The notes: generated by a model from the letters alone, not told the origin. DNA of 32,352 nucleotides from a virus (IMGVR_UViG_3300032335_000831:1-32352), one strand, 5' to 3'. Positions 1-32,352 are shown, numbered from the stretch's first letter. Translations and numbers: made by a program.

Positions 1-336
1 TACAACATTCAGTTCAGCGTTCAATTTGTAAACACCGACAACAACATCCACGACACCGATATTTGGATGCGTAAAAACGGCGTAAATGTGCCTGACACTA
101 ACAGCCAGTTTTCCGTGCCCAATCGGCACGGCAGCATAGACGGTCACTTGATTGGCGCGTTGAATTTGTTTATTGATTTAGCCGCAGACGAATACATCGA
201 ATTAATGTGGGCAACTACTAACGCCTCCACTACAATTCAGTACATTGCTGCACAAACCGGGCCAGTTCGCCCGGCCACGCCGTCAGTCATATTAACTGTG
301 TCGATAGCCTCTGTGCCGACATTACAGGGAGTTTAA
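1..336 (+). CDS. Virion structural protein, 5'-truncated (beta-rich, tail-associated)
   Basis: Frame 1 is open from base 1 (YNIQFSVQFVNTDNNIHDTDIWMRKNG...) to TAA at 334-336, so the ORF-track start at 67 is internal. Lies upstream of the ejection genes. Confidence 0.6.
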   Translation, partial: YNIQFSVQFVNTDNNIHDTDIWMRKNGVNVPDTNSQFSVPNRHGSIDGHLIGALNLFIDLAADEYIELMWATTNASTTIQYIAAQTGPVRPATPSVILTVSIASVPTLQGV

Positions 337-338
337 CC

Positions 339-677
339 ATGGCAACAGTCACCCCCAAAGTTTTCGTTCCGGGCAAAACGGTCGAGGCAACTCAAACTAC
401 TCAATACACGGCCAATGGCGTAACGGCCATTATTGACAAGTTCACAGCAACGAATTACAGCGCCACCGCCGCGACGATTAGCGTCAACCTCGTCACGGCG
501 GCTAGCTCGGCAGGCAACCAGAACTTGATTACTAAAACCAAAACGCTTCAGCCGGCCGAGGTGTACACCTTTCCCGAACTTGTAGGCCAAAATCTTGGCA
601 TCGGCGACTTTATCTCGACGATTGCCGGCACGGCCAGCGCCATTAACATGCGCGTCAGTGGACGCGAAGTGACTTAA
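339..677 (+). CDS. Hypothetical virion protein (112 aa, Thr/Ala-rich)
   Basis: GGGAG SD before the ATG; clean ORF in the structural operon. Confidence 0.7.
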   Translation: MATVTPKVFVPGKTVEATQTTQYTANGVTAIIDKFTATNYSATAATISVNLVTAASSAGNQNLITKTKTLQPAEVYTFPELVGQNLGIGDFISTIAGTASAINMRVSGREVT

Positions 678-687
678 GGAGCCTGAC

Positions 688-1437
688 ATGAGTTTCGGTA
701 AACTAATCGGCGGGGCTGCGGGCTTCCTTTTTGGCGGCCCTGCTGGCGCCTCTCTGGGCATGGGTCTTGGTGGCGCGGCAGAAGAAGCCCTTGGTGGCGG
801 TGAAACCGGCGCTATTCGTAACGCATCCCGCGCTCAATCTGAAGCTGCAAACCGCGCAATCGATTTGCAGCGCGAGATATTCAACAAGCAACTTGAACTG
901 GGGCGCCCATATCAAGTAGCTGGCGAGCAAGCGCTTAACAAGCTCGTTCCGCTGGCGTCGGAATATACGCCGTTCGGGATGCAGCAATTCCAAGCCGATC
1001 CTGGCTACGGCTTTCGGTTGTCCGAAGGACAGAAAGCGCTTGAGCGATCTACGGCGGCGAGAGTTGGGCTACAGTCTGGTGCCGCACTTAAAGCTGCTGC
1101 CCGCTACGGCCAAGAAATGGGCTCGCAAGAATTTCAAAACGCCTTCAACCGTTACCAAACCGAGCGTGAGGCTAGGCTCAATCCGCTGCAATCGCTGGCC
1201 GGCGTGGGGCAGACAGCAAGCAACAGGCTCAGCGACACCGCTGGCACGTTCGGCCGAAGCGTGGGCGGCATGTATATGGACCAAGGCAGCAACACTGCCA
1301 ACGCGCTATTGGCTGCACAACGCGCTCGTGGGTCGGCTTACGGCCAACTGGGCAGCGCCCTTGGAAGTTATTTGGGCGGCGGCGGCTTTGGCCGTGGCGG
1401 TCAGATGGATGAACTGCGCAGCTACGGCGTGTTCTGA
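688..1437 (+). CDS. DNA transfer/ejection protein (P22 gp7-like pilot protein)
   Basis: AAGGAG SD; Gly/Ala-rich hydrophobic N-terminus; DPGYGFRLSEGQKALERS..A..G..SG..LKA segment typical of podovirus injection proteins; first of three such genes. Confidence 0.7.
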   Translation: MSFGKLIGGAAGFLFGGPAGASLGMGLGGAAEEALGGGETGAIRNASRAQSEAANRAIDLQREIFNKQLELGRPYQVAGEQALNKLVPLASEYTPFGMQQFQADPGYGFRLSEGQKALERSTAARVGLQSGAALKAAARYGQEMGSQEFQNAFNRYQTEREARLNPLQSLAGVGQTASNRLSDTAGTFGRSVGGMYMDQGSNTANALLAAQRARGSAYGQLGSALGSYLGGGGFGRGGQMDELRSYGVF

Positions 1438-1450
1438 TAAGGACTAAATC

Positions 1451-3286
1451 ATGGCAGTAGATTACAACATCTTGCGCCCGGACGGCCCGACTAACCTATA
1501 CGCAGGGTTCGCCACTGGGCAGCAGGCTGCCGCTCAAAACGCGCTGGCGCAGCAAAAACTCGCTCAAGAGCGCGATTTGATGTCTATGCGCCGCCAAGAG
1601 TTTCAAGCAAATCTTGAAGCCTCGCAGGCCGAGCGCAGGCGCAAGGCGCAAGTTGAGAAGACCGCTATGTTTCGCGAGAGGGTGCTTAGGGCACCTACGC
1701 CGCAGGCTGCGCGTGAACTGGTTCGGTTGCAGCACTCGGACCCCGATCTTGGGCCGGTGATGCAGCAGTTTGGCTCGCTGGATCAAGACCTGGCTGACAT
1801 TCCAGACGATCCGACTGGATTTGAAAACTGGCGGCAGCGTGAGGCGATGGGTGCGGCCGAGTTCATCAAGAAAAACGCCGCTAGACAGCGGAGGCAAAAC
1901 ATTCTTTCGCAGCTTGAAGAGGGCCAGCCTCCCGTCGAGCCTGCTGCGCCGGCTGCTGCTGCTGTTGCGCCGGCTGCTGCTGCTGCTGCGCCTGCTGCGG
2001 CAGAGCCCACGCCGTACACTACTGGCCCACAAGGGGTGATGACCTACCCAGCGGGATATTTTGGGGTTACCGCCAAGCGGGGCGGGCCTGTGGAAATCAG
2101 GATGCAAGACCCGAATGCTGTTGCCGCGCAGCAAGCTGCTGTTGACGCAGAAATAGAACGCCAGCGAGGCGCGTCTACGCCCGCTGATGTGATGCAAAGA
2201 GCCGCCAGCTACGCCACCGCTCGTGGGGAGATGTACCCCACCGACAACGACATAGCTGCTGCTCGGCGCGAGTTAAACATCCCTGCCCGCGCGAACGCTC
2301 TTGCGCCAGCGCCGGTTGCTGCTAACGCTATGCTTGCCGCGCAGCCTGCTGCCACTGCTGCACCGGCTGCTGCTGCGCCGGCTGCTGCGCTTGCTGCCGC
2401 ACAGCGCCCAGCTACTGGCCGGACGCCTGAGCGTATTGCGCGTGAAATTGATCTTCTCAGCCAAGAAGATGACCCCGCTCTAAAAGGAAAAATTGCTAGG
2501 CTGATGAAAGAGTACGAGGCCGCTCTCAAGCCTGCTGCGGCAAAACCCGACACGGTGCCCGCTTCTGTTCGAGAGTTGCAAGCTTACTTGCAAATGACGC
2601 CTGATGAAAGAACGGCTTTTGAAAAGCTGCAAAAAATTAGAACTCCAAATGTTACAGCTACGGCTACGGCTGCTGGTTCACGTTTGGAAAGCGCGGAACA
2701 AAAAGGCAAAGGCGAGCTTAACGTAAAACAATATGGCGAAATAGCAAGCGCGGCTAGATTGGCCGCGAGAACGTTGCCATCAATTGAAACGCAAGCAAAA
2801 ATTCTTGACCAAGGTTTTGCAACCGGCTTTGGCACGGAAGTTAAAAAAGCAGGCGCGTCTGTTCTTGCTGCTTTAGGGGTTAAAGAAGCAGAAAAATTTG
2901 CAACGGACGCACAAACATTTTTTGCTGCTACGCAAGGTGCAGTTTTGCAAAAACAACTTGAGCAAAAGGGTGTGCAAACTGAAGGCGACAACAAACGTAT
3001 TACGCAAACTGGCGCACAACTTGGCAACACGGTTAACGCCAACCGATTTATTATTGACGTTGCAAAAGCTCAACTTCGTCGAGACATAGACCAACGAAAT
3101 TTTTATGATGATTGGTGGTCAAGTAAGAAAACTTATGAAGGAGCGGAAGACGCTTGGTTTAGGGGCGAAGGCGGTAAATCATTGTTTGACAGGCCAGAGC
3201 TAAAAAAATATCTTGAGCCAACGGCTTCTTCTCCTGCCACCAGTTCTGTTCGTAGTCAAGCAGATGCAATTCTTCAAAGGAAGTGA
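1451..3286 (+). CDS. Probable DNA ejection/internal virion protein (611 aa)
   Basis: AAGGA SD; long Ala/Gln-rich helical protein with Ala/Pro linkers; second position in the ejection cluster. Confidence 0.6.
   Translation: MAVDYNILRPDGPTNLYAGFATGQQAAAQNALAQQKLAQERDLMSMRRQEFQANLEASQAERRRKAQVEKTAMFRERVLRAPTPQAARELVRLQHSDPDLGPVMQQFGSLDQDLADIPDDPTGFENWRQREAMGAAEFIKKNAARQRRQNILSQLEEGQPPVEPAAPAAAAVAPAAAAAAPAAAEPTPYTTGPQGVMTYPAGYFGVTAKRGGPVEIRMQDPNAVAAQQAAVDAEIERQRGASTPADVMQRAASYATARGEMYPTDNDIAAARRELNIPARANALAPAPVAANAMLAAQPAATAAPAAAAPAAALAAAQRPATGRTPERIAREIDLLSQEDDPALKGKIARLMKEYEAALKPAAAKPDTVPASVRELQAYLQMTPDERTAFEKLQKIRTPNVTATATAAGSRLESAEQKGKGELNVKQYGEIASAARLAARTLPSIETQAKILDQGFATGFGTEVKKAGASVLAALGVKEAEKFATDAQTFFAATQGAVLQKQLEQKGVQTEGDNKRITQTGAQLGNTVNANRFIIDVAKAQLRRDIDQRNFYDDWWSSKKTYEGAEDAWFRGEGGKSLFDRPELKKYLEPTASSPATSSVRSQADAILQRK
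1941..2000 (+). repeat. GCT/GCGCCG low-complexity repeat encoding PAAPAAAAVAPAAAAAAPAAA; similar tract at about 2345-2400
   Basis: Visible tandem units such as gcgccggctgctgctgct. Confidence 0.75.
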
Positions 3287-3288
3287 CC

Positions 3289-4983
3289 ATGGCTACTGCT
3301 GACGAATACGCCGCATGGATAGTAAAAAATCAGTCTCTTAAAGGTACACCTGATTTTGACACTGTAGCCAAAGCGTACCAAGAAGCAAAATTGACTGAGG
3401 GGCAAGGCGGCATTCCTGGCCCTCGCGCAGCGCCGTCTACGCTAGACGTTGCTACCAGTGCCCCTTACAAAGCGATTGCCGGTGTTGCGGATTTGTTTAT
3501 CAATACTCCGCAAAACATTGCCAACATTGCCAAGATGGCGTATGGCACGGCAGTGACCGCAGCCGGTCGTCCAGAACTAGCGCCAAACGTTACTGAGCCA
3601 AGCCAGCCAGTATCGGCGGCATTTAAACGAATGGGGTTGATTAAGCCCACAGAGGGCATGACGACCGGCCAACGCATCCTAGATGTTGGTCTGCAAGCCG
3701 CCACGGGCGGCGCTATTTCGCCCGCAGCATCTGTGCGAGAAATAGGTTCAAGTGCGCTTAAAGGCTTGGCCGCTGGCACTGCTGGTCAAACCACTACTGA
3801 GCTTACAGGTAGCCCCGTTGCTGGTATGGCTGTTGCTATGGCAACGCCAACCGCAATAACAAGCGCCGCGCAATCAAAACAAGCAAGATTGCAAGCCGAA
3901 AAGGCTCGTAATGCCGTGCGAGATTTGACCATTCGCGCAGGTCAATCAGAAAACTTGGTTGTTACTCCGGGTAGTATTACACCAAGCGTACAAAATGTGC
4001 TTATTGAACGTTTAGCCGGTAAAACAAGGACGCAACAAGAATTTTCAGCAAGAAATCAGGTTGAGTATGACCGACTTGCTAGGCGAGCTGTTGGGATTGG
4101 TGACGCTGATCCTCTCAGCCGCGAAAACATGCGCCAAATTCGTAATCAAGAATATCAAAAAGGTTATGAGCCTCTAAACCGCGTTGGCGCTGTGCAAACA
4201 GATCAGCAATTTAATGCTGCGCTTAACAATGTGTTGTCTGCTTACACTGGGCCGGGTAAGTCATTCCCCGGAGCTATTCCGCAGCCCGTACAAGATTTGG
4301 TTGCAAACTATCGCGTAGGGCAGTTCAATTCTGCCGATGCAATTGCTGCAACTCGCACATTACGCGAACAAGCAAATAACAACATCCGTGCTGGTGGAGA
4401 TAACGCTTCAGTTGGTTTAGCGCAGCGTGCAATTAGCAACGCGCTAGAAGATCAAATTGAGCGTAGCTTGCAAACTTCGGGCAATCCTAACGCTCAGGCC
4501 ATGCTTGACCAGTTCCGCGCATCACGCCAACGTATGGCGATTAGCCATGCGGTTGAAGACGCAATTGTTGAAGGCGGCGGCTCAATTAACGCTCGACAAC
4601 TGGCAAACGATTTGCAAACACGGGGGCGTTATCTAAGTGGCGACCTTGATTTAATTGCAAGGTTTGCAAATATTGCACGACCTGTGACCATTCCACCCAA
4701 TACGTCTGGCACGCCCGGTGCGGGCACTATGGTTGTTGGCGGTGGGATTGGCGCTGGTGTCGGTTCTTTAATTGGCGGCACACAAGGCGCAACTTTAGGT
4801 GGCATGGTCGGTAGTTTTGCTCCTAACGCAATTTCATATGCCGCTCGAAATTATTTGGCTTCTGGCATGGGGCAGCGCCGAGCATTGCCAACATATGATC
4901 GTCCAATCAATAGCTTGATGGCAACAGAACCTTTGAATAACGCTCTGCTGTCTACGTTGATTGCAGCTCCGGTTGCCCCATGA
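3289..4983 (+). CDS. Probable DNA ejection/internal virion protein (about 564 aa)
   Basis: ATG 3289 after AAGGAAG (track start is GTG 3283); Gly/Ala-rich with hydrophobic glycine-zipper segments; third gene of the ejection cluster. Confidence 0.6.
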   Translation: MATADEYAAWIVKNQSLKGTPDFDTVAKAYQEAKLTEGQGGIPGPRAAPSTLDVATSAPYKAIAGVADLFINTPQNIANIAKMAYGTAVTAAGRPELAPNVTEPSQPVSAAFKRMGLIKPTEGMTTGQRILDVGLQAATGGAISPAASVREIGSSALKGLAAGTAGQTTTELTGSPVAGMAVAMATPTAITSAAQSKQARLQAEKARNAVRDLTIRAGQSENLVVTPGSITPSVQNVLIERLAGKTRTQQEFSARNQVEYDRLARRAVGIGDADPLSRENMRQIRNQEYQKGYEPLNRVGAVQTDQQFNAALNNVLSAYTGPGKSFPGAIPQPVQDLVANYRVGQFNSADAIAATRTLREQANNNIRAGGDNASVGLAQRAISNALEDQIERSLQTSGNPNAQAMLDQFRASRQRMAISHAVEDAIVEGGGSINARQLANDLQTRGRYLSGDLDLIARFANIARPVTIPPNTSGTPGAGTMVVGGGIGAGVGSLIGGTQGATLGGMVGSFAPNAISYAARNYLASGMGQRRALPTYDRPINSLMATEPLNNALLSTLIAAPVAP

Positions 4984-5399
4984 ACGTCTATTTAGCCCTG
5001 CGCCACACTGACAGCCCTGGCTTGCCGGGGTTGTTTTCTAAGTACACCCGTTGGCGGTTGCACACACGTTATCCACACGCTGGTATAGCCATTGATGACT
5101 TGATGTACCACGCCACTTTTAAAGATGGCTTACATGTTTCTTTCTACAAGCCTGAAGAATGGGACTTGATCCCCATTAAACTATCTGCTGAAGACGTTAC
5201 TTCACAATTCAAAGAAACCAAGTACGATTGGTTTTCATTGTTATGGTTTATATTACCGTTCAGGGCAAGTAAGCGGAGTTGGCTGTACTGCTATGAATGG
5301 TGCTGGTTGTGTATGACCCGTCAACTCCCCACGCAACGTGTAACGCCAGAAAATTTATTGGCGTTGGTATTAGGGGTTAATGTATGGAGAAAACCGTGA
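4980..5399 (+). CDS. Permuted papain-like (NlpC/P60, YaeF/YiiX-like) protein
   Basis: His motif (YPHAGIAI) precedes KYDW and a Cys motif (LYCYEW), the order seen in circularly permuted NlpC/P60 enzymes; ATGA-coupled to the upstream gene. Confidence 0.55.
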   Translation: MNVYLALRHTDSPGLPGLFSKYTRWRLHTRYPHAGIAIDDLMYHATFKDGLHVSFYKPEEWDLIPIKLSAEDVTSQFKETKYDWFSLLWFILPFRASKRSWLYCYEWCWLCMTRQLPTQRVTPENLLALVLGVNVWRKP

Positions 5400-5662
5400 A
5401 TTGGAAATGGTTTACAGAGAAGGTCTTGCCCGGACTTTTCTTGTTAACTGCATCGCTAGTCATCGGCGGCACATTTAGCATCTACCGAACGGTCAGCGAC
5501 CTATCGGCGGCGGTGCAAAGCCACCAGAAGGACATTACGTTGTTGCAAGTGTCTGTAAAAGAACTGCAAACAAATTCAGTTACTCGATCTGAACTGCTTG
5601 AGACAATGAAGCGCGTAGAGCAGCAGCTAGAAATCATGATGCTGCGGGCCAAGATCAAATGA
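5384..5662 (+). CDS. Single-pass membrane protein with coiled coil (lysis-module, possible holin)
   Basis: Hydrophobic VLPGLFLLTASLVIGGTFSIY followed by a heptad-rich segment; directly upstream of the endolysin. Confidence 0.5.
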   Translation: MEKTVNWKWFTEKVLPGLFLLTASLVIGGTFSIYRTVSDLSAAVQSHQKDITLLQVSVKELQTNSVTRSELLETMKRVEQQLEIMMLRAKIK

Positions 5663-6114
5663 CTTTTAAACTTAGTGCGCGATCCATAGACCGTCTTGTT
5701 GGGGTAAACCCTAATTTGATTCGTGTTGTGCAGCGTGCGATTGAGTTGACAAAAGTAGATTTTGCAGTGACCGAAGGGCTACGCACACCAGAGCGCCAGC
5801 GCGAGCTATACCTTAAAGGAGCCAGCCAGATTAAAGAGGGTGGCACACATATCGAGGGACGGGCCATTGACGTAGTAGCCTACATCGGTAACCGCATCTC
5901 TTGGGAATTGAACCTGTACGACGACATTGCAGACGCGATGCGTTTAGCGGCGATTGAAACGAATGTAGGACTGCGCTGGGGTGCGGCGTGGAACGTTCCT
6001 GATATCAGAAAATGGAATGGCTCTATGGAGTCGGCAATGATGCATTACATTGATACCCGTCGTAAGCAGGGCCAGCGGCCGTTTATAGACGGCCCACACT
6101 TTGAGCTGGTGTGA
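5659..6114 (+). CDS. Endolysin, M15-family (L-Ala-D-Glu-type) peptidase
   Basis: VTEGLRT..RQ..LY, THIEGRAID (HxxGxAxD) and DGPHFEL zinc-ligand motifs. Confidence 0.9.
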   Translation: MTFKLSARSIDRLVGVNPNLIRVVQRAIELTKVDFAVTEGLRTPERQRELYLKGASQIKEGGTHIEGRAIDVVAYIGNRISWELNLYDDIADAMRLAAIETNVGLRWGAAWNVPDIRKWNGSMESAMMHYIDTRRKQGQRPFIDGPHFELV

Positions 6115-6350
6115 TAGATAAGCTGCAACATATCGCTATGGGCGCTGGCGCATGCTTGGCGTTGTGGATTTTGCACAGTCTGCCATTAGGGCAGGCGTTG
6201 TTTCTTGGCTGCGCCGCCTTCGGCGTGTTTTACGAGTGGCAACAGTGGTATCGCAAAGAGGGTACGCCTGACCCGCTGGACGCGCTGGCTACCACGCTGC
6301 CAGGACTAATTGCATACGCCGCTCTGGAGGTGCATAAATGGACCCGCTAA
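6111..6350 (+). CDS. Small membrane protein (79 aa)
   Basis: GTGA overlap with the endolysin stop; DKLQH motif, two to three hydrophobic segments, D..DALAT motif. Confidence 0.6.
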   Translation: MIDKLQHIAMGAGACLALWILHSLPLGQALFLGCAAFGVFYEWQQWYRKEGTPDPLDALATTLPGLIAYAALEVHKWTR

Positions 6351-6706
6351 CCATCCTTGCCGCCCTTGGCCCTCTGGCTGTTGACTTGGGCAAGTCGCTC
6401 ATTGGTCGCTTCATCCAGACCGATCAATACAAGCCCGTCAACGTTGACGAGTACGTCAAAATGCGCCAGCTTGATCTAGACATGTTTAAGGCCATGAACG
6501 AAGCCGGCGGGGCCAACCCCTCATACCCTTGGGTTGAGGCCGCTGTGAGGCTTATGCGGCCCGCTGTGGCCCTTGTTGTGCTGGGCACTTGGGCATCGCT
6601 CAAACTGTCTGGCCAACCGAGCGACGCTGTAGACAACTTCGCTGCGGCTGTGGGTTTTTACCTATTCGGGGATCGGACGCTGTTCTACAGCCGCAAAGCG
6701 AAGTAA
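6338..6706 (+). CDS. Holin-like membrane protein (3TM/GTA-holin-like)
   Basis: GGAGG SD; hydrophobic N-terminus, MRP + TM segment, C-terminal GFYLFGDR and a basic tail; in the lysis cluster. Confidence 0.55.
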   Translation: MDPLTILAALGPLAVDLGKSLIGRFIQTDQYKPVNVDEYVKMRQLDLDMFKAMNEAGGANPSYPWVEAAVRLMRPAVALVVLGTWASLKLSGQPSDAVDNFAAAVGFYLFGDRTLFYSRKAK

Positions 6707-6707
6707 G

Positions 6708-6887
6708 CTACTGCCCAAAGTTGATACCTGCTATCAACGCAATCAGCAGGCAGATAAGCCCAACCAGCACCATTGCGAGCTGGTCGCTAAATTTGTCGTC
6801 TCGGCAAGCGCAAGGCTTACCGTCAATAGTGAAGCCGGTGTTGTTGCACAGACGGCAACGGGACTCCCAATTGTGCGGATCGCTCAT
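6708..6887 (-). CDS. 59-aa protein with CxxC..CxC and C-terminal TM (absent from ORF track)
   Basis: Hand translation: MSDPHNWESRCRLCNNTGFTIDGKPCACRDDKFSDQLAMVLVGLICLLIALIAGINFGQ*; ATGA-coupled to 6884..7090. Confidence 0.65.
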   Translation of the reverse strand: MSDPHNWESRCRLCNNTGFTIDGKPCACRDDKFSDQLAMVLVGLICLLIALIAGINFGQ

Positions 6888-7090
6888 TTTGTCAGTACCT
6901 CTCTGTAAGCGTTAATTGCAGTCTTCAGGTCTTGGCGCAGGGTCTGGATTTCGTATTCGTGTTCCTTGATTTGTAGGAACATTTCTGTTGCCACTTGGGC
7001 CAAGGTCTTGTGTTGCCAGCTTGCGAAGTCTGGCACCTCCGTGAGTGGCTTTGGGGATTGGTCGCTCTTCAGTGTGGAAAGCATGCTCAT
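6884..7090 (-). CDS. Hypothetical coiled-coil protein (PDFASW...LRQDLKTAINAYR)
   Basis: ATGA-coupled at both ends; amphipathic helical composition. True start uncertain. Confidence 0.6.
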   Translation of the reverse strand: MSMLSTLKSDQSPKPLTEVPDFASWQHKTLAQVATEMFLQIKEHEYEIQTLRQDLKTAINAYREVLTK

Positions 7091-7178
7091 TGGCGCACAT
7101 CCTGTATCGTTTGATTATTCCGTTTTTTGTTCTTGTCGCTTTTACTGTTGACCACTGGCCGCATATTGGGCAGTTCAT
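6912..7178 (-). CDS. Zinc-ribbon protein (NrdR N-terminal/Ogr-Delta-like), overlapping both neighbours
   Basis: MNCPICGQWSTVKATR...RYRMCANEHAFHTEE fits the CPxC..R.R.C...H.F.T.E ribbon; GGAGG SD 7 nt before ATG 7178. Confidence 0.6.
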   Translation of the reverse strand: MNCPICGQWSTVKATRTKNGIIKRYRMCANEHAFHTEERPIPKATHGGARLRKLATQDLGPSGNRNVPTNQGTRIRNPDPAPRPEDCN

Positions 7179-7272
7179 TAGTTGGCCTCCATCCGAATTT
7201 TCTCCATGTTTCTTTGATGTCTGTAGCCGCTGCGGGCACATACTTAAAACTTGCATCTAGTAAAGATTTCAT
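7087..7272 (-). CDS. Hypothetical protein (FKYVPAAATDIKETWRKFGW)
   Basis: GGAAG upstream; ATGA-coupled to the 309-aa gene. Confidence 0.6.
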   Translation of the reverse strand: MKSLLDASFKYVPAAATDIKETWRKFGWRPTNELPNMRPVVNSKSDKNKKRNNQTIQDVRQ

Positions 7273-8198
7273 TTTTCTTCCTTGTGTGGCAAAACATAAA
7301 TCATTTCGCCCTTAAAAAGAATTTTCTCAACTGGCACAAACCTATCAGTGTTGTAAACATGATTTTTGTAGATCCAAGAAAGTGTTTTTGCAAAAAAAAG
7401 GACGTTTCGCCAAGCTCCTGGCTTTGTCTCAATGTCGTAATTAGGCAAAGCGTAGCCGGCATCAAAAATATCTTGCACACAATCAAACTTTTTCATTTTT
7501 TCTTCTGCAATAGGTTTTTTTAAGCGCCGTATTTCAAATAACTTTTTAACCCGTTGTTCACGAAATTTATTTTTAACAGTAAGGCAGTGACTTGCATAAG
7601 CACGTGCTTGCTGAAAATCAATCTGAATAGGTTTTATTTCGCTGCGACGTTTTTCCAATTCAACACAGGCTTTGACTACGTTTTCAAACGTCCGAAGTTT
7701 TTCACCACTGGCGTCGCTTAATTTATTGCTATATTTTCTGAATTCAGCCTCGGCATTGATGAGGGCAACGCCCGTTTTTCTACGAGCCTCTTCAATAACC
7801 CAAAGGTCGGCTTTGGTTTTGGCAAGTTGCTCTTGCAATATAGGGTTTGCTATTTTTTCTATCTCTTTTTTTAAACGCAATATTTCAAGCCCCGTTTTAA
7901 TGGCCTGTTCACGATTGTTATCTTCAGCATCGACAGCTTGACGTACCCCTTCTTGTGTTCGCATAAAATCAGGCATAACGTCCGCTCCTGCGTCGCGGCA
8001 ATTGTCGTACTCAACACAAGCTTTTTCTACGTTTACACGCGCCTTATATTCCGCAGAACTGGCTTTGTCTAGGTTCTTGCTACTTTTTTCGTATTCAATC
8101 GCGGCAAATGCAAAGGCAGTTTTTGCTTTTTTGTGGGCCTCTTTAATGACTTGAAGATCGGCCAAAGCTTTGGCAAGTTGCTTTTGATAGTCACTCAT
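7269..8198 (-). CDS. Coiled-coil protein with a 117-aa internal duplication (309 aa)
   Basis: QLAK..ADL.VI.EA...KACVE...REQ......EI.RLKK.I occurs twice; AT-rich. Confidence 0.75.
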   Translation of the reverse strand: MSDYQKQLAKALADLQVIKEAHKKAKTAFAFAAIEYEKSSKNLDKASSAEYKARVNVEKACVEYDNCRDAGADVMPDFMRTQEGVRQAVDAEDNNREQAIKTGLEILRLKKEIEKIANPILQEQLAKTKADLWVIEEARRKTGVALINAEAEFRKYSNKLSDASGEKLRTFENVVKACVELEKRRSEIKPIQIDFQQARAYASHCLTVKNKFREQRVKKLFEIRRLKKPIAEEKMKKFDCVQDIFDAGYALPNYDIETKPGAWRNVLFFAKTLSWIYKNHVYNTDRFVPVEKILFKGEMIYVLPHKEEK

Positions 8199-8200
8199 CT

Positions 8201-8602
8201 TTAAACTTTTTCATTTTGTTGTTTGTACCAATTAAGCGCAGGAATTGGACAAATAAACAACCGCGCTTTCCAATCGTGTAGCAATGCGCGGCACCCAGGG
8301 TCTTGCGCTATCAAATTAGTTTTTGAAAACGCATCAATCTTAAGCGCCACCCAATCAAGCACAACCAAGTCGTAAGCCAGTTCGTTGCCCTTCAGCTTAA
8401 TGAGCTGCTTGACAAGTTTTTCATTTTTGGGCTTGGCCTTGAACTCGGTTTTTGCATCCATCATCATCGTTGCGTTTGCCCACATGACCGCAAGTGGGTG
8501 ATTGCTGGCAAGGGCGTCTCCGGGTTGTTTAGGGTTAGTAAGCGCCCGCTTAAAACAAGATGCCAATCGTTGTTGCGTAGTGTCTGGCGTATGAAAAATC
8601 AT
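8201..8602 (-). CDS. Hypothetical protein (133 aa)
   Basis: Clean ORF in the leftward operon; AAGG upstream. Confidence 0.65.
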   Translation of the reverse strand: MIFHTPDTTQQRLASCFKRALTNPKQPGDALASNHPLAVMWANATMMMDAKTEFKAKPKNEKLVKQLIKLKGNELAYDLVVLDWVALKIDAFSKTNLIAQDPGCRALLHDWKARLFICPIPALNWYKQQNEKV

Positions 8603-8611
8603 TTTTTTGCC

Positions 8612-8701
8612 TTACATCTTTGACCATGCGACCAACACCTCCGCAAACAACCAACACCAAACAACAAAGGCAATGGAAGCGGCGATGATTTCGCTATTCA
8701 T
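8612..8701 (-). CDS. 29-aa hydrophobic peptide
   Basis: MNSEIIAASIAFVVWCWLFAEVLVAWSKM*; AAGGGGG SD lies in the end of the previous gene. Confidence 0.5.
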   Translation of the reverse strand: MNSEIIAASIAFVVWCWLFAEVLVAWSKM

Positions 8702-8897
8702 TTTGCCCCCTTGCTCGGATGGCGGCTGCAACACTGCGACCCAATGGGCTGCGGCCGCTTGTTAAGAAATCTTCTGCCACCTTTGCACAAGCCTCACGCT
8801 CGTCAGCTTGTCCTTTTTTGTAAGCGTTCTCGGCCATCGCGACTGCATCAGATGCAAGCGTCCAAAGATCGCCATCAAACATTTTTGCCGGCGTCAT
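8694..8897 (-). CDS. Modular early protein (EREACAKVA...AAAIRARG family), 67 aa
   Basis: Start moved to ATG 8897 (AAGGGGG SD, ATGA overlap); shares motifs with 8982..9461. Confidence 0.7.
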   Translation of the reverse strand: MTPAKMFDGDLWTLASDAVAMAENAYKKGQADEREACAKVAEDFLTSGRSPLGRSVAAAIRARGQNE

Positions 8898-8989
8898 GTC
8901 TGCCCCCTTGCTCGTATGTATGAGATTGTTATGTGCTGCCCAACGAACATTCCAGCCAAGAAACACAAGAGTAAAGTCCACTCATCCAT
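8894..8989 (-). CDS. 31-aa hydrophobic peptide ending IRARG
   Basis: MDEWTLLLCFLAGMFVGQHITISYIRARGQT*; fills the gap exactly; AAGGGG SD. Confidence 0.55.
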   Translation of the reverse strand: MDEWTLLLCFLAGMFVGQHITISYIRARGQT

Positions 8990-9461
8990 GATTCGTACCC
9001 CTTGCTCGGATGGCGGCGGCGATAGAGTTTGCTGTCAACAGAGATGCTGTGCGTACTCCCGGCAGGTAAGTCTCAGGATCGCTTGCCGGCCTCGGGTCTC
9101 TACCACTGTCAGCTACCTTTGCACACGCCTCGCGCTCGGCTTTTACGCGATCCGCTACCTGGCATTCCATGTCTGACATTAAACCTTTTATGCGCTGCTC
9201 TATCTGCCACCCAAGTTCGGTCAGCAGGTCTTTTGTTGAGTCACCCTGGCTGGCGGTGTAACCCATCCATTCGTTCAGCTTGTCGCGTTCTGTGTCGTAG
9301 GTGTAGCCATGCGCCATCATCCATGCGACCAGCTTGTTGCGCTCGTCAGCGCGGACAAGGGCAGCGAAGCGTTCAAGCCGGTTCGACTCGTCGTCATTCC
9401 AGTGCTGGTGCCAGTCGATGTCTGCCTCTCGCGCCATGCGGATGATGTCGTCGCGGGTCAT
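8982..9461 (-). CDS. Modular early protein (MTRDDIIRMAREA...EREACAKVA...AAAIRARG), 159 aa
   Basis: ATG 9461 overlaps the stop of 9458..9637; also has an internal ERNKL..WM/ERDKL..WM repeat. Confidence 0.75.
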   Translation of the reverse strand: MTRDDIIRMAREADIDWHQHWNDDESNRLERFAALVRADERNKLVAWMMAHGYTYDTERDKLNEWMGYTASQGDSTKDLLTELGWQIEQRIKGLMSDMECQVADRVKAEREACAKVADSGRDPRPASDPETYLPGVRTASLLTANSIAAAIRARGTNHG

Positions 9462-9637
9462 GCTTGATCCTTTAACCATTTAATTTCGTCTCGCAGTTCC
9501 TCCACGACTTGGATGAGTCCAATAAGCATGGCCTCTTTAATGTCCTCAGTTATGCCGATAACTTTAATCCCGCGATCCCTGACCTCTATCGCAAGGTCTT
9601 TGCCGGGAAAATACGGAATGTCTGATGGTTTTGTCAT
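9458..9637 (-). CDS. 59-aa hypothetical protein (absent from ORF track)
   Basis: MTKPSDIPYFPGKDLAIEV...EIKWLKDQA*; AAGGAG SD; ATGA-coupled at both ends. Confidence 0.65.
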   Translation of the reverse strand: MTKPSDIPYFPGKDLAIEVRDRGIKVIGITEDIKEAMLIGLIQVVEELRDEIKWLKDQA

Positions 9638-9840
9638 GTGTTCTCCTTGAGTTTGTCGGCGCGAGCTTGGCTGTAAATTTTTGGGATCAAGTCAAGCCAC
9701 TGTTGTGCGATTTTTTGGTACAAAACGTCGGCACGCTTTAGAACGTGGCTGAGATCATCGGCAGGCTCAATAACGTATGCGTTTAACGCTACGTCTTCTA
9801 ACTTATCAGCCAGTCTCATAGCGTCGGTTTGTTTGCTCAT
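9634..9840 (-). CDS. Modular early protein MSKQTDAMRLADKLE..., copy B (68 aa)
   Basis: AAGGAG SD before ATG 9840; first 27 aa identical to 15497..15892. Confidence 0.7.
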   Translation of the reverse strand: MSKQTDAMRLADKLEDVALNAYVIEPADDLSHVLKRADVLYQKIAQQWLDLIPKIYSQARADKLKENT

Positions 9841-9843
9841 TTG
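9759..9843. repeat. 85-bp direct repeat, copy 1 (copy 2 at 15811-15895)
   Basis: Aligned by eye: 83/85 identical; both differences are synonymous. Confidence 0.95.
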
Positions 9844-10483
9844 GTTTCTCCTTTGCCGCAGCAATGGCGGCGCTGATGTAAGCATTCTTAGCTTCAAGCC
9901 ATCTTCGATCTTCTAATGGATTTTCCTCGCGGTAACGAAACGGATATTCCCCGTTGTGTCCCTCATCACTGTTCATAAAGCCCGCAAGGTATGCATCCTC
10001 CAGCCATTGCACATCAATCAGCGGCTGGCGATGTGCGGATGCCAGAATTTCATCCATTCTTTCAACAACCCATTCCAGGGCAGTGAAATAGTCGTTGTCT
10101 ACCGCGCTGTGGCCATGCATGCCCCAACGGCCTTCAGTCCTGTCAATGTCTGCCTTAATCCTGTTTCGCAAATTCTGCCAAGCTAATTGGTCATGCACAG
10201 GTGCTGGCTGTGCTGCGGGTTGGGTGGTGTGGAGCGGCTTAACTTCAGCGTGATCGCCTTTGTATCCCGCCATCTTCAGAGCCTCGTCGTACTCTTGAGG
10301 TAGGTACAGGTCATGCGCGTTTCGCCCCTCAAACACGGCCCACGCCACCGGCTCCTGCTTCTCAGCCGCCTCGATGGCGGCGTCTAGATCGGCAATGGCC
10401 TCATCGGCCCAAGCATGGTCGCAGTGTCCGTGGCGCGCCGCTTTCAGCCCCTCACGGGCCTTTTTCATTGCGGTGATGCTCAT
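9806..10483 (-). CDS. Modular early protein (MK..L...AEKQEPVAW...TTQPAA...RQPL), 225 aa
   Basis: Shares linker motifs with 10480..10899, 13745..14059 and 14056..14856. Confidence 0.75.
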   Translation of the reverse strand: MSITAMKKAREGLKAARHGHCDHAWADEAIADLDAAIEAAEKQEPVAWAVFEGRNAHDLYLPQEYDEALKMAGYKGDHAEVKPLHTTQPAAQPAPVHDQLAWQNLRNRIKADIDRTEGRWGMHGHSAVDNDYFTALEWVVERMDEILASAHRQPLIDVQWLEDAYLAGFMNSDEGHNGEYPFRYREENPLEDRRWLEAKNAYISAAIAAAKEKPNEQTNRRYETG

Positions 10484-10515
10484 GTGTTCTTTCCTGTAAT
10501 GCCGTGGGCGGCTTC
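10480..10515. repeat. 36-bp direct repeat spanning a gene end and the next start codon (copy at 14056-14091)
   Basis: tcatgtgttct(t/c)tcctgtaatgccgtgggcggcttc, 1 mismatch; encodes EAAHGITG(K/E)NT* plus ATG. Confidence 0.9.
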
Positions 10516-10899
10516 CGCAAACCGAACGCCAGCCGTAAAATAATCGGAATTAAAGCCCCAAGAAGCGCGGCGACCTGATTCAATTTGTGCTTGTGTCAGC
10601 AGCTTGCGCTGTGCTGCTGTGGCAACCATCGAATCAACTGTCGCTCGGGCCGAATCCCACTTGCCCAGCACTTCACCTCCACCTTTGAGACTTAGCAATG
10701 CCTGAATTAAAACTTCTGTGCAAGGGTGGTAGTAAGGTTGGCTCGCTTGTTTCTCAGCCTTTGCGATTGCGGTACGAAGGTCGGCAATGCTCTCGTCGTA
10801 CCAAGCGGTTCCCTCCGGATGCTTAATCTTTTCTTGCGTAGTCACAAATACGCGGCTGCGCTGGAGCGCCTCCAGCGCCTGCTTCATTGCTTCGATCAT
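10480..10899 (-). CDS. Modular early protein (MIEAMKQALEAL...EAAHGITGKNT), 139 aa
   Basis: GGAGG SD; same termini as 14056..14856. Confidence 0.75.
   Translation of the reverse strand: MIEAMKQALEALQRSRVFVTTQEKIKHPEGTAWYDESIADLRTAIAKAEKQASQPYYHPCTEVLIQALLSLKGGGEVLGKWDSARATVDSMVATAAQRKLLTQAQIESGRRASWGFNSDYFTAGVRFAEAAHGITGKNT
10865..10896. repeat. 32-bp direct repeat encoding IEAMKQALEAL (copy at 14819-14850)
   Basis: agcgcctc(c/a)agcgcctgcttcattgcttcgat, 1 synonymous mismatch. Confidence 0.9.
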
Positions 10900-11099
10900 T
10901 TAGTCCTCCAGCATCTAAAGGTGCCATCTGGCATCTGACGGGTAATAAATTTCATTCCGTGCTTGTCACCGTAGCGCCGCGCAGCAACAGATGCTGTCTG
11001 GCGCTTGGTTGTTATGACAAAGCTATCACCGACTTCCATCTGGTCAAACGGAAAGCGGTTAGGGATAGGTACTCCCTTGTCAATAGGGGGCTGGTTCAT
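10896..11099 (-). CDS. Small putative DNA-binding protein (IDKGVPIP..FPFDQMEVGDSF)
   Basis: Recognisable small phage protein motif; basic C-terminal half. Confidence 0.65.
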   Translation of the reverse strand: MNQPPIDKGVPIPNRFPFDQMEVGDSFVITTKRQTASVAARRYGDKHGMKFITRQMPDGTFRCWRTK

Positions 11100-11161
11100 A
11101 GTCGTCTTTGCTGGGGTTAAACTTATCAGGCCCAGGCGGTTGCCCAGGCCTGTCCAAAGGA

Positions 11162-11350
11162 TTAGGAAACTTCGGAAACGGCCACATAAGACTGCAAAGC
11201 CTCGATAAGTTCTTGCATCTGCTTTTGGTTAAGCTGAGCATTCATAGAGCCGCAAATTGCGTTGATAGACAGATACACGCCTCCGGTGGTGGTCATTGGC
11301 GACACAAACACCATTTGATCGCCTGCTTTTACTTGCTTGTACACATTCAT
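11162..11350 (-). CDS. Hypothetical protein (MNVYKQVKAG..., 62 aa)
   Basis: GGAG SD before ATG 11350; the track ORF extends further upstream. Confidence 0.55.
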   Translation of the reverse strand: MNVYKQVKAGDQMVFVSPMTTTGGVYLSINAICGSMNAQLNQKQMQELIEALQSYVAVSEVS

Positions 11351-11351
11351 G

Positions 11352-11558
11352 TCAATTCTCCAGTTTGTAAAACCAATTGTTGCCCCTGCGCTTGCAGGAA
11401 ATACTGAACCCGTTTTGCCGTAGCTCTGAGATGATTGCACTTACAGCGCAGACACGGGCTTTTTGTATGATCTCCAAAGTTGTTAACTCTGGGTTCTTCC
11501 TCAAAACTTTAAGCGTTCTTAACAGCCTGGGGCTGTTGTTGATGTTGGCGTACCGCAT
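11352..11558 (-). CDS. Winged helix-turn-helix protein
   Basis: LTTLEII...AVSAIISELRQNGFSI....GNNWFYKL matches a wHTH recognition helix plus wing. Confidence 0.7.
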   Translation of the reverse strand: MRYANINNSPRLLRTLKVLRKNPELTTLEIIQKARVCAVSAIISELRQNGFSISCKRRGNNWFYKLEN

Positions 11559-11560
11559 GA

Positions 11561-11818
11561 CTAAAAGGGAAGATCTTCGTCAAAATCAGGCTTTGCTTGA
11601 CGCACTGGCCGGGCCTGTTGTTCTTCTTTCTTCGGCTCGTTGATGTACGCCCAGCCGTCCCAGCCGCCCTCTTTTAGCGGGATGTTGTCGATCTTTAGCA
11701 TTGCACCATTGCGCGTCTCAATGATTGACCCGATACGGCTGTACCGCTTCTTGACCTCGCCCTGGGCGTTTTTGTACTCGCCCGTCACGCACGAAATTTC
11801 TTTAAGAATTTTGCTCAT
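11561..11818 (-). CDS. Single-stranded DNA-binding-like protein
   Basis: Beta-rich core (GEYKNAQGEVKKRYSRIG) and acidic tail DFDEDLPF resembling the SSB C-terminus; next to the recombination genes. Confidence 0.7.
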   Translation of the reverse strand: MSKILKEISCVTGEYKNAQGEVKKRYSRIGSIIETRNGAMLKIDNIPLKEGGWDGWAYINEPKKEEQQARPVRQAKPDFDEDLPF

Positions 11819-12432
11819 GATTCCATCCTTTGTGTAAGAGCTTGCACTTTTTCATTTACCTCTGCCAGAAACTTAATGACTTCAGTTTCCGCATTTTTTA
11901 ACCACTCGTCATCAGCATTTACCCTAATAATGACAAGTTGTAACTTTTGCGGAAAGCGACTGTCATACACAACGTAATCGCACCACTGCCGGCCAGCGCA
12001 GCGCATTTGCCACTGCATCTGCGCGTGGTACTTGCCCGCGACCGTTTGCGATAGCAATGCCTCTAAAAAGGTTGCTGACTCTGGGCACTTGATCTCTACC
12101 ATCCCATCAGCCCCGACAAGGCCATCAGGAGACGCTCCAGCCATCTCAATCGTCGGGTGCGGGAGAAATCCCACCTCATCGACCATCGCGCCCCTATAAG
12201 CCTCGTATGCGGCCCTGGCAAACGGTTCCTGCTCGATGCCCCATTGCATCGCAGCATTGGTGTAGCCCTCTGCCCTAGTGCCGGTGATGCGCTCTAAAAC
12301 AAGCTGGGTCATGTAATGATTGCGATCAGCACCGTAACCCGTCTTTGTCTTGGCAAGAACCTTGTGCAAGTTGCTGGCCGTCACTTTGCCCAAGCGTTGC
12401 TGGTGCCATTCTTCTGTTCCTTGCTCAGTCAT
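11815..12432 (-). CDS. YqaJ-like (lambda-exonuclease family) nuclease
   Basis: EQGTEEWHQQRLGKVTAS, MQWGIEQEP.AR, GASPDG, VEIKCP, QMQWQM motifs; start at ATG 12432. Confidence 0.93.
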   Translation of the reverse strand: MTEQGTEEWHQQRLGKVTASNLHKVLAKTKTGYGADRNHYMTQLVLERITGTRAEGYTNAAMQWGIEQEPFARAAYEAYRGAMVDEVGFLPHPTIEMAGASPDGLVGADGMVEIKCPESATFLEALLSQTVAGKYHAQMQWQMRCAGRQWCDYVVYDSRFPQKLQLVIIRVNADDEWLKNAETEVIKFLAEVNEKVQALTQRMES

Positions 12433-12664
12433 GCTTGCCCCTTGCCTTGAGCATAGCGTCTGCTTGTTGGTATGCGGCGTAAGCCGTTTCGAAAAAGGTC
12501 GTGTCTTGTCGCCAATCACGGTCTGACAAAAGACCTTGCATCGCCTTGGCCGCGAAGTAGTCCCGCAGGGTCATGCCATCTTCCGCCATTGCTTCAGTCC
12601 ATGCTTTGTCTCCCCATTCTTTACCGGCGCGTGGAAACGCTGGCCCGCCTGTGGTATCGCTCAT
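12425..12664 (-). CDS. Conserved phage protein (GGPAFP...GMTLRDYFAAKAMQ...ADAMLKAR)
   Basis: Recognisable motif family of unknown function; CAGGAG SD. Confidence 0.8.
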   Translation of the reverse strand: MSDTTGGPAFPRAGKEWGDKAWTEAMAEDGMTLRDYFAAKAMQGLLSDRDWRQDTTFFETAYAAYQQADAMLKARGKHD

Positions 12665-12680
12665 GCTTGCTTCTCCTGTT
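12659..12680. repeat. 22-bp perfect direct repeat flanking the 149-aa gene (copy at 13105-13126)
   Basis: gctcatgcttgcttctcctgtt at both ends; on the coding strand AACAGGAGAAGCAAGCATGAGC = SD + stop/start overlap. Confidence 0.92.
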
Positions 12681-13110
12681 GAAATTTCAATTTAATTGCA
12701 AAGCCACCGTAGTAACCGTTGTGCTCGTTGTGTGATGCCATCGTCAGCGCACCTTTACTAGTCATTAATTCCAAGAACTGAACTTCATGATCTCCGTCTT
12801 CATCTTCCATGTTAGGCGCTTCTTTAAGTTCTATATTTAATAGCGTTGCACCAATAAAATCCTCTAATTTGTCGTCAGTTCGCATGTATCGACTTTCGCA
12901 ACAGGATTGCCCGCTATCAAAAATATTCAGCGTTGATGCATCGTCAAACTCCAGTCTCAAAGTATCTATACTGACGCCATCCCATTCGGGTTCTACTGTT
13001 GATAATGCAACGTGCTTGATGGTCTTGCCAATTGCCTTTTGATATGCGTTAACTGTTTCAGCATTGCCACCTAAAATATTAATCATCACGCCTAGTCCTA
13101 AATTGCTCAT
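12661..13110 (-). CDS. Hypothetical acidic protein (QSCCE...HNGYYGG), 149 aa
   Basis: Clean AT-rich ORF with possible metal-binding CCE/H motifs. Confidence 0.75.
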   Translation of the reverse strand: MSNLGLGVMINILGGNAETVNAYQKAIGKTIKHVALSTVEPEWDGVSIDTLRLEFDDASTLNIFDSGQSCCESRYMRTDDKLEDFIGATLLNIELKEAPNMEDEDGDHEVQFLELMTSKGALTMASHNEHNGYYGGFAIKLKFQQEKQA

Positions 13111-13664
13111 GCTTGCTTCTCCTGTTTGGCACGGGCAACCCTGGCGGCCTTGGCATCAATCACCCGCTTGATAAGGTCTTGATGGCCCTGGCAAGCCTCG
13201 TAAGCCTGCTTGTAGACCGCTTGCAGTTCCTCACCCGTCGTAGTGGCCTCAATGGTTGCTAGGTGGTCTGTAATGTCGGGTTTTGGGCCTTTGCGAACCG
13301 CTGCATTGCCATCGTCATCCTCTGGAGCGATGCCGCAAGCTGCCATCAGGCTGTAGCGCCTAGCGTAAGTCAGAGCAGACCCAAAGCCCTGGGCGTCATG
13401 TTTTGTGGCCGGGACATGAATTTGCCCGCAAGAAAAAGTCTCGCCGCTTTCGTGAATGAACACTGTTTCGACCAAAACACCAGTGTCAGACGGGCTTACC
13501 CGCTGCGTGAAGAAAATGCCGTTTGCTGAAAGCCCATCCATAACCGCCTCAACGCAGGCCGAAAGATCGGCGTAGCGTGAGCGGAAGTGCGGGTTTGTGC
13601 TTGTTTTAAGTGCTGGGCCGAAGGCTTTTTGAGCCTTGACCAGTGCGCTTGCTATCTTGTCCAT
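13107..13664 (-). CDS. erf: ERF-family single-strand annealing protein
   Basis: NPHFRSRYADL and AQGFGSALTYARRYSLMAACGIAPEDDDGN signatures. Confidence 0.93.
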   Translation of the reverse strand: MDKIASALVKAQKAFGPALKTSTNPHFRSRYADLSACVEAVMDGLSANGIFFTQRVSPSDTGVLVETVFIHESGETFSCGQIHVPATKHDAQGFGSALTYARRYSLMAACGIAPEDDDGNAAVRKGPKPDITDHLATIEATTTGEELQAVYKQAYEACQGHQDLIKRVIDAKAARVARAKQEKQA

Positions 13665-13669
13665 TTTTG

Positions 13670-13752
13670 CTCCTAAAAAGACCCCAGCGGATTGCCAGGG
13701 AATGCGATGATTGTATAGACCGCTAGACAGTGTGAAATAGGTACTTACCCTA
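13670..13752 (-). promoter_or_regulatory. Leftward promoter module 1 (upstream of erf)
   Basis: TAGGTACTTACCCTA (13738-52), TGTATAG-N4-CTAGACA (13712-29), -10 TACAAT (13710-15), leader hairpin, SD AGGAG. Confidence 0.7.
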
Positions 13753-14059
13753 TGTTCTTCTCCTTAAGTTTGTTTTCCACGGCAGTTATTGTTGTGGCCA
13801 GCGAATCCGGGTAGTGCTCTTGATAAATTTGCTCTCGCTCGTCGCCTGTCAGCCCAACCCACTGTCGCTGTGCTGCGCAATCGTTGAAGCCTTTCTCATA
13901 GGTCGCAATCAGGTCATCCGGCATTGGCTTCTGCTTCTCAGCCTGCTCGATGGCGGTGCGGAGGGCGGTGATGGCGGTCTCATGCGCTATTTTGTTTTGT
14001 GGGATTGGCGTGCTGTACTTCAGCGCCTCAAGCGCCAGCTTCATTTCTTCGATGTTCAT
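13745..14059 (-). CDS. Modular early protein (MNIEEMKLALEAL...AEKQ...AQRQWVGLT...KLKEKN), 104 aa
   Basis: ATG 14059 with AGGAG SD and ATGA overlap. Confidence 0.75.
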   Translation of the reverse strand: MNIEEMKLALEALKYSTPIPQNKIAHETAITALRTAIEQAEKQKPMPDDLIATYEKGFNDCAAQRQWVGLTGDEREQIYQEHYPDSLATTITAVENKLKEKNIG

Positions 14060-14856
14060 GTGTTCTCTCCTGTAATGCCGTGGGCGGCTTCGACGGCGCG
14101 GGCAAACTCGGTTTGCTTTTCGCCACTGCAATAGTTGACCAAAGTGATTTTGCACTGCTCAATGATCTTGTCGATCCGCTCCTGCTTCAGCGGCTGGCGC
14201 TGTGCTGCGCCGTATTTACTCAGCGCAAGGCGCATCGAGGCTATGCCATCAATTGTCCCGTCCGGTTTCTCAACCCAACACTTCATCAATTCAAAGTCAT
14301 TAGGTGCTGGCCGTGCTGCGGGTGGGGTGGTGTTTTTAAAGGTGCAATACTCTTTTGCATCACCTTCATCAACAAAAACCGCTTGTGCATGTGCCGCAAT
14401 CGCTTCATCCAAGGGACATTTCATGTTTCCCTCAAAAACATCTCGCCAGACCACATAGCCGCGACCGTTTACCCACTGATGTTTGAGTGGCCACTTTGGG
14501 ATTGTTTTGGCCTGTGCTGGCTTTTGCGCTTCTTCCGGCAGTTCGACCCAGCCTTCGACTGCGTTCCAGTAACCAAGCGGCTCCTGCACAGGTGCTGCGG
14601 GTGGTGTGGTGTAGCTTGCGCACTTAAACGGCTCATACCAAGCTCGCACTTCGGGTGAGAAGGCTTTGTATTGAGCATCTGTCACAAAACGCTCAAACCC
14701 AGCAATGCCAGTAAATCGCCACGCCACTGTCTCCTGCTTCTCAGCCTCTGCGATGGCGGTTCTTAAAATTCGGTGCGCTTCCAACGAGCCTTTAGACATT
14801 GATTTCTCCCATTCTTCCAGCGCCTCAAGCGCCTGCTTCATTGCTTCGATGGTCAT
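14056..14856 (-). CDS. Multi-module early protein (266 aa)
   Basis: MKQALEAL, AEKQETVAW, TTPPAA (twice), AQRQPL and EAAHGITGENT linkers. Confidence 0.8.
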   Translation of the reverse strand: MTIEAMKQALEALEEWEKSMSKGSLEAHRILRTAIAEAEKQETVAWRFTGIAGFERFVTDAQYKAFSPEVRAWYEPFKCASYTTPPAAPVQEPLGYWNAVEGWVELPEEAQKPAQAKTIPKWPLKHQWVNGRGYVVWRDVFEGNMKCPLDEAIAAHAQAVFVDEGDAKEYCTFKNTTPPAARPAPNDFELMKCWVEKPDGTIDGIASMRLALSKYGAAQRQPLKQERIDKIIEQCKITLVNYCSGEKQTEFARAVEAAHGITGENT

Positions 14857-14951
14857 GTGTTTTTCTCCTTACATTTGTGAAACGGCATAGCCCGACCCAG
14901 CAACCCAATAAGTTCGCCGCATTTTTGACAGCAATAGAACGGATACTTCAT
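14853..14951 (-). CDS. 32-aa Cys-rich peptide ending KEKNT
   Basis: MKYPFYCCQKCGELIGLLGRAMPFHKCKEKNT*; GGAGGAG SD; ATGA-coupled at both ends. Confidence 0.6.
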   Translation of the reverse strand: MKYPFYCCQKCGELIGLLGRAMPFHKCKEKNT

Positions 14952-15151
14952 GCCTTGCTCCTCCACGCATTCCACACAATACATCCGATGGCCCACAATA
15001 CAGACGCTGCAAGCGCGCCGGCCCATGCAGTTAATACCCACTCGTACCCTGGCTCTAGCGTCCCCAGCATTTCAGAGATACATATCGAAACAAACGGAAT
15101 GCCGGTAATGATTACCGCGCTGCGGGGGAAAAAGTAATCAATCTTCTTCAT
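14948..15151 (-). CDS. Two-TM membrane protein (67 aa)
   Basis: AAGGAG SD before ATG 15151; two hydrophobic segments. Confidence 0.65.
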   Translation of the reverse strand: MKKIDYFFPRSAVIITGIPFVSICISEMLGTLEPGYEWVLTAWAGALAASVLWAIGCIVWNAWRSKA

Positions 15152-15375
15152 GTTTTGCTCCTTGCTGGCCACCACTCGGGCCGGTCTGTCCATTTGATGT
15201 TTGATTGCTCACTCCGCATTTCTGCCAGAATTGACGCGGAATGTGCGGTGTCGAAGTGATACGCTGGGCAGCTCCAAAACTTTCCGTTCCACCAACGAGT
15301 TGCGCTAACGTCTTGTTCGGAGCTCGCAGGCCACCAGCCAATGCTGGGCGGCGGGCCTTTATGCCATTTGGTCAT
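15148..15375 (-). CDS. Trp-rich hypothetical protein (WHKGPPPSIGWWPAS...RWWNG..WS)
   Basis: ATGA-coupled at both ends. Confidence 0.7.
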   Translation of the reverse strand: MTKWHKGPPPSIGWWPASSEQDVSATRWWNGKFWSCPAYHFDTAHSASILAEMRSEQSNIKWTDRPEWWPARSKT

Positions 15376-15500
15376 TTTTGTTCCCCCGCTGCCCGCAGTG
15401 CAGCAGCCCAGGTGCGCAGAAACCGTGTAAGGTCTTCTTCTGTCGGCTCTTCAATCGTTGCGCTGATTTCAAGCCAAGCACGTCGCATTGCTTCGTTCAT
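15372..15500 (-). CDS. 42-aa hypothetical protein (absent from ORF track)
   Basis: MNEAMRRAWLEISATIEEPTEEDLTRFLRTWAAALRAAGEQK*; AGGAG SD; ATGA-coupled at both ends. Confidence 0.6.
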   Translation of the reverse strand: MNEAMRRAWLEISATIEEPTEEDLTRFLRTWAAALRAAGEQK

Positions 15501-15892
15501 TTGGTTTCTCCTGTTGCTTTGGTGATGGCGTCAACTGCTTGTTGCAGAGCAAACGGGTCGATGCTGTTACGGTTGGCGCGTTCAAACAAAATTTGCAGCG
15601 CCTCCAGCAGTTGCGCGTTTACTGCGCGGAGCTTGATGCACTCATCAACTCGCCTGGCTACAGATTCGAATGCTGGGCCTTTGTAGTCTTCATGCATTTG
15701 CCGAGCTTTAACCGCAGTTTCTGGCGTATCCGCGCAGGCTACAACGTCGCATGCTGCAAGACGCATACGTTCGCGCTCAATCTCTGCTTCCAACCGGCGC
15801 AGTTCGGCTACGGCAGGCTCAATCACGTATGCGTTTAACGCTACGTCTTCTAACTTATCAGCCAGCCTCATAGCGTCGGTTTGTTTGCTCAT
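15497..15892 (-). CDS. Modular early protein MSKQTDAMRLADKLE..., copy A (131 aa)
   Basis: GGAGG SD; AELRRL, LLEALQ and AITKATGE segments. Confidence 0.75.
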   Translation of the reverse strand: MSKQTDAMRLADKLEDVALNAYVIEPAVAELRRLEAEIERERMRLAACDVVACADTPETAVKARQMHEDYKGPAFESVARRVDECIKLRAVNAQLLEALQILFERANRNSIDPFALQQAVDAITKATGETK

Positions 15893-15984
15893 TTGCTTGC
15901 CTCCGGATACGGGTAAGCCAGCTCAAAAAGCCTGGCAACTGTCAACAATTGCCTAAACTGCGCTTCGGTTACTGAATATTTCAT
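15889..15984 (-). CDS. 31-aa hypothetical peptide
   Basis: MKYSVTEAQFRQLLTVARLFELAYPYPEASK*; fills the gap with ATGA overlaps at both ends. Confidence 0.55.
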   Translation of the reverse strand: MKYSVTEAQFRQLLTVARLFELAYPYPEASK

Positions 15985-16193
15985 TTGCGTTTTCCTTTTT
16001 TAGGGTCTTGCCGAACCAGCGGTTCCTGCGGATCGTTGTAGTCAATGACGTACTTGTGGCCGTTGTACGTTATGCCGCCGTAGTGGCGGGCAATTGATAG
16101 CTGGCTGTCGAGCCATCCGTAAATGCGCTCTGGTGCATCATTGGGCCGCAGACTTGGCGGGTCTGTCAGACTGAAACTTGTGTAAGACATCAT
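15981..16193 (-). CDS. Hypothetical protein, first gene of the leftward early operon
   Basis: AGGAG SD at 16196-16200; SQLSIARHYGGITYNG motif. Start could be 16190. Confidence 0.7.
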   Translation of the reverse strand: MMSYTSFSLTDPPSLRPNDAPERIYGWLDSQLSIARHYGGITYNGHKYVIDYNDPQEPLVRQDPKKGKRK

Positions 16194-16195
16194 CA

Positions 16196-16311
16196 CTCCT
16201 GGTTAGACCGCAACATCGCGGCATGGGTAGACTGTACAGTCACCTAAACATTTGCACACTAGGGAAAACCCCAATGTTCACTAAACTTGACTTTGATCTA
16301 GAATGCATCCC
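16196..16311. promoter_or_regulatory. Divergent promoter region (module 2): leftward early operon / rightward cro
   Basis: TAGGGAAAACCCCAA (16260-74), TGTACAG-N4-CTAAACA (16233-50), leftward -10 TACAGT (16231-36), rightward -10 TAGAAT (16299-304). Confidence 0.7.
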
Positions 16312-16470
16312 ATGACGAAATACGAGGCGATCATTCTGGCAGGCTCCCAAGCGCGGCTGGCCCGATTGCTGGGCATCAGCAGGGGGGCTGTGCATCAGTG
16401 GCATACCATCCCCCAGAGCAGGCTGTGGCAGCTAAAGTGCATCAAACCGGAGTGGTTTGCTAACCTCTAA
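16312..16470 (+). CDS. cro: Cro-like HTH repressor (52 aa, absent from ORF track)
   Basis: MTKYEAIILAGSQARLARLLGISRGAVHQWHTIPQSRLWQLKCIKPEWFANL*: classic G.Q..LA..LGIS..AV.QW...P HTH. Confidence 0.88.
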   Translation: MTKYEAIILAGSQARLARLLGISRGAVHQWHTIPQSRLWQLKCIKPEWFANL

Positions 16471-16483
16471 GAGAGGGCTTTTT
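16464..16483 (+). terminator. Possible weak terminator after cro
   Basis: CCTCT-AAG-AGAGG followed by GCTTTTT. Confidence 0.35.
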
Positions 16484-16689
16484 AGTGAGCGGAGATCGGT
16501 GCAGGTGGGGTTCGAATCCCCGTAAAAATAAACCTGTGTTCTCCGCTCATTAAAGACACCTCCAATAGAGGACTAACAAGCCTGGGGCCAGTCGAAGCTC
16601 TGAAAGCACTTGTGCGAGTAGGGTAGTAGGTTGGCTTCAGACTTGTTGGTGGTTCCTTTGCTTCGGCAGCGGTGAACAGACTGGCCCAG
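16481..16689 (+). ncRNA. Candidate structured RNA, two domains (one with a tRNA-like T-loop)
   Basis: Stems 16481-95/16540-54, 16501-06/16532-37, GGGG-TTCGAAT-CCCC; second domain closed by 16582-93/16679-89. Confidence 0.45.
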
Positions 16690-16719
16690 TAGCAACTAAC
16701 AACTTTTTTTCGTAGGGGC

Positions 16720-16748
16720 TTTACAAGACTAAAAATTTTCGATAGACT
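16720..16748 (+). promoter_or_regulatory. Sigma70-like promoter
   Basis: TTTACA (16720-25), 17-nt spacer, TAGACT (16743-48). Confidence 0.65.
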
Positions 16749-16755
16749 TCTTCCC

Positions 16756-16859
16756 GTTGCCGTGGAAAGCGACAGTGAAGGCCGGTTACTCATGCTCTCG
16801 CCCTTGGTTTAAATCCAAAGGGTTTCCACCGAGGGCAGCAGTAACCGGCTTTTTGTTTT
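16756..16859 (+). ncRNA. Candidate leader/attenuator RNA with a loop-bulge pseudoknot and U-tract
   Basis: Hairpin loop GTGGAAA (16762-68) is complementary to unpaired TTTCCAC (16823-29) in a long stem ending TTTTTGTTTT. Confidence 0.55.
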
Positions 16860-16865
16860 CTACGC

Positions 16866-17195
16866 GACCGTACTCCGCACGAAAGTAGGGGCCGCAAGTG
16901 GGGCCGCTCGGAAGGAAACCGCGACACGGTATGCAACCGTGTGATTGGTGATGGCGTAGCTTAATTTGAAGAGCAGTGGGCCAACAGGTTTTGACGACTA
17001 CCCATCAGTGCTGGATCATTCCCAGCCGTCATCATCAATCACATGGGCTAGGGGGCAGTTCCCGAACAATCCGTGCGGCTGGTCGAATCGTCAAGCCGGG
17101 GGCGTACGGTATTCAATCCGTAGCATGACGATCCCTTCAATGGGGGGTGAACCTAACTCGTCCTTCCTCACACTTGTGGGGTAGGGGGGTCTTTT
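16866..17195 (+). ncRNA. Candidate large structured RNA or replication origin element
   Basis: Long-range stems 16875-81/17072-78 and 16941-56/17027-42; G-tract at 17178-89; no convincing ORF. Confidence 0.45.
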
Positions 17196-17246
17196 GGGTG
17201 AACCATATGAATTATGGTGTTTATGATGCAACGACAAGGAGGCGCA

Positions 17247-17603
17247 ATGTTTGAGAGTGGATTTGAAAGATTCTGGGCAGCATGGCCTAAAAGCCCCAGG
17301 AAAGGCGCAAAGGCTGCTTGTCTAGCGAAGTGGAAAAAGCACTACTACGAGACATGCGCCGATCAGATTTTGAAGCATGTTGAGTGGATGAAAACCACAG
17401 ACCAGTGGCGCAAAGACAACGGGGCATTTGTACCGGCTCCTCTGGTCTATCTGAACCAGCAACGATGGGACGGAGCAGAGATACCAGAGATCAAAAAACC
17501 CGTGACGATGGCAGAACAGTACCAGGAGCGCATTGCAGGCACTGTGGCCATGCCTGACCATATCCGTGAGCGCCTGGCACAACTGAGGAGGGGCAATGAA
17601 TGA
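17247..17603 (+). CDS. Short replication protein (resembles the C-terminal domain of phage replication initiators)
   Basis: AAGGAGG SD; FERFWAAWPK..RK..K...W and FVPAP..YLNQQRWD motifs. Confidence 0.7.
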   Translation: MFESGFERFWAAWPKSPRKGAKAACLAKWKKHYYETCADQILKHVEWMKTTDQWRKDNGAFVPAPLVYLNQQRWDGAEIPEIKKPVTMAEQYQERIAGTVAMPDHIRERLAQLRRGNE

Positions 17604-18336
17604 GCTGGCTCTTTTCGCAGGCGCTGGTGGCGGAATACTTGGGGGCAAACTGCTCGGATGGCGAACAGTCTGTGCAGTTGAGTGGGAACCCTACCCAGCT
17701 AGCGTACTGTGCGCCCGACAAAATGACGGCCTTCTCCCGCCTTTCCCGATTTGGGATGACATTCAAACCTTTGACGGAAGACCGTGGCGCGGAATTGTTG
17801 ACGTTGTATCTGGCGGGTTTCCATGCCAAGACATTAGCTCAGCAGGGCGAGGCGAAGGCCTGGACGGAGAGAGCAGCGGAATGTGGCACCACATGGCGCG
17901 GGTGGTTGGCGAGGTACGACCCAGCTACGTCTTTGTGGAGAACAGCCCAATGCTCACTACTCGAGGAGGAACAAGAGTCATTGCAGACCTTACCGCGCTG
18001 GGGTATGACTGTAGGTGGACTGTTATGGGAGCTGCCGATGTTGGAGCAAACCATCAAAGAGACAGGATCTGGATCGTTGGAAAAATGGCCGACACCTCAA
18101 TCCTCGGATTGTCGAGACAGGGGCAACATGAGCAATCCAGCAATTCAGCGCAGGGTACAGAAAGGAAAGCAGTTGAACTTATCTATGGTCGTACATCCGA
18201 CTTCTGGAAAATTGAACCCAACCTGGGTAGAGTGGCTGATGGGGTGGCCGCTCGGGTGGACAGACTTAAAGCCATTGGAAACGGACAAGTCCCATTGTGT
18301 GCAGCAACAGCATGGAATCTCTTAAATGACATATGA
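17596..18336 (+). CDS. C5-cytosine DNA methyltransferase, alpha polypeptide
   Basis: Motif I LFAGAGG, IV GGFPCQ, VI FVENS, VIII HQRDRIW, X RLKAIGNGQVP; no motif IX in this frame. Confidence 0.92.
   Translation: MNELALFAGAGGGILGGKLLGWRTVCAVEWEPYPASVLCARQNDGLLPPFPIWDDIQTFDGRPWRGIVDVVSGGFPCQDISSAGRGEGLDGESSGMWHHMARVVGEVRPSYVFVENSPMLTTRGGTRVIADLTALGYDCRWTVMGAADVGANHQRDRIWIVGKMADTSILGLSRQGQHEQSSNSAQGTERKAVELIYGRTSDFWKIEPNLGRVADGVAARVDRLKAIGNGQVPLCAATAWNLLNDI
17600..18325 (+). CDS. Overlapping +1-frame protein, probable methyltransferase beta polypeptide (motif IX-like)
   Basis: 241 codons open inside the MTase gene; WPTP and LNPTWVEWLMGWPLGWT segments; shares SD GAGGAGG. Confidence 0.7.
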   Translation: MSWLFSQALVAEYLGANCSDGEQSVQLSGNPTQLAYCAPDKMTAFSRLSRFGMTFKPLTEDRGAELLTLYLAGFHAKTLAQQGEAKAWTERAAECGTTWRGWLARYDPATSLWRTAQCSLLEEEQESLQTLPRWGMTVGGLLWELPMLEQTIKETGSGSLEKWPTPQSSDCRDRGNMSNPAIQRRVQKGKQLNLSMVVHPTSGKLNPTWVEWLMGWPLGWTDLKPLETDKSHCVQQQHGIS

Positions 18337-18544
18337 CCAAGCCCAAAAAATCCTCGACAGGGTACGAGAGGGTGTCTACTACCCCGACAGAATTGTGGAC
18401 TTCGCCCTACAGCTCACCGGCGATCTTGATGCACATGAGACGCACGGAGGCCAGGGAGTGGGTTCAGAGATACAGAGCGAAAGCCAGCGAGGACGGGGCA
18501 GCAGCAGCACAAGTGTGGTGGGCCGGTATTATTTCGGCAATTGA
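18326..18544 (+). CDS. Hypothetical protein (MTYDQAQKILDRVREG...ALQLTGDL)
   Basis: ATG directly after the stop of the +1-frame ORF; protein-like N-terminal half. Confidence 0.6.
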   Translation: MTYDQAQKILDRVREGVYYPDRIVDFALQLTGDLDAHETHGGQGVGSEIQSESQRGRGSSSTSVVGRYYFGN

Positions 18545-18611
18545 GCGAAAACGCGGGCTTGATGCTGCAACCGAGTTGCGGCGATTGATGAACGAGGAGC
18601 GAAGCAAGTGA
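18429..18611 (+). CDS. Hypothetical helical protein (EAREWVQRY...ERKRG..AA.ELR)
   Basis: ATG at 18429 or 18435; GTGA-coupled to RusA; overlaps the tail of the previous ORF. Confidence 0.6.
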   Translation: MHMRRTEAREWVQRYRAKASEDGAAAAQVWWAGIISAIERKRGLDAATELRRLMNEERSK

Positions 18612-19036
18612 CTTTTATGATTCAGTTCACGGTAGACTCGCCCCCAGTTCCCAAGGGCAGGCCCAAGTTTTCCAAAATCGGCGGCTTTGTCCGGACGTAC
18701 ACGCCGAAGAAAACCAGCGACTACGAGACGATCGTCCGAGAAACCGCACAGCAAGTCATGGGGCAAACCGAGCCCCTAGAAACGCCCATAGCGGTCTATC
18801 TGTACTTCAGGCTACCTATCCCTAAAAGCTACCCTAAAAAGCGCGTGGCGGCCTGTTTAAAGGGCTTAGAGCGGCCTACAAAAAAGCCCGACATAGACAA
18901 TTTGGCGAAAAGCGTACTCGACGGGCTAAACGGGATTGTTTACCGAGACGACGGGCAGATTGTGAGCCTACATGTCACCAAGGTCTACGCGGCATCGCCT
19001 GGGGTAGATGTGTTAGTGCGCGAGGAAGTGCCGTAG
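18608..19036 (+). CDS. rusA: RusA-family Holliday junction resolvase
   Basis: PVPKGRPKF, TYTPKKT, KKPDIDNLAKSVLDGLNG..Y.DD.QIV.L catalytic motif. Confidence 0.93.
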   Translation: MTFMIQFTVDSPPVPKGRPKFSKIGGFVRTYTPKKTSDYETIVRETAQQVMGQTEPLETPIAVYLYFRLPIPKSYPKKRVAACLKGLERPTKKPDIDNLAKSVLDGLNGIVYRDDGQIVSLHVTKVYAASPGVDVLVREEVP

Positions 19037-19042
19037 ACGGAC

Positions 19043-19067
19043 AAAAAAATGCCCGCATTGCGCGGGC
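19043..19067 (-). terminator. Rho-independent terminator of the leftward ArdC island
   Basis: Minus strand GCCCGC-GCAAT-GCGGGC-ATTTTTTT. Confidence 0.75.
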
Positions 19068-19128
19068 TAAGGAGGGGGCAACTGCTAAAGGTCGAGGAGA
19101 ATCGACAGCAGTGCCACGATTATAACGC

Positions 19129-19365
19129 CTAATCCTGCGATGAGCATGCTGCAACCTCAATGAGTTTGATGATTGTTTGATCTAAGACCGGCATGATGTC
19201 TACGTTGCCGATCTTTGCGGTTATAAGCCACGCCGCAGGAGGGCAGCCAGGGCCGCAGGTTGGTGACTCTGGGTCTGGGTTTGCATCCTCGCCAGGGTCA
19301 TATTCAAGCTCGCAATCGAGATAAATGTCTGACCCGGCATCGTAGAGATAGCTAATTGTTCTCAT
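19129..19365 (-). CDS. Hypothetical acidic protein (78 aa)
   Basis: GGAGG SD; LDCELEYDPGE motif. Confidence 0.7.
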   Translation of the reverse strand: MRTISYLYDAGSDIYLDCELEYDPGEDANPDPESPTCGPGCPPAAWLITAKIGNVDIMPVLDQTIIKLIEVAACSSQD

Positions 19366-19367
19366 GT

Positions 19368-19451
19368 TTAAGCCCTCCAGATCATCAGATCAGCAAACAA
19401 AACACCCAGGGCCAGCAGATAGACAGCCCCTAAGACGAGACGATATGACAT
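19368..19451 (-). CDS. 27-aa single-TM peptide
   Basis: MSYRLVLGAVYLLALGVLFADLMIWRA*; GGAG SD. Confidence 0.55.
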   Translation of the reverse strand: MSYRLVLGAVYLLALGVLFADLMIWRA

Positions 19452-19484
19452 GATTTACTCCAAAAAAGGCCCAAGAGCCTTGAT

Positions 19485-20261
19485 TTATTCGACAGCGGTT
19501 TGACCAGCTTTGATGATTTTTTCAGCAGCACCGAAAATGCGCTGCGCGGTTTTGTCGGTAATTGAACCACCAGCTAACCACGATTGGATGTAGCCCCGAG
19601 ACTCATTCAAGCCCGGAAGATCAAGAACCGAGCAACAGATGTAAGCCACCCCCTCTGCTTCGACTTCGGCCATGTTTTTAGGCGTGGCCTCAGAATCAGA
19701 CAACAGACCCTCCGATGTATGCCCAAGCACTACATGGGCCAATTCGTGAAACCGTGTCTTGTGCGGCAGGGCAGCAATTGGAGAGACAGCGATATTGCGC
19801 CCGACAGCGTAACCCTGACAGTTACCGTTAGGATACTCAAATTTTATCTGGGTAATATCCAAGGTTTGCAAAGCCTTTTCGGCATCCCAAACGGGCGATG
19901 GCACATCGTTGGCGTAGTCATCACCCTCTGTCTGATCGAGGACAAACCAATTGTTTTTAAGGACAAAGGCTTGCAGGAATTCCCCGGTTTTCTCGCCCGA
20001 CTCATCTTTTTTAGTAATTGTGACGGGCATACGCAAAGCAATTGCCTTAGCCCCTTTTTTAACGTTACGCCCCAAGGCTTGCCAGCGTTTGTAGGTTGCA
20101 ATCGGCCCAATTGGGATATCCCTTGCGAAACACTGTGAGTAGGCGAGCATTTGGTTTGGGATACTGTACCCATGAAAAGCCCGGTAGGCTTGCGAGATGA
20201 TGCCCGGCTGATTGACCGCATCGGACAATAGGTTAAACCAGTTAACAGATGGTGTAGACAT
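19485..20261 (-). CDS. ArdC-like protein (ssDNA-binding N-domain plus zincin-like HExxH domain)
   Basis: YS..NQ.L, ATYKRWQALGRNVKKG.KA, F.LDQTEG, HELAH and EVEAE.VAY motifs; start ATG 20261 after GGAG. Confidence 0.8.
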   Translation of the reverse strand: MSTPSVNWFNLLSDAVNQPGIISQAYRAFHGYSIPNQMLAYSQCFARDIPIGPIATYKRWQALGRNVKKGAKAIALRMPVTITKKDESGEKTGEFLQAFVLKNNWFVLDQTEGDDYANDVPSPVWDAEKALQTLDITQIKFEYPNGNCQGYAVGRNIAVSPIAALPHKTRFHELAHVVLGHTSEGLLSDSEATPKNMAEVEAEGVAYICCSVLDLPGLNESRGYIQSWLAGGSITDKTAQRIFGAAEKIIKAGQTAVE

Positions 20262-20269
20262 GCTAAAGG

Positions 20270-20386
20270 CTCCAAATAGACCCCTTGCGATATGCTGGGG
20301 CATGTGTGCTATTGTATAGCCATCTGGACGTTGCACACTAGGACAAACCCTAATAGACCACTAGTGAAAACCCTTAGAATTGCACC
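20270..20386. promoter_or_regulatory. Divergent promoter region (module 3): ArdC-like gene / terS
   Basis: TAGGACAAACCCTA (20339-52), second site TAGTGAAAACCCTTA (20362-76), TGTATAG-N4-CTGGACG (20313-30), leftward TACAAT (20311-16), rightward TAGAAT (20375-80). Confidence 0.7.
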
Positions 20387-20875
20387 ATGACGAATCTTGC
20401 GCGAAAGTGGCGGGGCCATAAATACAATCTGGGTCATGAATGCTGGCCCAGGATTTTTACTCGCATGTCAGAGGGTGAGGCCCTGACTTCGGCCATCAAA
20501 CCGGAGGCAATAACGTACTCTGTCGCGCTCCGCACTATCAGAGTCATTCCCGAACTGCGGGAGATGTACGAACAAGCCTTGGAGGACAGGGCAGATAAAC
20601 TGGCAGAAGAAATTTTAGCCCTCGCGGATGAGGACATGCCAGAGGGGCTGCGAGGCGCTGAAGCGGCGGCATGGGTCAACAAAAAACGGCTACAAGTCGA
20701 TGCCCGAAAGTGGATCGCTGCCAAGCTCAAGCCCAAACGCTACGGCGATAGACTAGAGATGGAAGTAACCGACAATCGAATCAGCATTACCGATGCGCTT
20801 AACGAAGCTAAAGCCAGAGTGCTAACCCCGATGGTCGTTGACGTTGCCAGCCGCGAGGTGAGCAAGGACGAGTGA
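20387..20875 (+). CDS. terS: Terminase small subunit (Sf6 gp1-like)
   Basis: Y..A.E..AD.LAEEIL.LAD and RLQVDARKWIAAKLKPKRYGD motifs. Confidence 0.88.
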   Translation: MTNLARKWRGHKYNLGHECWPRIFTRMSEGEALTSAIKPEAITYSVALRTIRVIPELREMYEQALEDRADKLAEEILALADEDMPEGLRGAEAAAWVNKKRLQVDARKWIAAKLKPKRYGDRLEMEVTDNRISITDALNEAKARVLTPMVVDVASREVSKDE

Positions 20876-20924
20876 CAACCCATCCCAATGCGCCCGTTAG
20901 GCGCATTAAGGTAGGCTGTCAGGC
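20873..20924. terminator. Long hairpin between convergent stop codons; degenerate third copy of the island repeat
   Basis: Minus strand TGACAGCCTACCTTAATGCGCC-TAAC-GGGCGCATTGGGATGGGTTGTCA. Confidence 0.55.
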
Positions 20925-21203
20925 AGACGCACGACGGCGGGCGCCGGCCTGTTCTTTGCGGTACTCTTTTCGGATTAAATCCGATAAGTAGCCCATTGAA
21001 GGCCGCCAAATCAAAGTGACGCCAGCATGGGCGAGTTTTTCGCAGACTTGCTGCCCTTCTTTCATAGGGTCAAAGATTTCGCGGACATAGCCGCCAGCCG
21101 CCGGGGCTGTGAATGTGCGAGCCCAACGGGCGCCGTCTTCGGCATCGGTGTATTCGATGGTGCAGGCGCTTTCACTGTGATCTGTCATTTTCATACGTTC
21201 CAT
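20919..21203 (-). CDS. Hypothetical protein (94 aa)
   Basis: GGAG SD; GGYVRE and QVCE.L...G.TL segments. Confidence 0.7.
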   Translation of the reverse strand: MERMKMTDHSESACTIEYTDAEDGARWARTFTAPAAGGYVREIFDPMKEGQQVCEKLAHAGVTLIWRPSMGYLSDLIRKEYRKEQAGARRRASA

Positions 21204-21209
21204 AATTTG

Positions 21210-21287
21210 CTCCGATTAGACCCCGAAGGGCATTAGTGCAACAGCGCACCCCATAGCCCAAATGGGCTAGAGGGTAGGTTGTTAGGC
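21210..21287 (-). repeat. Structured intergenic repeat, copy 2
   Basis: Shares the 19-bp core ATTAGTGCAACAGCGCACC and GCTAGAGGGTRGGTTGTYAGGC with 21464-21543. Confidence 0.85.
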
Positions 21288-21458
21288 TTTGCTTGTCACT
21301 CGGATAGGGACTAACACAATGTCTCTGTGCCCGCTGATGGTGAGCCGAGCGATTAACTTAACTGACCGCAATTTGGTGCGCAGTTTCGTGCCCATTGGCG
21401 ATGAGTAGCTGGTAGGAGTTTTATATTCCCTGATTTGGTAGAGTGTGCGAGTGTGCAT
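21282..21458 (-). CDS. 58-aa basic protein (absent from ORF track)
   Basis: MHTRTLYQIREYKTPTSYSSPMGTKLRTKLRSVKLIARLTISGHRDIVLVPIRVTSKA*; sits exactly between the two repeats. Confidence 0.6.
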   Translation of the reverse strand: MHTRTLYQIREYKTPTSYSSPMGTKLRTKLRSVKLIARLTISGHRDIVLVPIRVTSKA

Positions 21459-21463
21459 GATTT

Positions 21464-21543
21464 TTCCAAATAGACCCGTTAGGGATTAGTGCAACAGCGC
21501 ACCACATAGCACCCAATGGATGCTAGAGGGTGGGTTGTCAGGC
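21464..21543 (-). repeat. Structured intergenic repeat, copy 1
   Basis: As for copy 2; hairpin sequences differ but pairing is kept. Confidence 0.85.
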
Positions 21544-21810
21544 TGCTACCTTAGCGCGACGGGCGCGAACCGTAGCGTAAGCCCAATTGGTAGCGTCAGC
21601 CTGATTGGCAAAATATTTGCTGCGCTGCTGGACCCCAAATTCCTGCCAATCGCCGTACAGGCACACGCGCCGGGCGCTTTGCACCCATGCTGCATATGTC
21701 GCGCCGTTATTGTTAAGACCAACAATCCAGCCTATTTCGCGGCCCTTGCTGTCCTTGCGGCCCGTGCCCACGAAGTGCTCGGACATGTCGTTGAAAGGTG
21801 CATCTGCCAT
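21538..21810 (-). CDS. Hypothetical protein (90 aa)
   Basis: AGGAGG SD before ATG 21810; DSKGREIG motif. Confidence 0.7.
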   Translation of the reverse strand: MADAPFNDMSEHFVGTGRKDSKGREIGWIVGLNNNGATYAAWVQSARRVCLYGDWQEFGVQQRSKYFANQADATNWAYATVRARRAKVAA

Positions 21811-21815
21811 CTTAA

Positions 21816-21931
21816 ATCCTCCTAATAGACCGCCCTGCGAAGTGCTTGCGGCATACCCTCTATTGTCTACGTGGCTAGACACGAGTCACTAGGACAAACC
21901 CTAACATCTCGCCAAGAATGGTAGGTAGTCT
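21816..21931. promoter_or_regulatory. Promoter module 4 (leftward island; possible rightward partner promoter)
   Basis: TAGGACAAACCCTA (21890-903), TGTCTAC-N4-CTAGACA (21864-81), leftward GACAAT (21862-67), rightward TAGTCT (21926-31). Confidence 0.65.
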
Positions 21932-22149
21932 GACGGAGCCGGAAATTGTGTGTTTCATTGGGGAAACAGGGGGAAAGAGCCGGGGCAACCGCCTCGCCCG
22001 CCGGATCACGCACGCGCAATAGTCATCCAGCCGCCTTGCCGACGACAATCTACTACTTGCGTACTACTTTGTCGCCATTCCGTGCGCTCGACGACAATCA
22101 GCTAGGGCTGCGGTCAACCTGGGCCGCGCCATGATAGGCCGGAGTCGGA

Positions 22150-22256
22150 TGAGGGGGGGGGAGGTCCGAGGGGTGGTGGGTCAATGGTGGCGTAAGCCCC
22201 GCGAACAATTTTTATTTAGACCGCGCGTAATTTTTTGCGAACAATTTTTATTTTTT
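22150..22256. other. G-tract plus 17-bp direct repeat; candidate packaging/terminus region
   Basis: G9 at 22153-61; GCGAACAATTTTTATTT at 22201-17 and 22237-53; non-coding between terS and terL. Confidence 0.4.
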
Positions 22257-22519
22257 GGTAAGCCTATGCCAACAGTGCGTTGCTGGTTGCTTGTTTTGAT
22301 TGTGGGCATAGACCAGGCACCCGAGAGGGGTGTGTACTCTTTGGAGAGTGAGCCTCTGGTTTGTCTAGGTTAGGGTTGTTGTACCCTCCACGCAACTGGT
22401 CCCGTTCAGAGTCTGGTCTTACTGAAGTACCGCATGGTTCACCATGTTTATCGTGGTTGGTCGGCTCAACCTTCCACAGGGCTGGGTGATGGCCCCCTTG
22501 TTTTGAGTATACTTGTTTT

Positions 22520-24043
22520 ATGCAAACGCTAGTGTACAAACCGGAAGACGAACAAGAGTTGATGGCTACTCTGTGGATGCCTGCTATTGCAGATGATCCA
22601 GAGGCGTTTGTGATGTTTGCGTTTCCGTGGGGGAAAGAGGGTACGCCGTTGGAGCACTTCAGTGGGCCGCGTAAGTGGCAGCGTGAGGTGTTGCGTGATG
22701 TTGCTTCATACGTAAAACGGCAAAAAGGTCTTGTAGATTTTGAGACGTTGAGACATGCGGTGTCTTCTGGTCGCGGTATTGGCAAATCTGCTTTGGTGTC
22801 GTGGTTGACGATTTGGATGTTGTCTACCCGTATCGGGTCTACAACGATTGTTTCTGCCAACTCTGAGTCTCAGCTACGCTCGGTCACATGGGCTGAGATC
22901 ACCAAGTGGTTGGCCATGTCTATCAACAGCCATTGGTTTGAGATTTCTGCAACCAAAGTTGCGCCGGCTGCTTGGTTAACTACGCTGGTTGAAAAAAATC
23001 TAAAAAAAGGCACGAGGTATTGGGCTATTGAAGGCCGGTTGTGGTCTGAAGAAAACCCCGATGCGTATGCGGGTGTCCACAATTACGATGGCGTAATGGT
23101 TATTTTTGACGAGGCGTCGGGTATTGCTGATGCAATCTGGTCTGTTACTGGGGGCTTTTTTACTGAAAACACCCCAAAACGGATGTGGTTTGCGTTTTCT
23201 AACCCCCGGCGAAATTCAGGGTATTTTTACGAGACTTTTCACTCAAAACGGGATTTTTGGACTTCTAGAGTTGTAGATGCCAGAACCGTTGAGGGCACTG
23301 ACAAACAGGTCTATGAACAGATCATCCAAGAGTACGGGCCTGATTCGTCTCAAGCCCATGTAGAGGTCTATGGTCAGTTTCCCAGTGAGGGTGATGACCA
23401 GTTCATTGGCAGTTTGTTGGTAGACGAGGCAATGAAACAGCCTGCTTACCAAGACTTTAGCGCCCCGATTGTGATGGGCGTAGACCCTGCCCGCTTTGGT
23501 GCTGACGCTACCGTAATTGCTATTCGCTGTGGACGTGATTTGGTCAAGGTTATCAGGCATCGAGGCGATGACACCATGACTGTGGTGGGTCATGTAATTG
23601 ATGCCATCGAGCAATTTAAGCCTGCTCTGGTTAACATTGACGAAGGCGGTCTAGGCGCTGGCATTGTTGACCGGCTAAAAGAGCAACGCTACAAAATTAG
23701 AGGCGTAAATTTTGGCAACAAAGCCAAAAACCCCATTATGTACGGCAACAAACGGGCAGAAATGTGGGGCGAAATGAAGAATTGGCTCAAAACAGCCAGT
23801 ATTCCTAAAGACCGCTTCTTGAAAACAGACCTGATTTCGCCTAAGATCAAGCCCGATTCCCGTGGAACCATATTTTTGGAGTCTAAAAAAGACATGAAAA
23901 GCCGTGGTTTGGCTTCTCCTGACGCTGCGGATGCATTGGCATTGACGTTTGCGTTCTCCGTGGCGCATCGGGAACAACGTCAGACTCAAAGTCATTCCAA
24001 AGGTTACGGGTTTAACTCAACAACTTCTTGGATGGGGGCGTAA
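22520..24043 (+). CDS. terL: Terminase large subunit
   Basis: Walker A SSGRGIGKS, Walker B VIFDEAS, coupling SNP, nuclease MGVDPARFGADAT and SPDAADALALTFA. Confidence 0.96.
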   Translation: MQTLVYKPEDEQELMATLWMPAIADDPEAFVMFAFPWGKEGTPLEHFSGPRKWQREVLRDVASYVKRQKGLVDFETLRHAVSSGRGIGKSALVSWLTIWMLSTRIGSTTIVSANSESQLRSVTWAEITKWLAMSINSHWFEISATKVAPAAWLTTLVEKNLKKGTRYWAIEGRLWSEENPDAYAGVHNYDGVMVIFDEASGIADAIWSVTGGFFTENTPKRMWFAFSNPRRNSGYFYETFHSKRDFWTSRVVDARTVEGTDKQVYEQIIQEYGPDSSQAHVEVYGQFPSEGDDQFIGSLLVDEAMKQPAYQDFSAPIVMGVDPARFGADATVIAIRCGRDLVKVIRHRGDDTMTVVGHVIDAIEQFKPALVNIDEGGLGAGIVDRLKEQRYKIRGVNFGNKAKNPIMYGNKRAEMWGEMKNWLKTASIPKDRFLKTDLISPKIKPDSRGTIFLESKKDMKSRGLASPDAADALALTFAFSVAHREQRQTQSHSKGYGFNSTTSWMGA

Positions 24044-24303
24044 TGGCTAAAAAAGGCGTTTCTCTAAGCGTTGGACGGGGTGAAAAACTGCCCGTTAGCA
24101 AAGGCGCTGGTTTGACCGCCAAAGGCCGCGAGAAGTACAACGCAGCTACTGGCTCCAACCTTAAGGCGCCAGCACCTAACCCCAAGACCAAGGCCGACGC
24201 TGGCCGCAAGGCGAGCTTCTGCGCCCGCATGGAGGGCGTCGTCAAGCACGCCAAAGGCGACGCCGAGCGCGCTAAGGCATTACTCAAACGATGGAAGTGC
24301 TGA
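24043..24303 (+). CDS. Small basic phage protein (GLTAKGR.KYN...RKASFCARM)
   Basis: TAATG overlap with the terL stop; Lys/Ala-rich. Confidence 0.8.
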   Translation: MAKKGVSLSVGRGEKLPVSKGAGLTAKGREKYNAATGSNLKAPAPNPKTKADAGRKASFCARMEGVVKHAKGDAERAKALLKRWKC

Positions 24304-24305
24304 TT

Positions 24306-24464
24306 ATGGCTACTAAACCCGGACTCTACGCTAATATCCACGCCAAGCGCGAGCGCATCAAAGAAGGCTCGGGCGAGAAGATGAGGAAACCGGGCTCGCC
24401 CGGCGCTCCTACCAAAAAAGACTTTGTACAGTCTGCCAAAACGGCCAAGAAAGGCAAAAAATGA
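24306..24464 (+). CDS. Small basic phage protein (GLYANIHAKRERI..GSGEKMRKPG), 52 aa
   Basis: Hand translation; ATGA-coupled to the next gene. Confidence 0.75.
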   Translation: MATKPGLYANIHAKRERIKEGSGEKMRKPGSPGAPTKKDFVQSAKTAKKGKK

Positions 24465-24646
24465 GCAAACACCTTGAACCCATCAGCAAACTCAACGCCC
24501 GTGAGCCGAAAATGTCCGGCGGCGGGATGCCTGACCGCAACAAGGAGACTTACTCCAAAATGCCGGGCATGGGCTGCCACGGCAGCATTCCGTCGGGCAC
24601 CAACGTCAAAGCCACGGTTGCTAAGGTTCTGAGCAAGATCAAGTAA
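24461..24646 (+). CDS. Small basic hypothetical protein (61 aa)
   Basis: Fills the gap up to the portal gene. Confidence 0.6.
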   Translation: MSKHLEPISKLNAREPKMSGGGMPDRNKETYSKMPGMGCHGSIPSGTNVKATVAKVLSKIK

Positions 24647-24648
24647 TC

Positions 24649-26829
24649 ATGCCTCAAGACTACACAGGAATCGCCGCCGCTGGGGCGGTTAGCGAGGGTG
24701 GATCGGCCAAAGACAAGAGCGACTCTGAAGTGCTCTCAACGGCTCGATCTCGCCTTAACATGGCGATTTCTGCGTTGTCTGAGTCGCGTGAAGACGAGTT
24801 GGACGACCTGCGCTTTTACGCCGGCTCGCCTGACAACCACTGGCAGTGGCCGGCTGACGTGCTTGCCACTCGCGGCGCGGTGCAAGGCCAAACGATCAAC
24901 GCTAGGCCGTGCCTGACAGTCAACAAGCTGCCGCAGCACGTTCATCAAGTGACCAACGAGCAGCGGCAAAACAGGCCGCAGCCCAAGGTCATCCCCGCAG
25001 ACGACGGCGCTGACGTTGAGGTAGCCGAAATTTTTAACGGCATGATTCGGCACATCGAGTACATCTCGGACGCCGACGTGGCCTACGACACGGCCTGCGA
25101 GAATCAAGTGTCCTACGGCGAGGGCTACGCTCGCATTTTGACCGAGTATTGCGACGACAACACGTTTGATCAAGACATCAAGATCGGGCGCATTCGCAAC
25201 AGCTTTAGCGTCTACATGGACCCGTTAATTCAAGACCCGTGCGGTTCAGACGCCCGCTGGTGCTTTATAACTGAAGACATTCCCAAAGACGAGTACGAGC
25301 GCCAATACCCAGACGCTGCGCCTATCACCACGTTGCAAACGCTAGGCGTGGGCGACCAAGGTTTTAGCCAATGGATGAACGAAAACACGGTGCGTATTGC
25401 CGAGTACTTTTACGTCGAACACACCAAAGAAACGCTAAACCTGTACCCTGGAAATGCAACGGCGTTTCAAGGCACGCCCGAAGATAAGATGATGCGGGCG
25501 CAGTTTGGCAAGCCTCTACGCTCGCGCCCATCTGACCGCAAAAAAGTTAAGTGGTTAAAAATTAATGGATACGAGGTGTTAGAACGGTCTGACTGGGCCG
25601 GTGCTTACATCCCTGTCATTCGTTGCGTGGGCAACGAGTTCGAGGTTGAAGGCCGGTTGTACGTCAGCGGCCTTGTGCGTAACGCTAAAGATGCGCAGCG
25701 CATGTACAACTACTGGGTCAGCCAAGAAGCAGAAATGCTGGCCTTAGCACCCAAGGCACCCTTTATAGGTTACGGTGGCCAGTTTGAAGGCTACGAAACA
25801 CAGTGGAAAACTGCAAACACCCAAAACTGGCCTTACCTTGAAGTAAACCCAGACGTTACAGACGGCCAAGGTGCAGTTTTGCCGTTGCCTCAACGGGCGC
25901 AGCCCCCAATGGCTTCTAGCGGTTTGCTGCAAGCCAAAGCAGGCGCTTCTGACGACATTAAATCGTCAACCGGCCAGCACAACGCTGCGCTAGGAATGAC
26001 ATCCAACGAGCGCAGCGGTAAAGCTATTTTGGCTCGACAAAAAGAGTCAGATACTGGCACCTATCACTACGTTGACAACTACGCCCGGTTTATTCGTTAT
26101 ATCGGACGGCAGTTGATTGACCTGATTCCAAAAATTTACGATACGCAGCGCATTGCCCGAATCGTCGGCGAGGACGGCGAGTCCAAAATGATCAAGATCA
26201 ACCCAATGCAGCCTGAGCCGGTTAAGAAGATCCGCGACGAGCGTGGCATTGTGGTCGAAAAGATCTACAACCCCGGCGTCGGCAAGTACGACGTTATGGT
26301 CATCACCGGGCCCGGCTTTGCCACCAAGCGCCAAGAGTCGCTGGAGGCGATGGCCCAACTTCTGCAAGGCAACCCAGACCTTTGGCGCGTGGCTGGCGAC
26401 CTGTTTGTCAAAAACATGGACTGGCCGGGCGCTCAAGAGATGTCTCAGCGGTTTGCCAAGGTCATCGACCCGGCGATCATCGGCAATGACGAGGACAATC
26501 CGGCGCTGGCTGCGGCCAAGCAGCAGATGGAGGCCATGAACCAAGAGATGCAGCAGATGGCCGGGATGCTTCAGAACGTGCAGAAGTCGATGGAAGCCCG
26601 TGATCTGTCGATCAAGGAGTTTGAGGCCGAGATCAAGGCGTACCAGGCCGAGACGCAGCGCATCAGTGCGGTGCAGGCCGGCATGACCGAGCAGCAGATT
26701 CAGGACATCGCTATGGGCGTCGTAGCGGCTGCGATGGAGAGCAACAACCTGAATTCGCAGATGCCGGAGATGCAGCCAGAGATGATGGATCAGCCCCCGA
26801 TGATGCCACCTGAAGGAGCCATGCAATGA
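24649..26829 (+). CDS. Portal protein (P22-like)
   Basis: 726 aa; DLRFYAG...QW, RPCLTVNKL, GLVRNAKDAQRMYNYW, SGKAILARQ, GKYDV....GP.F.TKRQE; long C-terminal coiled coil. Confidence 0.95.
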   Translation: MPQDYTGIAAAGAVSEGGSAKDKSDSEVLSTARSRLNMAISALSESREDELDDLRFYAGSPDNHWQWPADVLATRGAVQGQTINARPCLTVNKLPQHVHQVTNEQRQNRPQPKVIPADDGADVEVAEIFNGMIRHIEYISDADVAYDTACENQVSYGEGYARILTEYCDDNTFDQDIKIGRIRNSFSVYMDPLIQDPCGSDARWCFITEDIPKDEYERQYPDAAPITTLQTLGVGDQGFSQWMNENTVRIAEYFYVEHTKETLNLYPGNATAFQGTPEDKMMRAQFGKPLRSRPSDRKKVKWLKINGYEVLERSDWAGAYIPVIRCVGNEFEVEGRLYVSGLVRNAKDAQRMYNYWVSQEAEMLALAPKAPFIGYGGQFEGYETQWKTANTQNWPYLEVNPDVTDGQGAVLPLPQRAQPPMASSGLLQAKAGASDDIKSSTGQHNAALGMTSNERSGKAILARQKESDTGTYHYVDNYARFIRYIGRQLIDLIPKIYDTQRIARIVGEDGESKMIKINPMQPEPVKKIRDERGIVVEKIYNPGVGKYDVMVITGPGFATKRQESLEAMAQLLQGNPDLWRVAGDLFVKNMDWPGAQEMSQRFAKVIDPAIIGNDEDNPALAAAKQQMEAMNQEMQQMAGMLQNVQKSMEARDLSIKEFEAEIKAYQAETQRISAVQAGMTEQQIQDIAMGVVAAAMESNNLNSQMPEMQPEMMDQPPMMPPEGAMQ

Positions 26830-27191
26830 GCACCGCCGCAGACTTCATGGGCCTCTTGTTCTTGGCCCGCGACGTGGCCCACTCGGTGCATCTGAACACG
26901 CGCAGCTACTCCAAGCATGTGGCGCTCAACACCTTCTACGACACCATCATCGACCACGCTGATGCGTTTGCCGAGGCGTACCAAGGGCGCCACGGGCTGA
27001 TTGGCCCCATTACCCTACACTCGGCCAAGAAGACGACCAACATCACCGAGTTCCTTGAGGCATCGCTGGCCGAGATTGAGGAGATGCGCTACAAGGTGGC
27101 GAAAAAAGAAGACACCTCGTTGCAGCAGTTGATTGATAATATCGTCGAACTGTACTTGACCACCTTGTACAAACTCAAATTCCTGGCGTAA
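26826..27191 (+). CDS. Ferritin-like four-helix protein
   Basis: AH..HL.T.SY.KH.AL..FYD......D.FAE.YQG and YKLKFL motifs. Confidence 0.7.
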   Translation: MSTAADFMGLLFLARDVAHSVHLNTRSYSKHVALNTFYDTIIDHADAFAEAYQGRHGLIGPITLHSAKKTTNITEFLEASLAEIEEMRYKVAKKEDTSLQQLIDNIVELYLTTLYKLKFLA

Positions 27192-27198
27192 AGGACAC

Positions 27199-27510
27199 AT
27201 GATGGAACTCCTCAACCCGATGAGCAAAGCGGATTTCCCCGCGTACACTGCAACTGCCGGTGCTACTGCGGGCAACACGACCGCATGGGGCCCTGGCCCG
27301 CAAGGCGTACTGGTGTGGTGCGACCAATCCTGCTACGTTGAAGTGGGCGTGGGGGCCGTGGCTACTAGCGCCAGTACCCCGATCCCGGCCTTCACGCCCA
27401 TCCCGTTTGTTGTGCCGCTGAACACGACCGGCGCCCCCTGGCGCGTCAGCGTGCTGCGGATCGGCAGCACCGACGGCACCGCGTACGCCAAACCTATCAA
27501 CAAGCAATGA
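27199..27510 (+). CDS. Hypothetical virion protein (103 aa)
   Basis: AAGGA SD; beta-rich, Thr/Ala/Pro-rich. Confidence 0.7.
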   Translation: MMELLNPMSKADFPAYTATAGATAGNTTAWGPGPQGVLVWCDQSCYVEVGVGAVATSASTPIPAFTPIPFVVPLNTTGAPWRVSVLRIGSTDGTAYAKPINKQ

Positions 27511-27671
27511 GCTTCTTTGGCCCTGATCTTCGCAACTCGGTTGCCATTGGCCTTGGCGGCATCATTTCGCTGTTTTCTGGCCGCGCTGAAGAACAGGCGC
27601 AGAGCAATCTTCTTACCGAGTCTGGCGACAACCTCGTGCAAGAGGACAATGGCTTGATTCTCTTGGAGTGA
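27507..27671 (+). CDS. 54-aa protein ending LLTESGDNLVQEDNGLILLE
   Basis: Hand translation; ATGA-coupled; the LLxExG repeat is typical of tail-associated peptides. Confidence 0.65.
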   Translation: MSFFGPDLRNSVAIGLGGIISLFSGRAEEQAQSNLLTESGDNLVQEDNGLILLE

Positions 27672-27676
27672 CCTAA

Positions 27677-29914
27677 ATGGCCGTCAATCTTTCCCCAGTG
27701 GGCGGCGTTGCGGCCCAGTTCTTCACCAACACCGGCGCTGTCCTGACGGGCGGCAAGCTGTTCACCTATGCGGCTGGCACCACCACGCCTGCAACCGCCT
27801 ACACCTCGTCCAACGGCGCCACAGCTTGGACCAACCCCATCGTGCTGGACTCCGCTGGCCGGGTGCCTGGCGGCGGCGAGATTTGGATAACCGACGGCAT
27901 CCTGTACAAGTTCTTGCTCAAGGACGCCAACGACGTTCTGATCGCCACCTACGACAACATCAGCGGCATCAACAGCAACTTCGTTGCCTTTGTCAACCAG
28001 CAAGAAATCGTCACGGCCACCGCAGGCCAGACGGTGTTCAACCTTGGCATCAGCTATCAGCCTGGCACGAACAGCCTATCGGTGTTTGTTGACGGCGTTA
28101 ACCAGTATGGCCCTGGCGCTTTGTACGCATACACCGAGACTGACGCCGACACGGTGACGTTCACCAGCGGCCTGCATGTTGGTGCAGAGGTCAAGTTCAC
28201 TACAAGTCAGTTGCAAGGCGGCGGCGCTGTAGACGCGCAACAGGTGTCGTATCAGCCGCCGTTTACGGGGTCTGTGGCTACCAACGTAGAAGTTAAGCTG
28301 GCTGAGTATTTAAGCGCAGCCGATTTTGGCGTAGTGGGCAACGGGATTGCTGACGATACGGCGGCGTTGCAAGCGTTTTTCAACCAAGCGCAAATAATGG
28401 GTGGCGATTGCATACTGCCCAAAGGCACCTATCGAGTCACTTCACCCATTCTAATTTACGAAACCGGCACGCAGCGTCACGACGGCGCGAGAATTCGCGG
28501 CGCGGGACTTAACGACACAATCATTGATTTTCGAGGTTCTGGGCGCGTTTTTGACATTCGCGGCATCCCAGCATCAAATGGAAGCGGCACTCAAACAGGC
28601 ACCTATTTTATTTGGGGCCTTGAGATGTCTAACTTTACGATTGACGGTGCAAACAAAACCGGCACAACTGACGGGTTTAGATTGGTTGGAGTGTGGAACT
28701 CCATATTCCAAAACTTAACAATAAAAAACCTTCGTTACGGCATCGTCAGCGAAGGCGATCTTACTTACAACTCAAATCCTGACTGGTCAAGCACCGCAAA
28801 TTGCAAAATAGACACTTGCAATTTTGAAAGGCTAACAGAAACAGGTTTTTACAACTCTGTAGTCCAAGCAGCGTCTGGATGGTCATTTAGCCACTCGTTG
28901 TTTGTGTTGTGCGGCCAATCTGGTATTCGTTTGGCGTCAGGCGGTATTCGAATTACTGAATGTGGATTTGCTGGTTGCGGTTGGTCTTCTGAAATTGCAA
29001 CGCCAAACGTAAACGGCGCCGGTATTGTGTTTAGTGGCAGTGTCACTGTTACTAGCCAAATCACCGTAGAAAATTGCGAGTTTGACACAAACTTTACCGC
29101 GCATATTGACTTTGAGTACGCAGGCGGCATTCGACTAAGTGGCAATCGGTACATTTTTAACGACCGATATAGCTACAGCGCCATATGCCCGACTGCTGGC
29201 GCGGTTCGCATAGCAGCATTCAGCGCCAGCAATGCTGTGCAAAACGTTTTGTTTAGCAATGAATTTTTCAGGCTCGATGCTGGCCCGACAGTCGGAACGC
29301 CTATTTGCTTTAACTTTGCCAATAACGCAAACGTACAAAACATCCGGGTGTTTGGCGCGTCTTTTTCGGACAACAACGCGACGCTAAACTTTACTCGGGT
29401 CACAGGTCAAACTTCGTCAAATTTTTGGGTGCGTAACAACTACGATCTGCAACTCAGTGACCTGTCAAGTTTGACCTCAATTGTTCCTGGCCGGCCTTTT
29501 GCTGAGTACATTGGACAAGTTACAGGCACGCCTTCAACCGCAGGCGGAAACGTAGAGACTGTGCTGCCGTTTGGCACGCAAGAATCTGTCAACACCCAAA
29601 TTTTTGCCGCCACTTTGTACAACACGACCACCGGCGTGTTTACTTGCCCAGTTGCCGGGTACTATGACGTTGATTTTGTTGTCCCTCTTCAGGCATCAAT
29701 TTCAACTGACTACAACACCTTTAGGCTGTATAAAAACACTACTCTTGTCACTGAGTGGTCGGGCACGGGTACAGGGGGCACACGCACCTATTACCAAGGC
29801 CGATACCGTGTGTTTTGCAACGCAACCGATACGCTAGAAATGCGTGAGGTGTGTTCAGTGGCTAGGGTTATTACAGGCGGCTATTCTTATTTGAGAATTT
29901 CGCTCAACCGTTAA
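27677..29914 (+). CDS. Tailspike/receptor-binding protein 1 (anchor domain, pectate-lyase-like beta-helix, C1q-like end)
   Basis: GGKLFTYAAGTTTP..NPIVLDSAGR; DFGVVGNGIADDTAALQA; Asn/Gly/Cys-rich repeats; YNTTTGVFTCPVAGYY. Confidence 0.85.
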   Translation: MAVNLSPVGGVAAQFFTNTGAVLTGGKLFTYAAGTTTPATAYTSSNGATAWTNPIVLDSAGRVPGGGEIWITDGILYKFLLKDANDVLIATYDNISGINSNFVAFVNQQEIVTATAGQTVFNLGISYQPGTNSLSVFVDGVNQYGPGALYAYTETDADTVTFTSGLHVGAEVKFTTSQLQGGGAVDAQQVSYQPPFTGSVATNVEVKLAEYLSAADFGVVGNGIADDTAALQAFFNQAQIMGGDCILPKGTYRVTSPILIYETGTQRHDGARIRGAGLNDTIIDFRGSGRVFDIRGIPASNGSGTQTGTYFIWGLEMSNFTIDGANKTGTTDGFRLVGVWNSIFQNLTIKNLRYGIVSEGDLTYNSNPDWSSTANCKIDTCNFERLTETGFYNSVVQAASGWSFSHSLFVLCGQSGIRLASGGIRITECGFAGCGWSSEIATPNVNGAGIVFSGSVTVTSQITVENCEFDTNFTAHIDFEYAGGIRLSGNRYIFNDRYSYSAICPTAGAVRIAAFSASNAVQNVLFSNEFFRLDAGPTVGTPICFNFANNANVQNIRVFGASFSDNNATLNFTRVTGQTSSNFWVRNNYDLQLSDLSSLTSIVPGRPFAEYIGQVTGTPSTAGGNVETVLPFGTQESVNTQIFAATLYNTTTGVFTCPVAGYYDVDFVVPLQASISTDYNTFRLYKNTTLVTEWSGTGTGGTRTYYQGRYRVFCNATDTLEMREVCSVARVITGGYSYLRISLNR

Positions 29915-29926
29915 AAAGGAACAGAA

Positions 29927-30778
29927 ATGGCTGACTTAAAAATCTCTGCGCTACCCGCAGCCACCACACCGCTTGCGGGTAGTGAGGTATTGCCAATTGT
30001 TCAAAGCAGCACAACTAGACAAGTCAGCGTTGCTAACTTGACCGCTGGCCGTGCTGTTTCTGTTGCTGGGCTTACGTCAACAAGCAACGTAACCTTAAGC
30101 ACAAACGCCACTTATTTTCGGGGCGTTACGTCAGGTGCCGCCACCACCCGAATGCTGGGCATCAACAGTGCTAACACTGTCTACATGGGAAGCATTGATA
30201 CTCAAGCAGCCGGTGGGGTAATTTTCATCAACGGCACTGAGTTCATGAATGTTGATCTCAGCAACAACGTCACATTTTCTGCTGGCAACCTTGTCCAAGG
30301 CACCGCAGCTAAAGGCATCAACTTCACCGCCAACACCCCCGCAGCGGGGATGACGAGCCAGTTGCTGAACTGGTATGAGGAGGGGACGTTTACACCCACC
30401 ATAGGCGGCGATAGCGTAGCGGGTGTTCAAACCTACAACACTCAAGTTGGTTTTTACACTCGTTTCGGCAACCGAGTTGAATTTAACTTGCGAATTGTTT
30501 TAACGGCAAAAGACGCGGCCACCGCAGGAAATTTAATTGTTGGTGGACTGCCATTTACAAGCAATAACACGGTTTCAAATTTTCACGCGGTAGCTGTTGG
30601 GAATGCTGGATTTTTTACCCTAACCTCTCTGTATACACAATTAGAAGCGCATATAGAAAGAGGTCTTAATTATGCGTATTTGGGTCAAATTGGTAGCGGC
30701 CTCGCGTATTCTTACTTGCAAGCATCAGCATTTGCGGCCAACAGCAGAATAAACCTATCTGGTCATTACATGATCTAA
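29927..30778 (+). CDS. Tail fibre-like protein (283 aa)
   Basis: MADLKISALPAA...G.EVLPIVQ N-terminus; YEEGTFTPT, G.YTRFGNRV and GLPF motifs. Confidence 0.75.
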   Translation: MADLKISALPAATTPLAGSEVLPIVQSSTTRQVSVANLTAGRAVSVAGLTSTSNVTLSTNATYFRGVTSGAATTRMLGINSANTVYMGSIDTQAAGGVIFINGTEFMNVDLSNNVTFSAGNLVQGTAAKGINFTANTPAAGMTSQLLNWYEEGTFTPTIGGDSVAGVQTYNTQVGFYTRFGNRVEFNLRIVLTAKDAATAGNLIVGGLPFTSNNTVSNFHAVAVGNAGFFTLTSLYTQLEAHIERGLNYAYLGQIGSGLAYSYLQASAFAANSRINLSGHYMI

Positions 30779-30787
30779 GGAAAAACA

Positions 30788-32149
30788 ATGTCTTTGACCA
30801 AAGTAACATACTCCATGATTAGCGGGTCACCCGCTAACGCTCTAGACTTTGGCGCTGTTGCGGATGGAACAACAAACAATACCGCCGCAGTTCAAGCCGC
30901 GCTCAACTCACTTCCCACTGCTGGTGGTCTTGTCGAGATTCCAGCGGGGTGTCGGTTTAACATCAAGAATTTGACGTTCAGGCAAAACTGCAATATGCAG
31001 TATTACTCGAACGACGATCTGTCAGTCCCCGGCCCGTATTTTGACATTGGCTCTGGCGAGTTGGTGTACTTCAGCGCAAACAGCAGCTACCCAACAGACC
31101 CCACGGGCGCTGCGGTCAATGAATGGCGGTTCACTGCTGCGTTTCACCCCGGCATCGTTACCGATGTTCGCAAAGATGTAAACGGCGCTAATGCGTATCT
31201 GGCTCCAGGCCAGACACTGACTGAGCCAGTCCGTGCAAGCTGGAACATGATGGACGAGCAGACGCCATCGTTCACAACGATCTATCAAAATTATTCATCC
31301 AACTCTAATTTTTCTGGTGTTGGCACATTTACCTATCGACGGGTTGTTACCCTAAACGGTGTAGGAACGGCAAACTGGCCTTCCTTGCCGACCGCTGGAA
31401 ACATCATCATTGGTTTAACTAGCGGCGCTGCTGGATTTGTTCTTTCGGTTGGGGCGTCTAACACTGTGCTACTGTGGTTTAGCGGCAAGTTTGTTGCTGG
31501 CGAAAATTTGCAGTTGGCATCGCCGCTGACCACTAGCACATCAACGGTTACATCGGTTGTGTTTACGCTGACCAATATGCCGCCTTTGTCGCAAGACTTT
31601 TTGCACGGCTCTTGGTCTATTGGGTTGCCTCCGCAAGCTGTGACTGACTTGTTTGCTGTTGGTGGTCGTATCGTTGCTACGCCTACGCGCAGTTCTGGGC
31701 AGTACATAGACACAGTTGTCACTGACCCCGGTTTCGGTTTTAAAAGCAGCTACGAAACAAGCATTCGTGGCCGCTACATGGTTGCTGACAGCGCAACCGA
31801 CTTCGCCAGAATTGTCCTGCGTAATTTGACTACCACGGCAAATATTGCTAATGTTGGGGCTTGCATTGCCCACAATACGTTTGCAGGCAGCGGTGGTATC
31901 AGTTCGTCATCTTTCAATGTTACATCGATGACGAAAACTGCTACCGGCATTTACGCTGTGGTGTTCGCAAACCCTGCCGCAAGGGCCGATTACACCGTAA
32001 ACGTAACAACTGGTGCGGCTTTGGATTACGGGTTTGTAACTGACAGAACTGTAAACGGCTTTAATCTTAAAATTGTCCAAACGGGTACATCAACGGCGCA
32101 GGATGCAACTGCACTTGCATCGTTTGCCTGCTTTGGCGGCGACATTTAA
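30788..32149 (+). CDS. Tailspike/receptor-binding protein 2 (453 aa)
   Basis: MSLTKVTYSMI start; NALDFGAVADGTTNNTAAVQAALN; C-terminal SFNVTS....TGIY.V.F domain. Confidence 0.75.
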   Translation: MSLTKVTYSMISGSPANALDFGAVADGTTNNTAAVQAALNSLPTAGGLVEIPAGCRFNIKNLTFRQNCNMQYYSNDDLSVPGPYFDIGSGELVYFSANSSYPTDPTGAAVNEWRFTAAFHPGIVTDVRKDVNGANAYLAPGQTLTEPVRASWNMMDEQTPSFTTIYQNYSSNSNFSGVGTFTYRRVVTLNGVGTANWPSLPTAGNIIIGLTSGAAGFVLSVGASNTVLLWFSGKFVAGENLQLASPLTTSTSTVTSVVFTLTNMPPLSQDFLHGSWSIGLPPQAVTDLFAVGGRIVATPTRSSGQYIDTVVTDPGFGFKSSYETSIRGRYMVADSATDFARIVLRNLTTTANIANVGACIAHNTFAGSGGISSSSFNVTSMTKTATGIYAVVFANPAARADYTVNVTTGAALDYGFVTDRTVNGFNLKIVQTGTSTAQDATALASFACFGGDI

Positions 32150-32156
32150 GTCTATG

Positions 32157-32185
32157 TTGACAAGCGCATTCTGAGCGCATAATCT
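32157..32185 (+). promoter_or_regulatory. Sigma70-like promoter for the head genes
   Basis: TTGACA (32157-62), 17-nt spacer, TAATCT (32180-85). Confidence 0.6.
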
Positions 32186-32231
32186 GAGAACTGTACTGGC
32201 CCGGTAGACCAGGGATTCACAAGAATCGAAA

Positions 32232-32352
32232 ATGACTGAAGAAGTCCAACAAGCCTTAGCGGAAGTTGAATCCGCGCCAGCACCCGAGGCGACGGCCGCC
32301 CCGGAGAATGCACAAAACGCGCCGGAAGTAGCTGAGAGTCAACCCGAGCAGA
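32232..32352 (+). CDS. Probable scaffolding protein, 3'-truncated
   Basis: MTEEVQQALAEVESAPAPEATAAPENAQNAPEVAESQPEQ...: acidic Ala/Pro/Glu N-terminus after a promoter downstream of the portal region. Confidence 0.55.
   Translation, partial: MTEEVQQALAEVESAPAPEATAAPENAQNAPEVAESQPEQ

Follow-up and report, generated by a model that had tools for sequence, protein, structure and literature searches.

Early genes of a freshwater phage composed of small protein modules and short in-frame joints conserved as DNA

The window analyzed here, a stretch of 32,352 nt, carries early genes of a freshwater phage that are built of small unrelated protein pieces and short joints. Four of these genes are members of a large family in uncultured phages with a common grammar, in which a helical N-cap, n middle modules and a C-cap are united in frame at fixed joints. 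Judged from sequence comparison, relatives display near-free reassortment of modules, bounded by the joints, and the joints themselves are conserved to their silent sites. We posit that the modules are probably exchanged between co-infecting phages through ordinary phage annealing recombination.

Modules, joints and repeats in the window

The four family genes lie where the original prediction placed them (Table 1), and the three DNA words it named recur at 10355/13931/14734, 10210/14313/14592 and 10018/14187. A 32-nt block at the start (10865-10896 and 14819-14850) and a 36-nt block at the end (10480-10515 and 14056-14091) are common to the 139-aa and 266-aa genes, each with 1 mismatch as claimed. 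Repeats in 8612-16193 exceed chance, because this region holds 130 same-strand 12-mer pairs, whereas second-order Markov simulations (n = 30) average 2.7 and never exceed 7; the counts for three comparably sized regions elsewhere in the window are 39, 27 and 3. Part of the 130 pairs derives from an 88-nt duplicate (9759-9846 and 15811-15898, 97%) absent from the prediction. The window's own joints match each other perfectly over 14-24 nt, and over 41 and 29 nt within this duplicate; its joint copies depart from the majority joint sequence.

Pieces of the 104-aa gene recur in separate relatives: the N-cap in P0019, the middle module in P0075, P0087, L238 and L424, and the C-cap in P0003 and P0178. 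The modules of the 139-aa gene have few relatives in the assembled set, and contigs from two other runs span this gene end to start. Contig pieces covering 10194-10355 and 9850-10199 of the 225-aa gene match single modules or module pairs, and pieces from another run end at 14596/14597, inside the first listed J3 of the 266-aa gene.

A second (K) vocabulary is real, with repeats at 8773-8802/9109-9138 and 8707-8729/8998-9020, and the stretch 8694-9461 that it was said to build divides into three genes (159, 31 and 67 aa), the 31-aa gene having been overlooked. Residues 1-30 of the latter are 100% identical in L281. The first half of the 67-aa gene resembles L182 (92%) and its second half L345 (94%), with the switch at joint 8773-8802. 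Conservation of the K joints is lower (0.52-0.80). The DUF7448 gene, set between two copies of a junction repeat, is a whole-gene cassette; a contig piece from another run covers 12651-13134.

Table 1. Genes, joints and modules of the early region (positions in the window)
Feature	Coordinates	Strand	Remarks
67-aa K gene	8694..8897	-	Cys-containing joint 8773-8802
31-aa gene	8894..8989	-	terminates in K end joint
159-aa K gene	8982..9461	-	Cys-containing joint 9109-9138, end joint 8998-9020
68-aa gene	9634..9840	-	first 27 codons common with 131-aa gene (88-nt duplicate), divergent afterwards
225-aa family gene	9806..10483	-	N-cap, two middle modules, terminal module
225-aa gene joints	J2 10340-10366, J3 10199-10231, J4 10018-10036, end joint ~9845-9871	-	
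139-aa family gene	10480..10899	-	J1 10864-10899, J2 ~10747-10779, J4 10596-10617, J5 10480-10515
85-aa protein, acidic tail	11561..11818	-	putatively SSB-like
YqaJ-like exonuclease	11815..12432	-	Pfam PF09588, E 4.2e-27
149-aa DUF7448 gene	12659..13126	-	22-nt perfect gene-junction repeat on both sides (12659 / 13105)
ERF-family single-strand annealing protein	13107..13664	-	Pfam PF04404, E 8.8e-21; phrog_2324
104-aa family gene	13745..14059	-	N-cap, short middle module, C-cap
104-aa gene joints	J1 14021-14059, J2 ~13925-13975, J4 ~13847-13876	-	
266-aa family gene	14056..14856	-	N-cap aa 1-46, C-cap aa 217-266
266-aa gene, four middle modules	~aa 41-88, 91-113, 114-180, 176-218		joint-to-joint matching blocks in relatives
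J1, start helix, 266-aa gene	14818..14856	-	aa 1-13; coordinates by arithmetic
J2, 266-aa gene	14719..14766	-	N-cap hairpin end and next module's first strand; aa 31-46
J3 (Thr/Pro/Ala-rich), then J2-type module opener, 266-aa gene	14566..14613	-	aa 82-97
Second J3 copy, 266-aa gene	14302..14334	-	aa 175-185
J4, C-cap opener, 266-aa gene	14187..14208	-	aa 217-223
J5, 266-aa gene	14056..14106	-	C-terminal helix, embedded Shine-Dalgarno-like run; stop/start overlap with 104-aa gene
131-aa gene, third vocabulary	15497..15892	-	start duplicated at 9634-9840; end present in L002

Module reassortment and silent-site conservation

A search with the 266-aa protein gave 233 matches of 146-466 aa; among the 120 listed (119 besides itself), none but the protein itself is a full-length, high-identity match. 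Of these 119, 98 have only joint-to-joint blocks in common with it, and the 107 ungapped blocks end at a joint or terminus 98 times on the left and 100 times on the right, one of the joints counted (aa 108-115) having been set after inspection of the data. In DNA matches, 502 of 673 internal ends fall at a joint or no more than 2 codons from one, whereas random placement gives 33% on average and 38% at most; the remaining 171 lie away from the defined joints, some just beyond the patterns and some genuinely so, as with five blocks that stop at aa 162 of the 266-aa protein. The sample is biased toward conserved joints, because DNA patterns of the joints served to retrieve the majority of loci. 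The joint patterns also derive from the very sequences examined, of whose residues they take up 21%. The retrieval bias is lessened, although not removed, by a degenerate scan and by genes from loci found through protein search only, in which 96 of 121 ends fall at joints (random mean 40, maximum 57).

Codon register is kept in 614 of 620 matches, the next module differs in 274 of 299 module-sharing pairs, and the N-M-C order is broken in only 2 of 140 complete proteins. In P0003, two 266-aa gene modules are joined to a 225-aa gene module and the 104-aa gene C-cap; P0013 and P0019 show further mixes, and modules are cleanly replaced or inserted amid flanks that are 89-99% identical (e.g., L349 versus L393). 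Short conserved sequences part non-homologous modules, as in linker-mediated modular shuffling. As originally predicted, the fixed in-frame joints are where modules are exchanged, gained and lost, and the relatives compared did not show a pattern of collinear full-length orthologues with breakpoints off the linkers. Shuffling within one genome, in contrast, found no counterpart in the source run: the contigs of X1, which drop rare variants, contain no rearranged form of the window genome, and one 4.8-kb contig crosses every joint of the 104-aa and 266-aa genes with zero differences.

The joints are conserved as DNA. Their silent sites agree at 0.71-0.97, compared with 0.35 in ERF (34 conserved columns, 66 ERF genes), and within the same genome pairs at 0.77 versus 0.36 (156 matched pairs, 20 loci). 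Next to homologous modules of 45-65% amino-acid identity, J3 keeps 136 of 142 silent sites (0.96), whereas the silent sites of those modules are saturated (62 of 216 kept, 0.29). Conservation at the protein level only, with saturated synonymous sites, is not what the linkers show. Perfect matches between random joint copies have a median length of 17-28 nt, depending on the joint. Codon bias was rejected as a cause: module cores have an expected pairwise silent-site identity of 0.26-0.28, and the same amino acid is encoded by different fixed codons in different joints.

Proposed exchange at the joints and competing explanations

We posit that exonuclease resection would expose a single strand, in which a perfect match of 17-28 nt would pair one joint type only with the same type in another genome, so that order and frame would be preserved. 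Annealing would be carried out by ERF and YqaJ here and by Sak4-like or RecT proteins elsewhere, with co-infecting phages as partners. A double crossover could replace a module, an unequal crossover could add or drop modules, and a spreading module would carry its own joints along. Joints that match the majority would receive and donate more modules, thus homogenizing silent sites across otherwise diverged phages; homogenization alone may be insufficient for the near-invariance of J3. The median matches between random joint copies lie near the 23-27 nt minimal pairing length of Red-beta, and the phage D3 ERF recombines equally well (the available part of PMC3945230).

The joints are predicted to lie at domain edges, with caps formed by helical hairpins and middle modules clasped by their first and last β strands, and most chimeras would therefore be expected to fold. 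They occupy such edges in the structure model of a 151-aa relative, L009 (pLDDT 74, pTM 0.42); the 266-aa protein itself is modeled poorly (pLDDT 46). Because C-terminal joints carry the ribosome-binding site of the next gene, whole genes could be swapped likewise: among 156 family genes with the typical tail, a Shine-Dalgarno-like run is present in 145 and is accompanied by a 4-nt stop/start overlap in 119.

The ERF/YqaJ/SSB block was originally cast as the dedicated machine of the array, a role rejected in view of the varied recombinase neighbors of family loci. Among the 13 family loci that span 12 kb or more, only 4 have an ERF relative, other loci adjoin AAA_24 (Sak4-like) plus DUF669 or RecT plus YqaJ, and only 13 of 80 ERF loci have a family gene. 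ERF is probably just one among several recombinases that can work on the joints. Were the left and right gene pairs to recombine by one crossover, the recombination genes themselves would be lost. The gene named SSB is present, with no Pfam or PHROG match, and its name is putative. The expectation that no site-specific recombinase takes part agrees with the 49 ORFs scanned in the window, a probably incomplete contig, among which Pfam finds none, including tyrosine or serine recombinases of the integron or shufflon type; nor do the joints form one repeated target, as they comprise several unrelated types.

Six four-fold codons of J3 are 96-100% invariant across 81 independent upstream modules in a scan permitting all synonymous codons, and two adjacent Pro codons are fixed differently. 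This near-invariance, retained beside saturated modules, would suit a quite improbable alternative in which the joints, chiefly J3, are protein recognition sites (Chi-like sites read by a host nuclease, or targets of an unknown phage recombinase) that direct exchange by sequence. However, no single word recurs throughout the joint types (five or more), the three dialects and the two further vocabularies, match ends spread across several codons in each joint, an integrase-type gene is absent among the window ORFs scanned, and the adjoining recombinases differ between loci. Less probable still is that silent sites are conserved for an RNA or translation role (ribosome binding, coupling or pausing between domains), with recombination exploiting a by-product. 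Such a role fits the C-terminal joints, with their overlaps and Shine-Dalgarno-like runs, and J2 has a purine-rich run as well, but J1, J3 and J4 have neither kind of run. Moreover, J3 is read in a single sense frame, open in 191 of 200 contexts (the other two in 16 and 7), and its antisense frames are not clearly more open than elsewhere, which argues against an overlapping gene as the source of its conservation. An ordinary paralogous family, with a conserved scaffold, fast-evolving loops and duplication but no special exchange at joints, is very improbable: the caps and the first and last strands would make a plausible scaffold on the predicted folds, J1-J2 dialects stay linked (57/68, 22/38 and 10/12) and in 9 of 12 same-locus pairs both genes use one dialect (0.45 expected), yet modules 85-100% identical beside unrelated neighbors, and joint silent sites far above those of ERF or adjacent homologous modules, already contradict it.

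Distribution, function and comparison with known systems

Pfam, PHROG and PADLOC give no match for any family gene in the window; one module of L016 matches phrog_6755 and phrog_18351 (Gam-like/host nuclease inhibitor) over 44-46 residues. No PDB fold matches at E 0.001, viral structure matches are mostly uncharacterized, and Atlas matches fall below 0.9. A tblastn search of 50,697 phage records with the 266-aa protein gave 2 matches, each to an uncultured spring phage and confined to the N-cap; blastn finds 14 records with short matches. A search for prophage copies in a sample of 401 genomes, drawn from the family to which one MAG belongs, gave 2 with a match. J3 has 12 matches in GTDB, and six contigs carry family genes, labeled Betaproteobacteria, Pseudomonadota, Burkholderiaceae, Polaromonas, Rhodoferax and Dechloromonas; because all six are MAG contigs, possibly binned phage, they only suggest a host. 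A Rhizobacter-labeled genome has no family profile match, and five GTDB matches in other phyla yielded no family gene in the screen.

Our guess, on which we are evenly poised, is that the products are non-essential early proteins presenting small binding domains against host or rival-phage proteins. It is possible, although unlikely, that the joints form a community-wide connector standard across freshwater phages, from which about a thousand mini-domains are assembled into folded, multi-headed, antibody-like binders of host defenses without a dedicated recombinase. Selection for compatibility would then keep a few in-frame joints nearly invariant, and the order of assembly fixed, across differing lineages and recombinases. 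The family accounts for the lack of full-length homologues among many freshwater phage proteins, gene-level clustering misreads such shuffled proteins, and a catalogue of pre-cut mini-domains offers material for anti-defense screening.

It has been debated for decades whether conserved linkers or random illegitimate joins give rise to phage mosaicism. Linker or boundary sequences of the modular theory are reportedly treated by Clark et al. in 2001. Among 83 lambdoid mosaics, about half have a detectable flanking shoulder and six have two, according to the available part of PMC2327257. Linkers of the modular theory and the PeSL cassettes of T4-type phages support general-recombination crossovers between unrelated modules (PMC2839356, PMC2327257, in part). 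The C-terminal joints of the window would likewise serve as crossover sites at gene boundaries, but the known boundary linkers are intergenic promoters or terminators, whereas the main joints are internal to reading frames, where it is domains that are shuffled. Cassettes of the promoter/stem-loop type were rejected, since the joints are coding and promoter- and terminator-like sites (9 and 13) show no excess over shuffles (8.3 and 15.1).

In the T-even gp38 adhesin, as described in the accessible text of PMC3157838, glycine-rich motifs part hypervariable segments and exchanges often occur in or near the motifs. Both systems place in-frame conserved motifs between variable segments and lack a dedicated recombinase. 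Yet gp38 is one structural gene with four fixed segments, whereas the window family comprises several early genes per genome, with variable numbers of mini-domains, hundreds of module types and silent-site conservation ("synonymous" does not occur in that text). Family genes have no glycine-rich motifs or Pfam/PHROG match and occupy an early operon.

The lambdoid Ea22/EaA/DUF550/DUF551 genes also have mosaic domains and lie in an early operon beside erf (PMC10834534); the part of that paper available notes mosaicism, with no joints or mechanism and no use of the word "recombination". P22 eaA is at least 80% covered in only 18 of 590 phage records, and its matches recur as short blocks. No Ead/Ea22, DUF550 or DUF551 domain was found in window genes (Pfam, PHROG), and a scan of 181 family proteins likewise gave neither Ead/Ea22 nor DUF550; a portable DUF551 forms a module of P0117 (1 of 43 relatives; 0 of 138 in a second set). 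The family profile aligns with EaA over 18 columns only (hhalign, probability 17%), and Foldseek matches to Ead/Ea22-like, DUF551 and DUF550 proteins are weak (E 0.013-0.037).

Recer sequences and target-recognition-domain movement in restriction-modification genes, as far as the accessible part of PMC3467074 describes them, resemble the family in shuffling domains of intronless genes through short in-frame repeats (15 bp; 19-49 bp), which encode conserved motifs. They concern surface proteins of bacteria, or methyltransferases, and involve few types of domain, whereas the window family draws on a pool common to a phage community and follows an ordered grammar of several joints. Polyvalent proteins of phages and conjugative elements, proposed to act in host conflict, likewise string many unrelated small domains on one chain, but are large and carry ArdC-N, MPTase and similar domains, none of which occurs in the family genes scanned; "linker" is absent from the available text, which describes none (PMC5512222).

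The available parts of PMC8022706 and PMC10684548 contain no linker mechanism. The literature searched, with subscription journals outside its coverage, yielded no description of the window gene family and no paper on a "WDGH domain". The shuffling principle is already known from T-even gp38, linker theory, recer and mosaic Ea22/EaA, and the window family is an unusually fine-grained case of it. Its linkers are explicit, intragenic and ordered, and their silent sites can be measured, which opens both the linker model and the idea of selection for recombination compatibility to direct tests.

Array layout and module grammar

From 16196 down to ~8200, the minus strand of the window carries small genes in a chain, mostly coupled via 4-nt stop/start overlaps, and every gene, DNA word, and common start or end block named in the original prediction was found where it had been placed. 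Repeated 12-mer pairs number 130 in this array region, vs 2.7 in Markov simulations, and 39, 27, and 3 in other regions of the window. The second vocabulary is indeed present, and the K genes in its stretch number three rather than two. An 88-nt duplicate gives two further genes identical first 27 codons, after which they are unlike.

Pfam matches identify a P22-like portal, an Sf6-like small terminase, Cro, RusA, a C5 methylase, ERF (a single-strand annealing protein), and the exonuclease YqaJ in the window of 32,352 bases. The contig is probably incomplete, since a Pfam scan of 49 window ORFs turned up nothing of the integrase type and the window showed no capsid gene. Runs containing parts of the array region are labeled metagenome, freshwater, or lake water. 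The intergenic repeats of a second early region, one of which recurs upstream of the array, are possible promoter cassettes, and the central block of a 79-aa gene is probably a fourth joint vocabulary.

Coordinates of features in the window and in relative loci (L numbers)
Sequence	Position	Strand	Feature
Window	9806-10483	-	225-aa family gene
Window	10480-10899	-	139-aa family gene
Window	13745-14059	-	104-aa family gene
Window	14056-14856	-	266-aa family gene
Window	8694-9461		K genes (159, 31, and 67 aa)
Window	9759-9846 / 15811-15898		88-nt duplicate, 97%
Window	14596-14736; 14329-14597; 10194-10355; 10497-10888; 9850-10199		Contigs of other runs begin/end at joints
Window	9806-9871	-	Last module of 225-aa gene runs ten codons further, over next gene's start; five relatives end three residues past end joint
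L001 (same phage)	Window 10197		1-nt deletion just past J3; 225-aa gene broken into 99-aa and 130-aa products
Window	12425-12664	-	79-aa gene; central 19-residue block 79-95% alike in otherwise different genes, many loci
Window	21201-21288 / 21456-21544		Intergenic repeat (82%) flanking small minus-strand genes
Window	20264-20353 / 21813-21904		Intergenic repeat (71%), likewise flanking
Window	16252-16275		Recurrence of one intergenic repeat
Window	7269-8198	-	309-aa A+T-rich ORF, internal duplication (spacing 351 nt), without family match
Window	17596-18336 / 17600-18325	+	C5 methylase ORF, overlapped over full length by 241-aa other-frame ORF without Pfam match
Window	19485-20336	-	283-aa protein, ArdC N-terminal (anti-restriction) domain, E 2.5e-8
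L423	1310-1753	-	WDGH domain
L334	925-1764	+	WDGH domain
L429	2759-3712	-	P22 eaA; nt 732-797 block matched by itself, ~85-93%, in many lambdoid phages

Relative loci were collected via the 266-aa protein (36), via ERF (80), from GTDB (12), and via three joint-pattern scans (at least 121, 58, and 121, with estimates of ~480 and ~190 stretches for two of the scans). ORFs carrying two or more joints number 411 in these loci; 296 are distinct, and 279 are left once near-duplicates (90% identity across the shorter member) are dropped. A full-length relative at ≥70% is present for just 13 of the 279. The family grammar comprises a helical N-cap (start joint J1 to J2), middle modules with a J2-type opener and the Thr/Pro/Ala-rich closer J3, and a C-cap with J4 as its opener and J5 as its closer, an order violated in 2 of 140 complete proteins, with 1 to 8 parsed modules per protein. 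A crude parse yields 864 modules: 119 N (88 clusters), 411 middle (291), 163 C (137), and 171 unassigned. The Chao1 estimate for middle modules, ~1,165, is a rough figure because variant joints escape the parser.

Reassortment of modules at the joints

That joint-bounded domain reassortment is real is well supported. Similarity between relatives mostly ends where the original prediction had placed the breakpoints, at the linkers: among 620 DNA matches (≥85%, each with at least 15 module residues), 502 of 673 distinct internal ends lie within 2 codons of a joint, against a random expectation of 33%, and codon register is kept in 614. Genes from the protein-search loci give 96 of 121 ends at joints, vs 40 at random, and the next module is unlike in 274 of 299 module-sharing pairs. 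Collinear full-length orthologs with breakpoints off the linkers were absent: among the 120 matches listed of 233 for the 266-aa protein (lengths 146-466 only), the sole full-length close match is the protein itself. It has 107 ungapped blocks in common with 98 of the 119 others, and their ends, counted from block lists, coincide with a joint or terminus in 98 cases on the left and 100 on the right; the exceptions are chiefly five blocks at aa 120-162. For the 225-aa protein the pattern is the same.

Individual relatives illustrate the outcome. P0003 is a mix of modules from three window genes, P0013 carries a 225-aa gene module between 266-aa gene caps, and in P0019 the 104-aa gene's N-cap is followed by the 266-aa gene's first middle module. 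Of nine pairs with two matches flanking a gap, several are clean whole-module replacements or insertions and three are short indels. Contigs from runs X1 (the source run), X2, X6, X8, X11, and X13 were compared with the window, and contigs of other runs begin or end at joints in five stretches (see the table). The 67-aa K gene matches one relative in its first half and another in its second, switching at its joint; across 88 parsed K genes, the first segment is common to 12 pairs, the second to 9, and both to 2. The vocabularies are linked, with a K-type tail on P0142 and continuation of P0129 and P0131 into the third vocabulary. The junction at the end of the 225-aa gene looks, from its sequence, as though joined out of frame, and the 1-nt deletion in L001 may be genuine or an assembly error. 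The WDGH domain, also found in the relative protein P0036, occurs both as a middle module and in a gene outside the family screen, which suggests that modules may be recruited from free-standing genes.

The modeled structure of L009, a 151-aa relative having two modules in common with window genes (pLDDT 74, pTM 0.42), passes from a helical hairpin through a beta-rich mini-domain with one helix to a second helix pair; within the predicted mini-domain, the J2 word is the first strand and the pre-J3 word the last. The low pTM of this model fits a beads-on-a-string architecture. A structure search found no PDB match for this fold, and viral structure matches are mostly uncharacterized proteins. 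Named modules are rare (above the Pfam cut-off, WDGH 1/43 and DUF551 1/43; in a second set, WDGH 1/138), and in 1 of 66 a single module matches PHROGs whose annotation is Gam-like or host nuclease inhibitor. Given gene position and module diversity, interaction of family proteins with the host is a reasonable guess.

Joints as DNA and the probable route of exchange

The joints are conserved as DNA, as had been proposed, and not as peptides with saturated silent sites: across 156 genome pairs from 20 loci carrying both, silent sites agree at 960/1,248 in joints vs 3,493/9,655 in ERF. A J3 peptide scan allowing all synonymous codons returned 107 contexts, of which 81 have upstream modules independent of one another; invariance at the six four-fold codons of J3 is 96-100%. 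When copies are compared in pairs, identity at four-fold codons reaches 0.71-0.97 across all joints, and 0.92 among 31 J3 copies from loci not chosen by J3 DNA, compared with 0.35 for ERF (34 conserved columns, 66 genes) and 0.26-0.28 expected from codon use of modules; K joints are less conserved (0.52-0.80). Between homologous modules (45-65% identity), module silent sites agree at 62/216 vs 136/142 in the adjoining J3, many of these loci having been found by J3 patterns. J3 uses a single reading frame. Judged from sequence, the C-terminal joints do a second job as start signals for the next gene, and their conservation is due in part to the Shine-Dalgarno-like run and overlap with the next start in 119 of 156 typical C-terminal tails. 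For the uniform silent sites generally, we infer two causes: joints would hitch-hike with spreading modules, and joints of the majority type would be at an advantage. It is also possible that a protein recognizes the joints as a site.

Between random copies of one joint, the perfect match has a median length of 17-28 nt (biased upward by anchoring on exact cores). Red-beta requires 23-27 nt, and phage D3 ERF with its exonuclease equals Red in performance on identical and 78% identical substrates (PMC3945230). From these lengths and activities we infer that an annealing-type enzyme would recombine joints of the same type. ERF cannot be cast as the dedicated shuffling enzyme originally envisaged, since it is present in 4 of 13 family loci of at least 12 kb and a family gene in just 13 of 80 ERF loci. 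Among family loci, three carry AAA_24 and DUF669, neighbors that we take to be Sak4-like, and one further locus carries RecT and YqaJ.

Modules are more likely to be exchanged between genomes than within one because (i) the window's own joints match one another perfectly over 14-24 nt only, (ii) ERF and YqaJ would be lost in any crossover joining the left gene pair to the right, and (iii) the source run contains one uniform 4.8-kb contig across the right gene pair (contigs hide rare variants) together with other contigs that carry the same joints around different modules. The 88-nt duplicate, the repetition of modules within single loci, and dialect agreement (the same joint variant) in 9 of 12 same-locus pairs suggest that unequal exchange occurs as well.

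Comparison with known systems

No published account of the window family was found in the literature, subscription journals lying outside our coverage. The nearest biological parallel is the lambdoid EaA/Ea22 group of mosaic early proteins (PMC10834534), although a profile comparison of the window family with EaA aligned just 18 columns, at a probability of 17%. Of 590 phage records that match P22 eaA, 18 cover at least 80% of it, and in the remainder the matches are recurring short blocks; its nt 732-797 block shows the pattern that a joint preceding DUF551 would be expected to give. The window family works in a similar way to T-even gp38, in which exchange occurs within conserved motifs separating variable segments (PMC3157838), to gene exchange through PeSL cassettes or linkers (PMC2839356, PMC2327257), and to the movement of domains by recer sequences or in restriction systems (PMC3467074). 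By membership tests the window family belongs to none of these three systems.
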